Position numbers and translations under genes: made by a program. From Hydrolagus affinis (Eukaryota), in assembly GCA_012026655.1 (NCBI GenBank), contig JAAILG010001175.1, positions 1 through 64,000 on the forward strand: DNA of 64,000 nt. Reading direction: 5' to 3'. Positions 1 through 64,000 of the stretch are shown piece by piece. Numbering within the stretch: position 1 is the stretch's first letter; the number at the start of each line of letters is the position of its first letter. Below the pieces are notes generated by a model. That model was not told the origin of the DNA. It saw nothing but the letters and a program-made list of their open reading frames with translations, and did no database searches.

Positions 1-223
1 GGGAACTGAGAATTTGGGGTGATGGCAAATCATGATAGGGTGATGGCATTATGTATGGTGTGAATGTGAAATCCATACCATACACAATGGGGAAAGGAAT
101 AGTGGGGTACAGAACATGTCTATATGTTCAAGTTAGCTGGTCAATTGTTAACATTGTCATTGAACAGTGCAGGCTCATGGGCTTATAACTTTTCTGAACG
201 TTTTTTACTGATTGTCTTATTTG

Positions 224-545
224 AAGCGCTCTGAGACGCTGTCTTGCATGGAGGGTGCTATATAAATCGAAGTTGTTGTTTGTTTTTTTGAAACAAAAAC
301 AAAATTGCATTTGTATAGTGACTTTCACATCAGGAGGATGTCTCAAGACGCTGGACAATCAGTGTTTTGGACCAGAGCTGGGGGTCGTGAACAGGGAGGG
401 TGGTGGGCAGGGGGGAGAAGGAGGGTGACCAAAGGCACAGACAAAGAGGAGGTTCTTGAGACAAGTCTTGAAGGAGGCAAGGGAGGGGGCGAAGTGGAGG
501 GACTGGCAGATGGAGTTCCAGAGAGTGGAGACAGAGTGGCAGAAT
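224..545. mobile_element. Two L2 3' ends tail-to-tail (+ at 224-285, - at 298-545)
   Basis: GCGCTCTGAGAC...GGGTGCTATATAAATCGAAG(TTG)n, followed by an inverted copy homologous to 39165-39370. Confidence 0.7.
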
Positions 546-3500
546 GCCCATCACTTTCCTCTTTCCCTTCAGGGTGTTGAGATTGAATTGGCTTTGCCTT
601 GCGACGTTCAAATGCATCTTCCTGAATAGATTTCCAAAAACCACTGCAAAAGCTAGTTTATCATGGCCTTCTCCTCTTCTCTTCCAACCCTCCCCCACCC
701 TCCAACACTCTCTCGACACTTCTGGGGGAATGTTTTCCACAAAATCTCCCTGAACTCCAAAGGCAATCAAACAAAAGAAAAGGTGGAATATTTCTATCTA
801 CACAAACACAGAAAACATCCTCTAGCCTTGGCAGTACAGAAATCTGTGTGTCTCATTGAGTGTTTGCTGACTTTAGACTGTACCCCTTCTTGAATCTAGC
901 CGTCAATGATGTTCTCAACCGCATACTTGAGACAAGATTTGTATTGTAAACTAAGCAAGAATGGAGAGCATTGCCTGGAATGCGATTATCCAAACACATC
1001 TTGTTTGTAAGATGCTGGAGTCTCGCTGCTGTTAATATATCTGCTTCGTAAATACCCAACTGATTATCAATGGGATAATGATAATTCTTGCATTTGACAT
1101 AGCGCCTTATCACGTTGTCAAGAGATCTCAAAGCACTTCAATGGATTTACTGTAAAGTGGAGAGATGGAGTGTCTTTTGAAGACAAACGGAGCAGGTAAT
1201 TTGTGCACAGAGTAACTGATTTTATTTTAAGGATTGTTGGCCAGGATGCCAGGAAAAATTCCCTTCATGAAGACGACTGACTTGTTCCTCTTGATTACTG
1301 TATTGTGGTGTATGGAAATTCCAAAGTATTTTTCTCCCTTTTTTTTTAGAAGATCCAGTTAATTGGGGGGTCGGGTGGGGCGAGAGAACACAGATGTGCA
1401 TGCAATCAGAGCCACAGCTTGTTGGTGTAAGAATCAAAAGTGTGATCCTTGGCAGTTTATGTTTGTAAACTGCTTGAAATTCTAATCTGTTTGTTAGGAA
1501 GAGGAGGAGAGGCTGTGTGAAAGTTCGACAGACAAACCCATCACCATGCTTAAGAGTAACCAAACCAAGCATTATACCTATACGTAACAATTTCCATTTC
1601 CATAACAACAACTATATTTCATTTATATATCACCCCTCACACGGGTAGCGTCTCTGAGCATTTGACAGTGGCTGAGCCTAATGCCGAGCCAGGGGGTGGA
1701 TATTGTCCATAAGCAGGGTTGAAAGGGAAGGTCTTCAGGCATGACCTGAAGATGGGTTGGGGGAGACTTTGGATAATTTAGAATGCAACATGCACTCTCT
1801 CCCAGGAGAGACACACCCTACTTGGTTAATCCCAGAGGGTATTGGGTGCAGGTTGGCAAAAGCCAATTGGCCTTAAAGGACCCCAGAATGTGTTTTGGGA
1901 GCACTGCTGAAGTTTAACCAGCAAAAACCTTGTAGCTTTCTTTGGGGAAAACTGTCTGGCAAGTTTCCCATTGATTGTCTGACCTAGACAACTCAATCTA
2001 TTAAGGCTTTGGATTGCTGTGTTAACAACAGTGCAAGTGGGAAGAATCACTGATCCCAATGGAAAACACAAGTGAACATCAACAAATTCTTTGGGTTTTC
2101 TTTGAAGAAAATTTCCATGTTGCTAAAAAAAAACTATTTATGGAAACGATGACTTTTGCGTTTGTTCCTATAAATCAGATTTCTGGAAATGTGATCAGGA
2201 TTGGACATAGGTAGAGAATGTAATTTGTTTGAAATTTGGTCTTCACCCACCCCCTTTACTACCCATCTGGTTGTGTTACAGAGAGATGGATGGCATTGCT
2301 TCATTTTTTTGTCAGGAGTTCACCGTGTGCCTTTTGCTGGCCTACAAACATACAGTCACACCAGTGAATCCTGTGAAACGCTTTGAGATATCTTCCTGAC
2401 ATGAAAGTTGCTACATCAAATGTAAGTATTTTATTGTTATGACATTTACAATGAGACCTTTGAGGGCCCATGGTTTCAGTTGTATGTCTGGATGAGGAAC
2501 CCTAAGAACATAACAATTGTTTCCCAACTTATACTGTATCCTGAGATATTATTTCCTAAGAGAAGTCTATTAAATTTTTTTTTGAAATAAATTTTCTGCT
2601 TCCACTATCTCCCTAAGAACCCTGTTCCATATGCTTATTACTCACTCACTGAAGTAGTGTTTTTACACATTTATTTAGAATTTACCCCCCTTCAGTGGCA
2701 GGCTATGTTCTCTGGTTCTACTGTTCAGTAGAACATATCAGAATGATCGCATTAGGGTCGGAGATGTACCATTGATGCTTATTCTGCTTGTGTGGCATAG
2801 AACGACCTTATAGGAAATCTCACCAGAGCCACTGGATTTGATTTTAAAACTTAACGCAGTGTGCAAAAATGCCGGAGGGAGAGTAAAACCAATTTTCAGT
2901 CTGAAATGAGCTCTTGTGGTATCTGGGAAATCTGTGCCAAATTCATGCCTCAGAGTTATGAGCTCTATGTTTGATTGGTTTGGAGATACAGTGGGTGGGG
3001 TAGAGACGGGGGGAAACCTGAATTTCACACAAGGTATCTTGATTTTGAAAGCCTGTTTGCACACAACAGCTGCTGTTTGCTGTGACTGAGCTTTAAACTT
3101 TTGAATTTGGCTGAGTTGTTCGTACTCTTGTTTGGGGATCTGAAGGTTATGGGCTTTGTCCCTATGTTGGGACTTGAGCAATTAGTCTTGGCTGATAGTC
3201 TAACACAGTCATAGAGACTTGCTCAGTTGCCAGAAGTGACTTTCTTTGGCTTCAGATATAAAACTGGGATGCCTTCTGCCTTTTTGAGTGGATGTTGAAG
3301 AACCTGTAGCTTGATTCAAAAAGAGAAGAGAGCTTCTCACAATGTCCTGATCAGTAATATTTCATATATTTGTTGGCGATCCTTCTAATAGTGTCCATGG
3401 ATTCAGAATAACGTTGGGCAAACGTATGACTCCCAAATTCACTGCCCAAATGTCCTGTGTGTCTGAACGGATTGCAATACAAAAATGTTCCCCTTTTAGC

Positions 3501-3605
3501 GGAGCCTGAGATTGAAATGTATTAAAATAAATTGACCAATAGCCCAAAGTTAAATTCCCTAGGTATTACTATTATTGAAGTTAAATAACTAGGGAATTTA
3601 ACTTT

Positions 3606-3894
3606 AATAATAATAGTAATAATAATCCTTGCATTTGATAAAGTGCTTTTCATGTCTTCTAGATGTCTCAAAGTGTATATTTGTGGGTGAAACATGGCAG
3701 CCAATTGCGCACAGCATTGTCCCACAAACATTCATGGGTTGACGTGACCAATTTATTTGTGTGTTTTTTTCTTGAAGGATTATTATCAAGTGCGTGGAGT
3801 AAGGAAACTTGTTCAAGGTTTCTCCCTTCCTGGAATCGAACCGAGATCCCTCGCTTGTAAGGCGAGTGCTCTAATCACTGAGCTAAAGGACTCC
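3606..3894 (-). mobile_element. tRNA-derived SINE family A, short form, near full length
   Basis: Minus-strand head GGAGTCCTTTAGCTCAGTGATTAGAGCACTCGCC with B box GGTTCGATTCC, Deu-like body and AAATGCAAGG(ATT)n tail. Confidence 0.88.
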
Positions 3895-3902
3895 ACTCCA
3901 CT

Positions 3903-4165
3903 AACAGTTTTATCACTCCACATGCCTGTTTACCTAACAGCAAGTTGGTTGTTGGTTGATTGCTAAGGGTAATAATCTCTTCACTTAAAAAAAAGTGGTC
4001 TCTCAATCCACAACATTTATGGGACACTGCTGTGCACAACTGCCTGCCGATTTAGCCCACAAAATATCCGGTCAATTCACTTTACAGTAGATACTGTGAA
4101 GCGCTTTACGACATCTCAACAACATAATAAGGCGCCATATCAAATGCAAGGATGATGATTACAGT
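3903..4165 (+). mobile_element. SINE family A, long form, 5'-truncated, divergent from the copy at 3606-3894
   Basis: CTCCACATGCCTGTTTACCTAACAGCAAG core segment, Deu-like body and CAAATGCAAGGATGATGATT tail. Confidence 0.75.
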
Positions 4166-6096
4166 ATTATTATTTATCTGCTGGTGAGCCAGCAGTTGCT
4201 TGTGCTTGCGAGTGAAATGTCTGAGTACATTCATCTGCAGAGACAAGCCCCGGCCAGGGAGACAGCATTTTTTCCGCAGAGGTCAAATTGATCACTTGGT
4301 AAGCGCTCTGCCTGATTACTCATCTAGAGCAGTGGTAGTTTTGTTTCAATCCGCAGCAATTCCCATGGATATGCTAAACACTCTTTCAAATGCTGCTGCT
4401 GTTCCATCGTGCTGGAGCCTGGACTGCGTGGAGCCAGCGTGCTGCCTGAGAGCGATTGGGACTCTGGCCAGAGCTGGAGAGGGGGATTGGTGTGGGGAGG
4501 GGAGGGGAGGTTGGGAGGGTAATGTAAGGTTAGTGACCTTCATTTGATGGCTGGAAGGACGAGTGGGGAATTCTGCTGCTGTGGAGGAAGCCGAGCTGAG
4601 GCTCTTGATGTGCTGTGGTGACAAGGATTGGATATATTTTCTCTTTCTCTCTCCCTTTTTCTCTTAAAGAACAAATTTTGGCAGATGCTACACACTTCAA
4701 ATGTGACCTCGTGCAGCGTTAGACTGCCGGCTGGGAATGATTACTGAGCTCCCCTCATGCCAGCTATCTGTTCTGTTTGTGGTAATGTTAAAACGCCTGC
4801 TTCGGAGTCTATGCCAGTCACCTCCCCGGCCTCCTCTGTGTGGCCCAAATGCATTGTTTACAAGGTCTGCTTCCTCCTCCTGAGTATTCCCCTTTGGTCT
4901 TTGCCCACATGATTGTTCCATGCACCTTGAATACCTTAAGAGGATAGCACTGACTACACCAATGGGAGATGCTTGCGCATCACATAGAATCAAAGAATCT
5001 TACAACACAGATGGAGTCCATCGTGCCTGTGCCGGCTCTGAAAAATCTATAGGAAGTAGGCCATTCAGCCCTTTGAGCCTGTTAGATCTGTACTAATTTA
5101 TCCAACTATTCCCACTCCCTCGCTCTTACCCCATACCCTACACATATTTCCTTTGCAAGTACACAACAAATTTCCTTTTGAAAGCCTGTATCGAATTTGC
5201 TTCCAAGAACGCATCACCTACCCAACCCCCATCTACTCCTTTCTCACAAACTTTTCTCCTATGCCCCCCACCCCCGCCCCCACACTACCACCATCGTGAG
5301 ATCCTCTGGGCTGTGTGCACACAGATCACCTGCCAACTCAGAAGCCGGCTGTTTTTCACTCAGTTTCAGAGAGAGATTGAATCCATGCACCGCTTCAAAA
5401 AGAATCTGTCTTGTAATCATGGAACATTCCATTTTTTAACCCTTTCTCCCCCAGGAGAAACAGCGTTAGCTTTGCGATATTGGATATATTTACATTTTTG
5501 GAGCACCTTTCGCATTGGACGATGTCCCAGACGTTGCTTGGTCTAGGGGTTATACCTTTATATCTGCATATGTGCATATGCGTGCCATGGCATGTCATTT
5601 ATACTATTGTCATTACCTGTGTGAGTGTGTCTCTGTGACAGTGTGCATTTTTGTGACGTTGGAGAGTTATGCAAGGATACAGACAAGTCACGTTGGTGCA
5701 GTATGATGTATGTATGTGTGTGTTTGTAAGGAACTTGCTATTCTATGAATTCATTTACAGCTTCCAAGTAAGCAATCTCCCAAGCTGTCCACTGAGCTAG
5801 CAGTGAGGAGTAAGAACAATGCATTTCCGTCAGAGGCTGTTTGATCAGTGGGTCTGCTGCTTGTGAAATGGTGCTTAATCAGCGGTATCATTACACTTTG
5901 CAGTGAAAACAAAACATTCCCTCGGGATCTGCAGGAGGTGAACAGGCTTTTTGTAAATGGATTTAGATTTTAAGAGAAAGCATCTTCAAGACAGAGTTGG
6001 AGATGCGCAATGATGGGCTGGGGTTAATTTACATTATTTCATATTCCTTACACACTCATCTGAAGGTGGTACCATCCTTCAGACGAATGTGTGTGC

Positions 6097-6445
6097 CAGC
6101 CTAACTCAGGTGTAGGACTCTCGCCTCTGAGTCAGAAGGTTGTAGGTTCAAGTCTCACATTGGGACTTGAATTTACATAGTCTAAACTGACATCTCTATT
6201 GCAGTGCTGGGGGTGCATTGCATTGTTGGAGGTGTCGTCCTTCGGATGAGATTTTAAACCAAGGTCCCGTCTGACTGTTTAGGTGGACATTAACGATGCT
6301 GCCGTGACACTATTCAAAAACAGAAGGGAGTTTCTTCGAACATCTCAACCAACAATTCCCCCCAAATAAAACAATGTGTCATTTGTTTAATGTGAAACAC
6401 TTTGGGACATCCATGTGAAAGACACTATACCAAGTGCAAGGATTA
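6097..6445 (+). mobile_element. DeuSINE-type SINE family B (SacSINE1/AmnSINE1-like)
   Basis: CTCTCGCCTCTGAGTCAGAAGGTTGTAGGTTCAAGTC head, then Deu-like TGCATTGTTGGAGGTGTCGTCCTTCGGATGAGATTTTAAACC...GGTGGAC...CACTATTCAAAA. Named from recalled consensus. Confidence 0.75.
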
Positions 6446-7999
6446 AACATTAAACCAAGGTCTTATCTATCTGTTTGTGGGGACATTAAAGAAACCGCTA
6501 TGTGCAAAATGGCTGCCACATTTGCCTACAAATATAGTCACTACGTGCGGCTTTGTGAAGCGCTTTGAGATGTTTTGACATAAGATGCTCTATCAACTGT
6601 GTTATTATTATCCCAATTTGAAAACACAAGTGCTGAAGTGTAGTGTATTTTGTATTCCAGTCATTCATAATGCAGATAGAGGTGGCTTTGCCCAATCTCT
6701 TGACCTGTGGGGATAGTTTTGCAACACTGAACTGTAACTATAATCTCATTGTCGTCACTCCCTGGAGCATAATAAAGAAAATTTTAAATTCCATCTTTCG
6801 AACGAAGTCGGCAATGTGAGAGTCAATAAAAGTTTTTTTTATTTAAATATATTAAAAATTGCTTAGGTTAGTGACTATTCGAGGTCTTTAATATGCATCG
6901 AGCCCAGGAGCTGCAGAACAATTCCTTTTTATTTCAGGAGGCTTGAATATTAGAGTGACCGTGTAATAAGATTATGCTGCACAATGGGTTCCCCTCCAGT
7001 ACCTTGTTGCTGTGGCAGGTTTATTGATCATTGGGGAAATTGCTTGCTCTGCATCTCAGTGCTGCTCCGAAAACTGTGCAGCCTGAAGTTCTTGATATAA
7101 TTGTGTCTGACACAGGGAGTACTTGTTAATTGCTAATTGTAGGTGGATGGCTGGCTGGGCTGGCACGTGGGTTCTTGGTTCAAGGAACACTGCAAATCAA
7201 ATGCTCAACATTGTTGGGTTTAGGATAAAGTAGAAATACCAAATGCTTCTTGGGCTTCAATAATAATGATGAAAATCCTTGCATTAGATATACCGCCTTA
7301 TAATTTCGTTGAAACATCTCAAAGAGCTTCACAGAATATACTGTAATACAGTAATAGTAATAATCCTTGCATTTGATATAGTGCTTTTCATGTTTTCTGG
7401 ATGTCTCAAAGTGCTTCACAGAATATACTGTAAAGTGAATTGACTGTATAGTTTAGGTGAAACCTGGCAGCCAATTGTGCACAGAAGTGTGTCCCACAAA
7501 CAGTTGTGGATTGAAATAACCAATTTGTTATCAGTAGAATTTTTTTTAAAAAGGAAAATATTTTTATTTTTTCGTCTGCTTGGAGGGCTTGCCCCTTTCG
7601 GTCTGTGCATTGCACATGTGCTCACCAGTCACCAAAGTTTTGGTCTCCCAAAGCAGAAAGTTGTCAGGCCAGAAAGCTTCTCTTCCCCTCCAACTCCCTG
7701 CCCTCCAACCCTCTCAGAATAATTACTGTCAGTCTCCTCTTCGTGAAATCCTCACATATTGAATCATTTTGTGGCACTAACTTGCTCGAGAGGAAAGGTG
7801 CAGAGGTTAATGGACTTTAAACAATGGGGGAGTTGGAGAGTCTGTCGAGATTTACTTTTATCTTTTTATGTTGAGAATTGACCAGATGTCGGGGCTCCCA
7901 ATGGCCTAGTGGGTAAAGGTATGAAGTCTCACAGTCCAGAGGTTGTTGCTTTCATACTTGGTCTGAGCTGAGAGCGAGTCTCAGCTGGGATAATGGTTG

Positions 8000-8350
8000 C
8001 ATAGAGTTACGTAGTCTGATACAACACTGAAACAGCCCAACTATTCCTGGTGTTTGTATCCCACCCTACTCCTTTGATTCAACTATCCTCCTAATCCTTT
8101 CTCCTCTACCCCTCTATTTCTTTCTTTCTCATGTATGCCATGAGTTCTCTCTTGAGGTTTTAAGTTTTCAACTTTTAATGCTTTTTAACGTTTTAAAAAA
8201 AATAGAATTCTTAAGTACATTGGTGTTCCCTGCTTCAACCACAGAATCTGGAAGTGAGCTCCATGTTCTCACCACCCTCTGCGTGAACAAATTCCTCCTA
8301 AACTCCCAATTAGATCTACTACTATTTAGCTTGTATTTCCAAACATCTTG
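8000..8350 (-). mobile_element. CR1 LINE 3' end
   Basis: RRNLFTQRVVRTWSSLPDSVVEAG is the canonical CR1 ORF2 C-terminal motif. Similar fragments at about 2500-2735, 4980-5200, 22020-22150 and 61680-61850. Confidence 0.82.
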
Positions 8351-11300
8351 CATTTAAGTCCTTGAGATTATAATAATAATGCTTGCATTTGATAATATAG
8401 CGCTTTTCACCAAGAAATTGCAAAAACACTACCTGACTCCAGCCCCTGGTTTAGGGAGGTGAGAAGCATTGAGCGGGGTTTAATCAGCCTTGTTTTTACT
8501 CCTGTGGGAGGGAACAAATTCAACCGGTTGTGGACTTGTGTTTCCAGGTGATCCTTAAATTCAGTCTGTTTCAAAGCCTCTGTTTTTCCTGTTGCTTTGT
8601 GAAAGTTCCAAAAAAAAACAAACAACAACTTCCAAATGATTGTCTTTAAGAATTGTAGAGAAAATTTGGTGCGCACTCTAAAATTCGTAAAATATGTTAT
8701 GTTTAGACCCAAATGGAATTTTTTTTCCCCCCTTCCCCCCCCACCCCTATCACCATTTCCAGCCCCAGTCATTATCCAGTGACCCTCTTCCTGGAGAGTG
8801 CATGTATCCAGATGTTGACTAAGCGTTAGCTGCGGAGGGCTGCATGGTTGAATAGCCAACATTCTGTGCCTAAACTCATGCATGAAGAAGGGCTCTGGCA
8901 TAGACCAGCACCTCAAGGAAGAAGAGAATTTTTAAAGAAACTACAAATTGAAATTGGCCCTGACATCGTAAAGACAAATGCTGTCTTGCCGAAGCACTCA
9001 TTCATTCACAGTTAAACTTGCCACAGGTTCAGGTCTGTTTGTGGCAGGGAAAACTGTTTCCAAATTTTAACTGTTTTTTGTATTTCATATATACAGTACA
9101 TATAATTGATATATCTATACACGACGACAACAACAACTTGCATTTATATAGTAGCCTTCATATGGGTAGCATGTGAGTGCTTAACACTGATGTAGTTTGA
9201 TGTTGATGTATTTTCTGTTTTTTACATGTGTGTGCATATATATATATATTATATGGAAAATCAATATGTGAAGCCAAATTCTTTCATAAGACCTCAAATG
9301 GTTCAGTACAATTAGCAAACAAAATGCACTGAACACAAAGGACGTGTGTTGTGCATTCATGCACTTCAGTTACCGAACAATGACCTTGTTCACGACTCGA
9401 AGAGAACGAACCCCCTGCGCTGGTAGGAAAATAGATGCCCCCTGATTGCACAACAGCCACCCAACCTCTCCAGGGACCTGTGACTCCAGCCCTGTGTAAT
9501 ATTAACCAGCCCCAGCTCCAGGCCAATACCAAATTCCAGTCACATTCTCCAACCCCTTTGCACAAACAGTATCTGCTTTATGTGTGCTTCTACAGGCCAT
9601 ATTTTTTTAAAAATTGAAAAAATAAATCTTCACGCAACATTGCCATCAATATTCTTCAGACTGCAAGAAACCAAAGAACCTATTTGACCCAATTGTCCTT
9701 TTTTATTTATATTACATCTATATAATATAGACATGTGTATAAAATAATCATAGTGAACTTTTCAGAAGGATGTTTTGGTGAGGAAAAATTAAACGGCAAG
9801 ACTGTTGATCAAAGGATGGAATGAAGTCTTGGTTTTTATTTCAGGAGGGGGGAAAAAAAAAGCTTTAAGCATGAGAGAGCAACTGCATAATAGAGCTTTT
9901 TTTTAATCAGCTAACAACTTGAAAGTAATCCAGCGTTGCGTTCCAATTTAAATTTTTTAAAGTTGCGAACAGTGAAAATATATACGCCTGGCTGTTTTTT
10001 TAGCGTTGGGTATTACTGTGAGATTGATGCTCACTTATGACTGGGCTGTGCACTCATTGGTTCCAGTATCTGACACTTTGAGTCCATCATCCCCCAATCC
10101 TCGTCAGGCTCCATTTGGTTTTCTATTTCACAGCAGATTCACTTTAATATCTTCATTCTAACTTTTAAATGCCTTCCCTGTCCTTGCATCACCTTATCTC
10201 TGTCTTCCCTGCAGTCTTAATTTTCCCCCTTCTCCTCCCTCCCATCCAACCGCCCACCTCGCCAGCATACACAGCCTCCATTCGAACTCTAATTACTTCA
10301 TGGAGTTCCCTCTACTCATTTTCTGAGTAGCATTTCAGTGTGTCCAGAATTGGATCATTTGATGAATTCAGTCTTAACCTTGAAACTTCTGTTTTTGTGT
10401 GGCTCTTAAAACAACTTGCAGAAAACAGGCTACAAAATTAATGACATATTTAAGAATTTTCCAAATTCTAGATTCTCTTTAACGTCACAAAACTAAAATA
10501 ATAATAATTTGGTATAGCACTTGACTTTGCCTTTAGGATGTCTCAAAGCGCTTCACAGAATTTGCTACAGTAGTGTGACTGTAATTTGTAGGTGTAAGCG
10601 GCAGCCAATTTGTGCACAACCATATCCCACAAACAACTGCAAAGCAAATAACTAATAATAAATCAAAATAGTGGAAATATAGATCCAGATGGGGTGGGTG
10701 GCCGTGTTTAGTTGCCAGAGCTATGAGTGAGTGTTACACTATACTGTATAGTGTTCTCCTCTTCCAGCTTAAGTCCAGCTTCTTGCTGCTCATGGCTCCG
10801 CCACTGAGTGGTACTTTGCTTAATATTTCAGGTGTTACAAGATCGCAGATCGAGTTGAAAAATTGTGTTGCTCTTCACTGTTTACAAAAGTGCCACATTT
10901 GATCTGTCCAATTGTTGTCATGTTATTTTTTTTTACAAAATATCTTCGAAGGTTATACCATAAAGGATGTCGCAAAGTGCATCACAGGATTTAATGTAGA
11001 GTGGCGGTGACTGTAATTGTGGGCAAAGGCAGCAGCTATTTTGCGCAGAGCAATGTCTGTTAAGCGAGTGACCAAATTTTATCTGAGGGATAAATGACAT
11101 AGATGCATCATATCATAAATAAATAAGTAAATAATAATTTGGTCACTCAATCCACCACTGCTTGTAGGACATTGCTGTGCTCAATTGGATGCTCCATTTC
11201 TATAATATTATTATTATTAGCATTATTATTATTAGTTTGTACACCCTGTGCCTCCGGAGTCAAAGGTATCACTTTCTATAGCGCAATAAGGCAGCATTTC

Positions 11301-13254
11301 CAAGTAAACTTTGCATGGAAGAACTCAGTCCTGGAATTGGGCCAAAAGTCCCTGTGAGGTTGTCTGTAGATTTAACAATATTAACTCTAGTATCTTATTG
11401 CTTAACCAAGTAGGATAATGTTTGTAGCCAGGAGAACGGTTCATGCCTGCGGCTTAACGCAACGGTCAAGTTCTGCTTGTGTGTATTTTTTCGACGTCAT
11501 TTTCTCCAATTCTTTGTGGCTTCAATTTGGTAGGAAAGGAATTTGCTGACAATACTGGATGTCTCTCTCTTTCCCTTTCTATTTTGATTTGTGTGTTCTC
11601 TCTCTCTCTCTTTCTTTTTCTGTTTGTCTCCCAAGGCCTCTGCTTAGCTGGAGGTTTTTTGCATTCCATTGCACGTAGTCACCTTGTTGCATTGGAATTG
11701 AGTTAAGAAAGTGGGATAATCAGAATGTGTATTTATTTTAGATAATGAAACCACTGACATTTGTGAAATGCTCTGATCGTGCTTTAGAGATAAACCCTGA
11801 AACTCTATTTAATAATTAAATTTATTTGCTTTGTTTGGAAACGTGGGATTATTGATTATTTGTCTTTGGTTACAAATGCCGATGAATTTAAAAATTTTAA
11901 ATCTTATAATAATCCTTGCATTTGATCTAGCAGTTTACAGAATATACAGTAAAATGAATCGACTGTGGGTGAAACATCAAAAATTTTTACTCTTTACAGT
12001 GGAGCATAATATTCGATAAAACGATCTGACTTTTTTTTGTTCATTCAGGTTGTATTATATCAAAGTAGGAGCTGTAGTTGTGTTAAAGGTCATGTAATAC
12101 CATGCAGTCTAATCTGCGATATTTCTTAATGGCTTGAAATTTGTAGGACAGGAATTTGGGACATGGATGGCAGCTGGAAGTGGATCACGCCAAACTACTC
12201 AGACATGATCTAAAACAGAGTGGAGTGAGTTCCTGTGGTTTGGTGGCAATCTTGGTGTGATTCCTGATTGAGGAATCCCTTTCACATTTGGCAACAAATT
12301 GGACTTCAATTCCGTTTGTTCGTTCATTTGTTGCGCCAACGTTTCAATTACAACAATCTGCAGGCCAGTCTCCGATCCAGCTTCAACGTATTGCCTGGTG
12401 AAGCTGTCTGTCCTGTGCCTTTGCGCGGAATGATTTTTTCCATTGCTAAGTAGGTAAATCTGAACCCTAAACCTTTCTGGAGCTGCAAGCGGGCAATGAC
12501 ATTCTTCCATCACTGAAAGGCTGGATCCACTGTAACAAAGTTGCTATTGGATCGTTAAAAACAAGGCACTCGCCTACTTATCACAGCACCTTCCCAGGTC
12601 CCCTCAGGGAACCGGGCATCTCACCATCTCTGACCCAGAAGATTTCATTTAGAAAGTGACATTCTCTTTGCTGATAGCAGCAAGCTCCTCTCATGATTCA
12701 AGTCCTGTCTAAATGATGAGCAGCTGTTGAATTGGTGGCACAGATAGAACTGGGCAGTGGGCAGGCATAACATGTGTTGTCTTTAGTCCTCAGAAGTCCA
12801 ACTCACTCTTGTCACAAGATGAACCTTAACATGTGTCAGCCTGGCAATCTCGTATCTGAATCAAACGCTTGTGGGTTCAAGTACCATGTCAGGACTTTAA
12901 TACAGTGCTGGGGTTCCACTGCATTTTCAGAGGTTGTATCCTTCAGATGAAACATTAATGAAGTAATTTATAACAATTCTTGCATTTAACACAGCACCTT
13001 GTCATGTCTTTGGTTCATCTCAAAGCGCTTCACAGGATTTTACTGTGAAGTGTACTAAGTACGTTTTGGGGCAAAACCAAATCCTGTCTGCATGTTCACG
13101 TAAATGCTGATGATGCCATGACACTGTTCAAAAAGAGAAAGCTAATTTGTCATGGGGGCCTATCCATCAATCCTTCAATTAAATTAATTATTCACTTCAT
13201 GGCTTTTGTGGTATGTTGCTGTGTGCAAATTGTGTACAAAATACATTGTTACAT

Positions 13255-13857
13255 AGATATAACAATACGACAAGCAAAAAGGTTGTTTGGCTGAACTAGT
13301 TTGTGCCATATTGGCGTTCCATGCTAACCTCCATCCCCGTTATTTCCCTCTCCTAAACCCCATCTATTCCCTTCTCCTTCATGTATGTATCAAGTTTCCT
13401 TTTAAATACGGTGAAGCTTTTTGCTTCAACCACAGCAGTGAATTCCATTTTCTCTCCACCACTCTGCATTAAATGTTCCTCCTGAACTCCCTTTTATATC
13501 TGCCGCTGGCTGTCTTATATTTAAATCCTCTCATTTTGGACTTGCCAACAAGTGGAAACAGCCGAGTAATATGTACCTTATGTTATAGAATCCTTTTGTA
13601 ATCTTAAACATCTCTTTTGGGTCTCCTCTCCAGAGAGAGTAACTCTAACCTATCCAAACTTTTGTGATACTGTAGTTGCATCCATTCATTCCTTGTAACT
13701 TCCTAATAAATCTAGCAGCACTCTCAATTACTACAATATCCATCCTGGCAACCAGAACTGCACAAAGTACTCAAAATGTGGTCTGTCCAAGCTTTTAGAT
13801 AAATATTACATAAATTCCCTACTTTACACTCTTTTCCTCTGGATATAAATCCAATAA
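13255..13857 (-). mobile_element. CR1-clade LINE 3' fragment
   Basis: The minus strand gives degenerate GFISRG...RPHFEYFVQFW (CR1 RPHLEYCVQFW), then the CR1 ORF2 end and 3' UTR. Confidence 0.8.
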
Positions 13858-16166
13858 AGTGTTCTGCAGCTGAGGTTGTGAGCTGGGCTTAAGAGACGAG
13901 TTCCCCCCCAAAAAAAATCCAGGGTTTTTCTTTTGTCAATCGGATTAATGAAATAACTGCCGGACGTCTCCTGCCGGATGGAATGGCAATGAAGAGATCT
14001 GGCTGCATGGAAATAATAAACCTGGCGCGGTGCTGTATCTGGATGTTTGTCAATGAAGTCAAAGTCCTAAGATGCCGGGAGGCCTTTAACAAATGAATGT
14101 TGACAAGTAACTGCGACGGTGATGGACTGTGTTGACGTTTCGAGCTGCGTGCACAGCTGCTTCATTTCCACATTCAGACACAATGTGTTCGGCCTCTTAA
14201 CCAAGTCACTGGGTCACGGCGAAGCCTTTCGACCCCCCCGGCCCCCTACCTGCCCCCACCCCCCGAGTGTTTGCACAGATAGCTGCAGGAAGCTGCTCGA
14301 GTTAAACGCGGGATCTGGGAAGATAATGTAATTGCAGCTCTTTTGTAAAGCAATTGGGCTAAAAGCCCTAATTCAAACCAAGCTCTGCCTGTAAATATTG
14401 AGATATTTAACCCTCCAAGGCCCAGGATAATGTGTCTATAATTTCCCTTCCAAGATGTAGCATCTTTCCTATTAATATTGACGGTAATCCACTTTGTGCA
14501 AGTTTGCCTTTTTAGATTTATTGGGCTATTATCCCCTAATTGTGCAAGTACTGGAATATCTGGGGACTGTCAGCGGTTTTAACTTGATATCCTTAATCTG
14601 ATGCCCCTCTCTCTGTGTTTCTCTCTTTCTCTCTCTCTCTCCCTCTCTCACCTCATGAAAAATGAGTTGTAGAGCAAGTGCATTGATTTTTTCGTTGCAT
14701 ATGCTGAGAAACATCTGTGGTGCTCAGTCCATTAAGGAACACGCACTGTATTGTACTGGTGCAATTGCAGGCTTTAAAAATCCAATAACTGATCTCCCCT
14801 GATGGTGCAGTGAGTAAAGGTGTTGCTGACACATTACACAGGTCACAGATTTGACTGTGCTGCCTTGATGTCTCCCCTACCGTCATTCACTGTCTCTCTC
14901 CCTCTGGGCTCACACTTAATAATATTCCTTGTTTGGGAATATGGCTCAAAGCACTTCATCACAAGATTTACTGTAAAGTGTAGTGACTGTGTATTTGTGG
15001 GTGAACCCAGCAGCATGTTTGTGCATGTCTACGACGAACTACAAGAGTCGTGAGCAATTTTATTTGGGGGATTGTTGGCCGGGACACTGGAAGAAACTGT
15101 TCTTTTGGATTGATGGCATGTTTTACATCATTTACGTTGGCCTGAACAGAACTGTAAGGGGAATGGGCGGGGGAAGGAAGGGAAGGATTGAGAATGAATG
15201 TAGGAGGCCTGAAAGTGTTATGCAAAAGAGAGAGAGAGAGTGAAAGACACTGGCAGTGTAACTGGGGAAGAGCAGAGGGTTAAGAGAAAAAGGGAGAGAG
15301 TTGTAATGTGACCATAGCTTGAGTCACAGCATGAGTGTCATCATGAGGGTCATCATGAACAGAGAGGATGGGGAGAGAGAGTGAGATACAGTGTGATCAG
15401 TCCCAGTAACTGGGTACAAGCAGAGTAGTGATGATGTACAGATCACCAGCGATGAGACCACACAATGGGGAGTTGACAATGTGTCCAAACGCATTCTTGT
15501 GATTATTGAGGACAGAAAATCCATGTTGTGAAAAACATAATCCACAACCATTGTTACTCTTGCTGTTTAGAGCAGCTATAACTGGGAGACAAGCAACAGC
15601 AGGTTCCTGTTTGCCAATGTTTGCAGGTTTCCATTGATTATTGAATGACATTTGCCTAATGCTTTTTTGCTGTTGCTTGTTTCCCAGTTAATTCAGTCAA
15701 TAAGTTATTTGAGGAAAATGGCTCACTTTTCTGGCCAGTTGTTCCATATTGAATGCATAAATGTATTTATTCAGCAAACAAAAGTGCAGCGACAAAGAAG
15801 GGAGGCAGGCCACTGTATTACCCCACCCCGCATCCCTTGTAAACCATTCAAACAAACAGGGATAATTCTGCGCTGGGCAACCATGACGCAGAACAAGGAA
15901 ACCTGGAGCCAGATGTACTCAATTCCATCCCAGGTCTACACTGGGTTGGTGGGTTGGTTAGAGCTGAGCACTGCAATTGGCTTTGGGCTAAGACCAGGGC
16001 TAATTCACCAATGTTCCTGATCATGAACACTGCCTGCTAACTCCTCTGGAATGGAGTCTGGACATTAGATGAGGCAGCTCCGGAGCCTTGGTTTTCATCA
16101 ATCTATGCTTGGGTTAGGTGGGCAAGATACGTCCTGTGCGGAAAGAGGTGGCACTCCATTCCATTT

Positions 16167-16478
16167 GCAGTCCTGTAGTTTAGTGGTTAGAGCATTCGCC
16201 TCACAAGTGAGAGCACCTAGGTTTGATTCCCGGCAAGGTGAAGCGTTGGGCACATTTCCATACTTCACATGTCTCTGTTTACCGAGCAATAAGTAGTTAG
16301 TCAATTGGTGGATCACTTTTCCAAGGGTAATAATTCCTTCAAAATAAATACTAAATAATTTGGTCACTCAATTCACGAATTTGCAAGACACTGCTGTGGG
16401 CAATTGGTTGCCATGTTTCACCCCAAAAATCTCCATCAATTCACTGTATAGTATATTCTGTGAAGCACCTGAGATGCC
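16167..16478 (+). mobile_element. SINE family A, long form
   Basis: AGTCCTGTAGTTTAGTGGTTAGAGCATTCGCC head, GGTTTGATTCC B box, CORE-like segment, Deu-like body; tail truncated. Confidence 0.82.
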
Positions 16479-19459
16479 TTGTTATTCCCGACACAGAAAT
16501 TTCCACATATGAGTTTAAGCATGGTGATGGGTTTCTGTGTGTCTCCAAGAACTTAGCTAAAAAAATAATGCTTGATATGCTCGCCTAATATGCATACATG
16601 TGGTTTACAGCAATAATGTCTGAACGAACTCCTTCTGCAACCCTGCTTTGTTGACTCACTGGCTGAGAACAGCTATAACTGAGAATAGCTCATCATTCAG
16701 ACGTCTCAAAGCACTTCTAAGAATGTACTTTAAAGTGAGTTGATTGCATATTTTGTGGGTGAAAATATGGCAGCCGATTGCGCACAACCATGTTCCACAA
16801 CCACAGTGGATTCTTTCTTGAAGGGATTATTATCCCCTTATTATTGTATTATTTATTCTTCAATTTTAGAACCAAAGGGCGACCGAGCCCCGTTAATGTT
16901 AAATTAATAAGCCATGCTTTTCCAAAGAGATTTACATCACCAATTGAGGTGATGTAAATGGTTCAAGCTTGCTACATTCCATAAAGCTTTCACTGTGTTA
17001 ATTAACATTTTTTTTAAAAAAGGCAACCTTGCGCGGTTTGAACACGTTTAAAAAGGTCACATGCCCGTGCTAGTTTACACCTAAAACGCATTGTGAAATG
17101 CTGCAAACTCTTGTTAATTTGAGCATGGAATGCAGTATAAAATGATGCAAGTTTGGGTTAATTTGCACAAGGAACATGTTGTGAAACAGTGCAAAGTTGT
17201 GTCCAGGGAATGCGTTACAAACTGCCCACTGCGTTACATCAGTGTAGATGCAAACTTACTGGAGCATATGTTGTATAAACAATTTTCCCATAAGTATTCG
17301 ATCCGCAACATTCAGCCTCCAATTTAATTTAGAATTCCTGCTGTTTTTATGCATGATGACTAATTTAGACCATAGATGCCTTGAGGGGTAAATGGTGTTA
17401 GTGAGGGATGAGTGGGTGGAGGGTGGGGGGAGGCACTGTGTATTCCTTGATAAAAAAGTGAATTATTTTCAGTTTAATCTTTGCTCTGCTTTTTTCAAAA
17501 ACTATTTTCCTCCGTCCCTTCCCCCTCATTTCCTGTGTCTTTTCCCATTCTGCCCGGGTCTCGGTTCATGTGTTTCAGAATGTTGATGGCTTTGAGCCGT
17601 GCGTGCAATATGGTTGATGTAATCCCAGCAATAAATCACTGTGGATTAAGGCGCTCGCAGATGTCTGAAATGGTGCAGGATAATGTGACAGGGACTGAGG
17701 AATCCCGGGAACAGGAATAACTAAGGTGCTTCTTCCCTGTCAGCTGAGAAGCCAGGGGCAGGAGAAAGAGAGGAGAAGGGAAAATTAAAGACAAAACACT
17801 TTCTCAAACTGTTCCAAGCTCTGTTGCCAAGAGTTTTAAAGTTTTTTAAAAAAAATAATAGAAAGTGGACTGACTGAAATTTTTTTTTGCTGCCTGGCAA
17901 ACCAGAGCACTTCACATGAAGAATTGCTTGTGTGTGTGCTGATAGTTATAGTCTAGCTCTCAGCCTGGCAGGAATCCTGATTTGTTTTATAACTATATAA
18001 TAATAATACTTTAATAGAACTCCTTATCACATTGTTGAGATGTCTCAAATCGCTTCAAAGGACACAACAACAACTTGCATTTACTGTATATAGTGCACCT
18101 CACGCAGGGTAGCAACTCGGAGGGCTTGACAGTGGCGGAACCTGATATTTTGTGAAGTGGATTGATTGTATATTTGGCACCAATCTGACCAACTGACAAA
18201 TCTTGCGAACTGCAGAGATTTTCTGCCTACAAAATGTTCGCACAGACTCTGAGGTTGCTGAAAGTCAGTTTGAGCTCTCAAAAGCTGAGGATTTTTTGTG
18301 CAAACGAGGAAGAAAAGTGCCTTTTTGTACAGGTTTGTGGATCGAACGCTCAGGCTAGGATACACCGGGGAGGTCATATGATCCTTTGGCTGAAATCCAA
18401 ACAAAACAGGGTGGAAACATGAGGAGTATTGATGGAGATCCTGGGTCTGTTTGATTTTTTTTGTAAAATGACATAAAATGAATCAAACGGCAGTAAAAAT
18501 GACAAATGTAACAAACAGCCACGTTTAATGGCTCTCTCATTGATAATGCTGCAGGATGCAAAACGTGCAGGGTTTTGACCTTCGGAATACCAGATTCCCT
18601 TTGATGCCTGCAAATGTACAGATCTTTCTCGCTCGCATGTGCTGGGCATTCATAGTATGTGGGGAGGGGGTGGAGGTGAGGGACAACTTGTGCTATTTCT
18701 CAACTCAATTCTTTAACATGCGATGAGTCATGAATTCTGAGCGTTGCATCTCTTTTCTCTATCACAAACCCCCTCATACCCCCCATTTTCCACACCTCAT
18801 GGAACTCTTCTCCGACCTGATCCAACTCCAGAAGAGGTTCCCTAAAGGACCACCATTCAGAAATACCATCAATTATACCCCACTAACCCAAATGGATATG
18901 TGTGTTTTACTCTTAAAAAAAAACTCCTGAGCTCCAACTTGATTCAAATTCAACCAATATCATGCACAAAAGCATCTTATGCATGTTCAGTTTCAAATGT
19001 AATGTAAATCAGCATTGTTATTAGCTGCGAAGTTAATGACAGAACCCTGACTCTGGTCCTGTCTTAAGCAGGTTGTCAAATTCCCACTTCTTCTGCTCAA
19101 GGCGATATAGGTTTTCCCTTCACCTCGCTCTTGATAAAGATCCTTGATGACCAGCCTCAATGTAATGGAAGGATTAGCTTGAGAGTGTCACTGCTGGTTA
19201 TCTCTCAAAGTTAGTGTTTGCTTTATACTGAGCTGTAATGTAAAACAATTCATTTCCTTGGCAGAGTTGGTGCCTCGGTGGTTAACATACTGAGGCTTAA
19301 AATGCCCAATTTCAAAGGAGATTTCTTAATTAAGGAATCCAGGTATTCAGAAGTAAGTATCACTGACTCACATTGATGGTTTTTTGATGGAATTATGGGT
19401 AAAAGAGATTGGGACATGCATGAAATAAGGAGAGATGGCTAACATTTGACATTAATAAT

Positions 19460-19800
19460 CTGTCATCTTTAATGACACCTTATCAAACCATCTCATAGGA
19501 TTTTACTGGGAATTATAGAGACTGCATTTGTAGGCAAACACTACAGCCAATTTGTGCACAGCAGTGTCCCACAAACAGCCAGAAAGTGAAATATCAATTT
19601 TCACTTGGGGAATTGTTGTTCCAGACACCAGAAGGAACTGCTTTCTTTTTTGAATAGTGCCACGGGATCTTTAACATCCACCTGAACAGGCAGACAAGGC
19701 CTCAGTTTAACATTTCATCCAAAGAACCGTACCTCCAGCAATGCAACATATCCCCAGCACTATATTGGAGTGTTAGCTTAGACTATATGAGTTCCAAGCC
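19460..19800 (-). mobile_element. DeuSINE-type family B copy
   Basis: Reverse complement of the Deu body (GAATAGTGCCACGGGATCTTTAACATCCACCTGAACAGGCAGAC). Confidence 0.75.
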
Positions 19801-20323
19801 AATTTAATTAAAAAACCCATTCTGTGGGGTGAAGGATTCCCTTGGATACTTTCTCTATTAAAGATCCATGACTAATGAGAAGAGGCCAGAGTCTGTTACT
19901 GGTGCCTCCTAAGTCTATTGGCAATCTTCCATTTTTCTATTGTACCAGCTTTGAAGATAAGTTTAATGGTGTATTTAGGTCCATTCAAACAATCATTCCA
20001 TAGAGCAAGTGACTGAATCCCCTGCTGGTCTGGAGGCCCTTGAGCACCAATTATAAAAGGGAATGTGTCTCCTTCCATAAGAGTTGATATCCAAAGCTAT
20101 TACACCACATACATAAATGGCTTACAGTGAAGATTCTGATTTAACTCATAAGGTGAATTTCTTTACTTGTGCCTCAGTGAGACACTGTAATGTTTCAGTC
20201 TGGTAGCTTTTGGCGGTGACCATATGACAGTGAAATTATGAGCTTAATAATAATAATCCTTGTGTTTTCTCCCGACGTGAGAGGCACTCTATAAATGTAA
20301 TTTTGTTGTTGGTGGTGGTGTTG

Positions 20324-20660
20324 TTGCATTTGATATAGCACCTTATCACGTCATTGAGACATCTCAAAGTGATGCACACAATATACTGTAAAGTGGATTG
20401 ACGATGTATTTTGTGGGCAAAATGCTCAGAAGTCTCTCACAAACAGTTGTGGATTGAATGACCCATTTTTTTTGTTGATGGTTTATTAAAACTGCTAAAC
20501 AATCTGCTGAGCAACTAACAACCAGGTTATTACTTACTGCTAGGTAAACACAAATGTGTGGAGTAAGGAAACTTGCCTAAGGTTTCAACCCAACCTGGAA
20601 TCAAACTCGGGTCCTCTAGCTTGTGAGGTGAGAGTGTTAACTACTTACGCTACGAGACTT
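20324..20660 (-). mobile_element. SINE family A, long form
   Basis: Tail, body, the internal CTACTTACTGCTAGGTAAAC-type segment and a diverged tRNA head. Confidence 0.8.
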
Positions 20661-21504
20661 CATGGGAGTTTGAGTCCCAGGGCTGCTGCCTGGTGATGCA
20701 TTTTGCCACTTCTTATCACCTATGTTGTTTGTTTGGCATATCAGCATAAGGGAGGGTATTGGCAATGGTCTGCCTTCCTTCCTCTAACTGGTGTGCTGTG
20801 TACATAGTGCTGGTCACTGCGACATTGGGTGACTGCCCAGGCCTTGGCTTCAGTGTAGAGGAAAACAGTGAGTACAATCCCCAATGGTTTGTGAAATTAA
20901 CTGTAAAAGGCATGATTAGATCAGCTGGGGCTCCTCAGCCTTGTGTTGAGACAGCATCTCAGTTGGGACCTTATAGAGTTATCTATGTAAGATGCTCAAT
21001 GGGATTGAGCAAACCCAAAAGATTAATTTCAGATAAACCAAGACAGAAAGACAAGCGGTCACAGGTTCAGGGTTGGAGAAGGAGAAGGAGATCAAATAGG
21101 CTTCATCCAAACATCGCTGATGATCTTACAGCTCTTGTCCTTATTCTGTGCTTCATTTGACTTTATTTTATCTCAGTCTTGTCCAGTGGCTTTGATTTTT
21201 ATTTTAGTCTTGTTTCCTCCAAAATGGGTGGTTAACTGATTAAGCCTCAAAAGTTTCTGGGGTAAGGTTAGCTTGAAGTAAACTTCCAGGTCTTTAAGCC
21301 CTCCGAGACGCCAACCTGCGTGAAGGGTGCTATATAAATACAAATTGTTGTTGTTACCCGATGGGTAAAAAGAGGGCATAACCTCCTCCATGTAGGACAA
21401 AGACAGGCAGACCCGAAAGCTGTAATTTAAATTCTAGTCTGTTGTGAACTGCTCACGCGTTGCCTCGTGTGAAGGATGCTACCTAAATACAAACTACTGT
21501 CATT

Positions 21505-21850
21505 GAGTTAGCTGGGGCAGCTATTTGGGTGCTGCAGCATATAATTTGGCTTCAATATAATTGGGTTGGAGAGGGGGAAAATCAGCCAGTTCTCCTGCCC
21601 TTTCAGCCTTACAATCCATAATGCCTTAACATCTAAGATTTTCCACAATTTTAAAAGGGTGGATGGTGGGGGAGCAATATACGTGTGGATGTTGGAGGAT
21701 GAGATTGGCCTTCTAAGTGACTTCCCCTCCCTCGGGTGAGGTCGAACAATCTGTTGACCCTCCTTGTCGAGGTTTGCACATGAATAATGGCCATATGGGA
21801 GAGGCACTGCAGGGCACCAGGTGCCTGTGCAACTGAACCCGGGAGAGTGA
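21505..21850 (+). mobile_element. Ancient SINE remnant resembling AmnSINE2 (family C)
   Basis: GAGTTAGCTGGGGCAGC...GAGGGGGAAAATCAGCCAG...CACATGAATAATGGCCATATGGGAGAGGCACTGCAGGG. Related pieces at about 7892-7995, 8755-8930, 52330-52420 and 60290-60500(-). Named from memory of the consensus. Confidence 0.5.
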
Positions 21851-22724
21851 TGGAAACTGGCCTTATTTATTTTAAAATGCGAGCCGGTTCAGTGCTGGTG
21901 TCAAGATCAGGTTGGGGACCAGAATAGACTGTGTACTCAGCTGGAAGGGAATGCGAGTAAGCCAAGGATAGAGAGAAAAATAAACTTTTTGTTTTTTCTC
22001 TCTAACTTCGTAGCTCAGCTCATAACATCACAGACATTTACAGCACTGGAAAAAAACCAATTTGCCCATTGTGTCTATGCTAGCTCCTTTAAGAACAATC
22101 CTTAAAGTACCATCTACCTGCTTTCTCCCTCATACTCCTGTATGCCCACCACCATCACAACAAACTGAATGAAGTGCTCTCTGAGAGGCTGTTTTGTTTT
22201 GTGTGACACTTGGAGTCTGGAGTTTAGTACTGAGTTTAGCTACTTTGAAAGCCAAGTCAGTTTGCAGGCTTATAAATTGCATGCTGGGCATTTAGTTTCT
22301 CATCCACAGTTATATCCTCTTTAACTATACAGCTCATTCTATGCCTCAAACCTACTCCATTGCAGGCCTGTGGTTTCCCTTGATGTACAGTAATCAGCCA
22401 GACTCTGACCAAACGCACATCCTCCCTGTAATACAATCTATTTTCCAGATGCACATCTGTAGTGTAATAAAAGTTCACCGTGAGGAAGAATGGATTTGGG
22501 ACTGCAGCTGGTTCTCTCTACAGTGCATGGATAGTTTCCCCTCCCTCCTCCCCCCATCAGGGACTGGCAGTGTAGCTTGTTTGTAACTCCAATAGTTAAA
22601 TGGTTTCTCAGTTGCAATTGTACAAATGCTGCTCATACCGATAGATTCAATTCTGCTTCCTTGTTCACTGTACTGGAATTGGGAGTCTATTGAACATTGA
22701 GCACCAGGCAAAAAAGGATGAGAG

Positions 22725-23105
22725 GTTCTCTTGTTGTGGATTCAAAGCCCAAGTCAGGAGTTGGAACTCTTATAGTCTAGGCTGACGCTGCAACCCACTG
22801 CTGGGGGTGTTCTGTATTGCTGGAGTCGCATCTCTGAGATGAGACATTAATGTGAGATTGAATCCTTCGGTCAGGTGGACGTTAATTATCCTCTGACACG
22901 ACTTGAACAGAGTAAAGAGTTTCTCCTGGTATTCTGGCCAACAATCCCCCAAATAAGATCAGTCATTCACTTCATGCTTGCTTGCAGGATACTGCTGTGC
23001 GCAAACTGGCTGGGGCGTTCAACCCCTAAAACAGTTGCTGTGCTTTACAGTGCATCCTGTGAAGCACTTTGAAGCACCCTCCCGATGTGAAAGGCTTAAT
23101 ATCAA
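22725..23105 (+). mobile_element. DeuSINE-type family B copy, tail-to-tail with the family A copy at 23106
   Basis: TTGTGGATTCAAAGCCC...GAGATGAGACATTAA...CAGGTGGACGTTAA...GCTGTGCGCAAACTGGCTG...GTGAAAGGC. Confidence 0.75.
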
Positions 23106-23419
23106 ATAATACTAATAATCCTTGCATTTGGTATAGTGCTTTGCACGTCTTCTAGATGTCTGAAAGAGCTTCACGGAATACACTGGAAAGTGAATTGACT
23201 GTAAATTTGTGGGTGAAATGCGGTAGCCAGTGGCACATAGCAGTGTCCCACAAACAGTTATGGATCAAAGTGATCAAGTTTATTATTGGGTTTTTTCTTG
23301 AGGAATTATTATCAGGTGTGTGGTGTGAGGAAACTTGCCTAAGTTTTCGCTCTGCCAGAAATTTAACCCAGGTCTCTCGCTTGTGAGGCGAGTGCTTTAC
23401 CAGTGAGCTGCCGGACTCC
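23106..23419 (-). mobile_element. SINE family A, short form, full length
   Basis: Colinear with 3606-3894; head ends at GGACTCC 23419. Confidence 0.88.
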
Positions 23420-25189
23420 TAGGATTCCTAGGAGAACTGGAAGGATCGTTATTATTATTATCTCCTCTCACCCTGGATGATTTTGCTCAACATCAGACCT
23501 TGTCGCAGACAGCGCTCTGAAACGTTAAAAAATATGTGGAAGCCTATATGAATGCAGGCTGTGGTGGTGTCCTACAATTCTCTGAAAATGTTAAACCGCG
23601 AGTGAGTAAAAGTGCTTTTTTTTCCAATATAAAGCTGCTTTTCAGGAATCACACAAAGGGCATGTTGTAGTAGAGAGCCTCATGAAGAGGATGACTGTAT
23701 TTTAATTTTAAACTCTGTGACGCAAAATATCAAGAGAAATAAAAATCCAATTTTTAAAAACATTTGCCTGGCACCGTCTGTAATGATGGGAGGATTCCTC
23801 CTGGTTTTCTTTTTCTTGGACTAAAGTAATAACCCTCCAAATAATCCCAATTTTTTAAAAAATAATTTTCAGTTGGAAAATGACTGGTTGGCTGATAATA
23901 TTTATTCTCCCTTACAAATCAAATGTCCTATGACAGAGAATTAATTCTCTCTGGTCAATAACAGGACTTGACTTATCCAGTCAATCTCAATTACAAGCTG
24001 GCCGGTCCGGACGTCTCCTCCATGGATAAGACAAAAACTCACAATGCAATTAAAACCAGTATTAAAGGGAAAGTGTTGCTATAGTAACGAGACTCCTAAG
24101 GCACTTGCACCATGGGTGGAAAATACGATCCTGTCTTTGTTTGTGCTCCAGTGCTACAAATGTACGTTTTTTTCCCCCCATTTCAATATAAATACAATCC
24201 CAAATGGTGAAGTTTGCCAACGTTGATGCATACTTATAATAATAATCCATCTCATTGATAATTAGAATCAATAATAATGATAACCATGCATTTAACAGCG
24301 TATTATGCCTTTGACGCAATAGATGCTATCAATCAAATAAAAATGTTTAAATCGTTGCATTTGATTCATGTCAGCAGGATGATCTGAAGTGCTTCACGGG
24401 ATTTACATTCTCGTGTAGTGACTGTACATTTTGCAGGCAAAATACAAAGACTGTTTGTTATATGGCTGGAGTTGAGATTAATTTACTGCCTACTGTGAGT
24501 CCTCAATCATGCCAATCCTTTACTGTTATCAACCCTTTAAAAAATAGACATTTGGCTTAATCCATTGAAACTATAAGATCATAGATAGCAGCAACATGGG
24601 ATTTTCATGGTTGCGTAGTTCAAAATAAATTGAAGTGGACATTACTCTCAACTAAATTAGACCCTTGGGGTTGAGAGAGAACAATAGGAAGGTCTCCTAA
24701 GAGTTTACTTTACTGCAGTTCAGATAAATGCATATTAATAATCTAAGTATTGACTTCATATGTAGCTCTTAAAAAAAATCAGGGGACATCTGGGTCTAAT
24801 TACGCTGTTTCATAGTGTGTCCTGGTATGGTTTTACGCAGGATTTAAAATACTGTGGTAAAGCAGGTTGGGCTGACCTTCACTACACTGGTTCATCAGCA
24901 GGAGGCTTGGGAGACCGGAGCCATTCTGATCCTTTGAGTAACTGAGGGGGTGTGCCAATGTCCAGAGGTTACTTTCTCCAGCTTTTTATGAATGAAACCT
25001 ATGATCAGTGGTAAGCGCGGGGGATTTGGATCCATTATGAGGGGTGGTAAACCTGAACGAAAAGTGCAGCGTTGGCAGACCCCGATTTAGCTAAAGCTGC
25101 TTGTGAAGGGTTTGAATTAATGGAGCAGCGAGAGTCTTATGCATATTCAGCAGACGAGTGAAAATGATTTTTAAGGATAAAATGTAATA

Positions 25190-25495
25190 AATAATAATAA
25201 TAATCCTTGCATTTGATATACGCCTTATTGCATCATTGAAACATCTCAAAGCGCTTCACATAATATACTGGTAAATTGAATTGACTATATTTTGTGGTCA
25301 AAACATGGCAGTCAATTGCACAGAGAAGTGTTCCACAAACAGTTGTGGATTGAGGAATAAAATTATAATTTTTTTTATATAGTGATTGTTACTCCTGCAA
25401 AGTGATCTGCCGATCGACTAACAGCCGAGTTTCTACTTACTGCTAGATAAACAGGCAAGTCGAGTAAGGAAAATTGCCTAAGGTCTCGCCCTAAT
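25190..25495 (-). mobile_element. SINE family A, long form, lacking the tRNA head
   Basis: (AAT)n tail, body and internal segment through GAGTAAGGAAAATTGCCTAAGG. Confidence 0.8.
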
Positions 25496-28400
25496 CACGA
25501 CACAGAGAAAAGAAATGTGATCTAAAAGATTTTTTTGTAAGAAATCCTAGCAACGTCTGTAATTAAAATAATAGATTTTATTGAGTTGTACTTGAGCCTT
25601 CAGTTGCTATGCCCCTGACCTCTGGAACTCCTTTCCTCCACCACACCGTCTTGTCCCTTCACTTTCTGTCCAAGTCCCACCACAAACCCTCCCTTTTGGA
25701 GTGTTCCTATGGCGATTTTTTTCCCCCCCCTGCTCCCTACTCAGGATCTAACCCCATCTCTGAGATGTTTTACCCTATATAAAAAACACTATATAAATTG
25801 TTGTTGTAGTATCACAACTTAGAAATGAAATGTATTCTGTGAAGTCCCGTTGATGTACGTTGGTGTCCGTCCGACTTGGCAGGTTTACTGCACACAATCT
25901 GAAGTTGCCAGTATCTTTTTCACCCTTTAGGAAGTGCTGGATGATGTTGTACTGTGGCTCAGAGACACCTTCGAATGACGAGGAAGGCAATTCTTGGGGA
26001 TTTAAGAGGAGCAAAGTGGTTAGATTATGATGGGAACTGTCACGATTTATCCAGTGGCCTCATAGCTTCTAAATTGCTTTACGAGGTGCCACTGTCTGGC
26101 TCAGAATTGACAGTGAACAGGTCTTAGCTATAGGGACAAGGTCCATTGGAGAAATGCATTCTTCCTTTCTCTTGCTTCGGGTGCTGACTCCTGCAACCCC
26201 TCAACACCATTCAGTGTATTTAGGAGAGAGTATGTGTGTTGTGGGAAGAAATTAGCCAAATAAGAATGAAATATCCGTTGGTTAGAAATCCAAATAAATC
26301 ATTTATAACCAGAAGCAGTTCCATAGAAAATATCTCCGACAGCAGATCGGGCTGAAATGGAGTATCTTTTTGTTTGGTCAGACAAAACTAGCTACTGAGA
26401 GTTTAAACAGCTGCATTTTGATATAGTACCTTATCACTCAAAGCACTTTCAGTAGGATGTTACTGTCGAGTATAGAAACTGTAATTGTAGGAAAACAGCC
26501 AATTCCAGGTTGTAACAGCAGTGTGTGTCCCACAAACGGTCATGATGTAAGTGATCAATTTGTATCTGGGGGATTGCTAGCCAGAACATCAGGAGAAACT
26601 CCCTTCTCTTTTCAAGTAGTGTCATGATCTTCAACGTTCGCTTGAACGGCCCAACAGGGCCTCGGTTATAACATGTTATCCGTTTGCCTATATGCATGCA
26701 CACTCTACCCAACATAATAACAAATAAGTCATTTTCAATTCATGGCTGTTTGTGGGACACTGCTGTGCAAATTGGCTGCCGTGTTTCACTCACATAAATA
26801 CAATCAATTCACTTTACAATATATTCTGTGAAGTGCTTTCAGGCATCTAGAAGACGTGAAAAGCACAATATCAAATGCAAGGATTATTATTTTTATTAAA
26901 GGGATGCGTGGAGTACATTTTGTTGTATTCCTTAGCGTGTTCCTTAGTCTCCAGAGATATTTATTACGGGAGGTACTGAAATTAAGGAATACCGCCTATT
27001 TTAACCCATTTATCCTGTGGTCTCTGATGGGTAGCATGGAATCAGGTAATTGCGCTTTCCTCTGGGTGCCTTTTGTGAAACTTGAGTGATTATTGTTGGT
27101 TGTAACAGCCATGTGTGTCTCCACTACTAAACTAAATCTCAGATGAACAAATTAATGCAGGGACATGGTATGAATAATGAAAGCAGACTGTTGTAATTTA
27201 TTCTTCCCAGGATGTTAATTATCTCTGTGCATCAAATGATTGTGTTGCGGCTGTAGCTCTAAGGCTCTTTGATAAGAAATACCTTTTTTTTGCTTTGTTT
27301 GTTCTATTTTTTGTCATTTTACTAACGGCCTCACAAATTCCCATTGCAACAGAAAGCTATTTGTACGCTTTAGACAATGGGACATTCAATACTTAAATCC
27401 AGTGCAATGCTGTTGTTTTACACTAAATAATGGGCGTCTGGAAGGGATTATGAAGCCATAATCAAATTAATGGTTTGGATGACATTATATACCACAAAAA
27501 CTAAAAGCTTTATAACTTATCAGCTGAAACCAACATTCCCTCTGAGGCATCGTATTTGAAATTCATGGGTGTAATGTGCAGTGTTAATTAGCATAAGGAT
27601 TGGGTTAAGAAACACTACACGTTTAACCTGTACATGGACAAAAACTCTGTTATATATCACCTGTAGTACCTTTGGCGATGTTGACCTCACGAATGGAATT
27701 TTCCGTTAAGGAAATCTTGCATGAAAGGTGCTACATAAATTCAGGTTGTTGTTGTATTCACACATTAGTAAAGTTCAGCAGAATTTTCCACCCAAACCCG
27801 TTTTGAAACAGTGCCTTATCACATCGTTGAGAAGTCTTCAAGCGTCTTGGGGGAAATTACTGTATGTTGTAGTGACTGTGAACTTGCAGGCAAACGTGGC
27901 AGCCAATTTGCACACAGTGATGTCTCGCAAACAGCTGTAATATGAGTGACTGATTGTATCTGGGAGATTGTTGGCCAGGGCCCCAGAGGAACCTTGATCA
28001 CAAGTTTACAAGCTAAAAGAAAATTTTCAACCGGATTTAAGGAGACCATTCTTATCCACAAGTTGGTCAGTGGTTTGGCCACAGAGGACTGAGAGGAGTC
28101 GGAGAAAGGTCTGGCACTTATCTTGTATCGAACCCATGGTTGCACTTTCCTGGAATGGCTTGGAGGCCTGTGATTCCTCATGAGCCCAGCCTTAAACCCA
28201 TTATGTTTGTTTCACTTTAATCTTGACTTGCAAACTGTTTCTGCTCTTTCTAGTTTAACTTGGGAGGTGGGGGAAGGAATGGCAGGGAGAGGGGGGGAAG
28301 GGGGCGTGGGCAGAGTCTGTATTTTATATCTACAAAACTATGTGAAGATGAAAGGAGTTGTCATTAAACATCCCGCACAGCATTTTTAATAATGCATCAC

Positions 28401-28682
28401 TTGAGGTGACTTCATTCCAGTGTCCATTACCATCTAACTGAACTATTTAGACAGCGCCTAACTGTGGATCATGCCTAGCTAATCCTATCTGCACATTAAG
28501 TAGCCGATGAAGGAGACGAAGAGGAATTTGTATTAATCCTCTAATCTTATAAATTCAGAAACACGCAAAAGTGTCTATGATGCCGGTGGTGATTTTCTAC
28601 CATACACTCTGATATTCACGATAACTCTTGCATCACTTGTGTTGTATGTTTTATCTGCACTATTTCATTCATAACCTCCTTC

Positions 28683-28721
28683 CCCCCCCCTCCCCCCCCC
28701 CCCCACCCCCTCCAAACCCCC
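28683..28721 (+). repeat. Poly-C low-complexity tract
   Basis: cccccccctcccccccccccccaccccctccaaacccc. Confidence 0.85.
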
Positions 28722-31415
28722 AAAACCAAGTGGTCTTTTGCCAAGCACACTTCATTCGCAATCTGTTTTGAAGGCCATTTTCTCAGTCTGTTCAGAATGT
28801 CTCTCCCAATTGCTGTGGATACTGATAAGTCAGCCTTCAGCTGTCAGTTCCTCGCAGGTTGAGCAAGGGCCAGTTTCTGTTTGCAATTGGCTGCCGCATA
28901 TTGCCCAGAAAATACCCAGTCAATTCACTTTACAGTGAATCCTGTGAAGTGCTTTGAGACAACAACAGCAAGATTAAGTTTTTATAGCGCCTTTCACGTC
29001 AAGAGGACGTCCCAAGGAGCTGGACAATCAGTATTCTGGACCCTAGTTGGGAGATTGGGGAGGGTGGAGGGCAAAACAGAGGGTATATCATTGCAAAGAT
29101 TATTAATATTAATACAGCAGTTAGTTACACTCCGCTCTGGGATTTGCTTCAGTTTTAATGCATTGCTGCAAGTGACTGTTAAGACTGAATCAAATTAATA
29201 AATCCAAAGGAAACTGGACAACAACCTGCATTTATCTAGTGCCCTTAATGCTGGATCACTTGAGGAAGGGACATGGGCTTCCCTAATCCAGAGTAGCCAA
29301 GCAGAAGCCTGCCAAGCAGATGAGTGGCATTGGAGAAGATCAAAAAGATGGGAGGTGTCAGGGTGTGAAACAATTGAAAGGTGACAAATGCTTAGGCAGT
29401 AAAAACACTGCTGGTGGGGGTGGGTGGGGGGGAAGTATTTAGTGCTATAGGCAGCCAGACATACAGATTCAATGAGCCAAATGGCCTCCTTATGCTCTGC
29501 ATATATCAGTTTTTCCACTTGTGACATTCTATGTCTCTTCCAAAATATTGAATCTGTTGTTCACGCTCTGTGAACACTCTTTAAAAATTCAATGTATAAA
29601 GTTTGTTTGCCCATAAAACACAGACACTGCACTTAATGTGTGTCCTGCGAAGCTGTCTGAGACATCTTCCCGTGTGAAAGGCACTATACCCAATGTAAAG
29701 ATTACCTGTATATGTTCCATAAAATGGCTCCAGTGCCCTACTAATCTATGCAAATAAAACTGCAACCAATACCTTATATTTCACCCACCAAATGCACATT
29801 TTACAGTATATTCCATGAAGCATTTTTGAGATGTCTCAATAGAATAAGGCGCCTTTATCAAATGCAAAGATTATTATTATAAATGGTAATAATTTATTTA
29901 TACAGCTCTCTCTTTCATTCTGTGCCACACATAGTCACGCGACAACTGTTGTGAGGTCTTTCAGAGCTTAACGGAAAATGAAGGGCATATTAAAGCCAGA
30001 TACCCCAGTGAGGCTTTGTTCCTTTTTTTTTATCTCTATCTTTCAAATAAATCCTGCGAGATCCTTGGAGAGTACCCACATCTTTATGTGCTACTTCAAG
30101 AAGCCAATAAATCATCAGCAGCTTTGGGTGACTCTGAAGGTGATCGATGAGCTATGCTGACAAGGATGTGGACCCCTGTTTTAGAGGAGAGACTGATCCA
30201 TGTTGGGATGTTGTAAGACTGACGTCCCCCCCTGCCCCCAACCAACCACCATTATTTGAAGGAATACTTGTGATCTTGTGAATTTAAAAAAAAATGATTC
30301 TGTATAAAGCCCTGTAAATCAGCTTGCAGGAGTGGGAATGAATCTCTTATGTATTTGTGCTGTCATCGAGTGGAGCAATGCTAACCTACCCAATATGTTG
30401 CATCAATCCAATCCTTCAATGAACACAGACAGGCATTTCCACCTTAATTCAGTCCAGACTAAGGTCAGGATCAAGTACCACAAATGGTCAGTTTTAGATT
30501 CAGTTTGACTTGACCTAATCGTGCAGTTTATTGATTTTTTTTCTCACTTTTGGGAGCTCAGGGATGGGTTTCAGCTGAATTCCCAAGTGGTCTGGTTGTA
30601 GAGAGATTTATATGGATATTGAAGTCATGTCTGATTCCCTGAGTTGCAATTTGCATTCCTGGAGCACTGGTCCATAGTGTGACGTGTATAGACAATCCAA
30701 GTCGCACAATGTCCCAGTGTGTATAGTATCTTCCATGTGTAAATGTGTAAGTTAGTATGCAGTTATTTCACGGTGTGAAAATGTATTGGATCTACTTATT
30801 GTCCAAATTTAACTGCATGTCTTCCTGAACGGTAAAGATCCCGGGGGAACTACTTAAAAACAGAAGGGAGTTTCTCCCGATGTCCTGGCTAACACTTCCC
30901 CCAAACAAAATTTGTCATTTACAGCATGGTTGTGTGTGGAATACTATTGTGAGCAAATTAACTCCCATTTCGCAAGCAAATACACTGTCACTACACATTA
31001 AAGAAAACTCTGTAAATCATTTTGAGACATTTAGAAGCATAAGGTGCTATATCAAATGCAAGGGTTATTAATGTAACTGCCTTAGTTGCTCTTATTGACA
31101 TTATCTTATATATATACTATTCTATAGTATATTATATATGTATACACACGCGCACAATATAACAAATGATGGTGACTTTAATTGCTCTCATACTGATGTG
31201 TGCTTAGCCCACTGCAGCGAGTCTTTGATGTGTACTGAATTACAAGAAGAAATGTTTGGCTGAGTGTTACATTCATAAATAATGAAACCATAAATGAAGG
31301 AAATAAATAATAAATTAAGTGCTGGGGGAACCTGGCAGTGATAGCCTCAAAATGCAGAGCACAAAACTTGGCACTTTGATGAGGGTAATGACAATGACAC
31401 TGAAAAATCCCACGT

Positions 31416-31430
31416 AGCGCCCTCTAGTGA
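31416..31430 (-). promoter_or_regulatory. CTCF-like motif
   Basis: Minus strand TCACTAGAGGGCGCT versus the core consensus CCASYAGRKGGCRS. Confidence 0.5.
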
Positions 31431-31714
31431 TTAATTTCACCAACAAAGCCTCCACTCTATATCATAATACTGTACAGTGCTGTAATAATAATCCTTGCAA
31501 TCGATATAGCGCTTTTCATGTCTTCTAGACATCTCAAAGTGCTTCACAGAATATACTGTAAAGTGAATTGACTGTATACTTGTGGGCGAAATGAGGCAGC
31601 CAATTGGGGTGCAACTTGTGACATTTCATATCCAATTCATTACATCAAATTCATTACATCGAATCCTTTATGCCTGTAAACACTACTGATATTTTGAAGC
31701 TGTAGGTTACAATG

Positions 31715-32120
31715 TGCCTCTAAATCGGAAGGTCTGTGGGTTCAAACTCCACATAAAGACTTCTAGCTTATTGTATAGGCTGGCACTCCAGAACAGTACA
31801 GGCGAAGTATTGCATTGAGATGAGAAATTAAAACCAGATCCTGTCTGCCTGTTCAGGTGGATGTTAAAGATCCGATTGAAGATGGAAGAGAGATTATCCT
31901 GGTGTCCTAGCCAATGATTCGACCCCCACCCACACAACACAAAAATTGGGTCCTGCACTTAATAGCTGTTTGTAGGAGATTGCTGTATGCAAATTGGCTG
32001 CTGGGTTTGTCTGCAAAACACAGTCGCTACACTTGGCGCTATATCAAATTGAAGTATTATTATGGTTACTATTATATGAGGTGTCCTCGTGATGTGAAAG
32101 GCACTATATCAAACGCACGC
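31715..32120 (+). mobile_element. DeuSINE-type family B copy
   Basis: Same head and Deu body as 6097-6445. Further fragments at about 12835-13240, 26410-26690(-), 38281-38630, 40855-41160, 48270-48670(-), 51780-52110, 57395-57700(-) and 60590-60790. Confidence 0.75.
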
Positions 32121-34179
32121 AGACTGAAAACATGTAACCTGCTGTTTTGGGGCTGTGGTTTGTGGAGCTGAGAACATATCTACTTTTTTTTGCTATTAAA
32201 CAGCAAATCTCCCTTTAACCCCTGTGTGCTGGGAGCATAGGAATGTAATGAGTAATATGGTACTGTAACGAGGCTCTCCCCCCTCATACATAACTGAGGC
32301 TCACACACTGGACTGCATTCTGGTCCTGGGCTGAGGATGTGTTTGAGACATCTCACAGTCGGTCTGCCTGGGATAGCAGTCAATGGCAAGGGAAGGACTC
32401 AGAAATTTCTGGAGGTAATTATCTAGTGAATAAACACTGGGGGGTACGTTCCTCACAGCTCATTTCCAGACCGAGCCTGAAGAAATGTCTCCCAGAAAAA
32501 GCCAGGCATTTTTTTTTGAGTGTGGCTGTTTTCAGCTCCATTTTTCATGGTTTCACAGCCTGGTTTTTGAAACGATCCTCTATTGATCATCGGTACTGGA
32601 TTTCTGCTGGTTATTACTGAGCAAAGCAACTACAGGAAGTGAAAGAGGCAATTGCCACATTTTCAAGTTAATTTTCTTCTAAAGATCCACTGCTTCCCTG
32701 CAGGATAATAACAGTAAAATAATAATAACTACATCAGGAGGACAGCTCAAAGTGCTTCCCAGTATTTTGTAGGCAGAACGTGGCCAATTTGCTCACAGCA
32801 TTTGCAACAAAATACACAGCTCGGTACTTTGCAGTCCTCTCGATGTGTTACGGAATGTAAGGATTATCAATTACTGTTTAGTCACACGCAGCTTAGCGGT
32901 TAGTAACATCAGTAGCGTTATAGGTGCTGCTTCCTGCGTCTGTTGACCTTGAAGCAAGGACAGGTTTGCCCTGAAAAGGCAAAGGATGATTTTACTCTTC
33001 AAATTTCAGGCAGATTTCTTGCTGCTGAGATCAGCGATGTACGGCGCAATGTTATGCAACACGAGTGAGGTTTTTGCCAGTGGCAGACGTCTGTTTCCGT
33101 ACCAAACCACAGTCTCACTGGCCTCTCCGGAGAGACATCAATGGAGGAACCGTCAGCCCTGCATTGATCCACAAACCAAAGCCTTCATGTGGAGTCAGGG
33201 CTGGACATGCAATGATAACAACAGTAATCCTCGTATTTGATACAGAACCTTATCAAAACAACAACAACCACTTGCATTTATACAGGCCCTTCAATGCACA
33301 GTACTTTACAAGGATGGGGTTGGTTGCAGAATGCGAGATGGGGTGAGAGGGAAATGGTCATAGACTCGATTAATAAGGTAGAAGTTGAAGCATGTCTTAA
33401 TGACTGAAAGAGAGGAGTAGATGGATGCAGTTCTAGAGGTTCCAGGTGTAGAAATTGAGAGCTTACTGTTGAGACATCTCAATGTGCTTCACAGGAATTA
33501 TCAGTTGGCACGCAACAGTGTCCCGCAAATGACTATGAAGTCAATGAGCAATTATATTTACTCAGTGGTGGGTGGTGGGATGGGGTTTTGTCAGCTGGGG
33601 CACTGATTGAATGAATCCAAGTGAAATCCATTCCTCTTTTTCCTGGATTCATTTCATTTCCGAATTCCCACACGCAACGTTCCTGGCGGGAGTTTATAAC
33701 AGATTATTCCGAGAGATAAATGTGAATATGCAAACACTGGGAACCAGAACCCAAATCTGAATTCAAATGCAGTGCCCACCTCCCAGCCCCGTTGCTTTAT
33801 TTAGATACATTAAGAGAGCTCAATATAGTTCTGAACAGATAGGTGGTCTGTCTACTGAAACTGAGAGAGGGTTAAGATTTTTCTGACCAGCCCCGATTGT
33901 GCCCTTGTCTCAGAACAGCAGTGAACCTGGATGTGCTCGTCAGCCGTCTCCCTCTCCCCTACCTCCGCTCAAACACATCTGTTTGATTCACCGAATTACT
34001 GCCAGGTGGCAAAATGTTATTGGGAAAAAGTAAAACCAAGAGAGCGTTGTGCACACTGAAATAAAGCTTACAGACACTGTCTGTAAGACCCAGTCTTAAT
34101 GTTTCATCCAAGTGTGGATTTGGGTCGATTGTGGGGACTAAAATCTGTATTTGTAGCCTCTCTACTCAGCTTCGCAGCT

Positions 34180-34458
34180 GTTTCTTTAGGTCTGCCACTG
34201 CCTCCAACCTCCTGTTCATCCCTCGTCTCCTCTGCTTCACCATCGATGACTGTGTTTCCACCCACTATGCCTCGAAACTCTGGAGCTCTCTTCCTCAATC
34301 CCACCGTCTTGCTCCCTCTATCCCCAAGTTCAAAACATGTCTGAAAACTTTCCTTTTTAGTCGTACCGATGGTCACCTGCCCCCTCCCTCTGGCTCGTGG
34401 TCAGACACGGGATGCTACCCCGTGTGAAGGGCACTATATAAACGCAAGTTGTTGTTGT
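34180..34458 (+). mobile_element. L2 LINE 3' end
   Basis: Encodes ...HYASKLWSSLPQSHRLAPSIPKFKTCLKTFLF, an L2 ORF2 end, then a GCACTATATAAACGCAAG(TTG)n tail. Confidence 0.82.
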
Positions 34459-37400
34459 GTGCTAGACACTAATAGGCCATGAGATAAATTGCTCTCTGGT
34501 TTCCTAACCATCTCCAACCCCCACCCACCATTTCCGGGGACAGTGTCTCACCTCTGTTTGATACCCCTCAGATTGCCGCTGGTCAGGAGCTCAGCACAGA
34601 AACGTTTATACCATGACTCTGTGACCTGTGGACTTTCTGTGCAATGCCTCACCCATACTCAGGTCTAATCTGCAATAATTCTCTCAATGTCCTGGCCAAC
34701 AATTCCCTGAACAAAATTGTTTACTCATTCCGTGACTGATTGTGGGACACTGCTGGGCACAATTAGCTGCTGTATTTCGCCTGCAAAAACACTATAAATC
34801 CACTTTGCAGTATATCCTGTGAAGCGCTTTGAGATAACTCAAAAGCGCTATATCAAATGCAAGGATTGTTATAAAAATAAGGTGGATCATTCTTATTTTT
34901 AAAAGGCCGATTTTTCTTGGCGTAATGTGGCTCTTAACTCGTGCAAGTCCAAACTGCAGCTGTGGCTCTAACTAAATGCCAGGACACACGCAAGCTCTGC
35001 TGGCTCTGCTCGACACATATGGAGTGAGAGAATGGAAAGTTTTTCAAATGCACTTCAGATACCCTGGAATGAAATTCAGATTCTCTAAGGTGTAATAGGA
35101 AAGCGTAAGCTCAAACTGCCTCTGTAGTCTTAAGGTTTCTGGCCTGTGCTGCCTTCTGCCTCAGCTTGCCTATATTATCCCCACAGGTGGTATAAATTGT
35201 GATTTTCCACATACAAAGAACATTAGGCATAGGGTTGGATTTCACATGTATCAGGTTTTGCCAACTCTTGGATGTTATTCTCAAGGCACCTCTGTTTCCT
35301 TCATTATGAAAATAGGGATTTCCTTCCTTTCTGTTTCCTCTCTCCTGGGATCCCAGGGGAGTCTTTGCAATCTGCTTGCATTTGCTTCTGAAGATTATCT
35401 CTTTTACCTGTAGGAGATGCGAGCAACCTTCCCCTCCCACCCTGTCACTAGCAAAGCTGCCCCCTGGTGTATCTTTTCTCTGCAGATCAGTGTCTAAGTC
35501 AGTCTTCAAACATACGAGCATCTAGGCAAATTATTATAAGCGTGCAGGAAAGAAAATGTGTGTGTTTAACAGTTGAGTGTTCCGTCCTATCTCTCTTGTA
35601 AACTGAAATAAGAAATCAGTTGGCAGTTTGCTCACTGCATAGCACTTTGTGCGTAAAGTATATTCTGTGAAGCACACAGGGACATCCTCCCAACGTGAAA
35701 GGCGCTGTATTAAATGTAAGGTTCATTATCATTATTTTATATAAGTGTGCAACAATTTTTAGTCTCCTCTTCCTCCCCTACTATTTAAGCGCTCTGAGAC
35801 ACCGTCCGGCGTGAAGGGCGCTATATAAATCAAAGTTGTTGTTGTTGTACTATCAGATTTTTTTTCTCTCCCTCCTCCCTTCTTCTTCTCACCCCTCTTT
35901 CCCCTCCCCCCAAATGACTGTTCAAGAAGTTAGGCAGCCAATGACCTGCTCGTGGGGTCCTCATTGTGCCATTGTACAACCAGCCTGGAGGGAGAGGGAG
36001 AGTGTTATTTTTTGTGTGTAATTCAAGCCCTGTTCCTCTCTTCCTCAGTTCCCTTTTGGGACGTTCCCAGTCCTCTGTTCAGCGTCACTCCTGATGGGCT
36101 GGGCTGAGGTCAGGAACTTGCCCTCGGGCAATCTGTGAGGCAAAACAAACCTTTGCAATTCTGTGGAAAGACAAGCTGGCCCCAAAACTAGTTCCAAATA
36201 ACATTGAAAGTTGTATACGATTTGGACTGTTGTTCAGCTAATGTTTTCTCTGCACCTCTCCATCCCCCAACCCCCCTCACCCCATTTCTGAAGGGCACTG
36301 ACACATGCTGGGTCAGGCTTCATGGACTCTGGCTGCACAACCTCTGGTGCCATATCCAAATCATCCTTTCATATATCAGGTTACTGAGGGAGATCCCAGC
36401 CAAGCTTGGTTCTGTTCACAACACACACACACTAGCACTTTCCTACAGGGGCCAATGGAGGGGACCTGTGGAATCCCATAATTTATTGATTGAACGCTCG
36501 CCTCACAAACAAACGGACCTGGGAGGGGCGAAATGTTAGGCAAGTTTCCTTACTCCATACAACTCTGTTCACCTAGCAGAAAGTAGGAACCCAATGTTAA
36601 TAGATTGGTGGATCACTTTCTGGGGGGTGGAAGGTGGTGTGGTGGGGTGAGTAATAATCCTATAAAATACATAGTCAGTTCACTTTACAGTATATTCTGC
36701 AAAGCATTTTGATATAAGGCAATATGACAAATGCAAGGATTATTATATTTTCTGAGGCGTGAAATTTCCTATGCCTTTAGGCTTTAAACCATTAACTTTA
36801 AAATTCAAGACCCAGCAGAATTTTGGGGAAGATAACACCAATAATAATAATCCTTGCATTTGGTTTCGCACCATTCACGTCAGGACCTCGTCTTGAAGCA
36901 CTTCACAGGATTGTAGCTTGCTGTGAGCAAGGCTGGGCGTGTTGTTTATACTGGAGAAATGGGTGATTGCATTAAACTCTCACAAGTACAGAGGCCAGAG
37001 TGCTTGGTCGGATTGAGAGACAAAGCCATTTTGGGAGTGGTCAATTTGTAACCAGAGTTAAAATAAAATCACAACATTCTGGTTAAAAAAAAAGGCGGTC
37101 TTTAGTCAAGAGGGTTTGTATAATTTCTTCCATGTTCGTATGTACAATGTATTTGTGCTGCATTTTGAGAAGGTTGAAACTGAGATTGCTGATGTATTCC
37201 AACAGACAGTGGAGCAGTAACAAAGAATGAATGATCCTTACAATTGGAACAATGCTCTTCACATCAGCCTGGCATCTCCAAATGCTTCACAGGATTTCCT
37301 GTAAAATGGAGTGAAGCATTTTGAGCCTATGATGTGATAAGGTGCTATATCGAACGCAAGGTTTATTATTAATGTTATTAGAGTGCAGGAGGTCATTTGA

Positions 37401-39164
37401 GCCAACATGTCTGTGCTGGTGCGAACCTCCCCCACTGATGCTCTCTGAATGAATCTAATTTCCCTGCTCTTTCAACATTGTTTGCTCCCCCCTACAAATG
37501 CTCTCTACTTTAATCCCATTCCTCTGCTCTTTGAGAATTATTTCTCTGCTGGTGCTAACTCCCCCACTGGTGTGACCCACTGAGCCAGGCTAACTCCTCA
37601 TTTCAAAACGAGTTGCTTCCCTTCTCTCCCAAATGCACGAAGCATTGATGTGTCTTTAGCTCAATAGGCATTTTTATTGCTGAACTAGTGCGTATAAATG
37701 TTGGTGGGGGGAAGGGAGAAGGAGATGAGGCATCAAATCCAATCTATTTCCTGTCCTTGGTAATCTCTCTTTGCAATTGGGAAGCGAAGTCATTGTCTCC
37801 GTGAGGAAGTAAGGATGAAAGATGTCTTCAGACATGTCCCAGGGCGCATTAGGTGACTTGTGCAATTATTTTCCCTGTCACAGACAGTCTCCCTCTCAGT
37901 ATAACACAAGGTTCTCACCAGGGCTTTGTTGAACTATAATCTACGTGATATTCCTAGTTAGCCAGGGATTCCTACCAGAGCTGAGTGAGTCTTTTAAGAA
38001 AAACGCCAATCACTGCTGTCAGCTCCAGCACTTCAGAGCATTCTGTATCTGATGTGGAATTTGGCACCAGCTTTTCCACAGGGGAATTTTGCTCAATGTT
38101 TTCTTAGATGGCTTTTTTTTATTATTGAAAGTCTGTCTTCCAGCAGCAAGTTTCATTTGATTTAAGTGACTTAAAAGTACTGCCTTATCCTTTTCATCTG
38201 TTTGCAAGCTCCTGAAGGCTAATAATTTGGACCAAATATGTGTATATTGTTATTCCCTTTATAGTGTATAAGTAACATTGTCAGCCTGGCTCAGTGGGAA
38301 GCGCTTTTGCCTCTGATTCAGAAGGCGGTGAGTTCAAGCCCCAAATCAGGACGTTTACCTTCTATGGTCCAGGCTGGTGTTACAATGCACTGCTGAGGGT
38401 GCTACAATGCAATTGCCTTTCGCACTCTCAGCTCAGTCTGTACTGCTCTCGTCGCCTACAACATCAAAACGTTTCGCATGATTTACCATAAAATGTAGTG
38501 ATTGTTTATGTGCAGGCGAACAGTGCAACCAATCTGCAATCCAATCCAACGTGGTGCCTGAATAAAAGCGCCTTGGGACGTTCTCCCGATGTGAAAGACG
38601 CTCTTAAAAATGTAATTTTGTTGCTGTTGTTGAACCTTCTGGCGCAGTGGCAAGCATGATCAACAGAGGTCAGAGCGCTATCGAGGTCTCCTGACTAACT
38701 CTTGTCTATGTGGATATTCTCGGCAGAGTATGAGCAAAGCACAGAAAGGCAAACTTCAGAATCTTAGGAATCTGATGCAGTTCTGTACACCAGCTCCAGT
38801 GTTTGTAACATACCCCTCGCTCTGTTCAGCAACTAATAGAATAATTCAGTATTAAATTGCCAAGCATTTCAATGTGTTTTGCTTATTTGCCCTGAACAAC
38901 ACAAGAGATTTGCAGGAGGCTATTTATAGCAATCTGGCCCATATATCCAGACTCCCAGCAGACTGTAAAGATTTGTTTTCCTGAAATGGGATAGGAGTCA
39001 ATAACTTCAACAATCTCACTACTCTTCTACAAATACAGTTACTGCACTTTGTAGAAAAATTCAGTGATGCATTGTAAGACATTTCTTCGCCTTCAAATAC
39101 GCAGTCATTACATTGGATGGTCATTTCCATGAAGCATTTGAGATGTCTCAATGACGTGATAAGG

Positions 39165-39735
39165 AAGATGTCCCAAGGTACTGGACAGTCATTGTTTCAG
39201 ACACGAGCTGGGGTCGGGGTTAGGGAGGGTGGAGGGAAACGGGGGAATTTAGGGTGAGCGATGGGACCATCGAAGAGGAGGGTCTTGAAGTAGCACTTGA
39301 AGGAGGCCAGGGAGGGGACGAGCTAGAGTGACTGCGGGATGGAGTTTCAGAGGTTAGCACAGAGTGGCTGAAAGCTCGCCTGCCCCTCGTGGGGTGGGTG
39401 GGGTGGGGACCATGGAGCAGCCTGGAGGCTGGTGAGCAGAGGGGGCAGGCAGGTTGGTGGGCGTTAGGAGGTTGCAGACATGGGCCGCAGAGTTCTGGAT
39501 GATCTGCAGCCTATGGAGGGAGTTGTTGGGAAGGCCGACAAGCGTTGGTGTAGTCAAGCTGGGATGTGATGAAGGCATGAATGAGGGTTATCAGCGGCCT
39601 GAGGTGTGAGGTAGTGGCGGAGTCGGGCAACATTACGGAGGTGAGCGAAGGCAAAGCAGAGCTTGGATGTGGGGGAAGAAAGACAGTTGAGGATCGAACA
39701 AGACACCTGGGTTCCTGTCTGGCTTGGTGAGGTTC
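39165..39735 (-). mobile_element. L2-clade LINE, 3' fragment (degenerate ORF2 C-terminus and 3' UTR)
   Basis: Frameshifted translation ...LIHAFITSQLDY...LVGLPNNSLHRLQIIQNSAA, typical of the post-RT region of L2 ORF2. Confidence 0.85.
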
Positions 39736-42094
39736 ATAATAATTATTATTATTATTGAATGGGTTTTCGCTTTGCAGTTGACTTTGTTTTATATGATTGC
39801 TGATATTTATTGATTATTACCACCAACTTTATTTGAACACAACAAAGGATGCACTGGAGTAGTAATACCTTTGGATTGACTTCAATTGTTAGGTCATTCA
39901 TCTCGTTGCTATTTGCGGTGCACATATTAGCTGCAGCTTTTGAAGTGCACTGACCCTTGTTATACAGACAAAGTATTGCATTGTATGGAGAGCTTTTGAT
40001 GTGTTTCAACACCATAAGGTGCACATCAAGTGCAAATATTATTCTAATTGTTATTATTACTATTCTAATTGTTTGTTCTTATTCGTATCATTATTAAAGT
40101 TGTGCTGCGCCCTTCAAAATGTATTAAAAGTTCTTCAATAATGTCCCCAAACATCTCCTCACCCACCACCCCTCCTCCATTACTCATCTGGAAAAAGTTC
40201 TGGAAAATTTCTTCCTGATTTCTTCGAATGATAGCAGAGTAAAAAGCCATCTATCTGCTTACACTTCCACTGTTCAGCCTGATGACTTCCCGCTGATGAC
40301 ATTTGCACAGTCCCAGCAGCTCAGGAATCATGGAGTGTTTGAACATCTGTCCACACATATTCCTTTTTCTTCAAATCCCATTTGTAAACCAAGTATTTAT
40401 CCAAACTCTATGATGTGTGTGGGTATGTTGTGCTCTGTGTGTATGTTATGCAGGTGTGTTCTGTGTGTGGGCTTTTGCATTCCGTGTGTATGTAGGTGCA
40501 TGTGTGTGACACACAGAGAAAGTGTTTGATGTATGCTCATATCCTTGAGGTTTCTTGTCTGAATTGAGGCTTATTGATTCAGCAGTTGTGCCACAGGAGA
40601 TAGCTCAGGTTAAGCAAGCAGCCACATCTCAACTGTTTTCCTCTCTGCATGTTAAAGAACTGGATTATGTCATCTCTGTTTCCTTTCTTCTGATGAAAAT
40701 GAGCTGAATATTGTGTGTCTCCCCCTCATTAACAGGAGCCCAGTGGCCCAGAATCATCCACCTGGCTCCTCTCTGAATCCTCTGCTAACCATCATTCTCT
40801 CTCTCGCTAAAAGATCTGCCCTCCTTACCAAATGGTGGGAGGGAATGGGATTGTATTGTCAAATGTTCTGGCCTTTGAATGAGACGTTAAACTGAGGTCC
40901 CACCTGCCTGTTCTTGTTAAAGATCTCATAGCACCATTTAAAAAGAGAAGGAAGGTTCTCGGAATGCCCGGCCAATGAATCCCTCAAGTCAAATTGGTCG
41001 CTCACTCCATGGCTGGTTGTGGAACATTGCTGGGCGCAACTGGGTGCCTGCATTTCACCCACAAAATACACGGCCACTCCACTTTACAGTGTGTCCTTTG
41101 AAGTGCTTTTATACTACTTGTTGTCGTGATGAGGTGCAAAATCAAATGCAAGGATTAATATCATTTACAGAGAGTATTGGACTCCAGGGCTTGGGGACCT
41201 CACAAGTGTGGATTGCTGGAGTTTAATCAACTAAAAGCTCATAGCTTGTCATGTTAGTGTAATCATGTGCAATCATGCGGTACAAAACTTTGAGACTCCA
41301 GCGCAAGTCTGAAGTGCTGGTGAAACCGGACATTATTCCTGGAAAAATGAGCACTTCATTTGTACAGTGGGAAAAGCGAGATGATGCACACTTTGAAACT
41401 TTTACATTTTGCAATGTAGGTTTCAGTACAGCAATAGTGATCCTTGATTTGTGTAGCATCTGTACTTCACAGGAAATTGCTGTCAACTGTGAAGAAACTG
41501 TATTTTTAGGCAAAAGCAGCAGACAGTTTTACATGCCACAGAGTCCTACCGACAGCCACCGAGTGAGTGACTGAGTGAGTGAGCAGTTTATTGCAAGAAT
41601 TGTTGGCTAGCACCCTGAGAGAAGTTCTCACCTTGGTCGGGAATGTGGATCATGGCGTGGTCTTGTCCGTCCTGTTCACTGTTAAAATGTTGCCCTTTAT
41701 CACATAAACTCCCTTTGGCAATACGGATTCTTGATTCTCTTCAAAGTCTTTTTTTGTTTTTGTCCGATTTTCAAAAAAAATCAAAAAGGCAGCAACAGCC
41801 GCTGTAATTTCAGCCCAGTCACTACAAAGGGTCTTGTTTTATTATTCAATGAGGCCGGACACTCTGGAGAGACATGTTTCAGTTTTCTTATTTTAAAAAA
41901 TAAGACCAGATGTTGTAACTCTTCAGTGAAATGGGGCTCCTCAGAGCAGCGGTAGCACTTTCATCCGCTCGGTGGATAGAGTCAATCTGGTGTCCGTTAT
42001 TGAAGGACTGTTCCAGTGCGCTATGATTGATTCAGCAGATATCTCACAAGCTGCTCAGTATTGGAGCAAGGCTAGACAGATAATAATACTGTAA

Positions 42095-42272
42095 CACATA
42101 CTCTCTCTTGTACACGAATACGCACACACACTTCTCTTCCTCTTGCGTGTGCATGCAAACATGTATTTTATTTTACACGTACACACACACATACAAAAAC
42201 ACTCTTACATGCACAGACATGCTCTCTTACACTCAAGTGTGTAATACACGCACGTACTGTCTCACACACACA
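42095..42272 (+). repeat. Degenerate (CA)n microsatellite
   Basis: Interrupted CA/ACAC runs. Confidence 0.7.
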
Positions 42273-44376
42273 ATTTATTAGCAGTGCTAGTGATAACTAT
42301 TATTAATAATGCACCACTTCAAGCAATGGATTAACTATTTTCTCGTTGTTTATGCTAAACCCCCTTGGTCTGCCGTTAGGATGCTGTATTTTTGCCAATA
42401 ACTGGTGGGATTATTGACAATCCAGCCTGTGACAGCATCAAAGGGATTTGCTTCTGCCGACCAGCGTGTTTGGGAGTGTGAAGGGAGCCGCAGTTTGAGC
42501 ATTCCTCGGAATTGTAACATTAATCCAAAGATAGCGCAGACCACACAGCACAGAATTCCTCCTGTGTTATTTATAAATCATCCTGTCAGTCTTAAGTGAA
42601 ACAATCAGGCATTCCATCTGCAAGACATGGATTATTCTGTAAAGAGGATAGTATTGCTGACTGGTTTAATGCCTGGCACCAGTGCTTTGAATGGGGGGGT
42701 GGGGATTTAGTTTCTGCAAGAGACAGATTGATTTTTGAAAATCAAACTAAGGTTAGAGTTTCCTTTTTCCCCAAAAGCAATAAAAAAACAACGCTTGTAC
42801 AAATGCACAAACACGCATTGTTTATAACATTTGTGTTTATAATAATGTTAAAAAACTTTGCATTTGACATAGTGCCTTATCATGTCATTGTGACATCTCA
42901 AAGCGCTTCAAAAAATATTCTGTGAAGTAGATTGACTGTGTATTTTGCGGCAGCCAAATGTGCAGCAGGGTACCACAAATACTCGAGGATTGAGTGACCA
43001 TTTGTGACCATTTTTTCTCCTGGAAAATTATCCGCCGATCAACTAATAACTGGGTTCCTGGCTGCTGCGTTTCGCCCACAAATATACAGTCAATTCACTT
43101 TACAGTATATTCTGTGAAGCACTTTGAGACATCTAGAAGATGTGAAAAGCACTATATCAAATGCAAGGATTATTATTATTACTGCTAGATGAACAGAGGC
43201 GTGTGGTCTTAATGTGATTGTTTTATCTGCCACTTTTTGTGCAAGTGCAACGTCACGTACAATGTCTACAAAGGCATTGAGTTGCTTCCTGTAACTCTCT
43301 CTCTCTCTCAAATCACTTCACGTGAATGAAGACGTCAGCTCTAATCCAGCAAAAACAGATGTTGCCAGCCACTGCTTTCTCCTCTGGGATGTTGAGCAAT
43401 ATACAACACCCTCCCACCCTCCCCGAACATCACCATTATACTACACAAAGTCAACTTATCTGCTCCCAACCAATGGTTCTTCCCAGTGAATTACATAAGT
43501 CATCCCACCCTGCCACACTCAACAGCTGGGGCTGTTGTAGAACTTTTAGTAAAGCAGAAATGGCTATCCCTTATATAACTGCTCTGCTCAAAGTGGCTGG
43601 TTATGTTATTTCTGCAAATAAGGTCTAGACCAAGGGTCTCCAACCACACGTGATCAGTAAAGCAAGAAGACGGAGTGATAGTACTGGTAGATATTTCATC
43701 CCAATTGAAAAGGCAGCTAGGTGCACAAAGTATTTCATGCATTTCAAATGCAATTATTATTATTATTCATCAGGGTATATTGCAAGATTATATCACCCTT
43801 CAGATTTATTCTACATCTCCCAAGAGCCTCTGGATGTCTTCATGGGTTACTAGTTATTTAGTACGGACATCATTATATTTATTTCCCAATGTTGCGTTTT
43901 CTGCTCTACACTGTGGTGTGTGCACAACTTGACCAAATACGGCTGCACTTGCACAGGATGTAGTGCCTTCTATCAAAGTGTTTTATGCTCTGGTGCTGAG
44001 GAATTTGAAACTCGCATTGTCCAGGCAGAGCTCCGCATTGATGGAGGTGCCATCTTTTGAGTGAGAACACAAATGGCCAAGGAGTGAGTGATTGAACCCC
44101 GTGAATGTGGCGTCCTCCTGTGGTAGCAAAGGTGTATAACATTACACCGACACCATATATTGTTCATTAACCCAGTGCATTCACACGACCACCGTAAAGC
44201 TAAACGTGGTTTGAACAGGGCTGGGAGAACTCCTGTAACACAATGTCCTTTAAGGAGAGTGAGCAAGAGCTGGATGTGAAGGTTAACTCTTGAGTGAGGT
44301 GGTCTTAATTCAACCACTTGCATGTATATTGCGCTTTTCACATAGGATGGGGTCTCGGAGAGGTTCAAACATTTGT

Positions 44377-44382
44377 TTTATT
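44377..44382 (-). terminator. Candidate polyadenylation signal AATAAA
   Basis: tttatt on the plus strand, about 500 nt 3' of the stop codon; supported by position only. Confidence 0.4.
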
Positions 44383-44881
44383 ATCAACCATTGTTAAACC
44401 ACAAATGTTACATAGCATTGTCAATTCAGACACAGGGAAACCTCGAGTATATTTTTGCAAAATACAATAAATGATTCAAACAAAAAGGGTTTTACAATTT
44501 AAAATGTGAATGAAAATCCATTTGTCCCACCTCTGGTCTTGCCGTCAATATGTGATGGAAAGCTAAGTACAAATAAAGCAGTGTCGGTCAGTAGGTTAGT
44601 TTTGCGCATCACTAATGGCAGCCCCGCTCTCTGTGGCATTTGGTGTGCCCTCGAAATGTACCCTGTAGGCATGAGAAGCACTGAAGTATTGGTGATGTCT
44701 TCTCAAGGAAGGCAGACCTCTTCCCGGTTCCTTTGGAAGTGTTGCATTGCTTTGTAATTTTCATAAATAATGCCAATCATTGCATTTGATACAGTTCCCT
44801 ATCAGGTCATTGAGACGACTCAAAGCACTTCACAGGAACTACTGTATATTCTGTATAAATCTTTGGACTGGCCTTATGCCC

Positions 44882-45288
44882 CTAATAGCCTGGCTCCACA
44901 GTCTCCACTTCGGATTCGGAGCCAGACTTTGTTTCCTTCTCCTCCGGTTTAGAATGTGCCTCCAGTACCTTCAGCTCCTCTGGTGGTTCCTCTCCCGGTT
45001 TCGAAACTTTGACGGCCTCTTTCTCGAGCTCCGTTTTCGAGTTCAGTGATGTCTCCAAGTGTAACGTGATGGAGTCTGGGCTCTCGTCACCTGCCTCGCT
45101 CGTCCCACCCTCCTTTGCTGACGCTTTTTTCTTCTTCTTCTTCTTCATTTCCACAATTTTCTTTTTCGAGTTTTCCATAAAGTCGGTCAACAGGTTGAAA
45201 AGGAGAGCCAGCCAGGCCATCCCGAAGAGAATCCAGATTGCCACCAGCCCCCGGTAAATGCTGCCGTATATCTTCTTGGGATTGACGC
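44882..45288 (-). CDS. KCNK16: KCNK16-like coding exon 5 (TM4, C-terminal tail, TAG stop; 407 nt)
   Basis: Acceptor gtaaag|GC. GVNPKKIYGSIYRGLVAIWILFGMAWLALLFNLL is the TALK TM4, with the Arg (codon 45251-45253) equivalent to the TASK-2 R224 pH sensor. Open to TAG at 44882-44884; spliced CDS 1065 nt = 354 aa plus stop. Confidence 0.92.
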
Positions 45289-45596
45289 CTTTACAATACA
45301 GATAAATACTGTTAGTTATTCAGGCAGCCAAAATAAACTTTCATTGCAGTTAGTAACAATTAATTTCACAAGCTTTCTCCTACTCTCTCCCACCTACTCT
45401 GTTCTTTATTGACTTGTTTCTAAAAGTGGGAGGACCTCGAGCTAAACTATAGTCAAGTTTCCTTACCCCCCAACATGCCTCTGTTTACCTAGCAGTAAGT
45501 AGGAACCAGGTTGTTAGTCGATTGGCGGATTTTAAGAAGCTTGACTTCCAGATAAAGATTCAATTTGAGAATTCTTTACAATCTTGCAAAATCTTA

Positions 45597-46045
45597 CAAC
45601 AACAAAAAATTGTATTTATATAGCACTTTGCACATCGGAAGGATTTCCCAGGGAACTGGAGGTTTGATTTGGGAGTGGTGGGGGCCAAGGTGGGTGGTGG
45701 TGGAGTGATGATGACAAGGGTTTGGTCAAAGATGTAAATCTTCGGACTGGCCTTTAACAAGGGGATAGAAGTAGTGAGTCAGAGGAGTTGAGTTCCAGAG
45801 AGCGGTGGCAGAAAAACTGAACGCTCACCTGTTAATGGTAGGATGGGGGAGATAAAGCAGGCTGCTGCTCAATAAGCAAAGGGAGTGGCCAGGTCAGTAG
45901 GATTGAAGGAGGCTGCAGAGGTGCAAGGTCAGGTGGGGAAAGACCTTGGAAGGATATGAAGGTGAGAATAAGGATCTTGAATTCTATCATTTGGGGCGGG
46001 TGGGGATACGCAGTGAAACCCAGCAAGGTTGGGGTGATGGTTGTG
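45597..46045 (-). mobile_element. L2 LINE 3' fragment in intron 4
   Basis: IEFKILILTFISFQGLSPPDL motif (L2 RIxFKILxLxxKxLxGLAPxYL) and a (CAA)n tail at the left end. Confidence 0.8.
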
Positions 46046-47139
46046 TCACATGGAAAAACTTTAAAATGATGTTTGGTGTTGGAATCTTCAAATGCAATGC
46101 TCAGTGAGACTTTGCATTACAAACCTACCCTTTGAGGTTATCAAAGATGACCATCTGTAGCTCAATGTACAGGAAATGCTGGCTTTTCAAGGCGTAAGAA
46201 TGTTTAACTCAAAGTGAGGCAGGTGGGTTACACCTCAGTTTGGTTGACTACCACATACTCTGTTTGCTGTACAGTCCATATGTCAACAGTTTAATTCAAC
46301 AAACCAATGAGTAATGTTCAATGTGTGGGGTCTTATCTCCTGGGAAATCAATGTAATTTAACTGAAAATACCTCACAGCTACTCACACTATTGATCTTCA
46401 TTTCCCTTAATCCCACTTCCATTACTGTTTGTGGGACACTGTTGTGTGCAATTTGGCTGCCGCATTTTGCCCACAATTATACAGTCAATTTTCCTACTCT
46501 TCTTCGTCCTGTCCCGACCCCTCTCCCCCTGCTCTTGTCCCTAATTAACTGTGCAGCTTGGGATGTCCTCTCGACGTGAATGGCACTATATAAATGCAAG
46601 TTTTGTTTGAGTCATTCATTCATTCTGCTTTTAAATCAGTGATTTAATTGGCATTGCATTTATCAAGGTGGAGCTATTTCTCTCAGTAATTGCTGCTTGC
46701 TGGACAAAGTAAATAACTGGCAGTTCTGTCCTTCATTCAGTGTGGCAATAATTGGAGTAAAGTAACTTCACCTGATTATTCTTTAGCCTCTGTCTATTAT
46801 TGATCTGGAACTCGCTGAGGGTTGTTCCTGCTAATACTGGGTTGGGTCTGAAAGCTATTCAGGAGGTCAGGAGCTATAAATGGCCTATCCCACAAAAGGG
46901 ATATCTGTGCATTTATTCTGCCCCAGTCTTTGGAATTCTATCCCAGAGTTGCTCTGAATCATTATTGTATTGAATTTAACCATATTAAAAGTGAACTCAC
47001 ACTCAAATGAGATTCTTAATACAGTAAAAGGTTTGCCCTGCATTAAATTTCCACCAAAACCCTATCACCAGGTCTTGATGTGAGGATGCAATGCTGTTAC
47101 AAAGTATTCTCCCTTTTCACATCTTTTGAATTGTGAATT

Positions 47140-47390
47140 CACACCTTCTGCTTGTCCCTCATGCCCTCCGTTTCACCATCGGTGGCTGCGCTTTCAGCCA
47201 CTATGACCATAAACTCTGGAACACTCTTCCTCTATCCCTCCTCCTTGCCCCTTCTCCATCTTCAAGTTGTGCTTGTAGACCTTCCTCTTTGACCTATTCC
47301 TTCCTACCTGTTCTGTGTCGTCCACCACTGTCAAGTGCTCTGGGACACTACCCTGCATGAGGGGTGCTATGTAAATGCAAGCTGTTTTTT
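47140..47390 (+). mobile_element. L2 LINE 3' end in intron 4, antisense to the gene
   Basis: TIGGCAFSHYDHKLWNTLPLSL motif plus GGTGCTATGTAAATGCAAG tail. Confidence 0.82.
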
Positions 47391-47411
47391 GAGAAAAAAT
47401 GTACGACTCAC

Positions 47412-47580
47412 CTACTACATAATCTCCAAACCCAATGGTGCTGAGAGTGATGAAGGAGTAGTAAATGCCCTCTCTGTAGGACCAGTCCTCCATTGTACTG
47501 AAGACCAGTGGTGGTATCAGCAGGAAGACCAGCACACCAGCCAACAGTGAGAGTGAGAACGCTAAAACTTTCACTCTTTT
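47412..47580 (-). CDS. KCNK16: KCNK16-like coding exon 4 (TM3, P2 filter TIGFG; 169 nt)
   Basis: Acceptor tttcag|AAA, donor GTA G|gtgagt. KRVKVLAF...FLLIPPLVFSTMEDWSYREGIYYSFITLSTIGFGDYVV-G. Confidence 0.96.
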
Positions 47581-47760
47581 CTGAAACCGAGAAATATAAT
47601 TGAATAGTAAAACCCATTGCGTTTGATCTAGCTCCTGAAAAGAATTTTTTCAAGTAATTGCTGCAAAAATACTGTATTTGGTTGCGTATTTTGCAGGTCA
47701 ATGCATCTGACAATCATAATGATAATTCTTACATTTGTCTTATCTAGAATCGAGAATTGT

Positions 47761-47816
47761 GTCTGAATATTTACAAGGTGATAAATATCACCTAGTGCCA
47801 TCACAACGGTGGCCAC
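47761..47816 (-). repeat. Local duplicate of the exon-2 3' end, donor and start of intron 2 (source 49227-49282), lying in intron 3
   Basis: Ungapped alignment, 49/56 identical; reads ATVVMALG versus ATVVTTIG in the source. Confidence 0.92.
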
Positions 47817-48073
47817 TAGGTGAGCTCACTAACCACTATGCTGCAGGACTCCACGGTTTGCACAGAGCAATGAAAGTCAAACAGCTATGAAATCAATGAC
47901 TAATTTTATCTGGGGGATTGTTGGTCATGGCATTCAGACATTGCATTGAATCAATGATGGAACATAGCAATGGTTCCGATATAAAATGACAATGGCCAAG
48001 ATTTGTATACATTTTGCTAACCCCAAATGTGAATTGGCTTTTTGATGCAATATTTGTAAAAATGTAAGTGTAC

Positions 48074-48240
48074 CTCCATCAAACATTTGTTGGTTAGACA
48101 CGTGCGCATTTTATCCGTGTAGGAGGATAAGTGTTTCCCAACTAGCCCCAGAGCGATCAAGTTGAGCGGGATTCCAAACAGTGCATAGAACACACAAAAG
48201 ATCTGGCCTTCAGCTGTGCTTGGGGAAAGGTTTCCATAGC
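48074..48240 (-). CDS. KCNK16: KCNK16-like coding exon 3 (P1 filter GYG, TM2; 167 nt)
   Basis: Polypyrimidine tract then ccaaag|GC, donor GAG|gtacac. GYGNLSPSTAEGQIFCVFYALFGIPLNLIALGLVG...; phases 1 and 0 fit the neighbouring exons. Confidence 0.96.
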
Positions 48241-49257
48241 CTTTGGGAGAAAAAGGAGAAGCAAATAGTAATAGCATTTAACACAGTGCCTGTACATATC
48301 AAAGTGTTTTACATTAATCCCTGTTAAGTAAGTGACTCTAGGCAAAAACGGCTGCTGATCTGCATACAGCCACAAAGTATTATGGACATGAAGGATCAAT
48401 TTATTTGGAATATTGTTGCCTGGGACCCCGGAGAAACTCTCTTCTCTTTTCGAATTGTATCCTGGGATTTTTAACATCCACCTGAGTCAACTGGACCTTG
48501 TTTTAATACCTAATTGAAATCATGGCACCTCCAATAGTACAGCGGTCCTCCAACTCTGGACTGGATAATGCGCTTTATCAAATACAAGGATTATTATTAT
48601 TATCCTGAGACTTGAACCCAGAGCCTTCTAACACAGAGGTACAAACGCTGCCAATAAACCTAGGCTGATACCAAATTGCTGCTCTTTCGTATCTCTTAAG
48701 GGTGGCCTTAATCATGTTGTACACTACAGATCTTTATTGATGATTGAGAAGGAAAATCATGCAAATAAAATTGCTATTACTCACTCAACATTTGTGTACA
48801 TACCAACTGGAATTGAACAATGAAACACTTTTACACTGACCAGAATGCAGCTCGTTATTCAATTCTTGATTTTATCTTGTGTGCTAGGTTTGTAAAATAA
48901 AAGTCCCATGATGATAGACTTTCAGTTTGGCTTTGCAGCCTAGCACATTCCAAAATAATAAGAAATCCTTTCATTTGATACAGTGCTTCATCACGTAATC
49001 AAGACATCCCAAAGCACTTTACAGGGTATGATGAAGGTGGTCTGATTGTTGAATTTTGCGGTAGTTAACTTGTGCTTAGCATTGTTTTACAAAACAATAA
49101 GCCAATAAGCAATTTCAGCTGGAGAATTGGTGACCAGTGCATGGGAAGAAACTCCCTTCTCTGATACTTGTTTGATTAGGTTAAGGGTTGGCCTTGACAA
49201 GCACATACTTTACACTACATTTCGTTGTCTGAATATTTATATTGTGATAAATCTCAC

Positions 49258-49378
49258 CTATTGTCGTCACAACGGTGGCCACAAAAAAGAAAGAGCTGCC
49301 AAAATCCCAGTTACTGTGAGCAGTCATGGAAGAATTGCCGATAGGGTTGACTCCATGTTTCAAGGCTTCAATCATGAC
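49258..49378 (-). CDS. KCNK16: KCNK16-like coding exon 2 (cap to pore helix 1; 121 nt)
   Basis: Acceptor ctgtag|GTC, donor ATA G|gtgaga. VMIEALKHGVNPIGNSSMTAHSNWDFGSSFFFVATVVTTI-G closely matches TALK-1 SNWDFGSSFFF..TVVTTIG. Confidence 0.95.
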
Positions 49379-49469
49379 CTACAGTGATAGCAAATATAAC
49401 TCATGTTATTTGAGCTCTGTACTTGCACTGCTTCTTCCCAAATCTGGATTAAAGTTGTGTTCAAATATT

Positions 49470-49750
49470 AAACATAGATTCAGAGAGCACAGAAAGATGC
49501 CATTCAGTCCATCATGTCCGTGCCCACACTTTGAAAGAGCTATCCAATTAGTCCCACTCCCCCCACTCCACTTGTTCTTCATAGCAATTTTTTTCTTTTC
49601 AATTAATTATCCAATTCCCTTTTAAAAGTTAGTATTGAATCTGCTTGCACCACTCTTTCAGGCAGTGCATTCCTGATCGTATCAACAAGCTGCATTAAAA
49701 AAAATCCTCTTCATCTCCCCTCTGGTTCTTTTTCCAATTATCTTTGATCT
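49470..49750 (-). mobile_element. CR1 LINE 3' end in intron 1, same orientation as the gene
   Basis: Homologous to 4980-5200 and 8000-8350 (GCCATTCAGTCCATCATGTCCGTGCC...CACCACTCTTTCAGGCAGTGCATTCC). Confidence 0.75.
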
Positions 49751-50551
49751 GAAGTAAATGTGGAAAAAATACATTTTTTTGTTCACTGAAACCAACACGT
49801 TTTTACACAAGCAAAATTGTTCGTTTTCATCACTAGTTGTCCCATTCTTGGTACCCAGAATTAGAAAAGGTTACCAGGCAGGATGGTTGAGGATGCTGGC
49901 CTCAATTAAAGAAATAGCTCGATATTGTATGAGCTATTGTAATTCTAAAAGAATTAGATCAAATGGATTGAAGGACCATCTTCATTCAAACAGCCTCCCC
50001 TTAAGCTTCAGTAATGTTCAATCACAAACATTCAATAGTGAACACATTTCCCTCTTAGTTTTTAAAGCTCTCCAGCTTCAAAGGTGCATTGAATAGGATC
50101 AATAAGAATGAGGTGCAGACTTGGTTATCAAAGGAAACACACAGGGCAAACACAGAAGATTGGGGAGGGGGAAGGAAGTACGCTCCCGGACTCCGAATGT
50201 ATCTTAGACGAATTGTGGACAATCTGATGCTTTATAAGAATTGTGGATGATTTGATTTCCTCCCGCAAAGTTAGCAACTTTACAGATAATGGAATTGTGA
50301 AGGCCAATTTTTTTTTGCAAAGGTATTTTACAGTCAGGATTGGGACCCTTCCTTCTCTGTTTTTTTGTTCCTCCTCTGCGGGATTCTCTCTTTGTAGCCA
50401 AAACGAAAAGTTGTTACTAGTACTTCCTAAAATCAGGGAACTTAAGATTGCTTGTTGCTTAAATAAACTTTACAAATATGAATGGTCATATTACAACTCT
50501 CCAAATAACAACACAAACACACACACACATACAGAGATCAGAATTACTTAA

Positions 50552-50752
50552 CTTCACAAACTCTTCCAACGCCTCTGCAGTGAGACAAGTATAATTTTCC
50601 AGGAAGTGGAATTTCTCTTTCCACACCACAGTCTTGGTTTTGTCTTCTTCTTGTAACTCCAGGGCCTGGAACACAGCGGCTCCGATCAGTAGGTAAGCCA
50701 GGTAGATGAGGATGAGGAGCACTGTAGTGCTGGGGCGTTGACAGAAGGACAT
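50552..50752 (-). CDS. KCNK16: K2P channel KCNK16/TALK-1-like, coding exon 1 (N-terminus, TM1, cap helix; 67 codons)
   Basis: gtcaccATG Kozak context. MSFCQRPSTTVLLILIYLAYLLIGAAVFQALE...KFHFLENYTCLTAEALEEFVK matches TALK-1 TM1 and the ENYTC cap motif. The 3' boundary is set by homology and phase 0; the donor there is non-canonical (TT). Confidence 0.9.
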
Positions 50753-50818
50753 GGTGACAGAGCGTCAGTAGCCGGACCTCATCACAGGCAAAGTCGCAGA
50801 AAGAGGAAACAGATTCTC

Positions 50819-50826
50819 CTTTTATA
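50819..50826 (-). promoter_or_regulatory. Proximal TATA box of the KCNK16-like gene
   Basis: Consensus TATAAAAG on the minus strand about 70 nt upstream of the ATG, preceded by TGCCGC. Confidence 0.6.
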
Positions 50827-51469
50827 GCGGCAGAAATTACATCCTGCCCTGCAGTTTGTGGTATTGTGGCTCATACAATCTACCAAACATTCTACACTTG
50901 AACTAGCACTGCGTTCAAGAAGAGTCTGTGTGCCTTTTCTGCACTCGATCTTTGGTAGCTGCAAGGTAACGTTTTGAATTTGTTTCCTCTTCCTACAGAG
51001 TTTGAATGCCTGGAGATCAGTAAAAGTTCCACTCACTTCCCTGACTTTTGTTCGGAAAACAAGAGTAGTTCGTTTAAAAAAACAAACAATAATCTCTGCA
51101 TTTGATGTAGCACTTTATCACTTTGTTGAGATGTCTCGAAGCTCTTCACAGAATACATTGCAAAGTTTAAGCAGTCTAACCTGTCTTTTTAAAGCTGCTT
51201 TGCTGGTTGGTGCCAGTGAATTGAATCATCTCAATCAAACCACACATTGAAGTGATTGGATTGATTTGCTGTTCTGTCATTGCCTGTGTAATAAGTAGAG
51301 CCACACACCAACTGCTTTGGAAACAAACTGGTTTGTCATTTAACTTCAAATGGAGGTTTGCACTGGGAGAGGCTATTTACATTCCTTTATGTGCCTGCTA
51401 TTTGCTGACCCTTTCTAAAAAAAAATCTTGTTGCTTTTGGCTTTTTATTGCTGCATGTTGGGACTTGCA

Positions 51470-51646
51470 GTTGTAAGTGGAGTTGAAATGACCAATTTAT
51501 TATTGCTGTTTTTTTTGGGGAGGGATTATTATTAGGCATGTGGAGTAAGGAAACTTGCCCAAGGTTTCACCCTGATCTGCCTGGATTCGAACACAGGTCT
51601 CATGCTTGTAAGGCGAGTGCTCTAACCACTGAGCTACAGGAGCTCC
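51470..51646 (-). mobile_element. SINE family A, short form, 5' half, about 0.7 kb upstream of the channel ATG
   Basis: GGAGTAAGGAAACTTGCCCAAGG...GGCGAGTGCTCTAACCACTGAGCTACAGGA. Confidence 0.82.
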
Positions 51647-52704
51647 CATCATCCCAGTGCTTGGTGGTCCCTATCTCCCAATGGATTGATTTCAATGTCA
51701 TCACCCTGATCTAAAGATCTGTTTACACCTGCCATCCCCTTATCAATCTGATCTCCTCATACCTACTCATTTCTGACCTTGAACCACATTCTAGGCTGAT
51801 TTTCCAGTGCAGTTCTGGGGGAGCACTGCACTGTCAAGAGATACCGTAATTCAGATCATATGTTTAACCGAGCCTCTATCTACCTGTTTAGGTGAATGTT
51901 AAGGATTTCATGACACTATTTGAAAAGAGAAAGGAGTTTCTCTGTCCCGGCCAGCAATCCCCCAGATTAAACAAAAATAGTGATTCAATTCATAGCTGTT
52001 TGTGGGGCAGTTCTTTGAGCAAATTGGCTGACGTATTCATTATGCCTTACGGAAAACTTTGTGGAAAGCTTTGAGAAGTTTCAATGTGATAAGGAGTGAT
52101 ATATCAAATAATAATAATACTCTTTGTATTTGATACAGTGCCTTATCACATTGTTGAGAATGTCTCAAAACGTTTCACGAGATACACTGACTGTACTTGG
52201 GAGCGAAATGCAATGCAAGGATTATTATTATATCAGATGTTATGAGCTGGACCTCCATTCCTGATGTGGGGATCTACCGTGACTAAAATGCTATACATGG
52301 AATAGTGAGCCAAGTCTGCGTTTGTGCAGCACTGATCCATGCAGGCTGAGACATTGCAGGTTCAAACGTAGGACTGCTGAGTTTGTTGATCTTCGCCAGG
52401 GCAGGGCTACAATTGGTCTCTGAGTTTGGGAAGATACGGCGGTGCGATCGATGTGAGTGTGCTGACCACTGTTGACTCGTGTAGACTGAGAGCACCGGTG
52501 CTTTTGTTCAGAGTTAAAATCTGAACGTCTCTGCGTGCATTTGTGCAGCTTTTGCGCTGACTGCTGGGCTTTATTTGTTCTGCTTGTAGTCACGTTCACA
52601 ACTGCTACTATTTTTATACATTGTGGTCTGTGTTTGCAGTTTCGATGTAGAGTTGAGTATTGTCACTTTAGAAATGAGTTGACTGATGAAGCGACCGTCT
52701 TCAG

Positions 52705-52997
52705 TAATAATAATCCTTGCCTGTGATATAGTGTTTTTCATGTCTTCTCGACCTCTCAAGGCTCTTCACAGAATTGATTGTATATATGTTGGCGAAACAT
52801 GGCAGCCAATTGCACACAGCAGTGTCCCACAAACAGTCGTGGATTGAAATGACCAATTTTATTATTGTTTCTTTTGGAGGGACTATATTTAGGAGTGTGG
52901 AGTAAGGAAACTTGCCTAAGGTTTTGCCCTGCCTGGAATTGAACCCAGGTCCCTCACTTGTAAGGCGAGTGTTCTAACTACTGAGCTACAGGACTCC
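52705..52997 (-). mobile_element. SINE family A, short form, full length
   Basis: Colinear with 3606-3894 and 23106-23419. Confidence 0.88.
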
Positions 52998-54144
52998 ACA
53001 AATGACTTTCGAAGTGAAACCCAGAGACTGTTGAAAGGGCTGCTCACGAAACGCCTGTCTTTTTGGTTATTCAGCGGCATTTGCTAAAGACACACTGTGA
53101 TCGTGATACAGTCTAATCTGCCTCTTCAACTGTGCTTGGGGCCACCTCCCACTTCTTCCTTGCTCAGCCACTCAACTCGCCCCTGTGCAATACTCTGAGA
53201 TACTGTCCTGTGTGAAGGGCGGTGTATAAACACTTCTTGTTGTTCATGATTGTAAGGTCTCCAAGACTTCCGGTAACTGGAGGTCGCTTCCGGTAACTGG
53301 AAATGCAGTGCATGACTCCAGTCTATCCTGAAGTAGAGTTCCCGTGGGTTCTGCCTGCTTGCCTCATTCCGAAATGCCTTTAAGAAAATCCCGCAAATTT
53401 GACCTCATTGTTAGTTTCCATGTCTGTGCAGTCGGTATTGTGCATTGACCCTCCCAATGTCCTCCAACACCAAGCTGCTCATGTAGGCTTATTGTAACAG
53501 TGACTGTTAATATACAGATCAACCTTATTTTTATTTCATACAACCTTGGCATGTACACAGAGCTGAACCCCTGTATAATATGTTTTTCAGTGCCATGGAA
53601 TATCATCTTGGTGTAAAGGTGCAATACCAATGTTATGCTGCTGCTGTTGATGTTTGATTTGCACTGTAATTTTGTTGCTGTTAATAGTTAACGTTGTCAA
53701 AATGAATCAGATTTGCATGCGTTTTCTGCGTATTTTTTTGTTGGCTGATGTTATGTGAGACCTTTCCGCTTTGCATCCTGGCACACTCACACATTGCAAT
53801 CTCAATGCCATCTGTGTTACTTTTTTCCGGCCTTTGTATGGATACATGTTGCTTCGCAAAAATAATTTGTTCCCATGAACAAATTATTTTTTTAGGGGTT
53901 CTGCTTTTTGCTAACACTGTGAAATGTGATTAAGTTTTTGTTCCACTCTTTGAAGGAAGCTATACAAATGCCCCAAATAAGCAGCGCATACAACTGTTGA
54001 GGGTATCACTGAAAGAAGGCTTATCTATATGAGCCAGGTGGAAAATTATTAATCCTTTGTTCTCGATGGAAATGTTTCTAGTTGCAGTTTGTTGCCACAC
54101 GGTGGCGCCATTTGTGCTTGTTCAGCTGGCTAAACTATACAGTA

Positions 54145-54960
54145 CAGGTAGACCCCCGCTTAACAAAGAAGTTAGGGACTTTAGAACCCTTCAATAAGTG
54201 AAAATTTTGTTAAGCGAGAGTTTAACTATATTATTGTATTTGGCTGTATCCGAAACGCCGCCCCGACCTGAGCCTCCCTGCTAACATCAGTTTAGTTCCT
54301 AGTGATTCCTCGCGCTAACATTTTCGGGGTACAGGTTGAGCGTCCAAAATCCGGAATTCCAGAATGTGACAAACATTGCAAGAATAAAAACGCCAATCCT
54401 ACCTGCTCCAGGCCAGGTCTTCACAGTCACTGCGCTGAAGTATCGCAACCTGGGCCCAGGCATTTCCGGACACGTGACGCGCTTCTGGCATTCCAAAGTA
54501 CGGAAATACCCGAACCTGGAATCGACTATGGACAGAATTCAGAATGCTCAACCTGTACTAGCGAAGGCCGAAGGTAGATATAACTGCTATTGAAGGCTAC
54601 ACAACTTTAAATACAACAATAAAGTATTAAAATGTTAGTAAATACAACAATAAACAATAAAACACAGGGAGTCCTCGACTTACTATTATTGAAGCCACGA
54701 AGCATCCTGCCGCTTAAACTCCTCCCATATGGGAGGGGCTGCGCTGCACTGCTTAACTGAGGCACGCTAAAGACGGAGCGTGTGTTGCGGGGCCAACCGG
54801 GAGAGACTCTACCCATGAGAAGCTGCGCACGAAAAACCCGTGAGATTTAACTTGTGTGTAAACGTTCATTATAGCGAAAGCAGCCTTTGTTAAGTGGATA
54901 ATTGGTACAAATAGAAAGCCTTCGTTAACCGAGCGTTTGGTAAGTCGTTAAATAACTACA
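54145..54960. mobile_element. Outer Tigger-like non-autonomous element hosting the 54332 MITE
   Basis: Left end TA|CAGGTAGACCCCCGCTTAAC; repeated subterminal TT(C/T)GTTAAG(C/T)G-like motifs near both ends; right TIR not cleanly seen; CpG-rich. Confidence 0.55.
54332..54555. mobile_element. pogo/Tigger-like MITE (224 bp) with TA target-site duplication
   Basis: TA|CAGGTTGAGC...GCTCAACCTG|TA: perfect 10-bp TIR with imperfect extension; ends resemble Tigger4/MER46. Confidence 0.8.
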
Positions 54961-55662
54961 GTTTAATAAATAACAATCCCTACATTTGATATAGGGTGTA
55001 TAACGACCAAATGTCTCAACGCTCTTATTTACATGTCATAGGTTACCTACCATAGGTTAAACCCTACCATAACATTAATATTATCTGGATGGATAAGGTT
55101 ATTTTCTAATAGTCAGTTTGAAATTAATACTCCAGACATTTGTTCGTTCATTCGTAAACAAGATTGGCCCTTCACTTCTGTTTGTGGGGCATTGCTATGT
55201 GCAAATTGATTGCCACATTTGCCCACAAATACTCAGTCACTGCCCTCTACTGTGGATCAAGTGAAGCTCTTTATAACATTAACATAAACAGTGATATATC
55301 AAATGTAAGAATTATTATATTCTGTGAATCACATTGGGATATCTGGATAATGTGAAAGGGTAATGCCTTATATATCAAATGCAAGGATTATTTTGTAGGA
55401 TTTATATCAAAGTAGAGGCACATCCTTTGCATTTTGCAGCAGAAATATTTGCTCAATCTTTAATTGCAAAGTGTGGTTTGGACTCAAGTCATTAAAAAAA
55501 ATTACAGCCTTTCACCCTTGAACAACCTGTTGACACTCGGTCTAGATTTGCACATGAACAATGTCTCCTTGAGTATATTCCTGGTGAGCTGTCTGTGTGG
55601 GGATAGGCATGAGAGAGAGGTTGGAGAGAAAGAGATTGAGGTGAATTGGAAATAGTTTCTGT

Positions 55663-55978
55663 GAAGTCCTCTACACAGTATCTCAGTGGTTAGAGCACTC
55701 ACCCTGCAAGTGAGACACCTGGGTTTGATTCCTGGCAGGGTGAGACCTTGGGGAAGTTTCCTTACTCCACATGCCTGATAAAAATCCCTCACCTCCAAAA
55801 AAAATAATAAAAATTGGTCAATTATACCCATGACTGTTGTGGGACACTGCTGTGTGCAACTGGCTGCCGCATTCCGCCCACAAATATAGTCAATTCACTT
55901 TGGAGTATATTCTTTGAAGCGTTTTGAGACATCTCGAAGATCTGAAAAGTGCTACATCAAATACAAGGATTATTATTG
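55663..55978 (+). mobile_element. SINE family A, short form, full length
   Basis: TCTCAGTGGTTAGAGCACTCACC A box, GGTTTGATTCC B box, tail CAAATACAAGGATTATTATT. Confidence 0.86.
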
Positions 55979-58496
55979 TCAGTAGTATTATTGCAAACGT
56001 ACAGATGAAATGATCAGTGATCAGGAATGAATTGCACTACTGCAATGCGATGTGATCTCGGACTACGTTGTGCTGCCTATTATGACCTCCAGGTGGCAGT
56101 GAACTCACAGTGGTTTGACATCCACAATAGACATCTTGTCCCCTCTCAGACTCCCACTGTTGTTTTACAGAGGGCACAATGTCTGATGCTAAGTAAGCAA
56201 ATGTAACAAAACATCGCCTTTCCTCCCTTCTTTTCCAATGTGAGTCTTCATCTTTCTCGCCTACAAAATCCACAGTCTGCGAAATGCAACTTCTGTTAAG
56301 TACTGAATATTCTGTGAAAAGCTTTGAGACATCCTCCCCGTGTGAAAAGGAGTTATACCAAATATAAAGATGATTATGATTAGCCTGTAATCCTTTCAAG
56401 CTTTGAGATGTTATGTTGATGTAATAAGGCGCAAATGCAAGGATTATTCCACCTTTAGCCCTGATCTTCTAGATTACCTGTGCTATTACCACCATAGGTA
56501 AAGCAGGGTATGGCACTATGAAAGAGGGCATGTTCCATTCCAGAACTGGAATTCCCATGTGTAAGCGGCATGCATGGATCGCCGTCTAGTTTGAATATTT
56601 TTAAACTCAGTGATTAGTTTCCACGTGCATCAGACACCCACCCCCACCCCCTAGTTGACCAAAAAAGAAACCCTCTATAACTAGGTATTATGAAGTGAGT
56701 GAGAGTTTTCTAGGTGGGGAAGACCGGTGGGGGGAAGGAGAGAGTGAATTATTTCCCTATTTTCCTTCTTTCCCAGCAGAGGTCTCCAACCCCCTCTTAA
56801 TTCTTACCTGACCGACCCCTCGGAAATTGTGAGTTGGTGGTCTGGAATTTGGGGAATGTAAAAAGCCTCCTAATAATGGGGAATATAGGATAATTAAGAT
56901 AAACGGCTCGGCAGCGAGTGCGTAGAGTAGCTGATGTGAATGGCTCTCAAAAGACTGTTGCAGATGATGATAAATAGTCTTCAGCGGAATTCTTGGCTGA
57001 CGAGTCAAGTGTTCAACTTGTCAGCGGAATGGAAGCACTTACCTCTGTGTTGAGAGTCTCTTCCTTTTATGGACCAGGACTGCTCAGCCAACACTTGGGA
57101 GCGGTGGGTCATAGAGAGGGACATCTCCCAGAATGTGTTCTGGATTATGAGCGTTCACTTTGAGTGTTTATATAGCGGCAACGCTTCTCGCTCCCTCGCC
57201 GCTGCCCATTATGAGATGCTCATGGGGCCAAATTTTGAAAGTGGTCTCACGGCACTTAGCTGTTTGATGGGAGAAGTCTTCTCTTTATCGCTTGCTCTCA
57301 GCCGCGGCTCAGTTTATCACTAAGTCCATTTTCAGCCTTTTTGCCTTAAGAATTTAGATCTCGTGAAATTTTGGAAAATCATAATAATGACAAGAATCGT
57401 ATTTGCATGTAGCGTCTCTTTTTTCATTCAATACACCAGTCTCAAAGTGCTTCACAGGATTTACTGGAAAGCTCAGTGACTGTCTGTTTGTAGGAGAATG
57501 TGGCAGCCAATTTGCACACTGCAATGTCCCATAAACAGCCCTGAAGTGAGAGACCAATTTTATCTTTGGGATTTGTTGGCTAGGGCCTCAGGAGAAACTC
57601 CCTTCTCTTTTCGATAGTGCCACGGGAACATTAATGTTCAGGTGAACAGAGAGTGGGAGGACAGCACAGCCATCAATGCAGCACCCACTGTAGCACTGTC
57701 GAATGTACAATGTCCTATTCTATGCTGTTCAGCCACCAAGTTGGCTGCTTGTGTATGTTTGGTGTGTTTCATGCTGTGTTTCAGGTGCCTATTAGTGTAT
57801 GATGATTAATAATATATAAAAGCCCAATAAGCACAGATTTTGCTGTAAGGTATTTTTTCTATTTGCCAAGCTGTGTATTTGGATTACATTATACAATAAG
57901 GAACAAATTTACATTTACAGTATATAGCGTCGTTCACATTGGGAGGTTTGTGCTGAGGCATTTGAGAGTCCTGACTTGGCACCCTGCATAAATATATACA
58001 TACCTGTATTTGCGAATACATATGTACATCTATACACTGTATTTATAATACAGTATATACATATTGTACATTGCAGGAATTTGAATCCATATTCATCTCT
58101 ATAGGAAAATTTACTATTATCATAGGTTAAACCGCTTTCTTCCATTCCTCCCTGCCTCATTCATTAGCCAATACATTCTGGTCACTTCTGGTGATTTGAA
58201 TCAATACACTGTAACAGCGAAGCACAGCTGCGATCACATCATTGCACTGACATTTCTGTCCCCCCCAGGACACGATTTGCATCTATTTTACTGCCGCTCC
58301 ATTTTGTCCTTCGCTGTGCTCATTGTTTGATGATGTAAGACCGACCTCTCTCTCTCTCTCTCTCTCCCGAGGATGGAGAACCCACACGCAGGACGACAAC
58401 TGGCAACGTCAGGTTACTGAATCACTCTCTGTTTTCAATTCCTCTGTGAAGAAGACGTTCAATGATGCGTTCACTGTGGCTCTGTAACAATTGCCA

Positions 58497-58842
58497 ATAA
58501 TAATGAGAATAATTACTTTTGCATTTGATACAGCGCCTCGTCGCGTCATTGAGACATCTCAAAGTGCTTCACTTATACTGTAAAATTAAATCAATATTTT
58601 GTGGGCAAAATGCAGCAGCTAACTGCGCAAAGCAGTGTTCCACGAACAGTCATGGATTGCATTACCAAATTATTATTATTGTTTTTAACGTGTCACGCCA
58701 TCGATTAACAACCAGGTTTCTACTTCCTGCTAGGTAAACAGAAGCGTGTGGAGCAAGGAAAACCGCTTAAGGTTTTGCCCTGCCTGGGAATTGAACCCAG
58801 GTCCTCTCGCTTGCGAGGCGAGTGCTCTAACCACTATGTTAC
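58497..58842 (-). mobile_element. SINE family A, long form, near full length
   Basis: Tail, body, internal segment and head (GAATTGAACCCAGG...GGCGAGTGCTCTAACCACT on the plus strand). Confidence 0.85.
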
Positions 58843-59589
58843 AGTGAGCCATGGGGAATTAGAGCAGACTGGTCTTGGGCGACGTGCTAGAATTCTGCGA
58901 TATTTTCTTTTTTGTCTGAGAGACGTTTCTGAGTGTATTAATCAACTGCAATGTAACCTCTGGTCCCGAATTAATAATTTTCAAAGCATGGGTCACAAAC
59001 CAGTTTATATTTTGCATATATTGCAATGATGCATGAAACTGCCCTCCCCTGTCAAACTGAACCTGAAGAGACCAAGTCCCTGAGGGCTCATTACTTAATT
59101 GCTACCCAGATGTACAGCTCTCTTTTCATTACATTTTCCCCAGGAATTCTAATAGACCACCAGGCCCCCAAAGACGCTTTTAATAACCTTGATATTCGAA
59201 CCTTGCTGAGCATGAACTGCTGTAGATTTCAATATATCATGCGTATTAATAACACCAGTAATTACTCACCAGTGTTTAAACTCTGGGTTTACAGGATGGA
59301 TGGAAGCACTCACCGTGGCTGAGTAAAAATAATATTTGCTTTTTACTCGGATATTACCACGGAGGAGAGGATCTAACGAATGATCAAGAAATAATAATTT
59401 GTGCATTAGTTACAGTGCCCTTCACATCGGGGGGGATGTCTCAAAGCATTTCACAGATTTTGCTTTGATGTGCAGTGACTGTGTGCTTTGTCAGCAAAGG
59501 CGGCAGCCGGTTTGTTTACAGCAATGTCCACAAACAGCAGTGAGTGACCAATTTTATTTAGGGGTGATATTGTCTGCCAGGGTAGAGCA

Positions 59590-59940
59590 TCTTTTACTTT
59601 GGGAGGACGTCTCCAAGACTTTTCACATAGCTGAATGGGGGTGAGAGGGAGCTGAGGAGGGTGGTGAGTGCAGGGCTAGGGGGTGGGGTTGGGGGTGAAA
59701 GTGACTGATAATGTGGACAAAAAGATAGTCCACACCTATAAGACCTGAGTGGATGAGACAGAGAGACTCTGGGATTGAGTTCCCAAGTGGCTGAAAGCTC
59801 GTCCACTATTTGGTGGGGTGGATCAGGTAAAGGATATGTTAGCTGAGGGAATGACTGGGGATAGTTGGGTTGCAGGAGGTAGGGAGGAGTGAGGCCATGG
59901 AGGAAAATGACACACACAAGCAGCAGAGTTCTGGATTTCA
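59590..59940 (-). mobile_element. L2 LINE 3' fragment
   Basis: LHGLTPPYL motif; homologous to 39165-39520. Confidence 0.7.
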
Positions 59941-62900
59941 AAGAACTGTGTGGAGTTTTTCTCCCACTCAGCTTGTTTTATGTTCCCCTCCTGCTCCAAA
60001 TTTACCCGAGAGTCAAATGAAATATCTGCTCATCGCATTCTTGTTTCCCGGCCTAAATGGGCTTAGATTAGTCGCTGTGTTTTCTTCTATCAACAAGATT
60101 TGCTTTAATTTCTAATTGGTTCTGTTTTGTTTTAGCGCTTTGAGATATTGTCATCTTTTTAAGAACGTGAAAGGCACTCTGTACACATTGTTAATAATAA
60201 ATAAAACACCTACAAGAAGCAGCTGACAGTACATTTTGTGTTACGGTAAATATCATGCCACTGATAATCTTTCCACTGCTGCATTTTCCACTTGTCATAC
60301 CTTCTGCTCAGTCTCACTGGAGTCTTTTCCTATTGAATGGTACTTATGATAAGTCTTTTGCTAGTTCCTGATGAGTGCTGCTAGAAAGTGTACGTGTGAA
60401 AACCATCCCATCCAAGTCCATTCTCACCCATTGTGTACACACACATACTTTCCAGCCATAGTTACTGGATAATAACCAGGAATGGTAACACTGCTTGATA
60501 AAAATTAGTGCAGTTACTATTCAAGAGTTGAACAAGTTTTCCACTATGCCTGGCTCTTTTAGGAGCTGACATGCTGCTAATTTAGGTGTCGCTTGGCTCT
60601 TATCCCCGGGCTCCGAAGGTAGTGGGTTCAAGCCTTCATTCGGGCCTTCAGCTCAGAATCTGGGCTATCACTCCTGTGCAGTGAGGGATGGGCAAGTGCG
60701 GCATTATTGAAGGTGTCACCCTTTGGATGACACATTAAACTCAAAGTCCCGTTTGCCTATTCAGATGGACTTTATCGATACCTTTGAAACTTCTGAACCC
60801 AGCAACTGAGCCAGACAGACACACAAAAACAGTACAGATCACCAGACAGGTACACCTGCTTCCCCACACTGAGATACACTGTGAACTGATGACATGCTGC
60901 ATTGTGAAATCCAAAACAAGAGAGTTGATACCGATAAAATTATCCCCTCAATTCCGTCAAATGTCACATTTTATTATTTAAACTTGAATGATCACATCTG
61001 CACTGTAATTTGTCAGCTTGTTACCTAACAGAGAACTCGGTGCCAGAAGTTATACCTAAATGTAATTCTTGCGTCTGACGCATGTTGCTTTTCTCTGCGT
61101 TAAAACTGAATTGGTCGTTTCACCATTATGCATTCTTGAGCTTAATTAAATAATACATCATAGAAATAAACGAGCCTGGAGGTTCACTTTAGCTCTTTCA
61201 TTAAGCATTTAAAAGTGAATGAGCAACCAAATATTTTTCTTCAAGCTTCAAGTATGCCATCCAACTTCCCCTTTTATCCTAGATCCTTCCTCTCTGTTTA
61301 TGGAACCCAAACGTGCTCTGTTTTTGTTGTTGTATCTCTCAATCTCGTTGGTTACAGGCAGTTTGAAAGGCAGGCTGCAGAGCACCATTCTGCTTGCAAC
61401 TGAGGAGCTGATCTTACCTTTTGGGCACCAAATTACTTTAGAAACATCTGCTGTCTCCAGTCTACTAGCCTGGACATCATAGTGAAGTCTATAGCAATTC
61501 TTGTTGTGTTTGTCCAATGCAAACAGAAAAGCAGTTGTAGGCTATGAGAGTATAAGGAAACAGTCCCAGATTTCTATCTGTGCAAGTTTCATGGGGTGAG
61601 AATTGTAACGTTTCATAACAGAGCCGATAGCCATTCATTTTCATTTCCACGCTGATATCTGTTCTGGCATATTTCTTAACATTAAGAACATAACAACTGC
61701 CAAGCGGAGGAAGACCGAGATCCATGTAGTTTGCCTTCCAGCATCCTGGCAGTTGCAAGCATATGTCATGTCTCGAACTATATAATGTATCCCCAGATAT
61801 TGTTTCCTAAAATAAATCGATCTAATCTGCTTTTAAAAGAAGCAACACTTCTCTTTGGCTCTTTTAGTTGTAACCTCATCTGGGAATTGTTTCAAAGGAA
61901 TTCTTGATCCGAGCCGTGTCAAGCAGCTGAGTTGACGTCAGGAGAGAGATATTGGGTGCGTCAATGACTTTGTCATTTGAAGTTCACGATTGCATATTAA
62001 TCCAGCTTTCACACATGGTCAAGCTGAGCAATCAATCAGAGTAATTTATTTCATGAATTCAGCAGCATTTGAGCGGAAGTTTTCATCTTTTGAGATATCA
62101 ATGGAGAAAAAACAGCCTTGTTGAAGTCAATTCTAAGTCATGAGGAGAATTTAAGGGATTGCGTTTACATAGAAACAAAATCAGGTTAAACATCAAGGTA
62201 ATAATAACAAACGATATCAAATGTAATAATAATAATTATAATCTTCATCTTTTTCCAATGTGCAGCATCTTTCTCGTCAGGAGGATATCACTGGCGTTCA
62301 CTATAAAGTGCAGTAACTGCATTCTGCAGGTGAACGCAGTAGCTGATTTGAGCACAACAATGCCTCACAGGCAGCCGTGAAGTCAAATGGGTTAAATTAT
62401 ACTATATCTAAAAAAAAAGGTTTGCATTGTCTGAGTGAAAAAGACCAGGGAGAATTAAATGATTGTGTAAGATTTGATCTGTTGGTACCTTGGCACTTTA
62501 AATCCAGTACAGCTTTCCATTCTGACAGAAACAAGAGAGATTATTGTTTTCCTTTGGCTGTAATCAACAACTTCTTAAGAGCTGAGCATTGTTCCTCAAA
62601 TGTTACATATTCATTTGTACTTGGAGAGAACTGTGCTGCACACACTGTTTGTATTTCGATGATTTGAATAATGGATTATTGCTGATCAAGGTGAGATATG
62701 CAGGAGCATTGGTGTACTTTTCTATTTTGGGCACTTTTAAGGGCTGAAATTTCCTTTTTAGTCTTAGCCGTTAAGACTGCTCTATCATAAAAATGTAAGA
62801 GCATACAGCATTGATAGATGATCAGTCCTTATTTGGAAGCCTGTTTCTTTTCATGAACTGTGGAAACACAGCTTCCAAATTAGGGATGGAATTGATAAAT

Positions 62901-64000
62901 TTCCACAATGCCACAAAAGAAGTTCCCATTACGGACTTCAATCCCTGACTGTGCAGGACTTTGGAATGTTCTTCTGATGCAGAAAGGTGCCATATAAATT
63001 TAATTTGCTGTTTGTTGTCATTCTCGTTTAAGGCAGACAGGCAAGGGCTAGGTGGGATTTGGGGTCTTAAGTGAGATTTTCAGCATTAAATACTGTACAC
63101 TGAAACCCAGCTCGACAGACCAATTGGAGTGGAGGAGATCCAGTTCCATAAAATAGAACTATTAGGAAGGATGTAAAGGGCAGGACACCAGACTTGTTTC
63201 CAATAAGCAACTTGATGCTATTTCATATATAAAAAACACTGTATCTGTACTTAAAGTATCGCTATCCATTAGATTAGGTTTAGTCAGTGGGCTATTGTGT
63301 AACACTGAGTTGCAAAATGCTTTCAAAATAAGAATGCCATTGCTTCTGTTTTTTTCTGAATGAACATAGATTGTGTCATATTGTCAAGTGGTGTGTGTAC
63401 ACACGGTCCCTTTCTATTAGCAAAGTTGTGATAGAAGAAGTAGATCTATCCTTAGTGGCAAAGGGTACAAGGCAACATCTGCCGACTGACTGAGGCAACG
63501 CCACCCGGCTATAACTTCCACCATACCCCATGTGGTGGTGGTGGTGTGGCCCTCATCTCTAGGCACTATATCAAATGCAAAGATTATTATAATATATTTT
63601 AAAGTTTACTGAACATCCAGGAAACTGAATAGGCATCAGACAGCTGGAGCTGTGCCTCTATAATTCGGTGCCTGAGAACCCAGAGAGAATGTCATTGTTC
63701 TTAAGAACACAGTATGTGTGAAGCACTGACGTGATGCAGAACGGCAGCATTATAGCAGACGAGCAATCGTAGAGATCTATTCTGAGTAAGTGACCTAACA
63801 GGTTAATTTAAGTTGCCAATGGAAACATAACTTTGTCTGCTCCACATGTTACTTGATTGAGTCCCAGGAGCACTTTGTTGAAGCCTTACGATGGACCTGT
63901 GCCAGTATAAGAGTTAAATATATCTTACAATGCGAATTTCTCAGCGAACACTGACATATTAAGCAAAATATCCCATTAGCTCATTTGTAAGATATTTTCA

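Follow-up and report, generated by a model that had tools for sequence, protein, structure and literature searches.

An intron of a potassium channel gene holds a second copy of the end of the gene's own pore exon, splice donor included, and the copied donor lies inside a predicted hairpin. How did this arrangement arise, and was the hairpin built by later mutation, by selection, or by the event that placed the copy there? We examined the locus within the stretch of 64,000 nt analyzed here (the window).

Host gene

The window contains, on its minus strand, a five-exon two-pore potassium channel gene, the product of which has two pore-forming Ion_trans_2 segments, as in a KCNK16/TALK-1-like K2P channel. 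The nearest named proteins are the "KCNK16-like" proteins of Callorhinchus milii and Scyliorhinus torazame (for C. milii, 81% over part of exon 1 and 90% over exon 2), and these hits point to a chimaera-like cartilaginous fish as the probable source of the DNA. The exact subfamily member is probably KCNK16-like, going by the names of the best source hits rather than by a tree. Exon 2 (positions 49258 to 49378), exon 3 (48074 to 48240; supported by junction reads), and exon 4 (47412 to 47580; covered by RNA reads) all lie on the minus strand, and intron 3 corresponds to positions 47581 to 48073.

Several features of this gene are recorded here in their own right. At the end of exon 1 (50544 to 50560, minus strand), AAG/TTAAGT stands where the shark protein predicts the phase-0 boundary, a donor consensus but for the T at +1. 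With a GT located six bases upstream, the frame would be preserved and two residues lost, which is how the Callorhinchus gene model reads; either a damaged allele or a donor shift common to chimaeras could be the cause. Within exon 2 (positions 49324 and 49349), the window encodes threonine where organisms A and B and both outgroup proteins have serine, and organism B carries an in-frame 3-nt insertion in the same exon. Two contigs of organism B end at approximately 48000 to 48002 in intron 3, with ~450 to 520 unaligned letters each, suggesting a lineage-specific insertion.

The copy and its source

The copy (47760 to 47816, minus strand) consists of the last 25 nt of exon 2 and the first 32 nt of intron 2. 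Its source (49226 to 49282, minus strand; true donor at 49257) is located 1,466 nt away in the same orientation. The sequence-only reading had described an ungapped match of 49/56; the match is indeed ungapped and proved to be one base longer, with 50 of 57 positions identical. The seven substitutions that it had listed (47774, 47776, 47777, 47787, 47795, 47798, and 47800) were all recovered, as was the change of the filter codons from TVVTTIG to TVVMALG. The duplicated donor (−3 to +6, 47786 to 47794, minus strand) retains its GT at 47791 to 47790, while +5 is no longer G.

The three changes in the exon part are all nonsynonymous, and at these positions the two outgroup proteins have the filter motif or a conservative variant of it; thus, these three changes happened in the copy. 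Because G is the consensus base at +5 of splice donors, the change at 47787 also arose in the copy. The three sites in the deeper intron part (47774, 47776, and 47777) are not polarizable from the data here.

No second copy was found in the source genome among the matches listed (seven matches in one search, five of which were SINE heads, and one match in another). A paralogue was rejected as the source, given that no match closer than the exon 2 end was present among the genome matches listed, and a tandem repeat was likewise discarded, none being present at the locus. There was no Rfam match in 47600 to 48050 at an E value of ≤5. Among open papers, we found none that deals with this locus or with a hairpin made by template switching at a duplicated donor.

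Flanking repeats and junctions

The copy is abutted by the 5′ head of a SINE (47818 to 47854, minus strand), which appears tRNA-like in our own reading of its sequence. This head stops after ~37 nt, and other genomic copies continue for >100 nt. The sequence-only reading had noted a third palindrome beyond the copy; it exists, but it is ordinary SINE sequence, as are six bases of an arm of the larger hairpin (stem 2, below), and another genomic locus has the same SINE stretch supplying both. None of 13 other SINE heads has the junction base found between copy and SINE (47817); they have C in seven cases, T in five, and G in one (the locus itself left out). Together, the SINE end and the junction base form an exact 8-nt reverse complement of the source-state donor, and two of three further source-state positions also pair. 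An exact inverted match of 8 nt was reached by 0.04% of the 127,070 57-mers of the window, and one to the 7 SINE nucleotides alone by 0.5%. The SINE may have read CTCGCCT at birth, as do 6 of the 13 other copies, in which case the inverted match would have been imperfect, a point against the repair patch proposed below. The divergence of the SINE head from the majority sequence (~4.4/35, from a biased sample) is similar to that of the copy (7/57).

An older interspersed repeat lies on both sides, with a remnant left of the copy (47716 to 47759) and the rest right of the SINE head (47857 to 47930). Its TGTCT(C/G)AA box coincides with the first bases of the copy: where the copy begins TGTCTGAAT, 10 of 26 repeat copies have TGTCTCAAA and 1 of 26 has TGTCTGAAA, and the homology at this left junction amounts to 7 of 8 nt for the commonest repeat form. 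Intact copies of the older repeat have ~90 to 108 nt between the anchors, which here enclose 119 nt of other sequence. Approximately 65 nt of the older repeat and the remainder of the SINE would therefore be missing at this locus, if other repeat copies represent the state before the event. On direct reading, neither a target-site duplication nor poly(A) was seen at the flanks of the copy, and microhomology was present at the junctions. The 22 nt left of the copy had no nearby exact template (nothing >10 nt in the window) and resemble the older repeat instead. In the same remnant, T>C at 47727 is common to runs X1 and X9, and X1 has a 4-nt insertion at 47729 (contig depth, <4).

A repair patch as the most probable origin

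The copy, the cut-off SINE adjoining it, and the 8-nt inverted match are established, repeat sequence appears to be missing, and from these features we infer a sequence of steps. On this basis, the copy is probably an old, functionless DNA-repair patch templated by intron 2, and its donor-burying hairpin would have arisen at the repair junction. The SINE would have inserted into the older repeat, after which a break in these nested repeats of intron 3 would have cost the SINE its remainder and the older repeat ~65 nt. One end could have used the TGTCT(C/G)AA homology to prime synthesis on intron 2, over 57 nt. The new end would then have folded back and copied the donor in reverse; the resulting homology would have allowed joining to the SINE head (snap-back end joining) and left a stem with 11 of 12 bp paired. 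The seven later changes would most likely reflect ordinary decay, along with one or two short corrections of quasi-palindromes, and the element now seems to be drifting.

Also compatible is a two-step U-turn at the palindrome GTGGCCAC, with which the copy begins, combined with a 14-nt loss; it is not preferred, as it takes one event more than snap-back (a palindromic end of this kind is found in 0.9% of 57-mers). The deletion is read from intact repeat copies, and the deletion and the insertion could be separate events. Against a repair patch stand the facts that no run without the copy was seen and that the pre-event sequence was taken from other repeat copies.

The proposed steps resemble documented systems. 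In synthesis-dependent microhomology-mediated end joining of the snap-back type (PMC5728401), the inverted repeat is likewise composed of a primer repeat, one added base, and microhomology, and a deletion accompanies it, as is probable at the copy locus. Unlike those events, the copy is an old fixed scar rather than the product of an induced break, and it carries an extra 57-nt insert templated 1.47 kb away. Polymerase theta deletion-insertions (PMC5068794) also have a short imperfect templated insert, primed by short homology, in place of a deletion, which is a probable one at the copy. In that report, however, the worm inserts come mostly from ≤20 bp of the break and only 2 to 3% from >1,000 bp, against the 1,466 nt seen here. 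Class 2 templated sequence insertion polymorphisms (PMC5110952) are also germline patches without poly(A) or an evident target-site duplication and with microhomology and a microdeletion, the latter probable at the copy; here, in contrast, the template lies in the same gene, and the copy is present in all six covering runs.

Predicted folding of the copy

Two overlapping stems had been proposed over the copied donor, sharing TCACCT, and both were confirmed. Stem 2 (47788 to 47823; the outer arm, 47818 to 47823, is SINE, and 47817 is the junction base) is the dominant predicted hairpin. Its inner T·G pair exists on the plus strand only and is a C·A mismatch on the pre-mRNA. Because of this difference, the predicted fold is stronger on the plus strand than on the transcript (ensemble energy, −27.8 versus −23.8). 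Stem 1 (47776 to 47793) had been drawn with a 2-nt loop; the stem exists, but it has only 7 bp once a loop that can form (4 nt) is allowed, and it is minor in four of five folding windows (predicted occupancy, 0.00), reaching 0.67 in the widest (301 nt). This last value would count against a plain repair patch.

The claim that all seven changes strengthen the hairpins failed. On the transcript strand (47760 to 47830), the change at 47787 alone costs the unmutated copy +2.46 kcal/mol, and its reversion yields −2.74 kcal/mol, because a source-state pair between 47787 and 47824, which extends stem 2, is removed. Clear gains come from 47795 (−4.4 kcal/mol) and 47798 (−1.6 kcal/mol), while 47800 costs +1.03 kcal/mol alone yet helps by 0.8 in the context of the other changes. 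The changes at 47774, 47776, and 47777 barely shift the ensemble energy (≤0.31 kcal/mol); in a 117-nt window, 47774 and 47777 do help (−2.5 and −2.6 kcal/mol).

In a comparison of the copy with its source state, as had been suggested, the donor is not predicted to have been exposed before the substitutions. The unmutated copy, placed in the present flanks, is predicted to form stem 2 with a probability of 0.95 to 1.00 in four of five windows, and the mean unpaired probability of the donor over the five windows is 0.08 to 0.25, versus 0.02 to 0.20 for the present copy; that is, the donor is predicted to be equally buried in both. The true donor has a mean unpaired probability of 0.37 (one window). 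These models suggest that the main stem derives from the insertion junction and not from the substitutions. At the source, the exon 2 end (49258 to 49280) is a weak quasi-palindrome, and the minimum-energy structure has it folded across the true donor (z-score, +0.94; not unusual).

Hairpin bias of the substitutions

Seven random changes, either uniform or weighted under a model that we assumed (CpG, six-fold; transitions, 55%), were introduced into the source 57-mer within the flanks of the copy; all P values given for hairpin bias are uncorrected for the feature having been picked out of 64 kb. A lean toward pairing beyond chance, as the sequence-only reading had supposed, was found by most statistics, and it was modest (P = 0.002 to 0.05). 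The summed helix length through the changed sites gave P values of 0.002 (uniform) and 0.022 (weighted) (n = 20,000), or 0.006 and 0.030 with loops of ≥3 (n = 8,000). All seven changes lay on two stem registers, with one slip allowed, in 0.35% and 2.2% of simulations (6,000 each); without the slip, this test was weaker (P = 0.018 to 0.053). The ensemble energy of the transcript was reached in 5.2% and 3.8% of sets (n = 2,500), and that of the plus strand gave P values of 0.008 and 0.004 (n = 2,500). A "helix gain" statistic gave less support than the rest (P = 0.012 to 0.09 for the window allele and 0.06 to 0.25 for the base found at 47787 in relatives). With that base, G, the helix length test gave P values of 0.023 and 0.09, and the two-register test 0.029 and 0.10. 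Burial of the donor itself was often matched: 40 to 46% of 1,200 random seven-change sets buried it equally well.

The lean exceeds what plain decay of a repair patch would give, and it leads to a first alternative, in which most of the seven changes came from repeated short template switches (quasi-palindrome correction) once a plain duplication had occurred, with no function involved. Template-switch events are described as creating hairpins, and clustered substitutions that improve near-palindromes, without selection (PMC5453318 and PMC8794818). Six of the changes fall in two tight clusters, three within 4 nt and three within 6 nt (P = 0.018), and the two-register placement of all seven (P = 0.0035 to 0.022) and the plus-strand fold gain (P = 0.004 to 0.008) point the same way. 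No cluster, however, corresponds to one perfect reverse-complement tract: each needs a slip of 1 to 2 nt or leaves a mismatch, 47774 is separated by an A·A mismatch, and 47795 is on a different register from 47798 and 47800. The replacement is gapless relative to the source, and yet slips are required relative to the template. The longest perfect helices have 10 nt with one change and 6 to 7 nt with two, short of the fragments of ≥14 nt retained by the high-confidence filter of PMC5453318; that paper does not exclude events below the filter, and its section 6 states that matches under 12 to 13 bp are often due to chance. With G at 47787, as in three relatives, the two-register P values rise to 0.03 to 0.10. 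We regard template switching as the origin of most of the changes as unlikely, although it leads the alternatives; the mutational explanation first proposed is partly supported, by the two clusters and the lean toward pairing.

Variation among relatives and donor strength

Eight of 15 sequencing runs were examined (seven DNA runs and RNA run X14; X3 to X6, X10, X11, and X15 left out). The copy was present in all six DNA runs covering the site, with no presence/absence polymorphism among them; the seventh, X12, had no coverage of the copy. Six of the seven substitutions showed no difference among those listed in the relatives. Position 47787 is the same as in the window in X1, X7, and X9 and is G in X2 (organism A; depth, 31), X8 (organism B; depth, 72), and X13 (organism D; depth, 3), so that stem 1 has 6 bp in these three. 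The A of the window is plausibly the younger state, in line with the pattern at 49324, where the window has threonine and organisms A and B share serine with both outgroup proteins. In addition, the donor GT reads GG in X2 (47790; depth, 31) and AT in X13 (47791; depth, 3), and X7 (depth, 3) differs at 47794 (−3).

Two sites of the copy vary among organisms A and B; divergence in the surroundings (35 and 26 differing places in 1,861 nt, respectively) predicts ~1.1 and ~0.8 for the two organisms. Given its presence in all covering runs and variation at the surrounding rate, the copy predates these splits and bears no sign of constraint. Covariation, which had been put forward as evidence of selected structure, was not seen: no compensatory change was present among the differences listed, with the SINE arm unreadable in organisms A, B, and D because other SINE copies swamp the reads. 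All four variable sites of the copy fall within the 8-nt donor core (47787 to 47794; scan P = 0.005, or 0.10 with the two deep sites only), which neutral drift does not predict.

This clustering is central to a second alternative, in which the duplicated donor did mild harm, no copy could spread unless buried at birth, and later selection favored donor-weakening changes, including independent loss of GT. Selection against cryptic splice sites in introns has reportedly been proposed (PMC3245539). Scored by predicted pairing with U1, the copied donor was at birth as strong as the true donor (U1 duplex, −9.5 kcal/mol) and is now at −6.6 kcal/mol, and an exon 3 extension ending at the copy donor is predicted to meet a premature stop after ~18 codons. 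The only variation of the copy affects +5, +2, +1, and −3; the resulting P value for the 9-nt donor box is 0.0006 (0.025 with the two well-supported sites), although the box was chosen after the data were seen. Two of the four sites are on depth-3 contigs and may be errors, and a hairpin-linked mutation hotspot would cluster changes likewise. Moreover, the present copy donor ranks only 18th among 249 intronic GT sites by U1 duplex energy, and stronger decoys persist in intron 4, where the GT sites at 45828 and 47307 (minus strand) pair with U1 at −11.1 and −10.7 kcal/mol, above every annotated donor scored. We consider continuing selection against the donor improbable, ranking just after template switching.

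Close behind stands a doubtful combination of repair with later donor loss: fold-back repair would have delivered a strong donor already silenced in a hairpin, enabling its spread, and separate lineages would then have destroyed the donor independently (at +5, then by GT to GG in one and by GT to AT in another).

RNA reads were available from a relative, organism B, the GT of which is intact (27% of single-cell run X14; 13 reads at the gene). These reads cover exon 4, with four continuing into the end of exon 3 and six into exon 5; all four reads leaving the exon 4 acceptor toward exon 3 join exon 3 and skip the copy. None of the 13 lies on 47584 to 47804, a count from few reads of another species. 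This shows canonical exon 3-exon 4 splicing in the relative, and rare use of the copy donor is compatible with so few reads. An index search listed no RNA set, a result that says nothing about expression.

Two further explanations fared worse. The changes at 47774, 47776, and 47777 might have occurred in the source intron rather than in the copy, such that the true donor originally had stem 1 and later lost it. This would agree with the fact that, of the seven changes, the copy can be credited only with the three in the exon and the one at +5; the source (49226 to 49282), however, has no difference among those listed for organisms A and B, and we hold this to be quite improbable. Least credible of all is a selected RNA switch regulating a poison exon or an alternative donor of the channel gene: the stems exclude each other, stem 1 becomes the more occupied one in the X7 allele and also in the widest window, and candidate acceptors lie within the SINE head, but either stem buries the donor (so that switching would not expose it), the GT is altered in X2 and X13, no compensatory change is found among the differences listed, the fold is stronger on the nontranscribed orientation, and no RNA read falls on 47584 to 47804 in the small sample above. 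Selection for RNA structure, one of the two causes first proposed, is not supported, given a donor predicted to be buried beforehand, the 40 to 46% of random sets that match it, and core changes in relatives with no compensation among the differences listed.

Implications

Returning to the repair patch, the copy is a real feature that was partly misdescribed at first, and it is most likely an inert scar left by repair, of a kind already known, on which short template switches may also have acted. From the short-range switches of PMC5453318, it differs in having no perfect tract of ≥14 nt and in clusters that need slips. On the likeliest reading, the locus adds to the fossils of error-prone break repair, and its use is limited to marking lineages and to a warning: splice-site hairpins can come free with a repair mechanism and SINE sequence and are therefore no evidence of RNA function. 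If deeper data bear out the clustering in the donor core, the locus would offer a natural test, on a small scale, of whether selection acts against cryptic donors. Were the donor indeed silenced from the start, the copy would be a dated natural record of introns purging new cryptic donors, with repair chemistry as the initial shield.

Follow-up and report, generated by a model that had tools for sequence, protein, structure and literature searches.

Does the first intron of a chimaera K2P gene begin with TT, and if so, how is it removed? The gene lies on the minus strand of a Hydrolagus affinis contig (JAAILG010001175.1, assembly GCA_012026655.1), of which positions 1 to 64,000 were analysed as the window. 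At the end of exon 1, where GT is expected, the minus strand reads AAG/TTAAGT (the slash marks the cut). An original prediction, made from the sequence alone, left three options for this site: a natural TT-AG intron that limits channel output, a loss-of-function allele, or a base-call error. Here these options are weighed with homologous proteins, DNA and RNA of related chimaeras, and the U1 genes of the assembly.

Structure and identity of the gene

A five-exon model (Table 1) gives an open frame of 354 amino acids, with the pore signatures TIGYG and TIGFG and with Pfam PF07885 on exons 2-4. All four of its junctions are present in RNA of a related chimaera, organism B. The open frame agrees with the earlier claim that the coding sequence outside the donor is free of lesions. 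The 5' UTR is at least 400 nt long, and its five upstream ATGs open short frames that end ahead of the main start, a possible translational brake.

The top homologs are KCNK16-like proteins of the elephant shark, Callorhinchus milii (83-84% over exon 4). In a midpoint-rooted tree of 34 chosen proteins, which includes two long branches, the gene is the neighbour of the elephant shark locus (99/99), and both fall within a clade of KCNK16-like proteins (100/98). KCNK16 proper (mammalian, skate and gar) forms a separate clade of 11 rows (100/99), and KCNK17 also stands apart. Judged by this placement, the gene is a KCNK16-like paralogue and not an orthologue of mammalian KCNK16 (TALK-1); of the earlier description as a TALK-1-homologous K2P gene, the K2P part stands, and KCNK16 proper is replaced by the paralogue. 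Exon 1 is a single copy in the assembly, and when homologs of it were sought in longer proteins, none of 124 candidates passed. A whole-genome search with skate KCNK16 returned no closer locus among the 53 candidates scored in this fragmented assembly, and TALK-1 proper may have been lost in the chimaera or may be missing from the assembly.

Several shark models (P0023, P0124 and P0127) join other first exons to exon 2, which would drop M1 and most of the cap; no such joint is found among the RNA joints listed for organism B. The catshark orthologues P0025 and P0126 do not carry the cap cysteine at its usual position. The read-through of intron 4 (47386-47411) is similar over about 8 codons to that of the elephant shark model, so intron flanks are still alignable at this distance.

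Table 1. Features of the KCNK16-like gene and its first intron in the window.
Feature	Positions	Strand	Basis
5' UTR, minimum extent, five upstream ATGs	50753..51150	-	RNA depth runs to the end of the stretch compared
Exon 1, coding part (M1 helix, cap to EEFVK)	50552..50752	-	frame; organism B RNA coverage
Purine-rich hexamers (starts 50650, 50621, 50566) within the final 100 nt of exon 1; candidate exonic enhancers	50561..50650	-	search with known purine-rich enhancer motifs
Competing GT dinucleotides (after 50558, 50553, 50548)	50547..50557	-	none among RNA joints listed
Non-canonical 5' splice site AAG/TTAAGTAA (-3 to +8; TT = 50551-50550)	50544..50554	-	consensus match, RNA joint, organism B contig
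U/G-rich tract and TG repeat adjoining the donor downstream (52% U, 81% U+G); candidate intronic enhancer	50490..50543	-	composition
Intron 1, 1173 nt, TT...AG	49379..50551	-	skipped in 2 + 21 RNA reads; plus-strand ends CT..AA
High-copy repeat fragment within intron 1	49476..49744	.	contig depth up to ~50,000 vs ~50 alongside
Intron 1 acceptor ...TTTGCTATCACTGTAG	49379..49399	-	sequence
Exon 2 (cap end, pore helix 1)	49258..49378	-	homology, RNA
Exon 3	48074..48240	-	homology, RNA
Exon 4 (pore 2)	47412..47580	-	homology, RNA
Exon 5, coding part including stop codon	44882..45288	-	homology, RNA

A TT donor at an old intron position

The minus strand reads GTGAAG/TTAAGTAATT, with 50552 as the final base of exon 1 and T (plus-strand A) at 50551; these are the same letters from which a TT rather than a GT donor had been read. 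Eight of the 11 positions from -3 to +8 match the donor consensus, and the window contains the 9-mer AAGTTAAGT a single time, both strands counted. Exon 2 starts at 49378 and is preceded by ...CACTGTAG, a canonical AG behind a pyrimidine-rich stretch. A U12-type intron was rejected, as the donor is TTAAGTAA and not the U12-type RTATCCTT.

The coding part of exon 1 comprises 201 nt and 67 residues and ends in phase 0. To place the junction, 21 donors (every GT and GC between 50585 and 50470, together with the TT) were combined with 11 AG acceptors. Twenty pairs are open and in frame, and only the TT with 49378 gives a spacing of 20 between the cap cysteine and the glycine of the G-V-N-P motif. 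Among 215 homologs examined, 38 of them unscorable by the pattern used, this spacing is found in 173 of the 177 scorable proteins (18 in three, 14 in one). The TT junction keeps the ancestral cap spacing, and it is the junction that had been placed from phase 0 and TALK-1 homology.

The competing sites behave as originally described. Joined to the 49378 acceptor, either of the two nearest GTs (after 50553 and after 50548) shifts the frame and soon meets a stop, which for the cut at the -1 GT is at codon 69; in frame are the donor after 50558, which drops 2 residues, and the first in-frame donor of the TG repeat, 50525, which adds 9. A purine-rich AG at 49365 would keep the GT after 50548 in frame (spacing 17); this join is absent from the RNA joints listed. 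The donor after 50558, whose two-residue loss is in the register of the Ensembl elephant shark model, was rejected on its weak U1 duplex (-1.7 kcal/mol) and the lack of an RNA joint.

In 111 homologs examined at this position, 17 are without the cap cysteine by the pattern, 13 were scored as spliced and 81 as read-through. Val (GTN) stands at the exact donor position in 61 of the 81 read-through homologs, and inspection by eye shows among the remaining 20 KCNK17 and TWIK forms that are spliced but were misfiled by the scoring rule. Two unnamed K2P proteins, P0224 and P0230, carry Leu where the first intron codon would give Val; these are probably odd models, possibly TT donors. The intron position is old and normally GT-starting, and since homologous introns start with GT, the direction of change (GT to TT) is clear.

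The donor in related chimaeras

Six of the 15 listed runs were compared with the window: four DNA contig sets and two RNA runs. The listed runs are from species other than that of the window, and the best share of a run is 0.49. Position 50551 is covered by two of the four DNA sets, those of organisms A and B, and not by X12 and X13. The organism B contig matches the window over 50540-50687 with 0 differences and 0 gaps (depth 67), and the run is free of A>C changes throughout. The organism A contig (49715-50950) has 32 other letters, of which 31 are listed, none at 50551. Going by table order, the remaining A>C row should lie near a contig end and not at 50551: for every row shown, one run or more is no closer than 58 letters to a contig end, and 50551 is 255 away, from which we infer that the position is unchanged in organism A. 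This contig also spans the U/G-rich tract downstream of the donor, and all 7 of its gap letters fall elsewhere.

Thus, the TT donor in intron 1 of the chimaera KCNK16-like gene is real. An error at 50551 might be suspected, given that the genome is fragmented into 245,464 contigs and that the DNA and RNA reads compared come from related organisms; the identical base in the independent organism B refutes the base-call option and leaves such an error practically no chance. The same contig provides one comparison with an orthologous locus of another chondrichthyan, as had been proposed for a check. Intron 1 diverges from the window by ~2.8% in organism A and ~2.4% in organism B. At this divergence an unchanged donor is often expected by chance. 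The shared T is thereby shown to be real and inherited, but selection on it does not follow.

Two other differences of organism B were seen. Its DNA contig carries a 3-base in-frame insertion at 49349 in exon 2, at about half the usual depth, which is not listed in its RNA and is probably a polymorphism. Codon 111 (48231), which directly follows the first pore signature, encodes Asn in the window but Thr in organism B, and amphibian orthologues share the Thr.

Use of the TT donor in RNA

The two RNA runs, X14 and X15, come from one sample of organism B in one study; 27-30% of each run was read, at 95% likeness. The RNA donor differs from the DNA individual of organism B, and none of the RNA rows shows base 50551 itself. 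With non-canonical junctions allowed, as had been suggested, 50552 joins 49378 in 2 + 21 = 23 reads, with 16 start places in X15, a short side of up to 49 letters and a mate direction consistent with minus-strand RNA. The three GT-AG junctions of the gene have 32, 27 and 31 reads, which is no difference from the 23 (chi-square P 0.62). The joint table has 10 rows, and the other six lie in repeats. Joints to the GTs at -1, -6 or +4 or to the TG repeat all stay below the 3 reads required for listing in X14 and X15. The joint of a shifted-register cut, 49378-50553, is absent from the 10 rows, and decay may hide its product; the upper 95% bound on the share of an unseen donor in X15 is ~25%, as a worst case. 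In X15, the three bins of intron 1 that are free of repeats have a sense depth of ~1% of that on the exons. In X14, which has few reads, the depth is 1.75 in one intron 1 bin, and the likeness filter removes some intron reads. Separately, exon 1 depth in X14 is low (50487-50948; 1 read at 50713) against 10-12 on exons 2-3, unlike in X15, which may be noise or another 5' end.

A SNP in the RNA donor or template switching during reverse transcription might also give rise to such a junction. The direct repeat there is 2 letters, as against 2-3 in the other introns of the gene; the position is homologous, and DNA and RNA are from different samples. TT..AG, GT..TA and AG..GT placements give an identical mRNA, and reads alone cannot separate them. 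In a GT..TA arrangement the 5' cut would fall at the -1 G, through a shifted or bulged U1 register, and the 3' cut one base ahead of the G of the AG. This is sequence-equivalent to TT..AG, and cutting at -1 is documented at G-TT sites (PMC6280755). However, it requires a non-AG 3' end beside a good AG, and according to the same text ETV1 and FBXO9, which have the same 2-base ambiguity, were cut at +1 once moved into a reporter. We therefore regard the GT..TA placement as highly improbable.

A natural TT-AG intron is supported by the DNA of relatives together with the junction reads. That the TT limits channel output, also part of the original prediction, finds no support in steady-state counts, although frameshifted products would decay unseen. 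In such a throttle the TT would be used, but many of the transcripts would be cut at the -1 GT or keep the intron and then be destroyed, limiting channel dose; this is compatible with TT splicing as such and differs in its efficiency. Several features lean this way: FBXO9 (aAG TTAAGTAT) was cut at both -1 and +1 in reporters (PMC6280755), the -1 product here would meet its early stop, 23 is the lowest of the four junction counts (the others being 27-32), and sense depth in intron 1 is slightly above that in the non-repeat bins of the other introns. The differences are, however, non-significant (P 0.62 and 0.28), no GT-AG joint to 50553 attains the 3 reads needed for listing, and intron depth is only ~1%, so a throttle appears rather unlikely. 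The donor and acceptor of the window's species are identical to those of organism B, and we infer that it splices intron 1 alike.

U1 pairing and splice-site context

The intron is very probably a natural TT-AG intron, and the ordinary major spliceosome would excise it at the ancestral position. The ancestral GT would have mutated to TT, and the T at +1 would be tolerated because the rest of the donor is nearly perfect: normal U1 could pair at -2, -1 and +2 to +7, with a single mismatch at +1. With the U1 5' end taken from the genome, the duplex at the TT donor is -5.5 kcal/mol, against -5.7 for the GT donor of intron 3. The neighbouring GTs are predicted to pair worse (-4.0 kcal/mol at +4 and -1.7 at -6). 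The cut may be held at +1 by the GT at +5/+6, by the purine-rich exon elements and by the downstream U/G-rich tract. Some leak to the -1 GT, with the stop at codon 69 and likely decay, would be expected from FBXO9, and none is seen in the RNA.

These elements recall what is known of human TT donors. In PMC6280755, TT ranks second among non-GT donors and requires enhancers, and an accurate +1 cut at TT needed a GT at +5/+6, with submaximal U1 pairing. TIA1 sites alone failed to activate TT in that report, and exonic elements may thus matter more.

A variant U1 snRNA with a compensating base could also read a TT donor. A U1 of this kind was proposed, speculatively, for the GA-AG introns of Eurytemora (PMC7072748), and the U1 search in the chimaera genome was shallow, with 42 of 18,365 candidates scored. 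That search gave 14 matches; 10 loci were examined, 3 of them without a usable 5' end, and all of the intact readable 5' ends (7/7) are canonical. Human TT donors of the same sequence are, moreover, spliced in human cells with no added U1, as far as PMC6280755 reports. A variant U1 is thus left with a slim chance.

Constraint and age of the substitution

Between the window and organism B, 13 coding differences are listed, 10 non-synonymous and 3 synonymous (dN/dS ~1, Fisher P 1.0); the counts are from the listed rows, the rest being judged low-support. Both coding classes run at about half the intron rate, with the non-synonymous rate at 0.4-0.5 of it (deficit P ~0.01). Constraint on the protein looks weak. 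Under such weak constraint the T may have become fixed more easily, and there is no need to assume that the TT is adaptive.

The dN/dS of ~1 on these differences might suit a decaying gene or a loss-of-function allele, in which TT splicing is a residual leak. However, the 354-aa frame is open, the in-frame junction is as frequent as the others in organism B and is the only spliced product listed for this intron, the non-synonymous rate is below the intron rate, and the T is common to lineages 2.4-2.8% apart in intron 1. Nor did the 53 genome candidates scored include a closer TALK-type locus. Loss of function, as once suggested for this allele, is accordingly unsupported and very unlikely.

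The elephant shark bears on the age of the TT. Its RefSeq model XP_007891507.1 (P0012, also in UniRef) begins at the exon 2 methionine, and a second model, P0013, is two residues short at the junction, in the register of the weak GT at -6. The UniRef entries of this species are presumably Ensembl-derived. No full elephant shark model with spacing 20 is found among the best 120 of 158 matches. Exon 1 protein identity to the elephant shark is 43/56, which is consistent with shark pairs, where exon 1 is also among the least conserved exons. To judge from the database models, both breaks are likely the expected output of a GT-only pipeline at a TT donor. Counter to this, two teleost models share the two-residue loss and a basking shark model is also without exon 1; since those two teleost models are likewise from Ensembl, the shortening of P0013 is weak evidence alone. 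A search for chimaera ORFs that run through the junction, and from which the elephant shark donor could be read, found none in a collection from which the window's own ORFs are absent; the best match was P0013, and the others were at most 55% identical.

The elephant shark split from the other chimaeras is dated by a crown age of 173 Ma from morphology and a divergence at ~245 Ma from DNA (bioRxiv 10.1101/2024.08.01.606185). The broken elephant shark models hint at an origin of the TT more than 170 million years ago. The balance tips slightly towards fixation of the G-to-T change in the chimaera stem before the elephant shark split, with the TT since then a constitutive and near-exclusive donor. 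If so, this TT-AG intron would be exceptionally old, and a natural example of a +1G>T change made good by nothing more than the surrounding sequence, where changes of this type mostly disrupt splicing in humans. The TT donor likely explains the lacking or shortened cap in the two public models of the elephant shark, and mis-annotation as truncated may by the same token affect similar genes.

Comparison with known non-canonical introns

The literature searched, which covered few subscription papers, holds no report of this intron or of TT-AG introns in cartilaginous fishes; the supplements of PMC4176328 (file 1) and PMC7072748 (per-species splice tables) may include the class. TT-AG junctions number 27 in total in PMC4176328 and make up 10 of the 184 high-confidence non-canonical sites of the U2/U12-like kind in human, and the ETV1 TT intron is there called constitutive. 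The chimaera intron is an addition to this known, very rare class, of the ETV1/FBXO9 type. It has DNA support from more than one species, and its junction reads are as frequent as those of ordinary introns. The reasons for the occasional rescue of +1G>T could be dissected in this natural setting.

The KCNK16-like paralogue of sharks, coelacanth, lungfish, sturgeon, amphibians and reptiles has intron 1 at the same position. Database models of those lineages keep spacing 20, whereas both elephant shark models break at the junction.

FANCC c.165+1G>T (Hartmann 2010, as cited in PMC6280755) is likewise a G-to-T change at +1 of a donor with an otherwise strong U1 match. It is, however, a disease allele with low TT use, whereas the TT product of the chimaera gene is the only one listed and has normal frequency. 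Shifted and bulged U1 registers (Roca and Krainer 2009, Roca 2012, via the same text) find their counterpart in the overlapping GT that the -1 G and the TT give here too (GAA/GTTAAGT). A cut in such a register falls at the GT and would frameshift the chimaera gene, and such a joint is not listed. The GA-AG introns of FGFR and of Eurytemora and Oikopleura also pair a non-GT donor with AG, the FGFR case being evolutionarily conserved (PMC4176328, PMC7072748). They differ from the chimaera intron in their dinucleotide, and the U1 copies read here give no sign of a variant U1.

The closest likeness is to human ETV1 and FBXO9, which share with the chimaera gene AAG/TTAAGT from -3 to +6, the GT at +5/+6, a canonical AG and the 2-base ambiguity of placement (PMC4176328 and PMC6280755). 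In PMC6280755 the two natural human sites behave differently, as FBXO9 is cut at -1 and +1 and ETV1 (aAG TTAAGTtg) only at +1. At +7/+8 the chimaera gene has AA, ETV1 TG and FBXO9 AT, so that the chimaera donor, AAG TTAAGTAA, falls between them; compared with ETV1 it has one additional matching base (+7). Unlike ETV1 and FBXO9, as these two are described there, the chimaera case belongs to a cartilaginous fish and to a gene for an ion channel, of which it is the first intron, and its TT is common to chimaera lineages while the homologous introns elsewhere begin with GT.
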